Below, one piece after another: positions 1 to 64,000 of a stretch of DNA of 64,000 nucleotides. Source of the stretch: Epithemia pelagica (lineage: Eukaryota; Protista; Bacillariophyta); the NCBI GenBank assembly GCA_946965045.2, contig OX337237.1, positions 1,364,001-1,428,000 on the forward strand, read 5' to 3'. Every line of letters begins with the position of its first letter. Positions within the stretch are counted from its first letter, which is position 1. The position numbers and the translations under genes are program-made. The notes under the pieces were generated by a model, which was not told where the DNA came from, did no database searches, and saw only the letters and a list, made by a program, of their open reading frames with translations.

Positions 1-146
1 TCGCGTTGGACTTGTATACTGAATGGGGTGCTTTGGGGAAAGTGTCTCACTTGGAGCCCCTCATTAGCAATCTCATGGCTGAGGAGAGCGAGATGTTTCA
101 CTGCGGAAGTTCCAGCCCGCTTGATCTTCCATATAGAAATAGCTGA
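1..146 (+). CDS. 3' end of a STAND/AAA ATPase-TPR protein (paralog of 14626-17919), truncated by the window edge
   Basis: Frame from nt 3 reads ALDLYTEWGALGKVSHLEPLISNLMAEESEMFHCGSS...RNS* (TGA 144-146). This matches the C-terminus ALDLYSEWGALGKVSHLEPLICNLMAEETDVFHVICESS of the 14626-17919 protein; I count 7 mismatches over nt 3-83 versus the reverse complement of ~14701-14781. Confidence 0.85.
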   Translation, partial: ALDLYTEWGALGKVSHLEPLISNLMAEESEMFHCGSSSPLDLPYRNS

Positions 147-950
147 ACTCAGCAGGGACTGTTTCTACCGTGATTTCTGGTGTCTATTGACGTTTAAAGT
201 TGAACTCTCAAGCTTTGCTCGATCCGAAGATCTTTCGCGTCTCGGACCAAAATGTTTCTTGACGGCATGACGACATAATGGTACCAGCCTCGTTGGTGGC
301 AGAGCAACGATTGGACCAATCTCAGCAAGGACGGTATGCTTCCCAGCTGTCCATCCCTGGATTAATGAAGACAGAAAGGATAGATGGATCGCCAGCAGCA
401 ACACCTTCGCCTTAACGCACTTCCAGACCAGAGGGCTCCTCCGCCAGGTGCCATAGAGGTTTCTGAAGAGTTTGTATAGGTTCAGTTCCCCAAAGGTGAC
501 CAGAAATATCCAGGTGATATTCGTGGCAGTGAGGTATCATTTTGCCCAGGTCCACAACGCTCATGGTGTAAAACAAGTCATTGGAATCAATGGATTGGAA
601 AAATATGTCCGAATTGTGGTGGATGAATAGGGCCCACTTTGGTTCCTTTTGTTCTCCATCACCATCATCTACAGGTTTTGTGGACTTCTGCGTTCGATGG
701 CTGGACCAACGATTCTCTACTACCAGAGCCAACAACTTTTCTATGGACTTATCCGTACTAGAAGGTTGGAGCAGGAGCGCTTGCTCTGTTAGTACAAGGT
801 TCTGTCTTGTTCCAAAAGAAACGAGACATGCCGAATCAATGACCTGTTCCTCATGCTAATCTGTCTGTTATCGCCTTGGAGGCTGAGTATCAACTGTCAC
901 AATGGAAACATGTCTCTCATGAATGGAGAACGATGAGCGCAACTGGTACC

Positions 951-1945
951 TTAGTAAGCTTCGTGCCACGGAAGTTGGTCCTTTTTCTGGGGTTCAAGCC
1001 GTGAAGGCGCCTTTTGCACTTCTAAGCTTAATGCAGTCGTGCGAGCCTCACGAGCTTCCTCCAATCGTCCATATTCCTCCAAGTATATGGCCAAGTTAGC
1101 GTTGATCGAGGCATATTTCAACGACGTTGGTGAAATGTTTCGTTCCAGAGCCTTTGCCTTTTCCAGCAGTTCGATTGCCTTGCCTAAATCTCTGGTTTTG
1201 CCCTCTTTGGCGTAGGCCAGACCCATGCTTTCATGTATGTTCACCATGAGAACTTTGCTGGGCCGAGAAAGCTTTCGAGCAATATCGTGAGCCTTCTGTA
1301 CCAATTCTAAATGTCTTGCGGAATTGCAGACACTTCCGAATGTGAGATAGGTGCCTGCAAGCGACTCGGTATTCGGTGCTTTACCTCTTTGATCTTGACC
1401 GCTTCTGAGAAGTGGTCTAGCATATTTTGTCGGTGTTGCGGAAACCGCGCCAGGACAATGGCGATGTTATGGTGCGTGTGAGCCACGGTCAACGAGTCCG
1501 GCTCGTGGCATTGCTTTATTTTCAATGCAGCTTGCAACACAAGCAGAGCCTCGCTATCTTTATGCTGTTCCAGAAACACACAACCCATGTTCTGGAGTAC
1601 TGTACCCATGACAGAAGAATGGGTATCCTTTTCTATGAGAACATCCATGCATCGCTTGTAGTAGTGCAGCGCTTGGTCCAAATCGCCTTGACGCCAGCGT
1701 ATCCCACCGAGTAGACTCCAGGTGTACGTTAAGTTCAGATACAGTGTTTCTTCTGGATCTGTGGTCTGCAGTAGGAGTGTTTCGGCCTTTTGAGCGCTCT
1801 TGATGGCTTGAATAAAGTTTCCCTGACGATATTGCTCTTTGGCATTTTGTGTGTTCTTGATGGCTTTGACAAGATCTGGCCGACGACAACGCCTACTGCC
1901 ATTCTTGCCATACATTTGGTCATGCACAGATGAGCTATTTCCCAT
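951..1945 (-). pseudogene. TPR-repeat protein with N-myristoylation motif, split by a 1-nt frameshift (pseudogene or assembly indel)
   Basis: ATG at 1945 (caaccATGG; MGNSSS). TPR helices LGGIRWRQGDLDQALHYYKR and VAHTHHNIAIVL are collinear with the 6223-7269 paralog. Homology jumps frame at ~1380: adding one A to gtaaagcaccg gives VKAPNTESLAGTYLT, versus AKSPLSESLARTYLT in the paralog, and continues into ORF 951..1304. Confidence 0.75.
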
Positions 1946-2857
1946 GGTTGATTTGTTCTTACCGTTTGCCAAAGTCCACGACCACAGAATGACAGTTTGT
2001 TTCTTTATTGTTTTCCAAGTTCCAAATTATGAAACTGTTGTATTCCATCTCCCATCGTTGATCCCATGGGAGTCATCATTCTCCTCCATTCGGAAGTTGA
2101 TATCCCATACCAGGTAGAGGTCGCAGGTCGTGGTTTTCATGTGACCGCCTTCGCGAATCTGCGGTGAAACAATTTTGCAAACTTCGACGATGGCTTTTCA
2201 GTCACCCTGATTGGGTGACTAGGAACGGCCATTATCTCATGATGCCCTTTCCAGCACCATGTGCGGGACCAAATATTGTAAGATGCAAGTCATGATAAAA
2301 AGCGACCTATGTGAGATCAATAAGAAGAGGCGCTCAGTCCCGTCTCAGTCGTGAGCTCTCCATGACTAATGCAGTTCCTGGATCCTTGAATGGCGTAGCC
2401 AAGTTGCAGTCTCTCATTACCATAAAGTGTCCGGGAAAGCCTGCAAAATGTCAGATGATGAGTAATTTCTTGTCGTATTTTGGGTTTCCTGGTTGCCACC
2501 AGATCGAGCTTTGACTTCTTGTCCCGATGTTGTTCCTTGGACTCACAGAACAATCTTGGACCAATCCGGTTTGGCGGCGGGTTATCTGGCCATGTCTTTC
2601 TCACGTAGATTTGGAGGGGAAATGTAGGCTTGTGTAGGAATGATTTGCATGTTGCATAGTTTTCGGATTCTTGTCGATTTCGTGTTGGTCTATGGTCAGT
2701 CGAATGCCTTGCGTCAGTAGCCAGTATATTCCTTTTTGGTTTTTGGTCAACGTGGTGAGGTCTGCCACGTGGGTGGACCGCCTTTGCTCTTCGAACAAAG
2801 AACGACACGACTATTTTGTATCTTCTATCGTACAATGGGGCATCGGTATCGCAACAA

Positions 2858-2888
2858 GGGGTTGGGTTTGGGTTTGGGTTTGGGAGGG
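2858..2888 (+). repeat. (GGGTTT)-type short tandem repeat / G-quadruplex-forming motif
   Basis: GGGGTTGGGTTTGGGTTTGGGTTTGGGAGGG: six G-runs of 3 or more with 1-3 nt loops. Confidence 0.7.
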
Positions 2889-3573
2889 TGTGTGTTGAGC
2901 GAAGAGACTCCGCCAGCGTGAGCGCAAGGCGAGGCGGCGCATTCGCGGCCCACGGTGCAAGCGTCGACCGGACGGGACAGGAGAGGTCTCACACTTTCCT
3001 TCTTGGTTCCAAAGGAAGAAACACTTCGGGAGAGCGAAAATGTTACGATTTTCCCCAGAGGCGCACGGCATTGCGAAACGTTCCGTGTTCTTGCTGTTGC
3101 GTTGGATATATGGTAGGGCTGGCACCACGCCACGACTGGAGCACATCTGTATCCCGCACCTTTTCTTCGTGTTGCTGGAAACGGCTCTTTGAAATAAAAC
3201 GGATCCCAAACGAACCTTTGCCTCTACAGTGATGAGTTTCACATCGTGACAAATGTGTGTGTTGTCTGTCTCAATCGAACGGGAATCATTTTCTTGAACG
3301 AGCCGCGAATGTAAGTGCTCTTTTTGGACAGCGTGGGATTCATCGGTTGCCGCCATTGCGATGAGATCGTGGATGTCTACGATGATGGTCGTGGACAAGG
3401 ACTGTTCACCGTGGAAGATATGGACCCTTTGCGCGCTTCCACACATGATTGAACTCGACAAAGAGGAGCTTTGTCTCTTTGTGTTTGTCACTTTGCATCG
3501 CACAAGAGGTGGCCATACCTATTGCAATTCCTATCAGTTGTTCTCTGCTCACACCTCTGCTGATTGTTTGTAG

Positions 3574-4929
3574 ATGAATGAAGCAATGAAGAATAATCCT
3601 GGATACCATCTCAACCAAGCTGTGAAAACTGCTGAGATGGATAAGATCTTCAAGCTCTGTAGAAAGGACGAATGGGATTTGATCTATCAGCATGTTGTGT
3701 CAAATCCCGCAGTGGGAGCGGCAGTAATGACCATGGACAATCACATTACCACCACTGTCACTCATCAAGCCATCACAAGCAAAGGGGATGTCGTCAAGCG
3801 AGCCAAGGTGGTCGAACACATCCTGTCCGTGAACCCCAAGGCAGCTGAGATCAAGAATGGATACGGATCGCTCCCTCTCCACGTTATCTGCCAGCGCAAC
3901 ACCAAAATGACGTCCAAAGTGAAGGAACGGTTGATCTTTCAGCTGATTGAAGCATATCCAGATGCTTTGGTCGAGGAGGGCGGAACCGGCAAGCGTACTC
4001 CTCTCCATATCATTTTTACAGGTACGCACACGGAATCTCATGGAGAAGCAACCAGACTCTTCTTGCCACTAAACGTTTTTCTTCACTCGAGTTTAGACTA
4101 CATCAATCCTCGCTTGGTAGACATGATGATTGACCGAGGATCGCATGCTTGCTTTATGCGAGACAAGAAGGGCTGGCTTCCCGCTCATGTCGCGTGCAGT
4201 CGCCATTGCTCTCCTGACAAACTGCGAATGCTCCTTCGTGTTCATCCTGGGGCCTTAGAAGAACGGACTAACGACGGAAAGTCTCTGCTGGACCTGGCAT
4301 CTGCAAGCGCGACGCAGAGTCATCCAAACTTCGCGTTGATTGAAGAAATCAATCGGCAGCTAAAGGAGGCCGCTCGCACACGCACCACTATGCACTCGTA
4401 TCGTCCGGTTCAACCGCGACAAAATACCCTTCATGCCCATACGTCCGCACCACCAACCGCGTACGCACCACCTGGGCATTATTATAGCCATCATTATGCA
4501 GCTCGCACTCTCTGTCATCAAGGTCCCGTACCGGCAGCTCCCGTACCGGCAGCTCGAGATCGTCATCAATTAATCGGGTCAACAGTTTCAACGAGCTCGG
4601 CTGTGACATCAGAAGAATCCTCGTCCACGGATGGTCGTTGGGTTTCAGGAACGGGTGGTGACGGTCCTTCCAGACTCGTTTCTCCAACTTCAAACCGCAA
4701 GCGGAAGTCCAGTAGTATCGATGGCGTGGCTACGGCCTACTCTCTTTTGATGCTTTCACGAGATCATATTCCCACTCATCGACCCCAAGTCAGCATGTTG
4801 CCTGAAGAAGCCGTTGAGGCAAGTACGTTTCCTCAAGACGTTATTTCGCAACCTACCACTCAAGAACCACCCCGCGGCCGCAGCACATCCATTGTGGATG
4901 ACACGCCCATTCAAATCGTCAAGATTTAA
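3574..4929 (+). CDS. Ankyrin-repeat-like protein with low-complexity C-terminus; one intron (4022-4096)
   Basis: Repeated LPLH/TPLH/LPAH ankyrin motifs (YGSLPLHVIC, KRTPLHIIF, KGWLPAHVAC, DGKSLLDLA). The segment gtacgc...tttag (75 nt, in frame) interrupts IFT-DYINP and looks intronic. Confidence 0.8.
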   Translation: MNEAMKNNPGYHLNQAVKTAEMDKIFKLCRKDEWDLIYQHVVSNPAVGAAVMTMDNHITTTVTHQAITSKGDVVKRAKVVEHILSVNPKAAEIKNGYGSLPLHVICQRNTKMTSKVKERLIFQLIEAYPDALVEEGGTGKRTPLHIIFTGTHTESHGEATRLFLPLNVFLHSSLDYINPRLVDMMIDRGSHACFMRDKKGWLPAHVACSRHCSPDKLRMLLRVHPGALEERTNDGKSLLDLASASATQSHPNFALIEEINRQLKEAARTRTTMHSYRPVQPRQNTLHAHTSAPPTAYAPPGHYYSHHYAARTLCHQGPVPAAPVPAARDRHQLIGSTVSTSSAVTSEESSSTDGRWVSGTGGDGPSRLVSPTSNRKRKSSSIDGVATAYSLLMLSRDHIPTHRPQVSMLPEEAVEASTFPQDVISQPTTQEPPRGRSTSIVDDTPIQIVKI

Positions 4930-5260
4930 TTCCAACATGATGTCCATTCCAATCGTTGGAATTCCAAAGTCTTCATTGCCATCATCCAATATTTAATTCC
5001 AAGGGGTGAAAAGCATCCATTCCAATCTTCAAAAATTTATTCAAAAGGATGCCCAATTGTTATATAGAGGGGGTGATAATCAAACGAATTAGTAGTACAC
5101 AGATCGATAATCGTTATTCATCAATCCTGAAAAGCTGCTACAGATTCATCCGAAAACACACTGCACCAGAAAGTTTAGCATTTCGGAAGAAGCGAGCCAG
5201 TTTGAATGATGTTAGCCCCCAGAGGAACGAAACCAAACGTCAGCTGATGTGATATTCCAT

Positions 5261-5578
5261 TTATCCATCTTGCTGCTGCTGCTGCATTTCTTGTTGTTCC
5301 ATTTGTTCTTCCAACAGCTTATCCACATTTTTGGTGGGCGGTGGTGGTCCACAGGGTTGCATCATTTTGTGTAACATGCGTTGTCGTATCCGTCCAAGGG
5401 ATTCGTTCTCCGCCGTGGCATAATACAGCAGTTGATCCGTATGACCGACAATGCTGGCATACAAGTCACGATGCTGATTGCTCATGAATTCGTACTTGCT
5501 CAAATCGGCATGACCCGTACCCACATAGCGGGCCTTGAGTTGCTCCGTCGTCATACCGGCACCTCCTGGATTGCTCAT
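5261..5578 (-). CDS. SF3B5: Splicing factor 3B subunit 5 (SF3b10/Ysf3)
   Basis: EQLKARYVGTGHAD...NQHRD...YYATAENES...KMMQPCGPPP is the SF3b10 family signature. ATG at 5578; a polypyrimidine-CAG acceptor just upstream suggests a 5' intron. Confidence 0.92.
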   Translation of the reverse strand: MSNPGGAGMTTEQLKARYVGTGHADLSKYEFMSNQHRDLYASIVGHTDQLLYYATAENESLGRIRQRMLHKMMQPCGPPPPTKNVDKLLEEQMEQQEMQQQQQDG

Positions 5579-6222
5579 AATACTACTGGACAACTGAAAA
5601 TAAGTGAGTTACTTGGTGGAAGAATGTGTTGAAGCAAAGGAGTCTTGATCGCACCGTCGTCTTCTTCTCGGGACAATCATGCCATTAGATTTGTGGAGAC
5701 GACTTCCGAAAACCCGGATATTCAGATTATGCTATGCCACCTCTTTGATGATGGATGCATCACGAAGAAGAGAATACGACACAGAATACAGAAACCACAA
5801 ACGATCAGCTGCCAGATTCATCGACTCTTCAAGTCCTTTATATAAAGGGTATCGGCAGAGTTGGAAGCCTCAGCAGATGGTAAACATCAACCGGAGACAG
5901 ATTCACCCTTGCATCTCCATGCCGGGACAGTGCCGAATGCCATGACACAAAAATACAAAATACACCATGTTGTCACAAACAATATGAGAAGAGAAACTCA
6001 TCGGGATCGGGAATGGACTCTTGCAAGAAGCGATCATACCATCTAACGAACAGAAGATAGACTTTTTGTAACACGTTATCTTCTAGAGAGAGACCAAGTG
6101 CTCTTGTATTCGTAGCCGCTAGTCGATACTCCTCCTACCTGAAAGGAGAAGAATGAGGTCTGCGACATTTTCTATTATGATATGCTAATCTATGATTTAT
6201 ATCCATCGGTATTGATAGCGTG

Positions 6223-7269
6223 TCATTGAACCATTGTCGTTGCAAGACTGTCGGAGGGCAGGTTCCTGGGCAGAGTGACCTTCTTTTTGGAAATGTCCAG
6301 TCGCGTCGGTGCCTTTTGCAGTTGCACATGGAGGGCCGTCGTACGAGCGGCCCTTGCTTCTTCCAATTGTCCATTGGATTCCAATAGTTTGGCTAAGTGC
6401 GTATTGATTTCGGCAAATTTCAGAGATTGTGGCGATAGTTTCAATTCCAATTGTTTGGCCTTTCGAACCAACTCAATGGCCTTGGTCATGTCTTGTGTGA
6501 CTCCCTCCTTGGAGTAACCAACCCCCAAACACAAGTGAATGTCTACTTGCAGCGCGGTATGTCGAGGCGGCCCCAATTTTTGCGCAATGCGTTGCGCCTT
6601 TTGGGCAAACTGAATATTGGTAGCGGCGTCGCAGTGACTCGCCACGGTCAAGTAGGTGCGAGCCAGTGATTCGGAAAGAGGCGACTTGGCTTGCTTTATC
6701 TTGATGGCCTTTAGGTAGTGTTGGAGCATTTGTTTGTGAAATTCGGGAGTGCGTCCCAAAACAATGGCAATGTTGTGATGCGTATGCGCAACGCCCATGG
6801 AATGGGGGTCTATTCTTTGTTTAATTTCCAAGGCATGTTGCAACAACACCAAAGCCTGGTCGTCTTGGTATCGTTCGGCAAAGACACAGGCCATATTCTG
6901 CAAGGTTGTGGCCAAGGCGACCGAGTCGGGATTGTGTTCTTGATGAACGGCCATGGCACGTTTCAAATACAACAAGGCTTCTTCCAAATCTCCTTGTCGC
7001 CAATATATTTCTCCCAATAAGTTCCAGACGTCGGGCAACAAGAGGGACACGTCTGCCGTTGTTGTCGTCTTGTCCGACTTGGACAAATCTTGAGGAGGTC
7101 GGCTTCCGCTCGGGTCACTGGTGGCGCCCGTTGTCGCCATTAACAATGTCTCCGCTTGTTGTGCACAATGAATCGCTTGCGCAAACTGACCTTGGACATA
7201 ATATCTCTTGGCTTGATCGTAATGGCTTTTCGCCTTGACGACGACGGAGGAAGATGTCGAGTTGCCCAT
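6223..7269 (-). CDS. TPR-repeat protein with N-myristoylation motif (intact paralog of 951-1945)
   Basis: ATG at 7269 after a (CA)n tract, MGNSTSS. TPR helices LGEIYWRQGDLEEALLYLKRA, LATTLQNMACVF, VAHTHHNIAIVLG; intronless. Confidence 0.85.
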   Translation of the reverse strand: MGNSTSSSVVVKAKSHYDQAKRYYVQGQFAQAIHCAQQAETLLMATTGATSDPSGSRPPQDLSKSDKTTTTADVSLLLPDVWNLLGEIYWRQGDLEEALLYLKRAMAVHQEHNPDSVALATTLQNMACVFAERYQDDQALVLLQHALEIKQRIDPHSMGVAHTHHNIAIVLGRTPEFHKQMLQHYLKAIKIKQAKSPLSESLARTYLTVASHCDAATNIQFAQKAQRIAQKLGPPRHTALQVDIHLCLGVGYSKEGVTQDMTKAIELVRKAKQLELKLSPQSLKFAEINTHLAKLLESNGQLEEARAARTTALHVQLQKAPTRLDISKKKVTLPRNLPSDSLATTMVQ

Positions 7270-7647
7270 TGTGTGTGTGTGTAGTATCTTCTTGAATCGA
7301 ATTGGAACGGCAGCTGCCAAACTGCAAGATTCTCGCTTCAACGACAACCAAAGACGACAGCGAGAGAGATTTTTGAGTGGTGGTGATGGGGAGAATGTGA
7401 TGGGATGGTGTCTCGAGAAGAATGATTATTTGGTCCTTGTCTCTCTCTGTGTTGGATTGACGTGATGTACAAATTCGAACTCTGAAGCGCTTCGAAGGCG
7501 GATTCGTGTGAGAAATGAGAACTTGATGTCGCGGTGCACTACTGCCGCTCGTTGGATGGTTGATGGACTTCCGAATATTCTTGTGTTCCGGTCGCGCGAT
7601 CTCACCTCACCAAGTCACAATGCTTAGCGTTACATCATGGAAACGTT

Positions 7648-8073
7648 TTAATATAATTTCCATAGAAAAGTATCTGTCAGCGCTGGAACGTACTGACGCA
7701 TGATGTCCACGATCTTTCCCATGTTGTTCTCTGTTCTCGCAGAACCGACGAATTGGAATCTCCCCATGGGGTGTTTGCGAAGCCAAAAGCCAACCCAATG
7801 GTCCGGTGCCACATACAGCCCCAGAGCGCTCAGATCCGGATTTGCCGAAAACCACCTTATGGTTTTGTCCTCCATAGTCTCTTTCACACCTCTGGGGCGT
7901 ATTATGCCACAAGATTCTATCGTATCTGGATTCGTGACCGAATCCCTCCCGAGACATGACACAAAACACAAACAAAAGTTCCATCCGACAGGATTGTCTG
8001 AAGTCGGAATATGACAGGAGTAGACGTCGATCCAGGCCAAACGATCCCAAGGTTCGTCTTCAAGACCATACAC
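7648..8073 (-). CDS. Possible exon of an uncharacterised protein
   Basis: 141-codon open frame with protein-like composition, preceded by a CTAAC branch-like site. No recognisable motif and no clear start. Confidence 0.25.
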   Translation of the reverse strand: MYGLEDEPWDRLAWIDVYSCHIPTSDNPVGWNFCLCFVSCLGRDSVTNPDTIESCGIIRPRGVKETMEDKTIRWFSANPDLSALGLYVAPDHWVGFWLRKHPMGRFQFVGSARTENNMGKIVDIMRQYVPALTDTFLWKLY

Positions 8074-9836
8074 AAGATGAAATGTTAGAGATGAAATGTC
8101 GTTTTCGTTTCAAGTATGGACATGGTTGTCGGAGCGGCTCGAACGACGGTCTTGGATGGCGTGATCGTCAAGGTGACTTTCTTCTCACAACGACGACGAC
8201 GACTTGATGATTCTTGGTTCAGAAGCTCTTTTCCAGTTCCAGCAAGATCTCCCGCCAACGTTTGTTTCACAATCACCCGTGCAAGTCACCTATCCGCGCC
8301 ACTCACTTGCAAGATCATGAACCAAACAAGGTAGTTTGGCATTTCCAAAACAAGGACGACGACTTGTCCTTCACAAAAGTATACAGCCAGTAATGGATGC
8401 TTCTATTCCAAATTCAATACCCAAAGACGGTGACACTGGCTGTTTTTGATACAGTCCACGGAAACAAGCATTGATGATTGTCCTTGTCAGGGTATCGTCG
8501 AAATTTGGTTCTCGCAACACAATGGACAAACAAGCATAACAGAGGCAACGACGACCAGAGGAGAGACTTGCTGGTATAAGACGACGGCATTGGAAAGCTC
8601 TTTTGTACGAATCAGTCGTTTTTGGGACAAGCAAAACGAGAAAGATTTGCTGTGGACTTGGTAATGTTGGTGAGCAAAGCCCGTCGGATCGAAAGAGAGA
8701 TGTCGGCGTCACCAAACAGACGAGTTCGTATTCTGAGAAAACGGGAATATCGAGATAAAAAGGAAAGCCTTTCCTCGAAAAATCCTTTATGGGTCATTGT
8801 CGAAATTTGGGAGAGGGAGATGGGGCCAAGTAAAGAGTCATGTCTTGAAAATGGACGAGCACGGATGACGCATGGTGCGTGGAGCGTTTCAGGGATTCTT
8901 CCAAGGATGTCTGTCTGCTAAGGAATCCATTTTTGCAGACTAGTTACACATTCCATAGACTATATCGCCATCAACAGCCATTTCCGTTGCATCCTTTGCC
9001 TTTACGGGTACTCTCGTACTCCTACTAGACAGAATCTCTATTGAATCCATACGAGTACCGGGGTAGCATGTGTAGAAATAGTAGCGAAACTGTGACGGGA
9101 CTCGTCGTTCTTCTCATGACTCGTGACTGAACTTAGCTTGCCACTCTTTACTCTTTATAATTTATAATTTATAATACTCGTACTGTCTGTATGATCATTT
9201 ATAAAATTAAGCCTGTCATCATGGTTAAGCAAAGGCTTAAGCTTTAGAATCCTGTAGGACATGATTTTTACTTAAATTATAATGCATATAATATTCCCTC
9301 TGATGGGCAATATTGTGAGGCAATTCAAAGGAACTTCACAGAGAGTAAAGGGCATACATTTTATTATAGTCGCCATATTCGCGGAAAATGAGCGCCAGTC
9401 CCACACAACTGTTGACCAGTACTCTATTACTATTACAGCTTCCATGCGCCGCATTCCATATCGACTGCGTGAGTTGACCACGAATCACAAGTGGTCAAGG
9501 CAATGGAACTGATTCCGATGCGTTGTGTTTGTGTATGATGTATGGACGGTCCTGTTAGATTTCGGGAACCACATGTATGTACGAGTACCTTATGCATGCG
9601 GAAAGCAAACAAGGACGACCAATTGAATTCGGAGACGTGCATCGTTTTCTGGTTCCGCATTCCTGTTTCACTCTATACCATCAAGCTGCATAACGATTGT
9701 GGACGTTCATTGTTTGGAAGCTTGCCACAATCTCCTTCTTTTTGTTAGAATCCACAGACGTCGTTGTTTTATCACGGCTGACGGTTCCTACCAAGCTTCC
9801 ATCCATTGGGAATCTCGCAGTTCTGAAAAAATCACA

Positions 9837-11278
9837 ATGGGATTGTTGACTCGACTTGCTCGCACCTTTTTCTTGAGCGGTTTGTCGGTGTTGACGTGCA
9901 GTGAATTGGAGATTCAACAGGAATCAGACAAGGACGGCAATGACAACAACAACAACCAAGATGCCACTCCGAATAATGCTGCTACTGGACAATTGGCCGA
10001 ACGGGGCTCTCTCAGTCGCTGGGTGCAACTGGTGAGCGTCGTATTTGATTTGTTGGATCTTTTTAATTTTGTCTTCGATATGATTTTTGCGATTCGGTTA
10101 TTTCAATTACCCGATTCCATCGCCTACGCGGCTCTCTTGTTGGCTGGAGCTCTCTTGGGTCGATTGGTCGTCTTTCGCGCCACAACCGTCATGTTTCGGG
10201 GAGGCATTGATTGGGCACCTCTTGGATTGCAATTCCCTACCAATCCAACAAAAACAAGCAAGCGTTTGCGCTCTTGTATTGCTTGCTCTTTAGTGAGACG
10301 GCAGTCTTTTTGTTGGAAGATTATCCTTCCTTGGTCGTCTATGCTCATTGGCCCGTCATCAACTTCCCACCCGCTCCCTTGGATACATTGGACAATTACA
10401 ATGTGGCCCTGAGTGCCGCCTCTCTCATTATCTTGATGGCTCTCTTTCTAGTGGCCATTGTCGCGTCCCTGTTCTTACTACAATGGAAGGAATGGACCCT
10501 ACGTGAGTATTGCATCAATGGGCTCAAAATTACCCTGTTTCTTGCAGGATGTGCCTTTTTGGCTCGCTACGTGATTGAAATGGTCATTGGAGCGGTGGAA
10601 TTCACCTTTCGAGATGAACGATCCGTCCCCTCCAATGAGATTTTGTTTATTGAATTGTGTGATGGTCAAACCTTGGAAACGCGGTACGAATTATGTAACG
10701 AACGCATCTTTGTGGTCAAGGTGGTGATTGCGTGGTTCACCGCGGCAATCTTTGTGGCCTATCTGTTTTTCAAACCCGCCACCTATGCGGTCGAAGAAAG
10801 CTTTTATACACGACACAAATCACGGGTCCACACCTTTTTGACCAGTGTCCGTACTTCCACGTTGCGGCAAAGTGAGGCCGCCGCAGCGGCCGACGACCCC
10901 GACCACCGCAGTTCCGGCCGGGCCACCCACACACCGACATCCTCCCAACTCGGGTCGACGCGACGAGACGACCCGAAACGAATCACCTTCCAGGAGAAAT
11001 TTGAAGATGAAGAGAATCAGGGGGAAACTCCTACCAAACAGGATACTACTAGAACGTCGTCCCAATCCGAGGTTCGACAAGTTTCCGTGTCAATGGGCCA
11101 TACCGAAGAAGACACGAACGAAAACATCAAGTCAGAAAAGAAGGCCAAGAAAAAGAAGAAAAAGAAAGGATCTTCACAAAAGACGAGGACCTCGTCGACT
11201 CCAAAAGAGCGAGTCGGCGAAGAGGAACAGGACGAACGTCGTAAGAAGAAAACAAGCATGTCGTTGCAGCAAAGCTAG
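9837..11278 (+). CDS. Multi-pass membrane protein of unknown function with charged C-terminal tail; frameshifted near 10250
   Basis: ORF 9699..10412 supplies the N-terminal hydrophobic helices from MGLLTRL (ATG 9837), and ORF 10211..11278 supplies further helices and a K/E-rich tail. One extra A in the A5 run at 10250-10254 joins them (..FPTNPTKNKQAFALLYCLLF..). Confidence 0.6.
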
Positions 11279-11472
11279 ACACGACATATCTACCAATTGC
11301 CACATCGAGTTGATCAAACAAGGACAAACTTGGTCTTTCCTCTGAGATTGTTATGGACGAGAACGAGGAATATACTCGTAGTCCCTGCTGAAGTTTGTGC
11401 CTGCTGTCTACTTGATCCTATCGGTGACATATGGTTTACTTGAATATGACGTTCGGTGGGTGAAATTAAAGT

Positions 11473-11540
11473 ATGGACTTGATCGAATGGAAGAATGCGT
11501 TCTTTCTGAGACGCATCCTTTCTCTTGCCATGAATTCGCT
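11473..11540 (+). repeat. Direct repeat, left copy (68 bp), flanking the nuclease-kinase gene
   Basis: ATGGACTTGATCGAATGGAAGAATGCGTTCTTTCTGAGACGCATCCTTTCTCTTGCCATGAATTCGCT. Nearly identical to 13734-13802, with differences confined to one base and one short central patch. Confidence 0.9.
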
Positions 11541-11737
11541 CGCGGAGAGGCGGCTTCTTGCTAGTTTCTAGGTGCCTGCATGTGCATGAAGCTTATCAAT
11601 AGAAGGTAAAATAGTGTAGAAATGCAAATTATTATAGAGGAAAGCGGTCTCAATTGTTCCAGAAAGGGTTCCGGAAGCGGATATCCAAACTGGACGCACT
11701 TCTTACTGGATTTTCGTTTCGTGCTTCCACTAACTGT

Positions 11738-13612
11738 CTAGAAAGCAGCCTCCCCATGATCTCTTGACAAGTGGGCTTCTAGATGTTGATAATGTTGGTT
11801 CAGGTACGTCTCCTTGTCCTCGTCACTGCTCCCTTTATCAAACGATTCTATATCCGCCAGATCGAACAGGAAGATTTTCTCATGTAACGTTCCCACATGG
11901 CGCCAGGCACGGTCCGTGTGCTTAAACATGAGATTCTTGGCAGTAAAGCGCTGCTTCAAATGTTCTCGTACTTTACGCGCATGTTCAGTAGTGCGATGTT
12001 GAATGTGTTGAAAAAACGGATGGACGACGCAAAAGAGATCGTTTTTGAGTTTGCACCAAAAACCGTTGTTCTGAAGTTCAGGATATACGATATGGAAGTT
12101 TCTCACTTCCCTTTTCACGAATTCTTTGGCCATGTTCTGGAATTCCTTTGTTGGAATCAGTTGGTGGTTGTCGTTGTATCGCCGAACAAAGGATTTCACA
12201 ACGCATTCGTCACCATTTTCGGTGACTGCTCTGAATGCCTTTGAAGTCAAACCGGAACCCAAAAACTCGGTTAGGAAAAAGGTATGACTTTCTCCAGCCA
12301 ACCTTCCAGCCAACGAGGGTGCTTGAGCTGGATTTCCACTACAAGTGATATTGAGCATTCCAGGTACCAAAGTTTTCCCATCCATTCTGATGACTCGTTT
12401 GTTCAGCAAATAGCCTTTTTTGAGTTCAACGAGCGCGGCCTTTGTTTTGTGAAATCCCACCAGGGCACAAAGTATGCCGTTGACAAAGGCAGGGATCATT
12501 TCGTGCATCTTCAGGGCCTGCGACATGGCCAGACTGCGAGAGCTTTCGTCAAATGTGTATCCAGCGTTGCTTGTGACTCGTTGTGACCTGCGGAAGGTGC
12601 TCTGAGTTGGCGAAATGCCTTGAACTGCACCAACCAAATCTTCCAAACCGCCTCGATGTTGACACAGAACTCTTCTCGTGTGATCATTCTCAATCCAGAC
12701 AATTCTCGTTTCATTAAAGGTAGTGATTGCCCCAAAAGGATTCGGATGGCCAAACGCAGTCATAGCGGAAAGCTGGGTGTGAACTTGGCCTTTCACGACT
12801 CCGAGGGAGTTGTCATTCAGAAGCTCTTTTACCGGTTTTTTCGTTTCTAATTCGAAAATCGGAAGGCCAGACATTACTTCGTACACGACGGCATGATCCA
12901 AAAGATTGGAGTCCAAATGCGATTCACGTCGCAGGTGAAGCTCTATGGATCCGTCTGTGGAACCAAGCGTGGAGAGTAGTGTGTTACAAATGGTAACTGC
13001 ATCCCCCAAGGCAGCGTGAGTCCAGCCTTGTACATCGTACTCATTTATGTAGGAAAAATCGCATGATTCAATCTTGGCCATGAGTTGCGACGCTCTCGTA
13101 TTTGCTTCAGTGAATGGAACTTGATGGATATGAAACTGACGATCGTCGCTCGGTACAAACGTATGCGAGCCCCGGTGAGACGTGTCGTTCACGTGGCAAA
13201 CAAGCTGGCACTTGTCAGAATAGACTGTGTCCAGACGCAAAGCTCCACAGATCGTTTTCTTCGCCAACTCCTCCTTAATCTTCGCCAGGGCCTCCGTCTT
13301 CTTCGCCAACTCCTCCTTAATCTTCGCCAGGGCCTCCGTCTTCTTCGCCAGGGCCTCCGTTTTCTTCGCCAAGGCCTCCTTCAATACCAACGTACGGTCA
13401 CAGAGAGAGACTAATTGCTCCTCCGGCACGTTCGCCCCCTGCCAGATCTCCACATATTTCCCTATCGTCGAATGGATTTCCCTGTCGGACACGTGGCGGT
13501 ATTTGGCTCTTTTCTGCGGCGATCCTACGATTTTGGCATAGATGGATTCTAAGCATAGTCTTCGTTGCTGGTTCCATCGAAAATGGGGGGCGAGAAGGGT
13601 GCCTATATCCAT
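11738..13612 (-). CDS. Coiled-coil + PD-(D/E)xK restriction-endonuclease-like + atypical protein kinase fusion (Crinkler-type effector architecture)
   Basis: Intronless, 624 aa. Heptads KKTEALA/KIKEELA; nuclease-like RESHLDSNLLDHAVV...PIFELETKKP...GQV; kinase-like FLGSGLTSKAF, CVVKSF, REVRNF, HTDRAWRHVG, FLFDLAD. Confidence 0.7.
   Translation of the reverse strand: MDIGTLLAPHFRWNQQRRLCLESIYAKIVGSPQKRAKYRHVSDREIHSTIGKYVEIWQGANVPEEQLVSLCDRTLVLKEALAKKTEALAKKTEALAKIKEELAKKTEALAKIKEELAKKTICGALRLDTVYSDKCQLVCHVNDTSHRGSHTFVPSDDRQFHIHQVPFTEANTRASQLMAKIESCDFSYINEYDVQGWTHAALGDAVTICNTLLSTLGSTDGSIELHLRRESHLDSNLLDHAVVYEVMSGLPIFELETKKPVKELLNDNSLGVVKGQVHTQLSAMTAFGHPNPFGAITTFNETRIVWIENDHTRRVLCQHRGGLEDLVGAVQGISPTQSTFRRSQRVTSNAGYTFDESSRSLAMSQALKMHEMIPAFVNGILCALVGFHKTKAALVELKKGYLLNKRVIRMDGKTLVPGMLNITCSGNPAQAPSLAGRLAGESHTFFLTEFLGSGLTSKAFRAVTENGDECVVKSFVRRYNDNHQLIPTKEFQNMAKEFVKREVRNFHIVYPELQNNGFWCKLKNDLFCVVHPFFQHIQHRTTEHARKVREHLKQRFTAKNLMFKHTDRAWRHVGTLHEKIFLFDLADIESFDKGSSDEDKETYLNQHYQHLEAHLSRDHGEAAF
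13255..13385 (-). repeat. Intragenic 21-bp tandem repeat encoding coiled-coil heptads
   Basis: About six near-identical 21-nt units (cttcgccagggcctccgtctt / cttcgccaactcctccttaat on +) encoding EALAKKT/EELAKKT/EALAKIK. Confidence 0.9.
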
Positions 13613-13733
13613 CCGTGCGCGGTAGTCTAGGTAGGTCTACCTACCTAGTCTAGATGAACATCTAATCAATGGACTATATACTCTAGCTGAAAGCTGAACA
13701 TCTACTGGACAAAAAGAGATATTCGGTTATTCA

Positions 13734-13802
13734 ATGGACTTGATCGAATGGAAGAATCCGTTCTCTTTCAGGACGCATCCTTTCTCTTGCCATGAATTCG
13801 CT
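13734..13802 (+). repeat. Direct repeat, right copy (69 bp), flanking the nuclease-kinase gene
   Basis: ATGGACTTGATCGAATGGAAGAATCCGTTCTCTTTCAGGACGCATCCTTTCTCTTGCCATGAATTCGCT; see 11473-11540. Confidence 0.9.
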
Positions 13803-14625
13803 ACTCTCGTGGTGATTTCCTTCTCCTTAGTTTTGTCATATAGAAGCTTCAAGACCCGCTTATTTTAGTATGCTCCCATCCGAATTCCCATCTTCAACGT
13901 AATATCTACAAACAAGTGTAGAGACTGATAGTGCTTGATCATCCAGGGATTGGAGGCGGTCGATGAGCTTGCCCTTCTTCTAAAAAGAAATGCTCCTTCT
14001 CCCAGGTCGGACTGGAGATAAAATAGGGGGTAGGGTTGACTTTCGAGGGTCAAGCGTCGCTCTTGGATCGCTGCCTTTTGGAGCCTTCCGTTGTATGACG
14101 ACGGGAAGGGGCCAAAATCCTTCCGTAGCCTCATAGTACCATACATACTCCCATCATTAATTTATAGCCAAGGTAATACAGGTAATAATGACTCGTGAAC
14201 CGTGAATGTGAAGGTCTGAGGTCGGTTCCGGACGCTGAGCCTGTTCTGGAATGCCGATCCGTCTCTTATTCAGATATAGTCTCTTTCATAGGGTTTCTTT
14301 TGTATCAGCGTATTCTATACATAGAGCTCCGTATGCGAGAACTGAGTAGATTGAACGAGTGGCTTGTGTTTCCGCTGATTCTTGAAAGGAACATTCCAAA
14401 GTATCGGGGAACTTTTTAAAGACGACGACAAAGCCAGGCTGAACGACTCAACAGCGAAATGAGATAATCATGGAGCAGCGTATAGTTGATTATACATACC
14501 ATTCGTCGAAAATCCCATGCTAGCTGTTGGGCTTTCTGAAGTGTAGTCGAGAAAACAATGACAAAAACACAGTTTCCACCGGGACAGCATCAGTTCTTTC
14601 AAGGGAGCCAACTTTTATGAACGGT

Positions 14626-17600
14626 CTAACTGTGTTCTTGCTTGGAGTCTGCGGTAAACTCAAATGAACTTTCGCATATAACGTGAAAGACATCGGTTTC
14701 CTCCGCCATGAGATTGCATATGAGGGGCTCCAAATGAGAAACCTTCCCCAAAGCACCCCATTCAGAATACAAGTCCAACGCACGACGATAATGGTATCTT
14801 GCTTCATTGTTGTCTCCTATTCGAAAAGCATGAGCGGCACATCGTTCATGTGCTAGACCCTGGTAATTGGTAAAGCCGTTTCTTCCTGCCAGCAAAATCG
14901 CTACTTCATAATCTTTCTTGGCTTCCGCCAGGTTGCCATCCAACGAGGCCAGTTCTGCCTGAATGAGCGACTCCGCATATTGCACTGCAATGTTACCTCG
15001 CGAAGACCATGATTTCAACCGTGACAAAAACTTGCCTGCTAGCTCTTGTCTCTTCCTCTTTCCCCCAGAGTCTTGTAAGGAACGAGCTACTGAGATGCAA
15101 GAAAGAGCGCAATATATGTACATTTGTCCGTGGTGTGCAAGACCTGGTTTTTCTTTCTCTGCGCGGAATGCGTCGTACCCAGCAAGCTCCATCAAAGAGC
15201 CCACTTGCTGAAAATCATCGAACCAAAAGGCACATGCTAATCTTGTGCGACAAAGATGTCGGAATTCAACCTCGTATCGAATGTTTCCAGTGACAAGAGA
15301 AATAACTGCATTTATATCCAACACTTCACCTCCGAGTATATGTTTGCCATCACGCTGTGCAAGGTTAAGAACAAGCTGCCATGATATTTTTGAGCAAAGC
15401 ACATGTTTAGAGAGCTTCAAGCTCTCCATTTGAGCAACGTACTTGCTGAAGTCCTCCAGGATAAGCGGCAGTTTCGTTCCGGTAAAAATGCTGAATTCCG
15501 TTAGAAAGAAAATCGACCAAAATGCGGAATAGAGGTCCCCAGTTGCCAGACCAATATTGTACGCGCGCAGAAGCGGTTTCTTGCACGTTTCTAGCGGTGC
15601 TTGCATGCGCATAACAAACTGGTAGCAGAGGAACAAAGTGCGAGATTCGTTTTGACGAGACGTAAACGTCAAAGACAGATCCGCGTATTTCTTAGCCGAG
15701 GCATAGTCTCCAACAGAAACAAGCAAAATCCCAATACGAGCCAAAAGGGGAGCTGTCATATCTGCAATGCCGTTGTTCAGCGTCCACCGAAGCCCCTTGA
15801 GAAATGCGAGCGGCATCAATTTCGGATCACATTGATACGCGACAGTCCCCAATCGATCAATCAAGTAGACAACCCATACTTTGGAGGGATCTGATATCGG
15901 ACCAAGCTGCTTAATCCTAGCGATTGATCGATCCATGCCCGCCGATGTACGAAGTACTCCTGCCATTGTGAATAAAAAACGTTGGTGTTTCGGGAAGCTG
16001 CATCCAAGCTGTTCTAACAAATGCAGCGTCAAGTCTTTTGCCTCAGCAGTGCGGCCTTGAGCACTCAGCGAATCAAGATGAGCAATCGACACACGTCGCT
16101 TGTCTAGAAGAGTAATGGTTTTTTGTTTCGCAAGCAGAACATAGATTTCGTTCACTTTCTCATGCTGTCCAATACAAAAGCACCCTTCTGCCAATGAAGA
16201 GTAGAAGTCTAGAGCCAGCTTTTCATTAGTCTTCAGCGAATCTTCCGGCAATAAAGCAAGTCCCTTGGCCAAATATTCCGTCGACAACTTGAATGCAGAT
16301 GACGCAAGAGCTGTGTTTCCTGCTCGAAGATTGAGGCCAGCTATTTCCAAGCGCAATTTATCTTCCATACCAAGCCTATCAGCCCTTGTATTCAAGAGAT
16401 GAACGACAGAAAACAAGTGTTCACTTAACTCATCGCAAGAAAGCTCTTCAAATAAGAGAGATCCGACTTCGAATTGAATATCATCGAGCTCACTTTGGTC
16501 TACCAATTGAAACAATGCCTCCCTTATCTTGTCATGTTCCCAATGATAGACTCCAGCCTTTAGTGTTCTCAACAACCGTTCGTGTTCAAGAATCCCTGTT
16601 ATTGTCAAGACAGAGCTTCCATCTGTGGTAGTCGCCTCATTCCCAATTTTACCTTGATACTTCTCATACATGAGATTCAAGTCACCAATATTATTGCAGT
16701 AGTGACGGATCACAATCTCCAAGCTTGCCGAACTAAAGATTGTACCCAAACAAGCAGCTCGTGGGAGTAAGGTTTGAAGTTCTTCTGGAAACTCTTGAAG
16801 ACGCGCCAACAACATTGATACTACGTTCTCCGTTGCCATAGCATCTGATTGAATACTTGCCAAGTTCCACTTCCATTTGAACGAACCCAGGTCGAAGACC
16901 ATGTGCTTACTGGCAGTAAGCATGGTAAGGAACTGCTTGACATAAAACATATTCCCGCCAGTTTTGAAATGAACGAGCTTCGCAAGAGCAACAATATCTT
17001 CGTCAGTAGAGGAAATGAGAGATGCAAGGAAATCTTCCACCACAGCTTGTATTACATTCTGCAATTTCAGTTCTGTGATAGCCGCAGATATTGCACCAGT
17101 CCTTTGCTTTACTCGTTCAACTACTTGTCTGAATTCATGACTATCGCCCATTTCGTCCGATCGGTACGTTGTCACGAGAAACAAGGAATCGAGCTTCGGA
17201 TCCTTCATCAAGGCCTCAAGCATATCTAGTGAGGCTTGGTCTGCCCATTGCACATCATCAATTACCAGTGCGATTGTTCCAAACAAGGATGCTGTTTTGA
17301 AGAACTGGGAAAAAGCTTCGTGAAATGCTGGGCCGAGTTGCGCGTAATTTACTACGTGAGTTGGCGTTTCAGTTCGTTCGTCCGAAGCCTTTATGTTGTG
17401 CTGCAATTGTTGAATCTTTGGTAGGACAATTTCCAGCAATTCAAGACTTTCCTTCGTCAAGCTCGTACAGAACTGCTTTTGTACGTCTCTGTTTGAAAAC
17501 GAATAGCGTTTCGGAGGATCGGAAAGTATCTCACAAAGCAAATCGCATGCCTCGATGATTGCTCCGTAGGGTTGATTGTAGTCATATTTGAACTTGCCGC

Positions 17601-17919
17601 ATATGAAAAAACCAGCAGAAGTTGCAACCGTTTTTCGGACTTCTTGTGCCAACGCCGATTTACCAACACCCGGTTCTCCACCGATCAACACAATTTGCTT
17701 ACTGGGAACTTTTTGCGCTTGCTGATATTTTTCTTGTAGTACTTTGAGTTCCTGTTCACGGCCCAAGAAGTCGCATTTATCGAACTGCAGCTTGTCAATG
17801 GTGAAGCTCTCATCGCTCTTTCGATGGGCCAAGGATAATGATGAAGGACGTTGTGATTCGTCGAGTCTTTGATTGCTGCCAAGTAAGCTGATTTCGGCAG
17901 TTGGCGGCGTGTAAGACAT
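14626..17919 (-). CDS. STAND-class/AAA_16 P-loop ATPase with C-terminal TPR-like helical repeats
   Basis: Intronless, 1097 aa. FLGREQEL, Walker A GGEPGVGKS, Walker B LVIDDVQWAD, LFLVTTYR, TGGNMFYV, winged-helix WEHDKIRE, and C-terminal helices GLAHERCA...EARYHYRRALDLYSEWGALGKV. This is the ATPase/TPR body of the bacterial multi-sensor kinase type without kinase or sensor domains. Confidence 0.85.
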   Translation of the reverse strand: MSYTPPTAEISLLGSNQRLDESQRPSSLSLAHRKSDESFTIDKLQFDKCDFLGREQELKVLQEKYQQAQKVPSKQIVLIGGEPGVGKSALAQEVRKTVATSAGFFICGKFKYDYNQPYGAIIEACDLLCEILSDPPKRYSFSNRDVQKQFCTSLTKESLELLEIVLPKIQQLQHNIKASDERTETPTHVVNYAQLGPAFHEAFSQFFKTASLFGTIALVIDDVQWADQASLDMLEALMKDPKLDSLFLVTTYRSDEMGDSHEFRQVVERVKQRTGAISAAITELKLQNVIQAVVEDFLASLISSTDEDIVALAKLVHFKTGGNMFYVKQFLTMLTASKHMVFDLGSFKWKWNLASIQSDAMATENVVSMLLARLQEFPEELQTLLPRAACLGTIFSSASLEIVIRHYCNNIGDLNLMYEKYQGKIGNEATTTDGSSVLTITGILEHERLLRTLKAGVYHWEHDKIREALFQLVDQSELDDIQFEVGSLLFEELSCDELSEHLFSVVHLLNTRADRLGMEDKLRLEIAGLNLRAGNTALASSAFKLSTEYLAKGLALLPEDSLKTNEKLALDFYSSLAEGCFCIGQHEKVNEIYVLLAKQKTITLLDKRRVSIAHLDSLSAQGRTAEAKDLTLHLLEQLGCSFPKHQRFLFTMAGVLRTSAGMDRSIARIKQLGPISDPSKVWVVYLIDRLGTVAYQCDPKLMPLAFLKGLRWTLNNGIADMTAPLLARIGILLVSVGDYASAKKYADLSLTFTSRQNESRTLFLCYQFVMRMQAPLETCKKPLLRAYNIGLATGDLYSAFWSIFFLTEFSIFTGTKLPLILEDFSKYVAQMESLKLSKHVLCSKISWQLVLNLAQRDGKHILGGEVLDINAVISLVTGNIRYEVEFRHLCRTRLACAFWFDDFQQVGSLMELAGYDAFRAEKEKPGLAHHGQMYIYCALSCISVARSLQDSGGKRKRQELAGKFLSRLKSWSSRGNIAVQYAESLIQAELASLDGNLAEAKKDYEVAILLAGRNGFTNYQGLAHERCAAHAFRIGDNNEARYHYRRALDLYSEWGALGKVSHLEPLICNLMAEETDVFHVICESSFEFTADSKQEHS

Positions 17920-18322
17920 TCACATTTCGAAGCAAGACAAGAGATGCGATATGGATATCTTTCGCCGTTCAGGTCCGCCTTGGTGTGTACGGATACATAC
18001 GAATATGACACAAGAAATAAAGAAAGTTGACTCCGGTGGGAAGGAAAACAAACTGTGACTGACTGTCATGGCCAAAAGCCAAAAGCCAAAACACCATTCC
18101 TAATTCCTACTCCCTACCTCTAGCTAGCCGTCGCCGTCGCGCTTTGCCAAAGGTCTTATAGTAGTCTTAGGGATAGAGTTAAATAATTCATTTGTCGCTC
18201 CTTAGTCGATTGAGGTCGCACTTCCGACTGGATAAAGAGGTCAACGTCAACAGACATCGGATGAGATGTGATTACAATGGTGTTGGTGTGGATGCGAATG
18301 AACAGGCCTTTCTCTCCCCAAC

Positions 18323-19708
18323 ATGATTCGATTCCGAGGTCATCACACTGAAATCGTGGAGGGTGATGAAATGGCGTCTGCAGAATCAGGGATGAATTCC
18401 CCACCAAAGGCACAACAACAAACAGCCACCGCACACGCAGTTGGTAGTAGCCAAGAGTTGTTGACACCTTGTCGACCTGAACTTCGACGGAAACGGCGTC
18501 CAGTATCGATCGATCGGCACCGGGCTGTTGTCGTCTTGTGTCATCGCATCAGGGATGTTATTCGACGGTTTGTAGATCCCTCGTCCGTGTCCGGTGGTGA
18601 TAGTTCTGTGGCCGTTGGTGGCAGAGTCTTTCGATGGATGGCACTGCTCTTTGCTATACTGGTCGTTGGTACACTATTGGCATTTGTTATATTCTTTTTG
18701 GTATGGACATTCAAACATTCCCAATGTTACACGAGAGAAGCCGGTGTGGAATGGGAAGAAGGGCCATCGCATGATATGATTCGTCCCTGTCCAGCGGTGA
18801 TGTACGAGACCCTCCAACAACGACAACAAGGTGATGGTGACTCACCACACATTTGTATCACAACCTTGACCGATGAAAAATCTCCCAGTTGGTGGCAACG
18901 GTCGATGAGATGTCGAGATTTTGATAAGGTGGGCCGTTTGACGTGGCCTATTCGACAAGCCTATGCCGACAAACATGGATATACGCTGGTTGATTTCAGC
19001 AGTCACATTGATAGCAGCCGTCCACCAGCATGGAGCAAAATCAAGGCTGTCCAAAGTCTCCTTCCACCAAAAGATGGCAAAAGTAGCATACGCTCTCCAC
19101 GGAAGGATTCGGCAAACTCAATCGATGATCATCGTTCTTGTGATTGGATTTTCTGGATGGATGCGGATACGATCATTATGAATTCCTCCATTCGCATCGA
19201 GTCCTTTCTTCCCAAAACGGATGACACTTTAATCGATTTGATTGTCACAATGGACCGACGATTCACGGCCAATTCAGGTGCCTGGTTGCTCCGAGCTAAC
19301 TCGACATGGTCTCGCGAATTCTTGGAACAATGGTGGAACATGGAGAGCTGGGTTCGCCCGTCGGGACTAAGTTTGTCAGGAGACAACGCCGCTTTTGGAG
19401 AATTAGTCAACAACAAAATGAAAATGACCGAGAAGGAACAAGAACTAGAGGTAACCGAAACGAAAGGATCCGTCTCCTCCCACATTCAAATGGTTCCTCG
19501 CTGCACCTTCAATTCGTTTGGTGTGTATCTTCAAGCGGCCAAGGCAAAACAGTTGCGCAAAGCTTCGTCAACGCAAAACGACGCATGGGCTGTGGAAGAA
19601 TGGTATCAGTCTCCAAACTTTTATTATAAGGGCGACTTTGTTGCGCACGCATCCGGTATTGATCAAAAAGCGGCGGGCATTGAAATGCTTTTGAAACGAG
19701 CGCAATAG
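18323..19708 (+). CDS. Type II membrane glycosyltransferase, GT34 (GMA12/MNN10 galactosyl/mannosyltransferase-like)
   Basis: TM helix ALLFAILVVGTLLAFVIFFLVW; RQAYADKHGY, RPPAWSKIKAV, CDWIFWMDAD (DxD), NSGAWLLR...FLEQWW, GDFVAHASG. Exact start uncertain. Confidence 0.85.
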   Translation: MIRFRGHHTEIVEGDEMASAESGMNSPPKAQQQTATAHAVGSSQELLTPCRPELRRKRRPVSIDRHRAVVVLCHRIRDVIRRFVDPSSVSGGDSSVAVGGRVFRWMALLFAILVVGTLLAFVIFFLVWTFKHSQCYTREAGVEWEEGPSHDMIRPCPAVMYETLQQRQQGDGDSPHICITTLTDEKSPSWWQRSMRCRDFDKVGRLTWPIRQAYADKHGYTLVDFSSHIDSSRPPAWSKIKAVQSLLPPKDGKSSIRSPRKDSANSIDDHRSCDWIFWMDADTIIMNSSIRIESFLPKTDDTLIDLIVTMDRRFTANSGAWLLRANSTWSREFLEQWWNMESWVRPSGLSLSGDNAAFGELVNNKMKMTEKEQELEVTETKGSVSSHIQMVPRCTFNSFGVYLQAAKAKQLRKASSTQNDAWAVEEWYQSPNFYYKGDFVAHASGIDQKAAGIEMLLKRAQ

Positions 19709-19957
19709 CGCCCACTGACATGTTACTCTCAAAATCATTTCGCTTGTGACGGCACTACGTCTCTATGCCATATTCTTGCTAAGGCCGTGAAGTTTTATGA
19801 ATATTATGGAGCGGTGGGCTACTTTCTTCTCTCTTCTTCCATTTCATCATTGCCCACACCCTAATAAAACTTTGAAAACTATACTTGACGCACAACAATC
19901 CTTTCGGAAACGAGAAAGAGGAACCAATGGTTGATATTCTCCAGAGCTCAACGAGAA

Positions 19958-22900
19958 CTACGACGTTGGCACTTCACGGTCGGACTGAAGAATTTTCACG
20001 CGTCGGATCTTCTCCTCAAAGTGAGCATATTTCTCTGTAGCTGTGGTTTTCTCCTCAAGATGCTCATGCTTGTCTGTCGATTTGGAACGAGTGGCGACAG
20101 GCGTGACGAAATCTTGATCTTCTGCCTTTTTGGTGCGGACTCCTCCGTAGGTCTCGCTGACAAAGTTCATTTGATGCTTTTTGTGGCCCGTAACTGCCGC
20201 CAACATGAAATTGGACACTTGATATTGATGAATCAGATTGGCCAACTGGGGAGACCCACAAAACGCAAGAAGGGTATTCGAAGTGCGACTTTCGTCAATC
20301 ACTTCGAGCGTTTGATTCTCGATTATTTCATTAAACTCCGGCCTTGCAAAGTGGACAAATCCCTGTTGATAGAGCGACATTGTGGACAAATCAGAACGAA
20401 GTTGGTTCACTGAAAACTCCACTTTATCCGTACAGTAAATCGAGAATCGACAAACTTTGAGAGCGTCGTCAATTCCCCATTTCTCAACAACCGAATCCCA
20501 CAGTGCGTTGATATCTGGCATGATTTCTCCAATCAAAGAAGCTGAGCGCGCTACCCAAACCACTTCTAAACGCTTCATTCCTCTAGCTTGTTTCCATTGC
20601 GAGTGCTGGTGACAGACAACCCTGAACCAAAGGCGTGCAATCATGTAGCCCGTTAGAAGAGAAATCAACGCAATGTCGGCGCCATCGAGTACACCGTTTT
20701 TCTTGTACTTTTGAAACCAATGATAGTCCGACGGAATGGATATCAAGCATACTCCAAAGTCAATAAAAGAAAAGAAATTGTTTCCGTCCCAAATAAACAA
20801 GACGGGGATGGCAAAGCAGATCTGGAAAATGACAGTCAAGACCTTCAGACTTTCCCTCATTCCATCGTAGATCTCTATTGGGATGGTGTTCCATGAAATT
20901 GTCAAACAGAAAATGGCTGCACCAAGAGTGACAAAGAATACCAGAACTAGAACACCGTAAAGTGACTGTGTAGCGCGAGATGCTTCACGACGAAGGTTCC
21001 TTGAGTCGAATCTGTCCGGAGATACAGAGGTTTGGAGATTTCCCATACTCGAGCGTATACTGCGCTGCATCATGTCTGATTTGGTAATCCCCTCGACACC
21101 TGGATCTGTTTTCCTCCTCCAAAACGCTGTGAAACGCCTAGCAAACGAACCCTTTTGTCCGTCGCGAGCCACCTGGTAGTCCATCTCAAGTTTATTGTTT
21201 GTAGCAGTGGTTTTGAAGTATTCCGTTGGTGAAAGGCGAATGACGTTTCCGACGTGTTGCTTGAACATACTGAGAACGGGAACAATACCTGTGATTCGTA
21301 GCGAGAAAGTTAGAGAGAGAACAAACATTAAGCAGACAGATCATAGTGATTGTTCGTTACCTGTGCCAGCTCCTATTGCCAGTCCGTGCGAGAAATTTTC
21401 CGTTTTACCCAGGCTTGTTCCGCAGGGGCCCATCACTCCCATTTCAATGCGACTGTCATTGAACACATCGTTTTTCTCTTTCTTCAACAGGTCCCACAGC
21501 TTTCCCGTCCATGTGTCTTCGCCGAAGACCTCAATGTAGAATTCAAGGTACCGGGATGACGGATCTGATGCAATCGAGAAAGGGTGCCAATACGCGTCAA
21601 TTTTCGAGTATTTTAGGAAAGCGTACTGACCAGGCTTGAATTGAAACAGTACAGGCCTTCGAAGTTTTAACAACAGCATTCTTGACCCATCACTTCCACG
21701 GACTGCAGAAGCGGACATAACTCTCGACTTGTATGTTTGGTTGAGCCGCATTGCCATACGGTCACATATATACCTTTGAGACAACACTTGAGTGAGTCGT
21801 GCTGTGACCAATCAATCTCCCGTATGTCAAGTGAACTTACCAGAGTAATGTGGAGGAGAACCATTTAAATGTCTGGCTTCTGTTTCTTTCATTGTTCCGC
21901 TGAACGGAGTCAACGGTATGGATGATCGTGACCAAGTACATGAGGAAAACCTATGGGAAAAGTTGAACGGACACAAGGGTTAGATCTGAACAACAGGTAT
22001 TGTCGTGATTTGTTCCTATACGAGAAGGCTTACCAAGTGGTGAATTACTTTATAAACACACCATACAAGCCACAACCGGATAAGTGTTAGATCGTGAATA
22101 TGACAGAAGAAAAGAGCGCGTCAGGTGAGGTCAGACTTACCATAGAACACTTCATATGGAATTTTGTGTCGTAGGTATGAAGTACTCCCGATGATGATCA
22201 GGAACGAGATAATAAGGTACCCAGTAATCATGATTTCTTGGGTGAACTTGTCACAAAAGTCCTCTTCACCACCTGAGCATAAAATGCCAAAGAACATGAA
22301 GAAAAATATGGTCGCAACACAAACAACCGTGACCTGGGGGTTTTATACCTGTGAGCTCGGATATTCCGCTGTCACTGCAAAACTATGATAGACGCACTCA
22401 CCATCACGTATCCAAGATGTACATGCATTCGAACAGCTCGATTGAGCGGTACGAAATCATTGAGAACTGTTTCGGACAAAGCAGCAATGGAGTACCGTGA
22501 CATTGTCAGCGGTAGCAAAGCCATTTGAAAAAGAATTGCATGCATCCTGAACACAGGTAAAACACACTGGAGAGTCAGAAAATCGACCAAATCCGTACCA
22601 TGTCAAGAGAATCAATTGACCTACGTTCCGAATTCTAGTGACGGAGCAATGCGCTTCCACCAGTAGAAAGGCGCTCCCTCGCCAACTCCCGCCTTTTGCT
22701 CTTCAAACTTGATGAGGAAGAAGTGGAACCAGATTGTCATTGTTGCGACAAAGTGAAGCCAAAAGAAGACCAGGAGTTTCCGTTCCCCATACAGGTAAAT
22801 GATGAATCGGAACAACGGTCCAGGATTGATATAGCGACGGGCTGAAGCGAAAAGTGATTTGTTGTATTCAATGTTCTTGTTGTCGTGCCTGGTTCCATCA

Positions 22901-23097
22901 TTCTCACTGCTAAAAAAGTCCGTGTCCGATTCAGTGCCATCAGAATCGACACGAACCAAGTCAAAGCCCTCGGAACTGTCTTCGGGCCACCATCGTGCTT
23001 CTGGGATGTCTTTATCCATATCGTCTTTGGTTCCCTCGCGCCATTGAGGACTTGGAGGAAGACTACGCTTTTTTACGAACAATGATACCCAATCCAT
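19958..23097 (-). CDS. NADPH oxidase / ferric reductase-like flavocytochrome (respiratory burst oxidase homolog), 7 exons
   Basis: Inferred exons: 23097-22625, 22546-22402, 22333-22141, 22047-22034, 21950-21841, 21773-21361, 21288-19958 (all GT-AG introns, 67-93 nt). Spliced product contains RMHVHLG, YEVFYVIHHL...IIH (heme His), FKPGQY, WHPFSIAS (FAD), GPCG, IGAGTGIVP (NADPH) and LAFCGS. Confidence 0.9.
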
Positions 23098-23483
23098 GGA
23101 TCTGTTTCGCCGAAGCGAAGGAGTGATGAATCACTTTGACCGAGAAAGAAAAAGAGTGGCTGTTCAGTCCGGCATTCAGTTCCGGGCGATTTACGACTGC
23201 TTGTACGATCGAACCCACTCACACTTTTCTTTGTGAGGAAAGAGTAGCCCCCGTGCTTGAGCTCGTCCTTCAATGGCGAAGTATTGTACAAAAGAAGCTC
23301 CACGTCAGGTAGTGGGCAATAATAATGAGAAATCCTCGTGATTTGGCGACTGATATCAAGAATACATAGAGGCGTGAATGTCGTTCGGTGCGCGCGGCGG
23401 TGTTCCCTTAGTTATTGTATCTCTCATAATTTCTTTTGCTCTCGGCGCACAGAACATTGTGGGGCTAGCAAAGAGCTAAGTTA

Positions 23484-23974
23484 GGCCGTTCCTTGATATT
23501 CTGCAAAAACAAAAGTTGGAGGGTGACACGTCACAAAAAACCCGGAAATATGGCGTCAAATCCGGGTTCGACGCTGTTTCAGCTTTTGAGGCTGCAAAAG
23601 TTGGGTCCAACTTTTGCAGGCCGGCAAAAGCTGAACAGACATTAGGGATAGTGCTTTCTTTTTGCTAGTGTACATTGGGCCTACAGAAACAAAAATGACG
23701 GTTTAGGATTTTTTGAACGGCGCGCGTTCGACTCCAACGGTCCCCCTAACCTCAATGAAGAGGAAGACGGAACGTCCTCCTAATGTCTTACTTTGATAAT
23801 TGTAGTATTCAAATCATCAAAGTGAATATGGGGACTATTGGGGGCCTTGGGGGAAAAAGTGCGGTTATAGGTTTTGGTTTTGTAAATGCCAAAGGACGGC
23901 GTGTCGCGCAATTGTCTACAAAAAGGTGATGTCATGTGTCGATTTTTGTTTTTGCAGAATATCAAGGAACGGCC
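23484..23974. mobile_element. MITE of PIF/Harbinger (Tourist-like) type, 491 bp, non-coding
   Basis: Perfect 31-bp terminal inverted repeats GGCCGTTCCTTGATATTCTGCAAAAACAAAA (23484-23514 and 23944-23974), flanked by a TTA duplication (23481-23483, 23975-23977). No transposase ORF. Confidence 0.9.
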
Positions 23975-24172
23975 TTACTCCTACTCCCAACTCCTAAATG
24001 GAGTAGGAGTGTACTCCTATTATTATTTCTTGCATATGATGTAGACTTACTTCGATCTTTCCATGAGCATTTCACAGCGAGAGAGAAGATCTCAACGAGC
24101 AAGCAGGCAAAATGAGTTTTCTTGGAATACCAGTATACAGCTTAGAATTTAGAATATACTTAGGTCTGCCAA

Positions 24173-25919
24173 TTACAGGCGAACATCTTCCATTGGACCT
24201 GGTTCATACGGAGCACTGTCTTCCGAATAGGAAAACTCGTCTTCATGTTCTTCTTCCATGACATCCTCCAGCATGGACGCTGTCCAGTTGGGAGGAGACG
24301 GCGGTCTCCCAGCGGACAATGCTTCGTGCATGTTGTCCCATTCTTGTGGGGACATGCCTGGTTCATCTTGTTGATGATTGAGATTCCTTTGAAAGCTATC
24401 CCAGTTGGATGCTCCAACGGAAGAAGACTCGCTTCCTGAACTTGGCAGGGATTGCCGGTAAAGGCCACCTGGATGGGTATGATCTTGTGGTTGTTGGTTG
24501 TGGTGATCCTCGCCGGTAATGGATGATCCATGAGTCTCTCCCGCAAATGTTTCCCCCGCCACCGTCACATGACCATCCACCTCATCAATGAACTTGCCCA
24601 TGGACTCATGGTCTCCTCTTTGAGATCGACGTCGGATGAGGAGCCCGCCAACCAAAACGGCAAAAACACCTGCACCGACGGCTCCCGCCAGGATGCCGGT
24701 TTGGGTCGAATTACCGGTGGATTCTTGAGAATACTGTTCCTGGCTACCATCATTGCCCTCGGATGATTGCGATGCAGGCGAAGCGACAGGTGGCTCCGTT
24801 GGTGGAGAGGTCTCGGCAGAAAGAATGGGCTCGTCCACATAGCGAAAGATTACCTCTTTGGTAGACTTGAATGGATTGTCCCCGGTAATAAGCGTATTAG
24901 TTATCATTCCGATGTAGTCTGCCTTGTCAGTAGGGTTTGAAAAGGCAAATTTGACTGCTTCACGCATGTCGTCTTGATCTGGTAAAGGCACTGGAAAAAC
25001 CCTGTTTTTAAAGGTGACACTGGTATTGAAAATACGAGTGGTAGAGGTCCCACCGCGTTGAACCGTTGCTGAGCTATCAAAGACAAACATGTTTTGCTCA
25101 ACTCGAAAGTTGAAGGCGAAAAAGTCCGTCAGAAAGGTCTGTGTAACCGCTGTTAGTGCCGTAAAATCGTTGTCGACAGCTGACGCTGAACCACTATACT
25201 CGTATGTCAATGCATATTGCTCCGAATAAATCGTGGCGAAATACTCGGTTTCTGCGTCTTGAGGTGATGCTGTAACACAACGAAAACTGCCATGAGATTT
25301 TATGTATGACATGGGGATTGATTCTTACAACAAACAAACAAACAAACAAAACAAGCAACGTACAAGAGTTTCCTCCTGGTATCACAATCAAATCATCGTT
25401 TGGTGTATCCATCATGGTTGGAGATTCGGTGGTAGGAGCCGTTTGAGGAGCAATGGAGGCATAGGTGGGAGCTGGCATGCCCTTGCCTTTGGATCCTTTG
25501 CCTTTTCCCTTGGACCAATAGTCGTCCGATGACTTTTTCTTTCCTCCCTTCCCCTTGGAAGAATACGACCCCTTGCCTTTGGATTCATGTCCCTTGCTTC
25601 CTTTGCTCCCCTTACTTCCCTTGGCGACGGTCGGGGCGATCGGCACATGTATTGGTGGTGGTGTTGTGCCTTTTCCCTTGCCCTTTCCCTTGGTTGGCAT
25701 GCTGAGAGAAGGGTCATGGGTATGGAAATACTTTTGCATTTCTTTTTCATATTCCTCCAAGTCATACTTTTTGCCATTGGATTTGGGCTCTTTTCCATTG
25801 TATTTCGGATCCTTGTCCGAAGATCCATAATACGTGTAGCCTGCCTCCGAGGAACCAACACAAAAACTAGCCGCCGCAAGGGCCAACCAAACAAGGGATG
25901 GTCTGATCATCATCATCAT
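24173..25919 (-). CDS. Single-pass type I membrane protein with signal peptide and K/G/S/Y-rich N-terminus; candidate biosilica/silicalemma protein
   Basis: ATG 25919, signal peptide MMMMIRPSLVWLALAAASFCVGSSEA; KGSKGSKGSKG/KGKGKG tracts; P/T-rich linker; intron 25270-25363 (gtacgt...tacag, contains (AAAC)n); globular domain; TM GILAGAVGAGVFAVLVGGLLI followed by RRRS; acidic cytosolic tail. Confidence 0.75.
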
Positions 25920-26710
25920 TGCCGTTTTTCCGAAACAAATGTGTTCTTGTGATGTGAATGCCACAAATGAAATGTGTGGATTGCTCGTTGGTGTTTGTGA
26001 ACGAATAATATAAATACTCGGTTTGGAAATACTAGACTAATTCGGATCAGTTCACGTCTCTGCTCCGTTGTTTGGCTTTTTGGGACCCATTGCAGGAATG
26101 GGTTTCCGTGTGGAGTAGGGAATGACTCTTGAAAGCATGGTCCTTGGGGGTTTTAAAACGAATTGTGAGTTGAATGGCATTTTTTGGAAGCTAGTTGCAA
26201 TTCGTGGGAAGCAAATTGTGAGAATGAAAAATGTTGTGCCATACTCGATCCAACGCATGTCGCCGTCGAATCACGACCAGGTTTTGGTCTTGTTCTACCG
26301 GACATACGGACCGACTTTATAAGCGACTTATACGCGTTTCATCACGACCAGAGAGATCACTCCCAACCCTCTTTTAACCGTTTTACTACTACCCCACGTG
26401 AGACCCATTTTTCAACGCCAATAAGATTTATCATATCGAAAATGAATGATCGCTGGAGAGTGTTGGTAAAGAGTTGATGCGACGTTATTCCCTTGGATCT
26501 CTTGTGTGTTGTTTTATCTTCCGCTTGAAGAGAGAATTTTTCACAACAAGGAGTTCCTATTACGCCGGTGTCAAAGGAAGAGAGTAAGAGAGGTGAATTT
26601 TCTGTCATTCCAATCTTTACCGTTATAGCACTCTCAAGGGTTAAGGCAGGTGAAAGGTCGAGAAGGAAGTCAGGGTGTTTCTTGACGGTGAGCTTCCATT
26701 ATAATATTGT

Positions 26711-29620
26711 GTGGCAATCGTGATGGCGTATTTCAGTGGAGAATCGGGCGATGCCAACAACAACAACAAGCGCATGATTCGATATTCTCCTCATTACATC
26801 ACAGGTCTGGGTGATGGGAATGTCAAACAACTGAGGAATGCCCCTCCTCGAAAAGATGACGATGTGTACGATGCCTATCTTCGATATGGAGCCAAACACA
26901 CCACCAACAACAATAAGAATACCATCCATCACCGAGCCTCGCGAGCAACCACGAAACGAGACCGAACCCCCTTGTCTTCTTCGTCGTCATCGTGGAGTTC
27001 CTTTTTCTACAAATCACATGGTGTCGATATGGCTGCCGAATACGATCCAGTCGATGCAGCCGCACCCTGGCAGTTGTCGGCCTTTGCCTTGTTGGGAGCT
27101 GTTGTCTTGTTGAGTGCCTTATTTTTGCATGTGTTGGCCGATACGGCAGCCGAAAATGCCCATCGACACCAACAGCAACAACGATCACGACAACATCGTC
27201 GAACGACCAACAACAATACTACTCGAAAGGAAAAATTGAAGGATGACGATGACTCCCATTCCGAAAGCAACATGTGGGCCGGAAGCTATTTCCATGGAAC
27301 CAATTACGATGATTTTACCGACCGTCGATCGGATCATTCTCATCAAACAGTCACCACAGCCACAACATCCTCCACGGCACAACAACAACAACATCAGCAG
27401 CCACAACAACAGCAACCCTTGCAACAACCTCTGTCCTTGTATTATCCCTATCCACAAGGATCTCGGTTGCGTCGCGTTCCGGGTGCATCGACATCGTACT
27501 ACAACAACCATCGGGTCTATCAGTTGAATCCACCACCTCACTACAATAGTGTCATGGCCAGTCCGGGTCCGACACGACGAGTCGCGAGCCCCGTACCATC
27601 CACCACCACCACGACGTCTGCGGTATCCTCCTCGGCCATGGGCACTACGAGCCACCGAAGCAACACCACACGAGCCCCTTCTAGTAGTACTACTTCTACG
27701 ACGACCCGATTGTCGCCCACCAAGACGACTACGACCACCCACACGATTGGTATGGGAAAAACCTTGTCCTTGACTCCTCCTCCGGCATACAAGGCACCTC
27801 GTCGTCCAGCGAATTCGGTGGTGGGTCTTCACCCCAAGTCCGAGTTTCTTGAATTGGCGCCGTCGCTCCAGGATAGTAGTATGGATGATAGTAGTTCGGG
27901 TGACCCGAGGGGACGAGCTCGCCACACGAGCCGAAGTACGACTTCTCGTGTACGAGCAGGAGCGAGCAGTACCATGTTGCCGACAGTCACCTCGGCCGAA
28001 TCATTAGAACCCGAACAGGAAAGCGATTCGGAACAATCACCGCTGCACTTGGATGTGCAGATTCCTGGACGCAACAGCAACAGTAGTGACAGGAGTCGAC
28101 CGACCAAACTGGTGGAATCGTCATCCATGGAAGAAACACCACGACAAGTAAATGGACGGCATCGGGTGTCTTCACCCGTGGCCAATGCCATGCCACTCCT
28201 CCCCGTCCTGCGCAACAGTGGTGGCACTCGTCCGGAAAAGAAACTGGAACAACGCCCCCAGGAGTTGTCCTCCCAGACGACGACGACGACGACACCGCGA
28301 CCTCCCAGTTATCACGGACCGCCATCTCCCGTCGTCCTGGAAGATTTGCATGAAATTATGGAATCGGGCAACATTCCGCCTCACTGGCATTCGTCACGGT
28401 CGGTAGTTCCACCCTCACCGCCATCACCACCGGAAGCATCCCCGACGCCGTTGGAGGCCTTGGATCAAGACTTGTCGACATCGTCCTTCTGTGACGATAT
28501 ACCCATTAAAATCAATGACAATGATGTTTCCTCACATGGATCCCACGCTGCCAACGATCCTCGTTTCAATATCGACCATGTGCGCAACGATTTGACGCAT
28601 GGGACCAATTCGGCCGCCTCTCTTCAGGGTGCAATTGACTTTTCAGAACTCAAGTTGGAAGAAGTCATTGGTGGTGGTGGATTTGGACAAGTGTGGAAGG
28701 CCAAGTGGCGCAGTACACCCGTGGCAGTCAAAGTCTTGACCGGATCAGCGCAATCGCAAAAGGTTCCCCGTGCTGTACTGGAAGAATTTGCTGCCGAAAT
28801 CAACTTGCTACGAGGCATGCGTCATCCAAACATTTGCTTGTATATGGGTGCCTGCCTTCAACCACCAAATCGCGCCATTATCACCGAACTTGCCGCGAAT
28901 GGGTCTCTATGGGATGCCTTACGGTTACCATTGAATCCTCCCTACCGCGCCGTGGGACGACCAGATGGTTTGACCGACCAAGAAGCCTGGCCTCCCATTC
29001 TGTACCAACCGGACCCGAGGCATGGCATGCCACCGTCTGCTTCCACATCAAACTCTTCTCGAAGAATGACGACGACCGCAACGGCCTCTGTGGTCAAGAC
29101 CACCCCTTCGATTCCTGAAGGACAGTGGCCCTGGGCGTTGGTCAAGCGCGTGGCCTGCGGAACCGCCCGTGGCATGGCCTACTTGCACAGTGGAGTGCCT
29201 CCTGTCTTGCATCGTGATCTCAAGAGTGCCAATATATTACTGGATGAGAGTTATACACCCAAGGTATGTGATTTTGGTCTCAGTCGACTCCAAGCATCCA
29301 CCAATTCCAGTATGACAGGCAATTGTGGGACGGTTCAATGGATGGCCCCCGAAGTTTTGGCCAACCAAAAATACAATGAAAAAGCCGATGTGTTTTCGTA
29401 TGGCATAATCTTGTGGGAACTCTTGACGCGTGCCTGTCCCTACGAAGGCATGGGGGCCGTCCAGTGCGCTTTGGCCGTCCTCAATCGAGATCATCGTCCA
29501 GTCATTCCACATTGGTGTCCACCCTTTTTGCAAGCTCTGATACGAGCTTGTTGGAAGACCGATCCGCAAGATCGACCCACGTTTGCACAAATATTAGCCG
29601 CGTTGGAAGCCATGTCGTGA
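26711..29620 (+). CDS. TKL/Raf-like Ser/Thr protein kinase with N-terminal TM helix and long low-complexity linker
   Basis: IGGGGFGQVW, PVAVKVL, HPNICLYMG, LHRDLKSANILL, KVCDFGLS, GTVQWMAPE, KADVFSYGIILWE, DRPTF. Hydrophobic helix AFALLGAVVLLSALFLHVLA. True start may be downstream (MAAEYDP). Confidence 0.9.
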   Translation: MAIVMAYFSGESGDANNNNKRMIRYSPHYITGLGDGNVKQLRNAPPRKDDDVYDAYLRYGAKHTTNNNKNTIHHRASRATTKRDRTPLSSSSSSWSSFFYKSHGVDMAAEYDPVDAAAPWQLSAFALLGAVVLLSALFLHVLADTAAENAHRHQQQQRSRQHRRTTNNNTTRKEKLKDDDDSHSESNMWAGSYFHGTNYDDFTDRRSDHSHQTVTTATTSSTAQQQQHQQPQQQQPLQQPLSLYYPYPQGSRLRRVPGASTSYYNNHRVYQLNPPPHYNSVMASPGPTRRVASPVPSTTTTTSAVSSSAMGTTSHRSNTTRAPSSSTTSTTTRLSPTKTTTTTHTIGMGKTLSLTPPPAYKAPRRPANSVVGLHPKSEFLELAPSLQDSSMDDSSSGDPRGRARHTSRSTTSRVRAGASSTMLPTVTSAESLEPEQESDSEQSPLHLDVQIPGRNSNSSDRSRPTKLVESSSMEETPRQVNGRHRVSSPVANAMPLLPVLRNSGGTRPEKKLEQRPQELSSQTTTTTTPRPPSYHGPPSPVVLEDLHEIMESGNIPPHWHSSRSVVPPSPPSPPEASPTPLEALDQDLSTSSFCDDIPIKINDNDVSSHGSHAANDPRFNIDHVRNDLTHGTNSAASLQGAIDFSELKLEEVIGGGGFGQVWKAKWRSTPVAVKVLTGSAQSQKVPRAVLEEFAAEINLLRGMRHPNICLYMGACLQPPNRAIITELAANGSLWDALRLPLNPPYRAVGRPDGLTDQEAWPPILYQPDPRHGMPPSASTSNSSRRMTTTATASVVKTTPSIPEGQWPWALVKRVACGTARGMAYLHSGVPPVLHRDLKSANILLDESYTPKVCDFGLSRLQASTNSSMTGNCGTVQWMAPEVLANQKYNEKADVFSYGIILWELLTRACPYEGMGAVQCALAVLNRDHRPVIPHWCPPFLQALIRACWKTDPQDRPTFAQILAALEAMS

Positions 29621-29937
29621 GAAAGGATCAAAGTGGATCTGTATCTTTGCGTGAATGCTTTCTTTTTTCTGTGTTTGTTCGTTTCACTTTCTTTCTGAAT
29701 TGGATGAACAGCTCATCCTCCTCATGGCGAAGAAACAGAGGAAGAACACGTGGATCCTGACTCTTATCAAGAAACAGCCCATCTGGATTATTATTCTCCG
29801 GCATGGAGCTTTGGCAGAACAGACTTTGGATTAGAGCACAGCACGAAAAAGGCAATAGGAGTACCTACTTCAAATGGGGCAAGCCTATTCCCAGGTCCGT
29901 TAAGCTAGGTACGGGGCTATGGTCCCAATTACCACTA

Positions 29938-29977
29938 GACGTATTCCAGTCACGTTCGGTTTACGTTTGGTCGCGCA
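29938..29977 (+). repeat. Direct repeat, left copy, flanking the trypsin-like gene
   Basis: GACGTATTCCAGTCACGTTCG (29938-29958) and GTTTGGTCGCGCA (29965-29977) recur exactly at 31560-31580 and 31606-31618. Confidence 0.85.
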
Positions 29978-30393
29978 TTATTTACTCCCCAGCGTGCGGT
30001 AATTTAGTCGCGAGTGAGTCATGTATATTGGATGGAACGCACCCAGTAACTGCGACCCAACTCACCCCAACTTGGGAGTAGCGCATTTTTCGTTCCATGT
30101 TCTGCGTCACAGGACTTATTGAGCTGACCACCAAGAACTTGGAAGAAAACATCAACAAAAGCGATGAAGCTCTCTGTCTCCAAATCCTAGATGTGAAGTA
30201 CAAGAACTGGTGCCAAAAGGAGGAGGGGGCAGGCACCTGGGCAGCAGCAGGAGTCCAACAACGCCCCCACAGCCAACGACAAGAAGAAGGAGAGTACCAA
30301 CCTGGTGGATAGACAGGATAGACAGGACATCTTAGTTTTTCGATTGTAACAATCACGTCCGTCCCTCTCTTTTCCTCCCAGAGTCAGCGATAT

Positions 30394-31389
30394 TCATAAA
30401 ACCTTGAAAACAGGGTGTTCATTGATCGAAAAACCGTAGTTTCGATCAGTCAGTACAGGATGTGCAGCAGAATGAATTGCAACAGCCTTTCCATAGTCGG
30501 CTTTGTCCACTGATGACGGCTGGTTCTTGTCGAGAAGAAAAACAATGGCCCCCGAGCAACCAGTGAAACTGTTGATGTCATACTCAATAAAATTTTGTCC
30601 CACATACAGAATCTCGCCTGTGTAGATGTTGAGTTGATCAGGTAGACCAAAGAATTTCTCAATATCGTCTTGTTTGAAATCCGGTAATTTCACATTCTTG
30701 TTCCCCATAATCGTCTCCTGCGTGGGCTTGGAGAGTTTAGAGAAGAAGACAGCCATCCCCACCTTCATTCCTTTTTCGAGCTTGAGGGCTTTCCGAACTC
30801 TGTCAAAAGAATGCTCTGCTCGGCAGCAGGGGTTGCTGGGGCCATATATGGTAGGACCAACGCTGACATCGAATCCAAACTCGGCTATTGCAGGAAGAGC
30901 CACCATAAGGTTACCATCTCGCAGGTCCAACCTGTCACTGGCGTTCGGTTTCCAGGCAAGATCGGGCCAGTCAACACCAACTCCATTGTCCTCCACGGTG
31001 AGCTCGGCTGTTGTGGGTTTGAACACTCCTTTGGTTTCGTGAGCAACAGTACGCAGATTGTGCTTGGCTGTGACGGGGCGCACTGAATAAAGCTGAACAG
31101 TCTTTCCACCAGTGCTGTATCCTTTGGCCTCCTGACGAAGAAAGCCGCCATGGCAGTGGCCCTTTTTCCACCAGGAAGAAGCGACTCCCTCCGGACGTAA
31201 GCAGACGAGAAGCGGGTGGCACTTGCCTACCACCTCTGTAACCATATTTGCCGAAATTGCGTTCGTGTCGTCGACATTGCCAAAGCCCCATCGCTTCATT
31301 TCCTTTGTCCAGTTGACGAGACATTCCGACACGCCAACTAGGTTTGCGTCTTCCTTGCCTTCGATAGCGGCAGTGAGACAGTCGTCCAT
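30394..31389 (-). CDS. Trypsin/chymotrypsin-fold serine protease (no signal peptide), intronless
   Basis: Catalytic His motif VTAKHN, candidate Asp in WPDLAW/RLDL, nucleophile motif INSFTGCSGAIVFLLD, and downstream GKAVAIH. The N-terminus may extend to ~31445 through a 1-nt frameshift. Confidence 0.75.
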   Translation of the reverse strand: MDDCLTAAIEGKEDANLVGVSECLVNWTKEMKRWGFGNVDDTNAISANMVTEVVGKCHPLLVCLRPEGVASSWWKKGHCHGGFLRQEAKGYSTGGKTVQLYSVRPVTAKHNLRTVAHETKGVFKPTTAELTVEDNGVGVDWPDLAWKPNASDRLDLRDGNLMVALPAIAEFGFDVSVGPTIYGPSNPCCRAEHSFDRVRKALKLEKGMKVGMAVFFSKLSKPTQETIMGNKNVKLPDFKQDDIEKFFGLPDQLNIYTGEILYVGQNFIEYDINSFTGCSGAIVFLLDKNQPSSVDKADYGKAVAIHSAAHPVLTDRNYGFSINEHPVFKVL

Positions 31390-31559
31390 AAGTCGTCAAT
31401 TTCAGGACGACGAGCCATACACGACTCTCGCCGAAACTCTGTCATCAGACGTGAAGTCGTTCGTTCTCGGGTTTTGAGGAGAATCAAGCTCTGAGGTCCT
31501 CTCGGTGTTGCAATAAAATCTCTAGCGGCGCATTTCCTCTGGATTGGGTGGAGGAGGCG

Positions 31560-31618
31560 GACGTATTCCAGTCACGTTCGCGTCGGATAGTTTAGTCCAT
31601 GAGAAGTTTGGTCGCGCA
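31560..31618 (+). repeat. Direct repeat, right copy, in the divergent promoter between the protease and the GT-like gene
   Basis: Same 21-bp and 13-bp blocks as 29938-29977, separated here by a 25-nt instead of a 6-nt spacer. Confidence 0.85.
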
Positions 31619-31659
31619 GATTTTTTCGCTCCAAGCACGCACACAATATACTCATCACA

Positions 31660-32571
31660 ATGACGATGCGATTCCGACGGCAGAGTGGAGGTTCCTACTT
31701 GATTGTCATCGCTCTGCTATGCATTCTGTCAATGCTCTACCCCAGCTCAAAGATTGTATCGCAATTCCAGGTTAGATCTATTGACAATGGCCATTCCAAG
31801 TCAAAATTCCCACCGAAACACGGTCTGGCGATTACCATGGCGGTGAATTACAAGGCTGGACCGATTGGAGCCAAAAAGGTTGTGAAACCGAGCTTGAAAT
31901 ATATTAAAAGTTGGTATCGTTCGATTCATCGTATACGGGGAATCAAAGGGCTGGTGATTGAAAACATGTTCCACTGGTGGTTGCGAGCTGTGTACAGCGA
32001 TTCCAAGGTATCCTTTTTTCATTTTCACCCCGATACACATCGGAGTTTTGTCCAAACACCTCAGGCATCCAATCGAAGCATCAATGATCAGAGATTTTTT
32101 GTAATCGAATGGCTGCTCAATCAAACCGAGTTGGTGGAACCCTACAACTATATTATTCTTTCGGATGGACGGGATGTGGAATTTCTGCATAATCCCATCC
32201 CCTTCTTCGAGGCCACAGATGAGGCGGCTGGAACACCCCAGCTCTATGTGCAAACCGAGGCGGCACCATCTAAGGGCAATCTGGGGTGGATGAACAATGT
32301 ATGGAAACGGTGCTTTGGCAGAAAGTACCCAGACAGCCAACATTTTTACAATGCGGGCATTATTGCTGGTTCCAAAGACAAACTCAAAGACTTGCTGCGC
32401 CATATGAATGAGATGTTTCTGACTTTGGACCCCCAACACAATTGTAACATGGCTGTTCTACAGCGTGTTATTATGTAACGCTACAGCAATGAAGTGGTTA
32501 CGGGGTACCCGTTGCATACCGAATACAGGAAGAATGAGAGAACACCTGGGGCCTTCATAAAGCACAAATGA
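31660..32571 (+). pseudogene. Type II membrane glycosyltransferase-like protein interrupted by an in-frame TAA at 32476-32478
   Basis: TM anchor YLIVIALLCILSMLY; NDQRFFV, YIILSDGRDVEF (DxxD), YNAGIIAG, NCNMAVL. The same frame continues past TAA as RYSNEVVTGYPLHTEY...AFIKHK* (TGA 32569-32571), which reads like a conserved GT-A C-terminal motif. Confidence 0.6.
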
Positions 32572-34053
32572 AAGCGAGAAGGAAATGCCATTGCTTCAAT
32601 CTCTCAGAGATGTGGCTGGGAATCAAGTTTTTTTGTGTTATCTGCTGCTTCGCAATAAGCGGTCTGTTATTTGACGTTGGGTAAATGGATGCATGAAACA
32701 GAGAGTTGTTCTGTTCGATTTCACATGAGTATTCCACTTTGGATGACGCCGCTGCTTACGAATCATCTTGTTCTCTCGGCCCCCCTTTGTCACAACGCAG
32801 TTCATCCGTGCATCATAATGAACCTTCTGTACCATCTGAACTCGGTTTCGAGAGCAGAAATGGAGGCATTTTCTTTCACATAATATTCGATTCCTAGCGC
32901 TTCTAAAGGAATGAAAGGTCAAAACCATCGAAACTATGTACGCAATTCACATACGGGGTTCTCTGTTGGAATGTTAAACAAGACGACAAAGAGTGGAATG
33001 AGGGAACCCTTGTGGTGAACAGCTCACGGCTATACTGGCTCTTTTTTCTCGTGGAATTTGAGTCTCTGGATACCCGCTGGTAACAGCACAACAAACGACA
33101 AAATGGTTGATTTTGAGCGTCGTTTGTGGACGAAAGGATTGGGATGCGTCACTCCTTTGGTACATGGACGATTCACTGGGATATAATCGAATTATCTACT
33201 CATGTTGACACTTGTCGATCTGATACGACTCTGTGATCAACTTGCTATTACAGGAAGCTACCACAGAGCGAGGGAGTTGCCTTGTGTGGACAAGCTGCAT
33301 ATGTCAAATAGCAGCGTTGTGCAGAAACTTTAGAATGGCTGAATGCTGGTAGCATGATTGTCATGTCGAATTCGAATGGATTCTTGCGGTTGGGAGTCTC
33401 TGGCGTGTCATGATTCGTGTGACCGCAACCATGGGTTGTGAGAGGGATTACAGGAATATAGAGAACCAGCAAATGTTTGTGAAACGCACGACGACATAAC
33501 GACTCTGTTCGTAGGGAGTAGGGAGGCCATGTAAAATAAAACAATGTCACCTACTGGAAGACGTTACGATGTAGGGCGACCACTCGGACAGGAGAGCAAT
33601 CTGGACGCTCTGCTTGAGCAACAACTACTACCTAGGTGAACGTTGGTGTGCATTGTAGAGCTTTTCCACCGGAAATGGTATTGAAACTACTAGATATGGA
33701 TGGTCTTTCATTGTCGCCTCTAGCTATGTTTGGGATGGACCGAAGGACAGGCGTAAGATACCCCACAGCGACACTCACCACGTGTACTCCCCAGAGAGAA
33801 TAAGTGAAGCAAATGGATATCTATTATTGATTGATTTATATTCGAAAAATGATATGACTAAACCGATGGGAGGTAATCCCGATTGACGCCAAGATCTTCT
33901 CCCATGACAGCTTCGGTGGCTGTTGACGTCCTACATCGTCTCTGGACTTATCATTCTAAATTTCTGGACGAAACGACGACGACAAGCCACTTTTCTGCAG
34001 AGACAGAAGAGAGGAGGTCGACTCGAAATCAAGTTTTGTTTTCACAAGTGAAA

Positions 34054-35988
34054 ATGACAATGACACACTCCCTTTCCCTCATGTTTTGGTGGTGTCTCTT
34101 CTCCTCCTCGTCCCTTCTTTGGATGGTACGAGGGTTTCGGTCTGGTCCATCCTTCCCTTTTCGAAGAATCCCGCAAGAGCTGTACCATACGAACCAAGCC
34201 ATGTTGTATGGTAGAATACAAAAGGTATTATCCTCCTCTTCATCCTTGGTAGGCAAGCCAACCACCTCTGCAGCGGTTGCTTTTGGACCAAGGACAAATC
34301 GCAGGATGGAAGGTACCCAATTGTACGACTCGTCATCGTCGTCAGGCTATCTTCCCTCTCCGGACGATGAACGCAATGTCGTGGCGGTCTCTTCCCAACC
34401 TCCTCCTCTCTATCCACAAGCAGGTGACTTTGTCCGATTTACTGATTTGGATGGTGGACAGCAAGATGGACAAGTAATGGTGGGTCGCATTCGATTTATT
34501 CAAAAGAATGTTGGTGGGGAAGGATCCGGATGGACGTTGGAATTGGTGGAAATGGATGATTTGGGACAAGGCTATTATGCCGATTATGGAAGTCGACAAC
34601 GATGGACCAAGGGATCCGTCTATCGCGATTTACGGGCCGTCAGTCCTCTCTCGGCCAGTTTTGTGCGAAGTGAAAATGCCTACAAAATTCCCACCAAAGT
34701 GGTTGGAGAGGGCTACGATCAAAAACGACAATTGATTGTCAAGGCCGAACAATATACCGTCGAGGGATATACGGGCCCCTTTGCTTCTGCTTCCTCATCC
34801 ATTGATACAGCCGTGGTAGAAGCCGATGGTGTCTTGTACGAAGCACTCAAGGGCAAATTGTTTCGTTATGCAGCCATTGCTGGTGCAATCGGTGCCATTG
34901 TTGCCGAATGGACGCAAGGGACCGAACTGGCTGCCATTTATCTGGCCGGTGTCTTGTCCAGTTTGCTCTACCTTCTCTTTTTGTCCTTCAAAACGGATAC
35001 CATTGGAACGGAACAATCGCAATTTGGCAAAAATATTTCCACCCTACGCTTCTTTATGCCTGTCGTGGTGTTGGTCGGTGTGGCCTTGTACAATGCCAGT
35101 CTAGGTGAGGCCAATCCCCTCGTGGCTCTGCAAGCACAACAGCAAGCCGCTGTACTGGACACTGCGGAATCGTCGTCCTCGTCAGCGGCCCTCTTTCAAT
35201 TTGTGACACCATCTCAATTTGCAGCAGCCATTACTGGCTTTTTAACCTATCGGTTACCACTCTTGCTCATTCAAGTCGAAGATGCCTTTGCCGGTGATGG
35301 CAATACGGAGGGAGATGTCGTACTTCCTGGAAGCCTTGGCATCATGGCATCGTCACTGCAACAACAACAATCCTCATCACTTCAAGATGGGCAATCTGCA
35401 ACAGCAAACGACGCCTTGACCACAGTCTTTTTGATTTCCGGTCCCCAAGCCACGGGCCGGGATGAATTGGTGGAACAATTTGTCCAAGAGGGCCAAGGCA
35501 AATACGTGACACCGACTCTGGTTGATCGTATCGAAAATGGTGTTACCTTTGAACAATTGCAAGCTCGGGGAGAATTGTTGAAAGTAGACGACGATCGCTA
35601 TGGACTTACGTTACAAGCGATTCAAACGGCGGCTACCACCAAAGCGACGGACAAGGACGAGGATCCTCCCATTGTAGTGGTCAATGCCAATGTCCCCTTG
35701 GTGGAAAAATTGGCACGCATTTCCGGTTTGAGATTGGTGGGTGTTTGGGTTGGTTTGTCCAGTGTCGCCGAATTTGAGCAACGTTTGAATATCATGTTTG
35801 AGCAAGGACTCTTGTCGGTGGATGACAATGAAAGAACTCGGGAAGAGACGATTCGGACCAAGATTCGAGAAATTGTCAAGGAAATTGAATACGGCATTTC
35901 CTGTGGCATTTTTGAGTTCACCATTCTCAATGACAATCCCGAACAAAGCCTCAAACAATTGCGGGAAGCAGCCAAATATGTCAAATAG
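34054..35988 (+). CDS. Putative plastid protein: AtpI/CGL160-like membrane domain fused to a degenerate guanylate kinase-like domain
   Basis: Bipartite-type presequence (...SLLWMVRG-FRS). Four-helix region AIYLAGVLSSLLYLLFLS...RFFMPVVVLVG...FAAAITGFLTYRLP; C-terminal FLISGPQATGRDELV...IEYG...FEFTILNDNPEQSLKQL. Confidence 0.65.
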   Translation: MTMTHSLSLMFWWCLFSSSSLLWMVRGFRSGPSFPFRRIPQELYHTNQAMLYGRIQKVLSSSSSLVGKPTTSAAVAFGPRTNRRMEGTQLYDSSSSSGYLPSPDDERNVVAVSSQPPPLYPQAGDFVRFTDLDGGQQDGQVMVGRIRFIQKNVGGEGSGWTLELVEMDDLGQGYYADYGSRQRWTKGSVYRDLRAVSPLSASFVRSENAYKIPTKVVGEGYDQKRQLIVKAEQYTVEGYTGPFASASSSIDTAVVEADGVLYEALKGKLFRYAAIAGAIGAIVAEWTQGTELAAIYLAGVLSSLLYLLFLSFKTDTIGTEQSQFGKNISTLRFFMPVVVLVGVALYNASLGEANPLVALQAQQQAAVLDTAESSSSSAALFQFVTPSQFAAAITGFLTYRLPLLLIQVEDAFAGDGNTEGDVVLPGSLGIMASSLQQQQSSSLQDGQSATANDALTTVFLISGPQATGRDELVEQFVQEGQGKYVTPTLVDRIENGVTFEQLQARGELLKVDDDRYGLTLQAIQTAATTKATDKDEDPPIVVVNANVPLVEKLARISGLRLVGVWVGLSSVAEFEQRLNIMFEQGLLSVDDNERTREETIRTKIREIVKEIEYGISCGIFEFTILNDNPEQSLKQLREAAKYVK

Positions 35989-36357
35989 GTAGGAAAGGAA
36001 GCATGCACCAAACCAGTAAACACAAGGCTACCAGGAGGCAAAAGACAAAGTTAACATACGACTTATAAAGCTAGCGAAACGCTCCTGTGCGTGATGTGGA
36101 TTGCGGTACTACTAGTAAGATCGGTGTTTCTGAAGGTGCAATCCTAGCTTAAACCACAGGATATTCGTAGTGCCTCGAGCAGAACTGGAACTCCGATTCA
36201 ATCGACAGAACTCCCTCTTTTTACAGAAGATAGCGTGGCCCGAGCCTGGACAAGAGAGATATGGAAGTGAGTGCTTCTTCTTGGTTGTTGGAGCTCCTTT
36301 TTCTTTTTGTTCGCCTACTTTCATTCATGTGTGGTTTTGTCGAAACGACGTAGTCGT

Positions 36358-38592
36358 TCAGTACTGAACCAATTTTGGCAAAAAGGGGGACGGAAGGAGT
36401 TGTTGTAGTTTGGCTTCCTGAAATCGATGAGACCAATAGAGATCCCATTCATCATTGGACAGCAAGCACTGATTGAGAGCCTGTGAGACTTGTTCTTGTC
36501 GTTGGGGATCTCCGAGATTGGGACCAATCAAGACGACATCTTGTCTTCGATCTCCAACCGATCGGTTGGATATGGTGGTTGCTGCTGTTGCTACATCATC
36601 TTGTTCGACATGATTCACGTCATCAAAATCTTGCAAAATGGTTGTTACAGCTGACGGGGGCCATTGGTCTCGAGGTACCGTGGCCCACCACGATCCAAAG
36701 ATGGACACTTCAAAGGATTTTCCGACATGACTCCAATAGGTGGCAGCTCGATGGGAATTGGCCAACCAACTAAATCCTTTGCTTCGCAAAATGCACGTTT
36801 GTAAGGTGGCCAGGGTGGCAGGAGAAATGTCCAAGGACGTGTCGTCCTTGTCATCCTCGGGTGATGGCACTCCCCGTTGTACATTGAGGCATTGTAAAAA
36901 GGCGACCAATCGTTGCGGATGAAAGGGTCGCCGTGCTTGATAGACAAAGGCACCAATTCCGGCATGGAGGGTGGAATGATCATGTGAATGATCATGACTT
37001 GCATCGGTGCAGGTGGGATCGTTACAATCATGGCTGTGGGAGTGCTCGTGCGTGTGGGATTCCTGTGCTGCTGAATGTTCGTGTGTGTGTTCGTGAGAAT
37101 GTTCCGCATGGCTGCGGTGTGTTGCGTGCTCGTGAGAGTGGTCCGGAGAATCATCCTCAGGATGATTGTGTGCGTGATCGTGACCCGCCTCCTCGACTAG
37201 GGAGTCATGGTCATGATCATGTGTGTGGCTCTTGTGTTCTTCGTCATGGTGGTGGTGTGAATGCTCATGAGACTGAGCCGCAGGTTCTCCCGAATCATGG
37301 TCCTCATGAGTGTGACCATGATGTTCTTCCTCGGAAGAAGAAGAAGAAGACTGCTGGTGATCCTGTTGTTCCATTCTTCTTTGTTGTTGTTGTTGTGGAA
37401 CGACGACACCTTGAATGGCATCGTGATGATCGTCGACCAACCCCGCGAGAGCCACACCCCGTCCACCCGCCACGGCCAAGAGTCGGGAGATGGGGACAAT
37501 GCGTCCATATGTGGCTTCCAAAATACTCGCCCGACCGGCCGTCAAGAGGTGCACCAGTTCCCGAATGCGTGTCAATGCGGCGTCCTTGTCCTTGGGGAAC
37601 GTCTGGTCGTCGTCTGGTGCAGTCGTGTCCTCCTCCAACAAGTCTACTTTATTGAGAAGGACCACATCGGCTGTTTCGATTTGGGCCGCCATCAATCCAG
37701 CGACCGAATTTTCCTCATGTTGCGGCAGTTGTCGTCCCATCAAGAGGGCACTGAGTTGCCAACTATCCTTGGTATCTTCGTCGTCGTCGGTGTTGTCGTC
37801 TGGAGTGGAAAAGAGGTGCGGTGCTTCTTCCGGATTGGCATTCGAGGGATTGTCCCATAAGGTGTCGTCCAGCGTCGAACAATCCACGACGGTAATGAGG
37901 GTATCCAACACGAGTCGTTTCGTCAAGGGCATTTGATCCTGTTGCGCTTGTTGCCATTGCGATCGAATGGCGCGGGGATCGGCGACACCGGTCAATTCCA
38001 CGACAATGTGTTGAAAGCGATCGGGCACGTCGCGTACATCGGAGAGGGTGACCAACTGGGCCAAACTGGACAAAAATTCCTCCGATTGCGAACAACAGGC
38101 ACAACCATTTTGCAATTCCACCAATTCGGCCGGCCGGCCGGCCGTCGTGTTGGTGTTGCTGCTACCAGGCCAATGATTCGTATTGGCAATCAAGCGACCA
38201 TCGACATTGACCGAGGCCACATCATTGACCACAACGGCAATTTTGAGACCCTCTTGATTGTTCAACAAATGTTGCAACAAGGTGGTTTTTCCCGAACCCA
38301 AAAATCCACTCAAGACTGTAATGGGAATGACTGGGTGAGGAGGCGGTGGTTTTGGTGGATCTGTCGTGGGATCATCATTGTGGAATGTGCTGCTGCTGGA
38401 ATGAGAGGATGGGGAAGCCGTACTTGCCGACAAGGAGGAGGAGGAGGAGGAGGCCGAACCAAAGGACGAACGAGGACTCGCAGGATTCCTGGAAAAAGGA
38501 TCCATGCAGGCGACCGAAAATCCCCAACATCCACCACCACCATGACGAACCATGCCACTGGCGATACACGCAATGACTACCGTCCACTTCAT
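36358..38592 (-). CDS. COG0523/CobW (G3E family) metallochaperone GTPase with His-rich insert and CobW_C domain
   Basis: LSGFLGSGKTT, VVVNDVA, ELQNGCACC (GCxCC), VELTGVADP, LLNKVDL, RPFHPQRL, ILRSKGFSWL, VGDRRQDVVLIG. About 40 His in ~125 aa; signal/plastid-type N-terminus (..GCWG-FSV). Confidence 0.9.
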   Translation of the reverse strand: MKWTVVIACIASGMVRHGGGGCWGFSVACMDPFSRNPASPRSSFGSASSSSSSLSASTASPSSHSSSSTFHNDDPTTDPPKPPPPHPVIPITVLSGFLGSGKTTLLQHLLNNQEGLKIAVVVNDVASVNVDGRLIANTNHWPGSSNTNTTAGRPAELVELQNGCACCSQSEEFLSSLAQLVTLSDVRDVPDRFQHIVVELTGVADPRAIRSQWQQAQQDQMPLTKRLVLDTLITVVDCSTLDDTLWDNPSNANPEEAPHLFSTPDDNTDDDEDTKDSWQLSALLMGRQLPQHEENSVAGLMAAQIETADVVLLNKVDLLEEDTTAPDDDQTFPKDKDAALTRIRELVHLLTAGRASILEATYGRIVPISRLLAVAGGRGVALAGLVDDHHDAIQGVVVPQQQQQRRMEQQDHQQSSSSSSEEEHHGHTHEDHDSGEPAAQSHEHSHHHHDEEHKSHTHDHDHDSLVEEAGHDHAHNHPEDDSPDHSHEHATHRSHAEHSHEHTHEHSAAQESHTHEHSHSHDCNDPTCTDASHDHSHDHSTLHAGIGAFVYQARRPFHPQRLVAFLQCLNVQRGVPSPEDDKDDTSLDISPATLATLQTCILRSKGFSWLANSHRAATYWSHVGKSFEVSIFGSWWATVPRDQWPPSAVTTILQDFDDVNHVEQDDVATAATTISNRSVGDRRQDVVLIGPNLGDPQRQEQVSQALNQCLLSNDEWDLYWSHRFQEAKLQQLLPSPFLPKLVQY

Positions 38593-38950
38593 TGTATTGT
38601 CTACTACTGGGAAAACGTTTGTGGTTGTCGCTGTCTCTTCGGTTGTCGCTGTGGGTTTGATGGTTCAGTGTTAAAAAACCGTATCCAAAAAAGGCCTTTT
38701 TCGGATCGTGCGACCGAAATCAAGGCAAGGCCCCTGATCCGATGACGGACAGACTTTGGAGAAGGTTCCGAATCACAAATCTTCCACGCGGCGGCACGTT
38801 GTCACGCCATGGATCTTTGGTGTCGCGCTGCAGTCACAAGAAATCATAACAAGACGACAATAAGACACACACAAGGAGATCCCTCCGTGGTGTCTACTTA
38901 CAACCAACAACAACAAGAACACCAAGCACTCTCCGTACATAACAGACAAA

Positions 38951-39048
38951 ATGAATCGGTGGTGGTGCCGGCCGTGGTGGCCTGTTCTTGCGTTGTTCGT
39001 ATGGAGTCTGCTGGTTGTGGAGGCGTCGATACAAACACCACCACCACC

Positions 39049-39080
<32 letters not shown>

Positions 39081-40261
39081 CAACAACAACATGGGGGAAT
39101 CATGGCAGGGAAATCATCGAGACTGGTAGCCTAGACGTACCGCAATCCCCACCAGGCATGGTGGAACCAACAGCTGCTACCACCACCACCACTACCACAC
39201 AGTGTGCTACGAGTAAGCGTCGTAGTAGTGGTATGGGGGACCAGTGGTTGCGAGGCGGTGCGGCTGCTCCTGCGGCTTGGACGGCCCACCCTCGGCGCAT
39301 TCCACTGTGGCAATTTTGGCGTCGAAACAGTCGTCGTCGCAAATCGTGGATGCAATGGTTGCAAGACGAAAACAATCGATTGGAACAACACTTGAGACAA
39401 TTGCAACAACGATTGATGGACTTGCAAGTGGCGCATCGAGACTTGCAACAGGCCTGGAGAAAACAACAATACGATTCAAAACGACAGCAACAAGGACGTG
39501 GTGGTATCAGTGGATTTCCCTACTATGCCGGTCGTCGTCGTCGTGGTCGGGAACAAGAATGGCAGGACCAACTGCAAGAACAACAAACCTTGGTTCAACA
39601 ACAACAAGCGCAATTGGAACAACAAGCCGCACAATTGGAACAGTACGTGAGGGAAATTGCCGAGTTGCAAGAAACGGTCCAACAATTGCAAGAGTACAAG
39701 GCCGAATTGGAAACCTTGTTGCGGGACGAACAAGAACGATTGCAAACCTTGCAAGAGGAACTCACCCATCAACAAACGCAATTGGCGGCAAGTTTGCAAC
39801 AACAACAACAAGAGGCGCAACAACAATTGCAACAAACCTTGAGACAAGAACGAGACGAATGGGAAGACGTCATTCTGAAACCACGATTGCAAGCCCTGCA
39901 AGAAACTCATTCGTTGCAATTGCAAGAATTGCAGCAAGCCCATGCCCACGAATTGGCAACCGAACAAGAAAAGGCCCAAGCTCAGGTGGAAAAACAACAA
40001 GCACGCATGAGACAATTGATTCAAAAAACGGCACAACGACATAATTTGGCCATTGAAGAATATGTGCAATGGACCAAACAGAACAACAACAACAATAGCA
40101 ACAACAAACAGAAGAAGGAACCAGCCAAACAAAAACCAAAATCATCGACCGACAATACAGAACGGGAAGAACCAAGACGAACCTCCCGTTCGTCATCATC
40201 TTCTCGATCGTCGTCTCAAAAATCCCCCGATACCGTACCCAATCCAATTTCCAATAAATAA
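38951..40261 (+). CDS. Secreted/organellar Gln-rich coiled-coil protein of unknown function
   Basis: Signal-like MNRWWCRPWWPVLALFVWSLLVVEAS followed by long heptad-rich Q/E/L helices; 436-codon ORF. Confidence 0.65.
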
Positions 40262-40766
40262 ACATGATTTTCTAGAGATTATTGTTGCAATCACCTTACA
40301 ATGGGAGGGAGTATCGCCCAGTACGCACGCACGCATGCAACAACCGAACGCTTGGTGGGAGAACTACTGTAGAGGGGGAGGGGGAGGTCTTAGCTTGAGC
40401 TTGTGTGTGTCCAATGAAACTTGGAAAAACGAAACCATACCAAGATTCTATGTCGGCGAAAATCTCAAAGGGTTACGGCTGACGAATCGTACAGATGTTG
40501 GGCTCTCGGATCCTCCCTTGTCTTTTTCCTCGTCGTCAACAGCATTTCGCTACGTACGATACTTTCGAATAACAACGTTATAACTACATATCTATTATTG
40601 CATACACAAGAGAGAAGCCTTTCGACACTCCCTCTCTGGCTCCGGCAAGTGCGTCCTGTACAAATGGCATGGGTGGAGTGGATGCCCTGCTTAAAGGGCA
40701 CAGTCTCTCGCTCGACTGAACCGACCAAATTGCTTCTTCCTGACACTGTATATATATTCGCATTCA

Positions 40767-42961
40767 TTAACATCCCAGCTCTGTTGCTTGTTCCCAATCT
40801 CGTAAATGGAACCATGCATTGGCTCCATACTTGACACCTTCCACTACAGGCATGGCTTCATGAAAGGTTCGTTCCTCGCGTTGACTCGGATCTTGGTCCA
40901 AGACATTGGGCCACAAAGCAATCCGACCCAGTTGGGGTGTCACGGTCAAATTGGACCAATCAAACCGAGTCGCTCCCCCCTCTTCCACCGTATTCAAGTA
41001 CAAGAACACGGTCAAAATGCGAGGACCAGCCACTTGTCGGTCCGAATAGGCCGCGTAATCGCCATGAACGGTATAAAATTGACCTGGTTCGTCTGTTTTT
41101 TTTTCAACAAGCCAATAGAAACACCACAAAAATCCAACAATAAAACAAAACAGAGTGAGTTTCACGCGTCATTCATTTCTCATGTTTCGCAGTGGAGCAT
41201 TTCCGAGAACAAGACTAGCAACAGGTTCCTTCTGCTCGCAACAAGGTCCAACACTTGCAGTCTTCAGCATGTGTGAAACCAACCAAATACGTCTGTATCA
41301 TCATACGTACAATGCAGCAATTGCAATTCTTCGGAATGCGAGGGTGGTATTCCTGTTAATTCATAGAGCCGATCAAACAACCCCACAACAATGGGATCCC
41401 AATCGCAGTCCTCACTGCACCAGGCATTGGTCGAGGTTCGACGCAAATCATTGTAATCATGATCAAAAGCTTCTCCCGTCTCGTCATTCAAGTCACCCGA
41501 GGTTTCCGAACTGCGTTCGTAGCCCAACTCTTGACCCCATTCCATCAATCGAGTGGCTTCCTGCTCGGTAAAAAAGTTATCAATCGTGACAATCCAAGCA
41601 CCCTCCTCGTAGTCGTGATTGCCGTCGTGGCTATCGATCGTGTCGGGCGCAGTGGCAGGGTCGGGTCGCGACCAGACGGTTGTCTGGTACCGGTCGTCGG
41701 CCACGATGCGTTCAAACATGCGATTTAAATCACCGGGTTGCCAAATATCGGGAAAGAGGGTCTCATTGAGAGGACACCGTGTTTCGTAATGCACTTGCAA
41801 ACAACTTTGACAGGCGGGAGCGCAAATGCGTCGCAAGGAATGTTCATTGTCATTGTCGTCATTGTCATCGTCCTGGCATTTGCCTTGGGCCGCCCACAAG
41901 GTACAGCGGGCATCCTTGTTGAAACACAAATTGTGCACCTTCCGGTACCGATCGTCCGGCCACACAACGTGATTCATGTATTCCGTTGTGGCAGCCAATT
42001 GTGCCTCAATGGCTTCCGGCAAGACAAAGGGTTCTGGTTCGGTCGTCAATTGGGAGGCCAAGAGTGTGGCAAACGCCGTATCATGGGTCTCGTCGTCGTC
42101 ATTGATGCACAGGGTGGCTTCGTCCCCTTCCTCTTGCCGTTTGGGATGAGGACGGCTGTGCAAGAGTTGGGGGACGCCAAATTCGACACCGGGTCCCATG
42201 GGAGGTCGACAGGCATGACAGGCCGCGGCACATTCCTCTAGCATGTAGTCGGGATTGCGTTGGCATTCGCCTTGCACGGCCCAATGGGTACAGGATTCCT
42301 GACGATTGCGACAGGTCCGACGCAAGGAAACGTAGCGATCCACCGTGGTGGCAAATTCGTGCCAATACTGTTCCGTTTCCTCGATATGATGCAAAAAGGC
42401 AGCCTCAATGGCATCTTGTTCGGCATGATCGACATGAATCAATTGAGGAACACCAAATCGAAGGCCATATTCTTCTTCTTCCTCTTCGTCATACTCCTCT
42501 TCCCAATCGCCCTCGTCTTCTTCCCAGTCACCTTGGTCATATTCTTCCTCTTGGACGTCCTCCTCGTGTTCTTGTGCCATGTCTAGACCAACGTCAGTGG
42601 TACTCTCATCAACATCTTCCGTAAAGCGGACATGGTGGTGGTGGTAGTGATTGTGTTCGACCCAGTGGACCGGAACCGTGGTTTTGGGGGATTGATGGTC
42701 CCGCTCATCCTCCACCCACTCGTGTTTTGGTGGTTGGTGCAGTTTTGTCGGATTCCGACGAGGAGGTTGTTCCCAGTGCCATGGTTGTGGATCTGCGGTA
42801 GTTTGTTCCAGAGTGGTGGTGGTGGTGGTGGTGGTAGAAGAAACAACTGTTGCAGCCGCCACTATCAGGGACCGATCCATGAACCACAGGAAGAACCAAC
42901 ATTCGACCAAGCCCAACACAATGTAGGAGGAGAACAGGGGACGAGCCGCCATTCTCACCAT
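40767..42961 (-). CDS. Prolyl 4-hydroxylase-like 2OG-Fe(II) dioxygenase with ShKT domains; one intron (41093-41310)
   Basis: ShKT motifs CRNRQESCTHWAVQGECQRNPDYMLEECAAACHAC and CFNKDARCTLWAAQGKC...CAPACQSC; RTSTNAWC. Splicing gives ELQLLHYEPGQFYTVHGD (HxD), RILTVFLYLNTVEEGGATRF, RTFHEAMPV, KYGANAW. Confidence 0.9.
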
Positions 42962-43418
42962 GACGACGACGAGCAGGAGGATGACGAATGAACTGTGGTG
43001 GTTGTGTTTGGTGTGTTGGCAAGTGGAGTCTTTGAATGGGCCGTGTTCAAACTTTACTATTCGGCACACTCAATGGCCTTTACAAAGATAATGATTGAAA
43101 CTCCAGCTTGAGATATGGTACCAAACACACACAGACACACTCGTATTGTTTGGTTGCCCTTCGGATTCTATCTCTTGTCGTCGTTGTGCCAGGAATTTTT
43201 TGTGAGAGAAAAAATGCAGGTCTTGCAAAACTCGTAAATCACAAGTTTATGCCCCCTGGTCATTGGAACGACCAAGATCACAATAAATAAGCCCTTTTGT
43301 TTTCCATGTGCCGATGGACGGCGCACGCGCCGGCCGATTAATCAGTCGCGCAAAGATCGCGTTCGAGACCCGACCAAAATCTTTTTTTCATTTTTTAATA
43401 TCAGATCGACACTCCAAG

Positions 43419-44213
43419 ATGAGGAGGATGAACCATTCGTTTGGGTATTGTTCTTTGGTGGTTGTGATGGTTGTGGCAATCATGACGGGGACTCATTGTT
43501 TGGCAGTGGCAAATTCCCTGGAGGAAGAAGACAAGGCCACCACCACCAATGACGACGACGAAACAACACCTGTGTTGTTTTCCCATCGCATTTCCGTGAC
43601 ACAATCTCTACCGCATCTCTCCGTGGAACAAGCCTATCACCACTGTTTGTATGCTTGGAGGTACGACAATTTGGGTCTCCCCTGGTACTTGTCGTTATCG
43701 ACCTTTGGCATCTCCGCACCCCGCATTGAAGCTTGGGGAGACGAACGGACGGGTCAAGGATTGATACTCCATCGAGTGGTCCCTCCCGTCCGAGAAGGCA
43801 TTGTCAATGTCGAATGGGTATACGACGACGACGACGACAACAGCCAGGAGGAGGGTCAGCAGCAGCAGCAGGAGAAGGAGGAGCAAGACTACGAAGCACT
43901 CCCCAAATCAGTTCGTGTCCTGACTCGAGCCACACTGCAGTATAAAGTGCTCAATCCATCCTACACCACATGGCCCTTGCAAGACCATTTTGGAACCGTC
44001 GTCTTTGTGGCCGCAGCAAAGGACAACAACAACAACAACAATCATGGCGGTGGCAGTCACATGACATGGACGATTGAATGGACACCCTTGTGGATGCCTC
44101 TACCTGGATGGAATACCGTCTTGACATGGATTCATACCCTCATTGCCACGAGCATGACTCGATACATGATGATGGTTCCAAACAAGGACGATCACCACCA
44201 AGACGAGCTTTAA
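43419..44213 (+). CDS. Secreted protein, possibly SRPBCC/START (polyketide cyclase-like) fold
   Basis: Signal peptide MRRMNHSFGYCSLVVVMVVAIMTGTHCLA; VREGIV...LQYKVLNPS...LQDHFGTVVF...MTWTIEWTP pattern typical of helix-grip proteins (by eye). Confidence 0.55.
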   Translation: MRRMNHSFGYCSLVVVMVVAIMTGTHCLAVANSLEEEDKATTTNDDDETTPVLFSHRISVTQSLPHLSVEQAYHHCLYAWRYDNLGLPWYLSLSTFGISAPRIEAWGDERTGQGLILHRVVPPVREGIVNVEWVYDDDDDNSQEEGQQQQQEKEEQDYEALPKSVRVLTRATLQYKVLNPSYTTWPLQDHFGTVVFVAAAKDNNNNNNHGGGSHMTWTIEWTPLWMPLPGWNTVLTWIHTLIATSMTRYMMMVPNKDDHHQDEL

Positions 44214-44629
44214 CAGTGTTGGAGGGCTACCTACGTAGACAAACAAAGACTTGGAGGTTGGCAAAACCATGCGCCACGAGAGAAATCAGCCAACAAAGGG
44301 AACTATAGGGGGACAATCGAAACACAACACATTCAACACTCTTGCGCCAAAGAACCAAAACCGACTCACGAAGATTCTGTATGTGCCTCCAAGACACTCT
44401 CCGCAGTGTCATGCCTGTCTGTGTGGTATGGTTCCGTTTGCCATGCCTGTGTTTCTCTCCGTCATTCGACAGCTTGTGCGTGGTGTTGTCTCGCTTCCAG
44501 TCCGCCGTACAAACAACATCAACAATCCGTATGGGAGAATAGACAGTGTACAATAAATGGCGCTCTATTGCTATTCATACGACCCTCATGGGTCCTGCAT
44601 TGTTCTTTTGTTGTTGTTGTTGTTGCTTA

Positions 44630-45349
44630 TTATGGATTGGTCGTTTGGTCATTGGGTTTTCGTCGCATCAAGACGGCTGGAAACATTACGGATTTTCCAT
44701 CCAATGGTAGTTCCACCGGCTGTTGCGGTTCAAATCCCAAGGAGGAGTAAAAGGGGACAGCCGTCAAGGTACTAAACACTTCCATATCGGTATCGGGTCC
44801 GAATTGCTCCGAGAGGTCCTTCCAGGTCCGATCCCACAAGGCCTGTCCCACTCCACATCGAATCCAGTCCGGATGACAGGCAAAATGTCTCAAGTGCGGC
44901 ACGACGACAGCAAGTTCACGGTCGTCCTCCAAGGGATTGGACGATTCGGCCAAATTGGTCCTTTTGGGGGCTTGTGCCGTCCATCCACCACATCCCACGA
45001 GTTTTAGGGTTGTGGGATGCTGGACCACATACCACGTTCCACACGTCAACAAGGATTCGCGGGCCGTGGACAAATAGGGCAAGGCTCGAGACAAGACGAG
45101 AGGATCTTTATCGGGTTTCATCACTTGGGAATAGGAAGCGGACAAGACGTCCGACACGGCTGCCGCATCGTCCAAGGTTGCTGGTCGCACCATCCAAGCA
45201 ATCCGTTCCTTCTTGGTTGTGTTCTTCTTGTTGTTGCTGCTGCTATTGTTTGCAAGAGGTGTGGCCTCGGATACCGTCGGTATGGATCGTGGCGTATCTT
45301 GCTCCTTGGCCGACGCCGTCATCGTCAGTGTCGTCGTGGGCGTTGTCAT
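44630..45349 (-). CDS. GNAT-family N-acetyltransferase
   Basis: VRPATLDDA, LVGCGGW, LRHFACHPDWIRCGVGQAL (motif A), STLTAVPFYSSLGFE (motif B). Start uncertain (MTTPTTT chosen). Confidence 0.85.
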   Translation of the reverse strand: MTTPTTTLTMTASAKEQDTPRSIPTVSEATPLANNSSSNNKKNTTKKERIAWMVRPATLDDAAAVSDVLSASYSQVMKPDKDPLVLSRALPYLSTARESLLTCGTWYVVQHPTTLKLVGCGGWTAQAPKRTNLAESSNPLEDDRELAVVVPHLRHFACHPDWIRCGVGQALWDRTWKDLSEQFGPDTDMEVFSTLTAVPFYSSLGFEPQQPVELPLDGKSVMFPAVLMRRKPNDQTTNP

Positions 45350-45738
45350 GATGGTTGGATTCCGTCCGTGCTCGATCACACTGGCAAAACTTGTGGTGGC
45401 CCAGTCCGGAAACTGCGCGAGACTCTGGACGATTGTGATCCACTTGCCGAGTTGGCGGATCATGAGATTATAAAATAGGAGTAGGTATCTTGGTTCCATG
45501 AAAGATATATGTTGTGGGTTGTTGTAAGAAGTAAGAGAAAAAAAAAACACGTCTCGGACGCGGAAGGATCCTGCTTCCGCGTCCGAGACGTGTTTCGGCC
45601 GACGGACGGACGCACGTGTCTGAACGGCACATGATCGACCACAGCACTTGTCTATGTCACAACATCTTGGTATCTAGACATGACGCTTCCCATAGCATTA
45701 GCCCCTAGGACAGGAATGTGTCCTCGATGTGTGGCAAC

Positions 45739-47511
45739 CTATGACTCCTTTGGTCTGATGGCACTTTGTTTCGGTTGGGTCTTCTTCTTCTTGTGGTTGT
45801 TCTTGTTGCTGTTGTGCGGTGGTGGTGGTGGGTAGACTCGTTCTTTCCACACCATCCCCCGAGGGTAAAACGTCCACATCCAACTGTCGGGAGGAGGGTA
45901 GGCATGGTAGAGGTGGTAGTGACGAAACAAGAAACCAGGTAGTAAAAAGTACTCTTCCTTGTTGCTCTTCCAGGATCTAGTAGTAGTAGTAGTGTCATCA
46001 AAGAGAGATTCGACGAGTCGTTGTGAACCGTCGTGTCGTCCTTGTGTTTGTCTTGCCGCAGCAGCAGCATCAACCGGACGGGTTGTTGTGGTCCAACTCG
46101 AGTTTGTCACGAGCAGCAGCCGAGACAATTCCGTTTGATTCAGACGAAACCAGTCGCCGTCGGTAATCGATGTGCGGGGTGCTGGTTGTGCCCGGACAAC
46201 GTCACGGTCACTCCACCATTGAGGTTGATTGGGAACCGTCTTACTAGTCTTGCTGTTGTTGTTGTCGTTGGGAATTTTGAACGGAAGACGTTCCACAAAG
46301 AGTGTTGTTTGAGTGCCTTGCACATCACAGGGTCGAACTGTGGGATGAGACGCAATCCAATGCTCCGACGCATACCGGTCCAAGCCCGTATTGCCAGGAT
46401 TGCTAAATTTGTACAAGTCTCGAGTCCACAATGACGACGAGGATTGATTCACGGCCTGCACCACTCGGGAGAGTTGCCAGGGAAACTCCTCCAGAGGGTC
46501 CAACAAGGTTTGAACGTAGGCACACTTGGCCGCAAACATGTTTCCGGGATAAAAGTTGGTCCACAGGGGGTAGAATTGCAACCCACACACATTGCACGTG
46601 CTCTGGGTGTTGTTGTTGTCCTTCGTCGTGGATGGATGCGTCAAGGAGGCCAAACAGGAGCCATGTGTCGCGGCATGCGTCAAGGCACGTCTCCATATAT
46701 CATTGCGACCACCCGAGGAATGATAGGTTCCCTTGGAATGCAAATAAATAACAATTCGGGTGGCGCCACTACTACTGTGCAGTGTCGAGTTGTGGTGGTA
46801 GTGCAAAGGATTGTTGTTGAGGTTATTGTGACGGTCGTTCGTGTCATGGCTCTGACAGTACTTGTACATGGCATGCAACGTCAAGTTCTCGTATCCAATT
46901 TCCTCATGTGGTCCATTGGGTACGCAGTGCAAAAAGGGAGCATGGGTTTGACAGACTTGTTGCTCCAACCATTTCTGCGTAATGGCGAGTTTTGGATAAT
47001 GATTGCCAACGGCTCCGGTAGTGGTGTAGTAAACGGTCCAGACGGTTCCATGGGCCTTGGCCGCTTGTCCCACTTGCGTCAATTGTTCTTGGATAATTTC
47101 ACGTGTCCGTTCCAATCCATATCGACCCTTGTCGGGAGGAATGTAAATGTGATAAAAGACTGCCACTGCCTTGTTGTCCTTGTCCGCTTTCGAGAAAAGA
47201 TGAGTTCCATAGGCTACCATCCTGGGAGTTGTTGATACAAGCCACCATGCGGCATAGGGGATGGAACTCACCATGCATCCAGCACCCAACAACAGGACTA
47301 TGACACGAAACACAAGAGGCAGCGAACACTGCCATTCCTTTGGTGGTGGTGGTGGTTTTCGCTGCGGTAGGCAATTATTGTGGTCTCTCATCGAAAGCGA
47401 CTCGGGTGTTGTTGTTGCCACATTGTACCATGCCATTCTAGTATTAGAGGATGATCCATGCTCTTGCGTTCGGGGTCGTCGATTGTGCAGACCATGCTGG
47501 GCCATTGTCAT
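45739..47511 (-). CDS. Uncharacterised type II membrane protein (glycosyltransferase-like, YLHSKG motif)
   Basis: TM LVFRVIVLLLGAGCMVSSIPYAAWWLV; VFYHIY, GYENLTL, VIYLHSKG, CNVCG, YPGNMFAAKCAYV, RYASEHWI. Start uncertain. Confidence 0.65.
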   Translation of the reverse strand: MTMAQHGLHNRRPRTQEHGSSSNTRMAWYNVATTTPESLSMRDHNNCLPQRKPPPPPKEWQCSLPLVFRVIVLLLGAGCMVSSIPYAAWWLVSTTPRMVAYGTHLFSKADKDNKAVAVFYHIYIPPDKGRYGLERTREIIQEQLTQVGQAAKAHGTVWTVYYTTTGAVGNHYPKLAITQKWLEQQVCQTHAPFLHCVPNGPHEEIGYENLTLHAMYKYCQSHDTNDRHNNLNNNPLHYHHNSTLHSSSGATRIVIYLHSKGTYHSSGGRNDIWRRALTHAATHGSCLASLTHPSTTKDNNNTQSTCNVCGLQFYPLWTNFYPGNMFAAKCAYVQTLLDPLEEFPWQLSRVVQAVNQSSSSLWTRDLYKFSNPGNTGLDRYASEHWIASHPTVRPCDVQGTQTTLFVERLPFKIPNDNNNSKTSKTVPNQPQWWSDRDVVRAQPAPRTSITDGDWFRLNQTELSRLLLVTNSSWTTTTRPVDAAAAARQTQGRHDGSQRLVESLFDDTTTTTRSWKSNKEEYFLLPGFLFRHYHLYHAYPPPDSWMWTFYPRGMVWKERVYPPPPPHNSNKNNHKKKKTQPKQSAIRPKES

Positions 47512-47958
47512 CCAACACACACACACACACACACGTCCGCGTGATGATGATGAGCAGGACCACTCTACCAATCACGCAATGAATCCCCGATGCAACAAGG
47601 CGTCTCGTCCATTCAGCCCAATGTCTGTATTGGTGGTTCAACAAGCTTATCACAAGGCCGTCGTCGACTTGTCGAAGTATATTTCAATACAACGACGAAA
47701 GTGGTCGCCCACAAAAAAAGTAGCCGAAATGCAGTCGCGGATTTTGAGCATGACACTACGGCAGTTGGCAGTACTGTCGCTATGGTACTTAGACCCCTTA
47801 GAGGACTTGTGCATACTCCTAATCCTCCCTAGAAGCCAAGGTGTTTTGAAACAAGACACGAATAATAGATGGAGCTATTAGTTCCCAACGAAGTCGATTT
47901 CAGCCCAGGAAGAAGACGAAGATGTATGTAGTCTTTCACTTTGCGTTGGACATGATCC

Positions 47959-49298
47959 TCAAGTGCTGTTGTCTTTCTTGACTGCGACCACGCGGATGCG
48001 TCGATAATCGGCCGTCCACTGTCGTCCATTCCACATACTCGTGGGACGGAGTTGGTCTTGTACCTTTTCTAGCACGCGGTCCACTTGCCAATCTTGCAAG
48101 CCTTGGAAAAATTTGGACCCAAACATAAGCAACCAATTGGCCACACCATCGGTACCTTCTTCCAAGGGAGTGGGTCGATCAAACAAGGATGCCGACGATA
48201 CTTCCATACCATACTGTTCCAACAAGGACGTAAATTCGCCCACACTGGGAAAGTACCAAAAGGGCTTGACGAACGGCACAGTGTCATCCGGGTCCTTAGT
48301 GGTGGACGTCATTATTTCGTCCTGGTTCTGGACATTGCTCCCACCCATGACGACTTGTTTCAGAGCCATGTCAGTGGCTTGTACAATACTTTGAACATTT
48401 CCTTTGCCACCAAATTCGACCACCAAATGACCTCCCGGTTGGAGCTGTTGGGTCAAGGACTGGACCATGAGTTCGGCATCCTCGGGTGGTACCCAATGTA
48501 ACGCCGCATTGGAAAAAATGACATTGTAGCGATGGTCCTTGTTGTCGTCGTCCTCCTCCTTGTCGTCGTCATTCCCCAACAAGGCATGGTGTTGGAGAGT
48601 TCGTACATCCTGCACAAAAAACTGCAGATCCGGATACTGCACACGTGCCCGTTCAATCATTTTTGGATCGGCATCCATTCCATGAACCACACACGGACCT
48701 CCGCATACTAGGTCCGCAAGAGCCTGTGTCAGTTCCCCACTTCCACACCCCACGTCCAACATTCGGAGCATGTTTGGCGTAGTCGTCGTGGACGAGTCCT
48801 TGTCTCGGATATTACAACTTGCACTACCTTGGGAATGGTCGTCTTGCATCAACTCTTGTACGACGTCGATTAAGGATGAGCCATACTTCCACACAAAGCT
48901 ATGTTGCTGTTGGTAGCGCTCCACGTCCCACTGCAGCAATGTATAAGGAAAGACGACATGTTTGTTAGTGGGTGAAAATACACAAAGGTACAACGAGAGA
49001 CCGGTCGAACAAAAGTGTAGTTCTAGTTGACAGGGCACAAGTCTCACCTCTTGGGTCGGCTTCATTTCTTCCTCGGTGATCGAGTCAGAAGCACTAGCTG
49101 CTTGAAGATTGAGGCTACTCGACTGGTGTGTTGAAGAAGAAGAAGCCGTGTCTGGTTCCTTGTTTCTCGGGAGTCGATGAGAAGCAGGAACGCCCGCTGC
49201 AGCAACGGTTCCAACGGGAAACGATGCGCAAGTGTGGATCAGTAGAAAACCACACACAACAGTGTTAGAGAGGAGACGTCCAGAAGAAGAAGAAGCAT
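47959..49298 (-). CDS. Class I SAM-dependent methyltransferase (Tam-like); intron 48931-49047; probable 1-nt frameshift in the signal peptide
   Basis: WDVERYQQQHSFVWKYG, MLDVGCGSGELT, GMDADPKMIERAR, YNVIFSNAALHWV, PGGHLVVEFGG, WTADYRRIR. ATG 49298 gives MLLLLLDVSSLTLLCVV, which joins FLLIHTCAS-F if the T4 run (+ strand A 49246-49249) had one more base. Confidence 0.85.
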
Positions 49299-49866
49299 AG
49301 TGACCACACAACAAAGTCTCATTTCAGGAGTGGTGCTCACCAACTGCAAGATACGGCATCATGATCAAGAAAAGAAAAGAAAACACTCGTCAAACTTCAC
49401 TTTGCAGAGGAAGCTCCCGACAGGATCTTTTTATGGAGTTGACGACTCCTCATTCGCTTGCATGGTTGCGCTTCAGACCCTCATCCTGGTTGGTGCAGCT
49501 CATTGCCAAACGTGTGGCATACTCGTAAGATTGGCAAAGAATGAATGATTGATGGCCGTGTAACCATGAAAGATCGAGAAAACTGCAGGGGAACTTTTTC
49601 TGTTGCCGTTCTTCTACAGTAAATAGGAAAAATAATGAGTCAAAGCTCAAAAGGGGCAAGACTAAACTTTCCGTTCAAATTTCGGTAGGGATCGTGCGAC
49701 TGAGTTTCCTCGAGAAAGGGGTCCCGCGAACCGCGGAATACTAGGTACCGAGGAGAATAATCCAACCGAGGACAACAATTGATGATACTCCTATACAATA
49801 ACGGCCAGACCATATATCAATACGCTACGTAAGGAATGGGACCCGCAAATCGATTTCGTTAGCACT

Positions 49867-51615
49867 CTAGCAATCATCGACGTACTCTCCGGAAGGTAAC
49901 CGTGACTTGAATTTGGGTAGGCATCGACGACCATGTTCTGTTCCTGCCAGATTCACAATATGGCTTCCATCTTGTAGGTCCATGAGAGTGTAGTTGGACA
50001 GACGGGCATGTCGATCGCTCGGTACCAATTTGTCATTGCCATGATCTGTTCCGAACCCACAGAGCCACCAATGTCGGCCACAGACCGTTATTTTGACAAA
50101 CCCCGGTGCCGATGGACCATCGTCGCAACACATGGCATCCGATCCCAAGGTTACCACCGTAGAAAAGTTTCCACTCGCTGGTACCACTCGATCTGGATGG
50201 TAGTTTGGCAAATCTCGTGCATGTGGAATGGGCTGTAGACGATGGGGAAGCAAGATTTTTCCTAGTCGAATCTCGCGGCTCAGAGCGGGTACGGCTTCGG
50301 GGCGCATGTGAAGGATAGTATCGGGTTCAGTCAGATATGTATACTTCCAGTTTTTGTGCGCTGTTCCATTAGCATTTGTTGGTCCTCCAAGCCATTGTTG
50401 AGTATGTAGTTCGTCCTTGACATCAAACGCCTTTTTGAGATGGACCAACGCCGCTTTGGGAATCATTCGCATTTTGCGTCGCTTCGTGTCGTCGGCCTCT
50501 GTACAATTCACAATCGCCAGAGCCACCTGGGTCCCATGCACCTTGTACTCAAATCGGTTGGTTGGATTCACAGTCAATACAGTGTTGATCATTGTGGGTG
50601 GTAGAGAAGCATTGAGGAATGACTCGTACTCTCGCCGCTGACGACTGATCCGAGACTTTGCATTTCGCTCGAGCAACAACTGTTTCGTCGCGACCATAAT
50701 GGAAGCGGATGCAACATCCATGTCCTGTTGGTCGATTGCAATTACAATTCTCCCACACGAGGCTTTTACGAGAGACGCAATGGTTGCCGCGAGACTTGCC
50801 GTGGTAAGTACCTGTCCTCGTAAGGTCGCACTTTTGTATGGCATGAACGCAATGACGGCAATGGTTTTTGTCATGGCGGACGAAATCTTGTCTTGACTTT
50901 CCATCATGGGCGGTTTGGTCAGTGCCCGAAATGTGTAGTCGAGCATTCGCTCCACAAACATGATGTAGGCTGGGGTTTCCCTTCGCAGGGCAAATCCGGT
51001 AATTTTCCAGGGCTTGCTCAAATGTTCGACCGAGAATTTGAGCCAGTCCAAAGTCATGCGCACGTCTCGACGAAGAGAGACGGAATTCATAAAGGTAAAG
51101 ACGGCTCCTTCGACATTTTGAATCCGCTGCGGTCGAAAGGCTCGCAAAAAGCGCTCCTTGCTTTGCCACCAGGTTGCCGAAAAGAAATCCAAATCGCGAC
51201 TAAATTGTTGCAAGGGAATAAAGCGAATAGGCTTGATGTCGGGGTTTGTTTTCGTTGAAGTACGATTGATGAAGAGTTGTTGTTGTTGTTGTTGAGTTTG
51301 GAAATGACGCAATTGTCCGATTTGCACGGACTTTGGCACAATGCCAGTGTTTCTGCCATCAATATCAGCTGTCACAGTACGGTTGCCCTTGTCCGAGCTT
51401 GTAGTTTCAAGTTTTATCCATGGATCATCGTACGGTTGTAGCAATTGACGAATTTCGTTTTCATGCACTATTGCTTGACCGCTCTTCCATATATTGACCA
51501 GGGCAAAACTGACTGCACCGGCCAGAATAATCACAATCAGTCTTCTCGATCCACGAAAACGATCCTTTTCCTGTCGTCGATCAGCAGGCCGACTAATAGA
51601 GGCAGTAGGATCCAT
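49867..51615 (-). CDS. Uncharacterised type II membrane protein (glycosyltransferase-like, YLTEPD motif)
   Basis: TM LIVIILAGAVSFALVNIW; KTIAVIAFMPY, YTYLTEPDTILH, HRLQPIPH, Cys-rich C-terminus; intronless ORF of ~580 codons. Confidence 0.65.
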   Translation of the reverse strand: MDPTASISRPADRRQEKDRFRGSRRLIVIILAGAVSFALVNIWKSGQAIVHENEIRQLLQPYDDPWIKLETTSSDKGNRTVTADIDGRNTGIVPKSVQIGQLRHFQTQQQQQQLFINRTSTKTNPDIKPIRFIPLQQFSRDLDFFSATWWQSKERFLRAFRPQRIQNVEGAVFTFMNSVSLRRDVRMTLDWLKFSVEHLSKPWKITGFALRRETPAYIMFVERMLDYTFRALTKPPMMESQDKISSAMTKTIAVIAFMPYKSATLRGQVLTTASLAATIASLVKASCGRIVIAIDQQDMDVASASIMVATKQLLLERNAKSRISRQRREYESFLNASLPPTMINTVLTVNPTNRFEYKVHGTQVALAIVNCTEADDTKRRKMRMIPKAALVHLKKAFDVKDELHTQQWLGGPTNANGTAHKNWKYTYLTEPDTILHMRPEAVPALSREIRLGKILLPHRLQPIPHARDLPNYHPDRVVPASGNFSTVVTLGSDAMCCDDGPSAPGFVKITVCGRHWWLCGFGTDHGNDKLVPSDRHARLSNYTLMDLQDGSHIVNLAGTEHGRRCLPKFKSRLPSGEYVDDC

Positions 51616-52198
51616 GTTGAAATCAAACAACACCCTTTTCGTCCAGAAACACGTTCCTCCTTGCTATGTAGACTGTATGGACAGCATGAAGAGGAGAAAG
51701 TCTCTTTCCCTCTCTTGTCTCTTGTGGCAACTTGTGGTGCAAGAAAATGGTGCGTTGGAATCAGGCTGGCTCGACGCGCGCGGAGCACGTGGAGGGCTAT
51801 TGTAGTTGTAGACTACAATACGAGCTCCATCAATCGATATGGGTAACCGTAGTGGCCCGTGCTTTTCATACCCCCACTGTTTTTTCTACAGTGATTCTAA
51901 CTTCGTAGGGACACCACTACGGTCATTTTGCACTGCGTAACACCACCATGACACACTCAAGCCGGTGTGCACCTCCAACGAAAGGTGCCAGCTCTCTTGC
52001 GACCATGAAGGATGCCTAAGAATCAAGTGTACCGTGAGGGAATGGGCGGGCAGGGATGAGTTGGCTTTTTTATGGACCGACGGCAAGGTTTTGAAGTCTT
52101 CCTTATTTGGCATCCGAAACAGAGGAAGTGACCTTGAGAAGAAGACGACGACAACCGATAGAATGCATCCAGCAAGTCAGCGATCATACGTCCGCATG

Positions 52199-52927
52199 CA
52201 GCAATCAACTCCTCGTCACTTAATAGACCGAGCACAACATTGGAAAGCCTCGACCGTTGGTGGCTCAAACGCAACAAAAGCTGATTTGTCCAGACAAAAC
52301 AAACGTGAACCGTGGGTGGAAGGACTGCTTCTACTGCGACAGACGATGGTGGTGCCGGTGGTGCGGCTGATTCCCACAGCACAATTTGAGTGGAAGAAGG
52401 AGGGGATGCCGTGAAGCTGATGGGCGGTGGTCGAAGAGCCTTGCGAGTCGACAACACTCGGCAACAACAACAACAACCCAAACACAACAATCAACTACTC
52501 ACTCCTCGCTGCCACCGAACGAACAACAACAACACTCGGCAACAACACTCGACAACGACACTCGACAACGACACTCGGTGGTAAGACTCGGCGACAAGAT
52601 GGTGTGGTCGTCCTCCTTCTTCTACCTTGCGACGAAACAATCAACTCCTCGTCTTTTCGTTGCCCTCACCCAACAAATCGAAGCCTCGTCCACTGGTGGT
52701 AACAAGCGACGACAACGACAACCACAAGCGGCTCAACTAAAAATGGCGAAACAATCGGCGACGATGTCACAGCTGATCGATCGAATGAACGAACGAACGA
52801 AAGAACGAATGAACGACAACAACAACACTCGGCGACAACAAAAATCCAAACACAACAATCAACTACTCACCGCCACTGATCGAACGAACGAACGAATGAA
52901 CAAACAACAACAAAAACAACACTCGGC

Positions 52928-52962
<35 letters not shown>

Positions 52963-53230
52963 CCCCCACGCAACAATCAACTATTCGCTGTCACCGAACC
53001 CTCTGCCCGAGACTGTGCCCTTCAACAGCAGCAAGCGGTGACAACGACAAGCGACGACAACGGCATGCGACAAGACAGCAAGCGGCAACAACGACAAGCG
53101 GCGACAACGACAAGCGACGACAGCGACATCCGACGACAATGACATACTCAACAATCAACTGCTCGTTTCGGCCAAACGGCAAAACATTCGGCGACCACGG
53201 CACGGCAACAGCACCATACTCAACACCGAA
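52199..53230. repeat. Compound non-coding repeat array built from CAACAATCAACT, AACACTCGGC, GAAC and CAA/CGA modules
   Basis: CAACAATCAACT or a near variant at 52199, 52485, 52636, 52853, 52971 and 53149. AACACTCGG(C) at ~52453, ~52530, ~52823 and ~52918. (AAC)n at ~52927-52963. Confidence 0.8.
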
Positions 53231-53698
53231 ACGATTGCCTATTGTACGACCTACGACACAGAGAAGCATGTACTAAGCTAGATAGATGTTCTGTACTAGT
53301 AGCTGTTTATATGCATACTCGTAGAGGAGGCGGGTTGATTATTGTGCTAGCGCCGCCTCACCGTGGTGATGGTGTGGGTGCAGTTGGTGAGAAGAATCTC
53401 GCAACAAAATGTGCAAGAGCATGAGGGCAATTCATTGTACTTTAGGAAAATGTATGGTGTAGTGAATCTCGTAGGGCCGGAAGTTCAACCGAGTATCGGA
53501 AACGTGAAGCACGGGCCACTACGGTTACCCATATCGATTGATGGAGCTCGTACATGAAGATACAAGAACGCGAAAGAGTTGAAGTAACGTGAAAACACCC
53601 GTTTACCGGCTATGCAGGAATTTTGTCTGCGTCAAGCACCATCAAATTCAAAGGCATCCACAACAATCCACTGACAAGGAACCAAAGACCCATGACCC

Positions 53699-54838
53699 AT
53701 GATTCGACGAATACTTCAACTGGCACCATGGATTCTCATCGTTTCCTCTTTCAGGAAAGCCTTGGCGAAGGACGACGACAGTATCGTTGGTAGTCCACTT
53801 GAGGAGGGGGCACCCGAAGACCGAACACAGGGGCGAATCCATCGTCATCCGATTGAACAACTTCCCGATATTGATCCGAACGACACATTGTATGAAGAAG
53901 AGAATGACAAGTTAGTTTGCACAACATTGGGAGTTTGTTTGTCCGACCACAGGTCGGATCCACAACCATTGGACCATGTCGTTCCTCCATCGGAATGGAT
54001 GTGTCGCGATTTGCGAGACGATTGCCCCAATCGACCAATGGAGGAATGTTTGCAACGAGGAACCATTACCCATGCCGAATGTCCCGTCACTTGTGGCACC
54101 TGTGAGGGTCGTGTCAAGACCATTCTCATGGATCGAGATCACGTCGACTCGTTCTTTCAACCTCACTTGATACCATTGGGAACTTTGGCCAGATTCTCCA
54201 ATCAACTCCTAGACGTTGTGGGGACCGACTATGGGATTCCGCAAGAAGTGGTGGATACCCAACCGTTGAAACGGGAACTGTTGGATCGAGCACGACAAGT
54301 GGCCGAATACATAGCCTATCTACCACCAGAACTGCAACAAGACTGTCGCAATCTCCACAAGAATTGCATGTTTTGGGCCGCGACAGGTGAATGCGAGGCC
54401 AATCAAGAATTCATGCATGTCGATTGTAGACCAGCCTGCTTTCGCTGTTCCGATACGAACATCTTGGATCGAGCACGACAAGTGGCCGAATACATAGCCT
54501 ATCTACCACCAGAACTGCAACAAGACTGTCGCAATCTCAACAAGCTTTGCATATTTTGGGCCGCGACAGGTGAATGCGAGGCCAATCAAGAATTCATGCA
54601 TGTCGAGTGTCGACCAGCCTGCTTTCGCTGTTCCGATACGAACATCTTGGATCGAGCACGACAAGTGGCCGAATACATGACCCGACTACCACCACAACGG
54701 CAACAAGACTGTCGCAATCTCAACAAGCTTTGCATATTTTGGGCCGCGACCGGTGAATGCGAGGCCAATCAAGGATTCATGTATGTCGAGTGTCGACCAG
54801 CCTGCTTTCGCTGTTCCGTTACGAACGACTCTGCCTAG
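53699..54838 (+). CDS. Secreted ShKT-domain repeat protein (no catalytic domain)
   Basis: Signal peptide MIRRILQLAPWILIVSSFRKALA. One divergent ShKT (CRDLRDDC...CPVTCGTC) plus three CRNLxKxCxFWAATGECEANQxFMxVxCRPACFRC units. Confidence 0.85.
   Translation: MIRRILQLAPWILIVSSFRKALAKDDDSIVGSPLEEGAPEDRTQGRIHRHPIEQLPDIDPNDTLYEEENDKLVCTTLGVCLSDHRSDPQPLDHVVPPSEWMCRDLRDDCPNRPMEECLQRGTITHAECPVTCGTCEGRVKTILMDRDHVDSFFQPHLIPLGTLARFSNQLLDVVGTDYGIPQEVVDTQPLKRELLDRARQVAEYIAYLPPELQQDCRNLHKNCMFWAATGECEANQEFMHVDCRPACFRCSDTNILDRARQVAEYIAYLPPELQQDCRNLNKLCIFWAATGECEANQEFMHVECRPACFRCSDTNILDRARQVAEYMTRLPPQRQQDCRNLNKLCIFWAATGECEANQGFMYVECRPACFRCSVTNDSA
54281..54826 (+). repeat. Three tandem near-identical 183-bp (61-codon) ShKT units
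   Basis: TTGGATCGAGCACGACAAGTGGCCGAATAC begins at 54281, 54464 and 54647 (period 183). Confidence 0.95.
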
Positions 54839-55666
54839 AACAACGAAACGATGAGACCAGTACCAACGACCAGAAGGTGGGGGAATGCCTCCTCTCTTAG
54901 AAGCACTTTGATACATACGAAGCACTCTGATACATGCTTTTTGTGCGAGACTATTATTTCTGGAGCTGTTCAGGGGCCCAATGCCGAAACGGTGGCAATA
55001 ACAGACAGGTGGAGGGTGGGAAAACTGTCCTCCGATTTACTTGGAAGGCACGAGGACACCGAATCACACACTTCATGTCGATTTCAAAAGCAAAAGGCTC
55101 GATCTTCGCTACTGTGTGTTGTCGCCAGAGACACATATGTATGGTACTCCTACAATAAGTCTACCCATTGTGGTTCACTGGGTTGAGTGTATGGACTTTC
55201 CTCTCTCTTCGCTGGTGTTTGATGGAGGGATAGCCTGGGTAGCTCGGAGTAGCTTTTTGTATGTTAAATTTGAAAGTTTAAAATGGTACGACTGCATCGC
55301 GTGTGGAGTTCGCGCGGAGAATACTCTGGGGCGGTCGAGTACATTTTGAATCATTTCGATTGCTATTCTTACGGGATCACGAAACGCTGAGGACTCCACG
55401 AGTCGGAAGTCCTCCACTCCCTACGCGAAACAACTCGCCTCTCCCTTTCTCCGACAGAAAAAATGCGTGTCTAACCGTCTAACGACTCGCTCCACGGCCA
55501 AGGCGTCCACACAACACAAACGCAACTTTTGTCGTCGAAGAAAGAGTCCACCAGCCGGTTTCGAACGATCGACGAAAGAAAGAGAGAGAGAGAGGAGCGA
55601 GTACACAAGGCCAAGCGATTTCCAAGCACACCCTCGACGGAACGAACCACAAGACCACAAGCAACC

Positions 55667-56605
55667 ATGGGTAATATGTACGCCAAGCCTCTCAAGGAGG
55701 TTCTCCGAGAGAATAAACGGATGATCAATCGATCAATTCGGGAACTAGATCGAGAAAAAACTGGTCTAGAACGAGAAGAGAAACGATTAATGATTGAAAT
55801 CAAGAAAGCAGCCAAAGAAAATCAAATGTCCTCGGTCAAAGTCATGGCCAAGGTACGACGAGTTTATGCCCATGCGTTGCGATTGCGATGCCACACTTGA
55901 TTCGTGTCATGTTCATCCACACATGGTCCCTCGTTTCTAATGTGATCTTGTTTCTTTTGTTTGATCTCTTGGCAAATGGCTGGTTTTGCACTGGAATGTG
56001 TTTTTGTTTTGAACTTTTGCTGCCATGGTTTGGTCTAAATGATTGGGTGCGACTCAATCGAATGGTCAAATGATTACCACGAAAACAATCGCTACGAATA
56101 TTTGTGCGACAACACACAGGACTTGGTGAGAACACGACAATACATTACAAAATTTATTGAAATGCGGAGTCATTTGCAGGGGGTCGCATTGAAACTCCAG
56201 ACAGTGAAATCACATCAAGCCATGGCTGAGGCCATGAAATCCACGGCCGTCGCCATGAAGCGAATGAACAAGGCGATTAATGTGCCAACGATTGCCAAAA
56301 TGATGGCCGAATTTGAAAAAGAAAATGCCCGAACGGAAATGATGCAAGAGGCCATGGGAGACGCGATTGATGATGCCTTGGCCGAAGAAGATACGGCCGA
56401 GGAAGAAGACCGCATTGTCGGTCAAGTATTGGATGAAATTGGCATTTCCTTTGGGGAAGAACTTCCACAAGCGAGCATGGCCAAACCCTTGGATGCACAA
56501 ACCAGTGGACCGGCCAAAGTGGCCGAAGCCGCCGGTGGCGGAGATACGGCCACAGATCCAGCCCTGAGTGATTTGGAATCGCGTCTCAACAATCTCAAAC
56601 GGTAA
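55667..56605 (+). CDS. VPS2: ESCRT-III subunit Vps2/CHMP2A; one intron (55853-56119)
   Basis: LRENKRMINRSIRELDRE...EIKKAAK...MAK|DLVRTRQYITKFIEMRSHLQGVALKLQT...DEIG...DLESRLNNLKR (MIM1 motif). Donor AG|gtacga, acceptor cacag|. Confidence 0.92.
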
Positions 56606-56874
56606 AATTCTCCCTTTTTAATTTAAAGATGTACTTTTCGACTTGTTTTAGAAACGCCATTGAACCATGAACGGTTGGAATTGAAACTGTGATTTTCGCG
56701 GCCTCGTGGACGGAGGATAATGAACGAGAAAGGGTAGATCAGTCCCGAGTGACCCTTTCGAACGGACGGTTGAAACCAAATTTTGGTGTGCACAGCGTTC
56801 TCATTTTTTAGGGATCACAATCTCCATCCCGTGTAATCATGGAGGGTGCAAATGTGAGGAAGTGAATTAAAACC

Positions 56875-58692
56875 ATGATCTTTCATCCACTGCTCGTGTT
56901 AGTAATGCTCGTATGGGCGAATCGGCCATCGTGTGGACAAGGTGCAACCGAAAGAGTGGTAGATGAGACTACCAATCCAAGCAACTGTCACGAAACTATT
57001 GACGAACCATTTTCCATCAGCTTGCTACAAGACATAGACCCCTACCTACATAAACTCCTGGATCGCCTTCATACCAAGGAGTTTTACATTAATGGATCCT
57101 GGGTATCACCGTATCATCAATCATCCGATTGGCAGGTTAGCAATATCACCACAAACCGTACCAAGGAGGAGGAAGAGAATGGTAATTGTCCCTCTGTGTC
57201 TTCACCTCGTTTGTCGAAAAATTTGGTCGATCCCTCCACAGGCCAAGTGTTCGCATTCATTGCCTTGGGTCAAGAGGCGGATACCAATCGTGCGGTACAA
57301 GCCGCCCATGCCGCCTATCCCCAGTGGAGTTTGGCCAGGAACCGAGACCAACGCCAGGCTCTTGTCCAACGTCTCCTCAATCTCATGAGATTGCGTCAAA
57401 CGGAAATGGCCCATGTTATCAGCCGAGAAATGGGATCACCCATTGACGTGGCCCGTACCGATCAAGTGGGAGCCGGATTGTATCAACTGGAAACCTCCTT
57501 GAACCTTTATGAGGACTATTTTGACCATGTCCGAACCTTGCCCAATGTGGACGACTACAATGCTGCTGTTCAAGATGGTGACGGCACAACCATTCTCATG
57601 CATCCCATTGGAGTAGTGGGGGCCATTACGCCTTGGAATTGGCCCTTGAATCAGATTACCATCAAGATCATTCCAGCTTTGTTGGTTGGATGCACTGTGG
57701 TTCTAAAACCAAGTGAACAGAGTCCCTTGTCGGCCCTCATTTTGGCCGAATTGGTGCACGAAGCGGGATTTCCACCCGGAGTGTTCAACTTACTTAATGG
57801 TTTAGGTCCCGTCGTTGGACAACAACTCAGTTCCCATCCATTGGTGGATATGGTGAGTTTTACCGGGTCGACAAGGGCGGGGGCAGCCGTGTCTAGGGCG
57901 GCGGCCGATTCCTTCAAAAAGGTGACGCTGGAATTGGGAGGGAAGGGCGCCTTGATCATATTTGACGACATTGGAGAGGAATGGATCCAAGAAATTCTTC
58001 CCAAGCTCCTAAGTGACTTTGAAAATTCGGGACAATCGTGTGATTTTGCTGGTCGCATTCTTGTGCATCGTTCCTTGTACGACAGAGCCGTACAAGCGGC
58101 CCAACAAGTGGCCGAAACCACAAAGGTGGCTTCCGCGCATGTTTCGGGAATGAATCATATTGGACCTGTGGCCAATCAAGTCCAATACGAACGCATTCAG
58201 TCCTTGATTCAATCCGGCTTGGATCAAGGAGCTACCCTCGTGGCAGGAGGGTTGGGAAAACCAACAGCCTTGAAAGACTCGCCCGGCTTTTTTGTTCGTC
58301 CAACCGTTTTTGCCGATTGTACGCCTGAAATGGATATTTTCCAACAAGAAATCTTTGGTCCCGTCATTTGTTTGACACCCTTTGATACCGAACAAGATGC
58401 GATTGCTTTGGCCAACGATTCGTTCTACGGCTTGTCCCATTACGTCAATACCCGGAGTGGGCCTCGTCGTCGTCGATTAGCCCATGCCTTGAAAGCAGGA
58501 CAGATTCATATGAATGACTTTGAGGGAGATATTGGAACTCCCTTTGGTGGAATGCGAGCCTCGGGCATTGGACGGGAGGGTGGGCTGTATGGTCTGGAAG
58601 AATTTTGCGAAATTAAGTCCGTGATGGGATACCATGATTCTTCCGAAGATTTGACAGAAGTACACGACGATGAGGAACAAAGCGAGAAATAG
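56875..58692 (+). CDS. NAD-dependent aldehyde dehydrogenase with N-terminal signal peptide, intronless
   Basis: PIGVVGAITPWNWP, VLKPSE, FTGST, LELGGK, NSGQSC (catalytic Cys), EIFGPV, PFGG.RASGIGREGG. N-terminus MIFHPLLVLVMLVWANRPSCG. Confidence 0.92.
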   Translation: MIFHPLLVLVMLVWANRPSCGQGATERVVDETTNPSNCHETIDEPFSISLLQDIDPYLHKLLDRLHTKEFYINGSWVSPYHQSSDWQVSNITTNRTKEEEENGNCPSVSSPRLSKNLVDPSTGQVFAFIALGQEADTNRAVQAAHAAYPQWSLARNRDQRQALVQRLLNLMRLRQTEMAHVISREMGSPIDVARTDQVGAGLYQLETSLNLYEDYFDHVRTLPNVDDYNAAVQDGDGTTILMHPIGVVGAITPWNWPLNQITIKIIPALLVGCTVVLKPSEQSPLSALILAELVHEAGFPPGVFNLLNGLGPVVGQQLSSHPLVDMVSFTGSTRAGAAVSRAAADSFKKVTLELGGKGALIIFDDIGEEWIQEILPKLLSDFENSGQSCDFAGRILVHRSLYDRAVQAAQQVAETTKVASAHVSGMNHIGPVANQVQYERIQSLIQSGLDQGATLVAGGLGKPTALKDSPGFFVRPTVFADCTPEMDIFQQEIFGPVICLTPFDTEQDAIALANDSFYGLSHYVNTRSGPRRRRLAHALKAGQIHMNDFEGDIGTPFGGMRASGIGREGGLYGLEEFCEIKSVMGYHDSSEDLTEVHDDEEQSEK

Positions 58693-58885
58693 GAACACAT
58701 TACTTCTTTGCTCACATTCAAACCACAAACATGTTTCAAAATAAATTGTACAATAATTTGACGATTGCTTCTACTGAACGATAGTATACCCCTTTCGTTT
58801 TGATTTGGCTTATATTAGTCTCTAAAGCAGTTCTCATTTTATATTGACTAAGCTTGTAATACTATTGCACCTTACTAGATAATCA

Positions 58886-61800
58886 TCATAGAAAGAGCTT
58901 TTTATCCCCAGACGTTACAATCACGACATCCTCTTCGTCGTCAAAATCATCATCATCGTAGAAGTCGTCGTCCATTTCCAAGCACTGGTCCTGGTAGGTC
59001 TCCAACGGTGCATCCGCCGTGTTGGTCGTGTGCTCAGACTGCAGCAGGCTCTGTTCTCGGAATTCGGCCACAATTTGTGTTCCTCGAGAAATCCATTCTT
59101 GTTGATTTTGAATGGCATAATTCAAGTACTCCTCACTGGAAACACCAAACACCCCGCATTCCTTGAGCTTCTTGGCTAACGGGATAATGTAATGTTCAAA
59201 AAAGGACACTTCGCCTTGATACCAAAACTCATTGGGGTCTTTTTCCGATTTACCATTTTGGTACGCCAACATCATTTCTTGGTACAATCGACTATTCCAT
59301 TTCTTGTAAACCTGAAAGTGCTGCATTGTGTGAGCCACGTCCGAGGCTTGAATGAGATGTTCCAAGACTACGGTAGCCTTGCAATTGACGGGATCACTCG
59401 GTGCGTCGTTCAATTCTCGTGCACTTTCTGAAAAGGCTCGCATCCATCGGTTTTTGCGTTGCGCCCCCAATTCCTTATCCATAATCTGTGTTGAACCAAC
59501 AAAATGGAAAAGATTGAGATACCAAGATCAGAGAGTTAATACTCAATTCATGTATTTTGCGGAGATTACTTACGTCTGTAGCCATGACGGAATTGACCAC
59601 AAGTTGTCGAAAGCGTACAAATTCATCTTCTGTGCCGTAAATGGCACTTCGAAGGTCACTGAATTGGTCTTCCATGAGAAGTTGCCATGACATATCAAAC
59701 GAGTTTTGTTCCGCCACACTCTTGTTCTTGTACTGGATGGCCAACGCACTTTGCTCCTTGACTAATTGCATGTTTGGAACACCCATATGGTCCACATCGT
59801 GAATGACCGCGGCAAAGGCGCAGGCAAACTGTGTCAATGGGTCCGTAATACCGTAAGCATGAGACTGAACTTCGTTACCTTCGTTACCTTTACCACTACC
59901 ACGTCCCTGAGAGAGAGGAGAAGCATTGCCCTTGGTGCTCTCCACAATCCGAGAGAGCAATTTGAGCACAGACATGGTTACATGAGATGCATGCTTCAAA
60001 GGAAAAAAGATAAGAAAAATTAGGACAAACATGTAAGAACATGTGTGGTTGCCAGAGAGACCAGGTGGCTGTACTGCATACTGCATACCTCAAAGTTGTG
60101 AAAGGGGTTGTTCCGGTAAAGAGCCGCAATTGCCTCAATGTACTGGCGAAGCTGGTCCTCAACTGCGGCTCCGAGTTCGTAAGTATCTGCTTCACCAGGA
60201 TTGCCTGATGGTTCAGAATAAGGAAATTGGATAATGTCTTGTACTTCATCAATAACCAAATTCCGAAGGTTCATGGTTTCTTGTTCCAACGCTCGAATCT
60301 TTTCCGTTTCCTTCTTTGACTTATCTTTGGAATTGCTGGTACGTCGTACTCCAATGTTTTGCAACATTCGAAGAAGGACATCAACGGTCCATCGAACGAG
60401 CCGATCTCTCTTTTCTTCCTCGGATGAGGCGACCAAACCCTTTCGGGCTTTGCTCTTCTTGACCATGATCCGGTTGGGATGCGACGCGGCCAACATCATA
60501 TCGGACGATTCGGACATTTCAGCCGTTTTCCCATCGCTGGATGTAGTACCAGAGGCCATGGATCGCGTACCACCCTTGACTTCCATCCAATACGTTTGCA
60601 TCTGCCCCTTGCCCTTGGCCGTGATGAGGTCTTCACGTTTGCGAATCCAGTGTCCCTTCCCTGCCTGTTGAAGCAATGTGGCAGTCTCTTGTGAAACTTG
60701 AATTCGACGAGGCGCCCCATTCGATTCCATGCGGGAGGCCGTATTCATGGTATCTCCAAAGAGTTGGAACCGAGCCCGATCTCCCCGTAAGACCCCGGCC
60801 GTAACGGGACCAGAGTGGAGTCCCACTCGAAGGTCCAAGTCGCCTGTTTCGGGTCCCAGTGCGATTTCGAGTTGATTGGTCAGCATATGAAAGTGGTACA
60901 TACAATCACGAGCAAATCGAGCCATGACAACCGCATGGTCGGCTCGTGGTTCGGGAAGACCCGCCACGGCCACATAACAATCACCAATGGTTTCCACCTT
61001 GTAAACACGACGCCGAATTGCCGTGGCATCAAAGTCGGCGTAAATGGTTTCGAGCAGGGTAAAGACTTGTTTGGGTTCGCGACTGGAGCTCCAGGCGGTG
61101 AAACCAACCATGTCGGCAAACATAATGGTCGTATCGGTAAAGAATTCGGCAATGGGTTCCGATTCGTACTTTCCCCCTTTTCGCGTTTCGTCACCATCGG
61201 AAATAAAGGCCGCCAGTTTGTCCTTGTTACTGCGACGTCGGTTCTTATTGTTGGAGAGGCTACTCTTGCGCTCGGCTTCCGCCAAGAGTCGATCTCCAAC
61301 GCTTTTGGGAAAGAGGGAATGCACCATTTCGGTCGTCCGGACGGCTGTACCCAAAACCTTTTTCTGCCTCCGTTGGACCATCCAATCGTACAAAACAAAG
61401 ACTGATACGGTAATGAGGAACACCATAAAGACAACCGAAGCATAGAGATAGGGTTGAGAGGTAATGTAGTCAGCCTCAAAGATGGGATCCGGAACCACCG
61501 TCAAGGCGTATTCGCAATGCAAATGAACTTCTTCTTCTTCCCCCAGGGACCGTTCATGCGTGTGTTCGTCCGTGTAAAATCGAGCAAACTGAGCAAAGTC
61601 TCCCGTTTCAATCAAGACATCGTACTTGCGATCGGAAATGTCGGCATTGCCACGAAAATCGACGCCTCCACCATTGACAATAAAGGAAGATCCTCGTTCG
61701 TCGGTACAGGTCGAGTTGGTCGTGACCACATAGCCACGAATCTCATCGGGAAGAATATTGGTCAGATACGCGGTCCAGGGCACCACGGCAAAGACAAAGC

Positions 61801-63095
61801 CGACAATGGTCTTTTGGCCTTGATCAAAGCTGTCGTACACTGGCTCGGCCAAAATGGTGCGTGGGACTTCGAGGGAGGTAGTGTTGGCTGTGGTGGCATA
61901 GTCAAACATGTACGTGACATTGGTCACTTCAATGAGCATCGAGTGAGAAACCTTTAATGCATCTTGGACCAAGTGTTGGAGAAGGGGGTGAGAATTCAAA
62001 TCGTAATTCAACAAGCCCGGTGAGGTGACAATCGGACCATATTGAAGGACCGGCAAGTGAAAGTCTTGTGGCTGAAGAGTCAAGTTTTTGTACTCATAGG
62101 ATTCGGGTGGAATGGGTTGAATCGTGGGAGAAATAACCGTGTCGTAAGGCGGAGAAACAAAGGGAGAGTCGGCTCCAAACTGCAAAAGACAAAAAAGGGT
62201 CCAAGAAGAACAAGAGAGAGAGAGAGTTTGAGTGTTTGTTGGAGATTCCATGGTTCCGTGATTTGACGACGACGACGACGACTACAACCAATCGACATGC
62301 TTTGCTTGGTCCACCCTGCGCTTTTGCATGAACGTACCGTATCGGTGAGAATGTCGCTCATGCCCTCGTTAAACTTGAGATTCCATTCGGCGACTTGGCT
62401 GGGAATGCGAACAATGGGGGCAAAGACAATGAGTTCGGCACCCGACAAGGTGGCCAGTTCTTGAGTTCTCGTCAGAAAGTGCGGCAAGGTGATGCATGGC
62501 CAGGTTTCATTTAGTTTGAGCGACAAGGAGGTGATGCTGGTGGAAAGGGTTTGCAATTGTCGTGTAATGGTCAAGGCTCGTTCGTTGGCACCATTCACCA
62601 AATCGTTGGCAAAGACCATAAACTAAAGTAACAAACAAGTATTATGAGTTGAATGGTTCGAAGAACAAATTAGAGTTTCAAATGAGATTGCCAGTCTCAA
62701 CACAACAACAACAAGAGACAAGATACCAAACTCACCTCAAATGTATTGTCGTCGATTTCATCTTCGCGTACAAAGTAAAAGGCAATGGCGGAAGTCACGA
62801 TAGCGAAAATGGTTAGAATGACATAGACAAGTATCTTGGATCTCCATACGGCCTTGGTTTCCGAAGTGGCTATTTGAGGATCTGAAGACTTGGTCGTAGT
62901 AGATGTCTTTTTGTCGTTGGTCGTAGAGGCTGCCTTGGGCTTGTGGAGGCTTGCATCGTATTCATCGTCGTCGTCGTCGTCGTCATCTTCGTCGTCGTTG
63001 GTCCAATCATGACCATTGTCTGAATCGTCAATCATCATGAGCATGGTCGGATCGACACCCTTGTCGGGGCGCTTCTTCTTGAGCATGTTCATCAT
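58886..63095 (-). CDS. Receptor-type guanylate/adenylate cyclase fused to a class I cyclic-nucleotide phosphodiesterase domain; 5 exons
   Basis: Introns 62623-62735, 62180-62337, 59994-60088 and 59486-59573 (all GT-AG). Two TM helices around an extracellular domain; FADMVGFTAWSS, YKVETIGDCYVAV, GLHSGPV, RFQLFGDTMNTASRMES; PDE motifs HNFEHASHV, IHDVDH, IQASDVAH. Confidence 0.92.
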
Positions 63096-63795
63096 GGTGC
63101 CGGCAATGCAATGTCGAGATGAACGAACTGGGCGTGCACGTGGACGTGACCAAGGTTCGTGTGGGAGCATGCCACGTTGTGACAAAGCCACGCGGATCGG
63201 AAGCACCACCACCAAACGACGACAAAGTACCAGTACCCCGAGAGGGAGGAGGATGCCATCCTCCCGCCACGGTCCACCAGGAACGATGAACGAACAAATC
63301 ACACTTGCTTGTGCAGGAACCACGGGATGGTGCAGAGTTTGTCGTCGGGCATGCTTGTATGTCGTTGGGGACTACGGGGGGAACAAAAGGGCTTACTTCG
63401 GAGGAACTTCACCCCATAGTCACTCTATCCGCCGAACTTCCCAGTATGCGAAGTGGTTGGGCTATTGGAACTTCGAGTCCCAAGAAGCTCGCGGGGCCCA
63501 CGCATTCAAAGTTGATTTATTGGCATAGAGAATGACACGGAAAGGCGCTTCCGCATGCTATAGTAACTACTATCGGATGGACTCGGTCACCCGGAATTGC
63601 AGTTCGGGTATGACAATGTACGTAGGATTTAAAAGGTTGGACCCGAGCTCAAATCGATGCGGGTAGGCTACCCGCGCATCCCAGGCTTTGCGTGTCCAAA
63701 TATCAGCGTGTTCCGCAGTTCCGCACTCTATCAGATACATAGTGACTTGGTGTATGGAAGTTTCAATATACTCCTACATACTTTATAGTTGATAG

Positions 63796-64000
63796 TTAGT
63801 TCTTGTCACTGAAAGATATAGTCCCAGTTTGGTGCAAGAAATGAATGTCGTCAACATTCCCTGGGTCAGCAACAGATGTTTTTCTTGATTGTGGCTTGGC
63901 ACATGCTGAAACAAGCACTACACTGTCATCGGATGATGTGTCATCGGATGCTGTGTCTTCAAGCTCCATCTTTGGACAATCCATGGGGCAAAGTTCTGTG
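63796..64000 (-). CDS. Possible 3' end of a gene entering from beyond the window
   Basis: Frame is open from the window edge (TELCPMDCPKMELEDTASDDTSSDD...DKN*). No motif. Confidence 0.35.
   Translation of the reverse strand, partial: TELCPMDCPKMELEDTASDDTSSDDSVVLVSACAKPQSRKTSVADPGNVDDIHFLHQTGTISFSDKN

Follow-up and report, generated by a model that had tools for sequence, protein, structure and literature searches.

Our analysis covered a window of 64,000 nucleotides of the diatom Epithemia pelagica (contig OX337237.1, positions 1,364,001 to 1,428,000), to which contig ctg1359l is 100% identical. A gene encoding a protein of 624 aa lies in this window between two copies of a direct repeat, hereafter R (Table 1). 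The ORF is free of stops and intronless, as a preliminary description of the locus had stated. The two copies of R, of 68 and 69 nt, share 92.8% identity with one indel (blastn, E 8e-21). The left one ends 197 bp past the stop of the ORF and the right one begins 121 bp before the ATG. These values confirm the near-identical 68/69-bp repeat around the ORF that had been described, as well as its spacings of about 200 and 120 bp. The weaker similarity reported for about 50 bp beyond the repeat has to be attributed to chance, since its score is reached by 25-47% of shuffles.

A 183-bp tandem array excepted, the R pair is the sole dispersed direct repeat of the window whose copies are separated by more than 200 bp. 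In this self-comparison, a protease gene at 29938-31618 with purported duplicated promoter-like borders showed no repeat at E <= 1e-4. When R was compared with the entire 60.5-Mb genome, as the preliminary description had advised, exactly two copies were found, both at this locus, which rules out a dispersed repeat or a MITE. R shows no sign of a small RNA gene, as Rfam gave no hit at E <= 1 and the folding of R is not unusual.

The insertion site is a spacer of about 1.1 kb between a membrane-protein gene and a gene encoding a STAND NTPase, whose best outside match is 42% identical. STAND and nuclease-kinase genes do not form a conserved pair, the two families not being adjacent elsewhere in the genome.

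Table 1. Features of the locus (window coordinates) and duplications bracketing other members of the family
Feature	Position	Strand or length	Remark
Membrane-protein gene, last exon/ORF	10211..11278	+	outside the insert; convergent with it
R, left copy (68/69-bp target duplication)	11473..11540	+	flank colinear with the allelic contig as far as 11540, not beyond
Junction filler, ~50 bp, STAND NTPase-derived	11541..11591	+	best match STAND A paralogue
3' flank of the inserted gene	11592..11737	-	unique in the genome
624-aa gene: coiled coil, predicted PD-(D/E)xK nuclease fold, DUF5898 kinase	11738..13612	-	intact, intronless
Minimal kinase domain, residues ~445-616	11765..12280	-	Gly loop 451-460, K473, E502, D567, D584
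Nuclease-like domain, residues ~186-310	12683..13057	-	E191, D239, E256-x-K258, G275-Q276
21-bp tandem repeat, 6 copies, encoding coiled-coil heptads	13253..13381	-	in a long helix, residues 64-118
5' flank brought in with the gene (presumed promoter/5'UTR)	13613..13733	-	unique in the genome
R, right copy (target duplication)	13734..13802	+	flank colinear with the allelic contig, starting at 13734
STAND NTPase gene (AAA_16 + TPR), 1097 aa	14626..17919	-	outside the insert; intact here, broken on the allelic contig
Family-locus duplication	C16 locus	1.34 kb	93-94%, both haplotypes
Family-locus duplication	C3:3.71 Mb	~0.43 kb	73%
Family-locus duplication	C4:0.81 Mb	142 bp	75%

An empty allele on a second contig

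An allelic contig of the same ENA assembly, ctg1282l (452 kb), carries one copy of R and no insert. All eight neighbouring-protein clusters looked up have a second member on this contig, and that of the 624-aa gene consists of a single member. Window positions 9351-11540 align with positions 8997-11189 of the allelic stretch (L050) at 98.1% identity, and positions 13734-15410 with L050 11121-12824 at 93.5%; what the two alignments have in common is exactly one R. The haploid genome holds no contiguous copy of the empty site. Since the allelic contig has all eight neighbours, one R and no insert, the segment 11541-13733 (2,193 bp) is polymorphic for presence or absence, and its bounds coincide exactly with a target duplication, the length of which, judged from the empty allele, is exactly 68/69 bp. 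Read from the two contigs, the insertion appears to be hemizygous, filled on one haplotype and with an empty site on the other one of the same assembly. The source of ctg1282l could instead be another strain in the sample rather than the second haplotype of one cell.

At the variable events that distinguish the two copies of R, the single allelic R agrees twice with the left copy and twice with the right one, in an interleaved order (L, R, L, R), and it bears one private change. This order excludes a simple crossover between the present copies, and the allelic R looks ancestral, unlike a recent crossover product. The preliminary description had put forward a unit of 2.3 kb that entered the locus and can loop out by recombination between the repeats, and had suggested searching for an empty site with a single R. 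Such a site without insert does exist on ctg1282l and the inserted segment is upheld; the loop-out is not, the allelic R being no crossover chimera. The closest outside relatives of the 624-aa protein are 54% identical (a truncated copy on a short Logan contig) and then 36% identical.

Content and junctions of the insert

The filler adjoining the left R is most similar to the STAND A gene (C10:1363177-1363225, opposite strand, 88%) and is 82% identical to STAND B (15564-15612). A CGC microhomology occurs where the left R meets this filler. Beyond the STAND-like filler, the flanks of the insert have no match in the rest of the genome; an imperfect palindrome lies in the 5' flank (13623-13652). 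Neither TIR, LTR nor transposase was found in the insert, in agreement with the preliminary description, and no recombinase is encoded. Moreover, the inserts at the three family loci compared have no common termini. A transposable element (DNA, LTR or Helitron) was rejected because of the lack of shared ends and transposase and the uniqueness of R and of the insert flanks.

An intronless gene copy between direct repeats also resembles a retrogene. However, the 3' junction lacks a poly(A) tract, positions 11541-11640 having no T/A run adjoining R, which rules out a processed retrogene. Furthermore, the gene carried in its own upstream region of 121 bp and its family is intronless regardless. 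The duplications usually left by LINE-mediated events are far shorter than 68/69 bp.

The nearest paralogue is a pseudogene located 333 kb away (C10:1.042 Mb), with 80-87% nucleotide identity. Its similarity is confined to the interior of the CDS (window 11825-13479) and its flanks are not homologous, so that this locus was discarded as donor.

The encoded protein

The preliminary description had read in the ORF a coiled coil, a PD-(D/E)xK-like nuclease and an atypical kinase, and this reading holds in view of the AF2 topology, the motifs and the Foldseek matches of the kinase. The number of 21-bp repeats that encode the coiled-coil heptads varies between paralogues. In the AF2 models, the nuclease core has the topology alpha-beta-beta-beta-alpha-beta (helix 191-215, strands 225-230, 240-245 and 251-257, helix 268-286, strand 293-297), which a model of the domain only repeats (pTM 0.69). 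In the family alignment, D239 is nearly invariant, E256-T-K258 falls at the consensus VE.KQP, and GQ..D(Q/Y) is the consensus at G275-Q276. The PD-(D/E)xK motif set is thus present, with D and (D/E)xK on strands 2-3 and Q in the next helix.

In a structure search (VIA-align, wide), restriction-endonuclease folds dominate the match list of this domain. The best match is BpuSI (Z 6.5, 125 aligned), TT1808 has a Z of 5.2, and further matches include SgrAI, 3ijm, DrdV, R.BspD6I, EcoRI, Cas4, HsdR and SduA; all have a Z below 8, a range that the tool terms 'common'. Foldseek gave no match for the nuclease domain at E <= 0.001. BpuSI_N and HSDR_N are among its look-alikes found by protein language model. 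The domain is therefore predicted to have a PD-(D/E)xK-like fold, with moderate structural matches.

The kinase fold was matched by Foldseek with a probability of 1.00 to CLK1, Rio2, CK1, CDK12 and OspG, and its profile matches the Gly-loop/beta3 region of CK2 (E 0.007). The Gly-rich loop reads LGSGLTSKAF; the beta3 Lys (K473) and the alphaC Glu (E502) are invariant in the family alignment. D567 belongs to a DDxxWRHVG motif and D584 to FDLAD, their catalytic roles being assigned from position alone. The score of the 624-aa protein against Pfam DUF5898 (23.3 bits) is below the cut-off of 28.9, and its relative P0003 reaches 30.7 bits. Since 13 of the 14 family members match DUF5898 (best E 1.2e-10), the family belongs to DUF5898 even though this copy is below threshold. 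DUF5898 is placed in the Pfam PKinase clan (PMC9758233). The 624-aa protein has no other Pfam match, nor any match to the anti-phage defence models of PADLOC.

Gene family and selection on the ORF

The family is large, with at least 70 matching segments at about 45 loci (at least 45) in this genome and 1,693 cluster representatives in public databases; searching proteins by words from the family alignment yielded nothing further. All its members are intronless. Six family loci, i.e. the present one and five others, were read with wide flanks. At four of them, namely here and at three of the five others, the gene lies between direct duplications of local sequence, which at the three others range from 0.14 to 1.3 kb (Table 1); no bracketing duplication was found at the remaining two. 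These duplications differ in sequence and length between loci and each is local to its own site. As a rough control, local direct-repeat pairs occur several times per 100 kb elsewhere, mostly as LTRs, tandem genes and protein repeats. Moreover, six other members were looked up for alleles, and for three of them no second contig carries one of at least 90% identity.

Over 823 bp, 8 indels separate the haplotypes in the adjacent intergenic sequence, which diverges by 5.3%. A neutrally evolving CDS would be expected to show about 6.8 frameshifts (probability of none, about 0.001). Since none is seen, it is unlikely that neutrality alone left the ORF intact, and selection has probably kept the gene open since its insertion. 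Divergence is flat over codon positions, yet the ORF is kept.

Origin of the insertion

The likely explanation of the locus, and the best one in our opinion, is that the two R halves are a target-site duplication resulting from the hemizygous insertion of a 2,193-bp gene segment, most likely in one templated insertion without a transposon, and that the gene was then kept by selection and would be a Spok/Crinkler-like conflict gene. A DNA break would have occurred in the spacer between the membrane-protein and STAND genes. A paralogous gene copy and a scrap of about 50 bp from a nearby STAND gene would then have been pasted into it. Synthesis would have restarted 68 bp upstream of the break, duplicating that stretch into the two copies of R. 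The whole would most likely have been a single event of break repair or of replication template switching, to which the STAND-derived filler, only about 50 bp long and 82-88% identical, points. Given this filler, the unique flanks and the lack of terminal repeats and transposase, a one-off templated insertion fits the insert and a transposon does not.

The empty allele might also be a revertant of an insert that was once present on both haplotypes. Deletion can be mediated by direct repeats of 68 bp, whose recombination would yield exactly one R, as found on the allelic contig. However, the interleaved pattern of the allelic R leaves only a deletion that took place while the repeats were still identical, and two events would be needed instead of one for an insertion; we therefore regard this loop-out as unlikely. 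The same R-insert-R structure would result from the single-crossover integration of a circle bearing R. Nevertheless, R is absent elsewhere in the genome, which leaves such a circle without a further source and without a further target. In addition, no recombinase is encoded, the other family loci have site-local duplications of different sequence and length, and a STAND-derived filler is unexpected from clean recombination, all of which makes a mobile cassette moving as a circle very improbable. A mis-join that created the insert or the empty allele is hardly credible. The locus evidence does come from one assembly, but there are several differences between the R copies and a private change in the allelic R, and the long contigs on which the alleles are placed (2.06 Mb and 452 kb) have colinear and diverged flanks there.

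The insertion may, on the other hand, reflect a property of the family itself: the encoded nuclease would nick or break DNA and thereby promote the copying of its gene to new sites, with target duplications of varying length as traces, or a Spok-like drive would raise the frequency of rare new copies. The size of the family, the duplications at four of the six loci read, the three members for which no second allele was retrieved and the maintenance of the ORF in spite of flat divergence would agree with such self-propagation. However, six loci are a small sample and the control is rough, local repeat pairs being found several times per 100 kb elsewhere; two family loci are scarless, and among the four scars there are two weak ones (73-75%). 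Furthermore, the 'single-contig' members may sit in collapsed regions. Self-propagation thus appears doubtful as the cause of this insertion.

Comparison with known systems and putative function

Templated insertions (FoSTeS/MMBIR, polymerase-theta end joining) have been described mainly in cancer and in human germline genomes. The locus resembles them in having a single insert bounded by a target duplication and built from more than one template (the gene copy and the STAND scrap), with microhomology at one of the junctions, without element-specific ends and with a duplication length that varies at other loci. By contrast, the diatom event is old and heterozygous, carries a whole gene and seems recurrent in one family.

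We know of no meiotic driver in diatoms. The Spok (spore killer) proteins of Podospora and other Ascomycota are meiotic drivers in which toxin and antidote are united in one protein. In them, an N-terminal coiled coil encoded by a nucleotide repeat of variable length is followed by an HsdR-type PD-(D/E)XK nuclease bearing a Q-x-x-x-Y-like motif and, at the C-terminus, by an atypical (ELK/Kdo-like) kinase (Vogan et al. 2019, PMC6660238). The 624-aa protein shares with them the order of the three parts in one polypeptide and a coiled coil derived from a variable nucleotide repeat, here of 21 bp x 6. Both families consist of intronless-looking single genes in multiple copies, with pseudogenes and presence/absence variation. 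Moreover, a fungal SPOK2_N+Kdo cluster is among the alignment-free language-model look-alikes (score 0.92). This likeness is one of architecture and look-alike score, not of sequence alignment. Unlike Spok proteins, the diatom protein lacks the Cys/His cluster (C-x3-C-x13-C-x5-H-x7-H) in residues 320-450, as does the family alignment, and its kinase is of the short DUF5898 type. Furthermore, Spok genes travel on giant Starship elements and not with 69-bp duplications.

The preliminary description had compared the architecture with that of Crinkler/RHS-type effectors. [quoted passage not shown] 2016, summarised in PMC5289972). This part of the comparison stands, the 624-aa protein coupling an REase-fold domain to a protein kinase domain; in addition, a fungal Crinkler+Pkinase cluster is among its look-alikes (0.89). 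The comparison fails for the header: neither the 624-aa protein nor 13 relatives have a Pfam match to the Crinkler/Ubl header (PF20147) at E <= 1. A coiled coil takes its place and the host is a free-living alga. No obvious signal peptide or LFLAK-like motif was seen when the N-terminus was read by eye. Since no header matched, no obvious signal peptide or LFLAK-like motif was seen and a coiled coil is found instead, the protein looks intracellular and not injected.

By architecture, the fungal Spok protein, and not an injected effector, would hence be its closest functional analogue. By analogy with Spok and Crinkler-type proteins, the toxic or executive role probably falls to the nuclease, with the kinase as its regulator or antidote, and the 624-aa gene would be a conflict or selfish gene. 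The family might even be the diatom counterpart of Spok drivers, with rare templated copies spreading through biased inheritance or through their own nuclease and the hemizygous insert being a segregating driver; we consider this wider proposal conceivable, albeit rather unlikely.

The locus offers a before-and-after view of the entry of a whole gene into a compact algal genome. Filled and empty alleles occur in one assembly and the junctions can be read to the base, including the 68/69-bp duplication, the filler and the microhomology. The passenger gene belongs to a very large and fast-evolving diatom family (Pfam DUF5898). Even as an ordinary structural variant, the insert would remain a well-documented templated insertion outside animals. 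If the Spok-like reading is true, the gene would be the first candidate for meiotic drive or for a selfish toxin-antidote gene in diatoms, and its movement would have occurred without transposon ends. The hemizygous insert provides a handle for following transmission. Hence, if members of this family are often hemizygous and scarred, diatoms may hold an overlooked class of selfish or conflict genes.

A segment present on one haplotype

The direct repeat R, one copy of which lies on each side of the gene encoding the 624-aa protein, had been reported in the preliminary description and is recovered by self-comparison of the window, in which it is the sole dispersed direct repeat (E 8e-21). Its two copies are 92.8% identical with one indel, and their spacing is as described: 197 bp separate the stop codon from the left copy, and 121 bp separate the ATG from the right copy. 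The weaker similarity said to extend about 50 bp further past R is no better than that of shuffled sequence. The genome-wide search proposed at that stage found exactly two copies of R in the 60.5-Mb genome, both at this locus. R matched no Rfam family and its folding is not unusual.

The 624-aa protein is recorded in ENA assembly ERZ21939226, on a contig (ctg1359l) that matches the window at 100% identity across 21.7 kb. Alleles were looked up through the 90%-identity clusters of eight neighbour proteins (STAND NTPase, 355-aa membrane protein, glycosyltransferase, 456-aa protein, TPR protein, SF3b10, ankyrin protein and 211-aa protein). In all eight clusters a second member was found, always on ctg1282l, another contig of that assembly (452 kb); the 624-aa gene is alone in its cluster. 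The ctg1282l sequence around the membrane-protein allele (L050) was aligned to the window: the two flank alignments share 69 bp of L050, namely one copy of R, and in a three-way alignment this allelic R runs on from the window's left flank on one side and from its right flank on the other. The haploid reference contains no contiguous copy of the empty site, the allelic sequence matching only at the window locus, in two pieces overlapping by R. Therefore, it is confirmed that 2,193 bp are carried by only one of the two haplotypes, and that the duplicated stretch is exactly R. The empty site with a single repeat copy, which had been named as the check for an inserted unit, thus exists on ctg1282l, a contig that may come from another strain in the same sample instead of the second chromosome set of one cell.

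Coordinates of the insert, its surroundings and related loci (window positions unless a contig or locus is named)
Feature	Position	Strand	Remarks
STAND A, STAND NTPase gene	C10:1360860-1364116 (window 1-116)		one internal TAA; ends at window start
STAND A/B inverted repeat	3-101 / 14683-14781		DNA similarity stops near stop codons
Left flank alignment	9351-11540 = L050 8997-11189		98.1%; haplotype colinearity stops at 9351
R, left copy	11473-11540		68 nt
Insert	11541-13733		2,193 bp
Inserted-gene ORF	11738-13612	minus	624 aa, no stop; single ORF between R copies
Part shared with C10:1.042 Mb pseudogene	11825-13479		CDS interior only
21-bp tandem repeat	13253-13381		encodes long-helix heptads
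Imperfect ~30-bp palindrome	13623-13652		10-40 bp 5' of ATG of inserted gene
R, right copy	13734-13802		69 nt
Right flank alignment	13734-15410 = L050 11121-12824		93.5%
STAND B, STAND NTPase gene	14626-17919		intact; allele on ctg1282l broken into four ORFs
Perfect 46-nt inverted repeat	51819-51864 / 53507-53552		arms 1.6 kb apart
183-bp unit	54281-54829		three tandem copies (90-97%)
Unrelated sequence on ctg1282l	L050 1-8996		at least 9 kb; ORFs of 910, 812, 323 and 324 aa, no Pfam family match
Extra 3.1-kb segment of ctg1282l	L050 15523-18668 vs 18055-18075		between STAND and glycosyltransferase genes; Harbinger-type transposase (DDE_Tnp_4) and DUF6818 gene
C6 tandem array	G000:C6:3355322-3481438		seven family copies
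C16 duplications	L046 379-1705 / 5097-6435; also L045		1.34 kb, direct, 93-94%
C3:3.71 Mb duplications	L051 7240-7640 / 10329-10751		~0.43 kb, 73%
C4:0.81 Mb duplications	L053 8629-8760 / 13935-14058		142 bp, 75%
C7 paralogue locus	L054 3001-8710		LTR retrotransposon directly upstream of family member; 216-bp identical LTRs, intact 1689-aa pol ORF

Insertion or deletion, and age of the event

The three-way alignment of both window copies of R with the allelic R contains five small differing events. The allelic copy agrees with the left copy at two of them and with the right copy at two others, alternating along the sequence, and the fifth, an extra G, is private to it; a crossover between the present copies would have made the allelic R left-like up to one point and right-like beyond it, which is not seen. 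Such a pattern is expected when the single allelic R represents the ancestral target and both duplicates have drifted since. The loop-out by recombination between the repeats that had been suggested finds no support, as the allelic R is not a crossover product of the present copies; circle integration is likewise unsupported. A deletion that took place almost at once after the insertion would also have left an empty allele, but it is less parsimonious, since it requires two events and insertion alone requires one. The event is old: the R copies have diverged by about 7-9%, much as the two haplotypes have in the spacer next to them, where 823 bp hold 5.3% mismatches and 8 indels.

Had the 624-aa ORF evolved neutrally since the haplotype split, it should have gathered about 6.8 frameshifts at the rate of indels seen in the neighbouring spacer; none was found (P about 0.001), and the ORF has stayed open. 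Its divergence from a pseudogene at C10:1.042 Mb and from a foreign relative is flat across codon positions, a low-power hint that change in the protein has been relaxed or diversifying. The foreign relative (L023, Logan SRR6869042) has 82% nucleotide identity over the nuclease part and loses all similarity past the position matching window 12504, being a truncated or rearranged copy without the kinase.

Mechanism of insertion

As the preliminary description had stated, neither terminal inverted repeats, long terminal repeats nor a transposase were found in the insert. Furthermore, its 3' junction has no poly(A), its non-coding flanks have no other genomic copies, and R is much too long to be the target duplication of a transposase. 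The first ~50 bp of the insert, adjoining the left R, match coding sequence of the STAND NTPase family and not the flank of the gene. The best genome-wide match of this filler is in STAND A (C10:1363177-1363225, 88%, opposite strand, 12 kb leftward); its identity to the adjacent STAND B and to the STAND B allele is 82%. A CGC microhomology is common to both sides of the junction between R and the filler. The insert is therefore stitched from two templates. A long duplication, a two-template insert, junction microhomology and the lack of element ends together are what break repair, or template switching during replication, characteristically leaves behind ("templated insertion"). Since the scar combines these features, one of these processes would have put the 2,193-bp segment in, and its origin is best read as a templated insertion at a break.

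No donor locus is recognisable. The closest paralogue is the C10:1.042 Mb pseudogene, which has several stops and lies on this contig at a distance of 333 kb. Compared as DNA only, it has 80-87% nucleotide identity, and it was rejected as a recognisable donor because its homology is confined to the CDS interior; its divergence, at about 11% mismatches, agrees statistically with the age of the R duplication. STAND A and STAND B themselves have 87% aa identity and lie in inverted orientation, 14.5 kb apart.

The family and its flanking duplications

Profile searches for proteins combining a coiled coil, a nuclease-like domain and a DUF5898 kinase detected at least 70 matching segments in the genome, at about 45 loci, pseudogenes included. 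The copies of the C6 array are mostly about 14-18 kb apart, with one gap of ~46 kb, and each has one in-frame TAA in the match (intron or shared defect). In public data, 1,693 cluster representatives were recovered at E <= 0.001 and 313 at E <= 1e-30, mostly of 600-650 aa and spanning both domains; a word-based search missed almost all of them. The sole named match is a transcript from the diatom Nitzschia sp. RCC80, and relatives are therefore expressed.

No flanking repeats were found at other family loci with 1.5-kb flanks, and five loci were re-examined with 3-9 kb flanks. Duplications surround the C16 paralogue on both haplotypes; they bracket a 3.4-kb segment with the family member, and of the two copies of the duplicated host ORF one is whole and one broken. 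Those around the C3:3.71 Mb copy and those enclosing two members at C4:0.81 Mb are older and weaker. The C2 and C7 loci have no flanking duplication within these flanks, and the inserts of the three loci compared have no common termini. In a 200-kb control, several local direct-repeat pairs occur per 100 kb, mostly LTRs, tandem genes and repeats within proteins. Enrichment of scars at family loci (two strong and two weak among six, window locus counted) is suggestive, not established. Three of the six other members looked up have no second-contig allele at >=90% identity, which collapsed assembly regions could explain.

The encoded protein and its analogues

Three parts can be told apart in the alignment of the protein with 13 relatives (A3) and in its AlphaFold model (pTM 0.69). 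The coiled coil and atypical kinase of the preliminary description are upheld, and its PD-(D/E)xK-like nuclease is likely only. The first part is a long helix (residues 64-118 of the model) with heptads (ALAKKTE...). The second (residues ~186-310), modelled as an alpha-beta-beta-beta-alpha-beta unit, carries the family-wide motif E...D...ExK...GQxxD(Q/Y), here E191, D239, E256, K258 and Q276. Foldseek gave no match with this domain alone. Restriction-endonuclease folds lead an exhaustive structural search (BpuSI, Z 6.5; TT1808, 5.2; then SgrAI, DrdV, R.BspD6I, EcoRI, Cas4, HsdR and SduA), all with moderate Z, and an alignment-free Atlas search with this part returned fungal clusters with Pkinase_fungal along with BpuSI_N and HSDR_N, two bacterial families. 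A nuclease fold is thus likely but not proven. The third part (residues ~445-616) is a minimal kinase, matched by Foldseek with probability 1.0 to CLK1, Rio2, CK1 and OspG, in which the Gly loop, K473, E502, D567 and D584 are conserved in the family alignment. Pfam DUF5898, a member of the PKinase clan (PMC9758233), matches 13 of the 14 members; the inserted copy scores 23.3 bits (cut-off 28.9) and one relative, P0003, exceeds the cut-off.

The Crinkler/RHS class proposed as a reference holds for the architecture: about one sixth of Crinkler-type C-termini pair an REase with a kinase, the latter being regarded as the regulator of the nuclease (PMC5289972). However, no Crinkler header, the defining feature, was matched in the 624-aa protein or its relatives, and PADLOC gave no match. 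Fungal Spok is a closer analogue by build: its coiled coil is encoded by a nucleotide repeat of variable length, killing requires its HsdR-like PD-(D/E)XK nuclease with a QxxxY motif, and resistance requires its atypical kinase (PMC6660238). Atlas look-alikes of the whole protein include a fungal SPOK2_N+Kdo cluster (0.92, alignment-free). We describe the protein as built like Spok and do not claim that it is one, because it lacks the Cys/His cluster of Spok and the comparison concerns build, not sequence homology; our literature search found no paper linking Spok to diatoms. Folds, motifs, family dynamics and this analogy together predict that the gene may act as a nuclease-kinase conflict or selfish gene.
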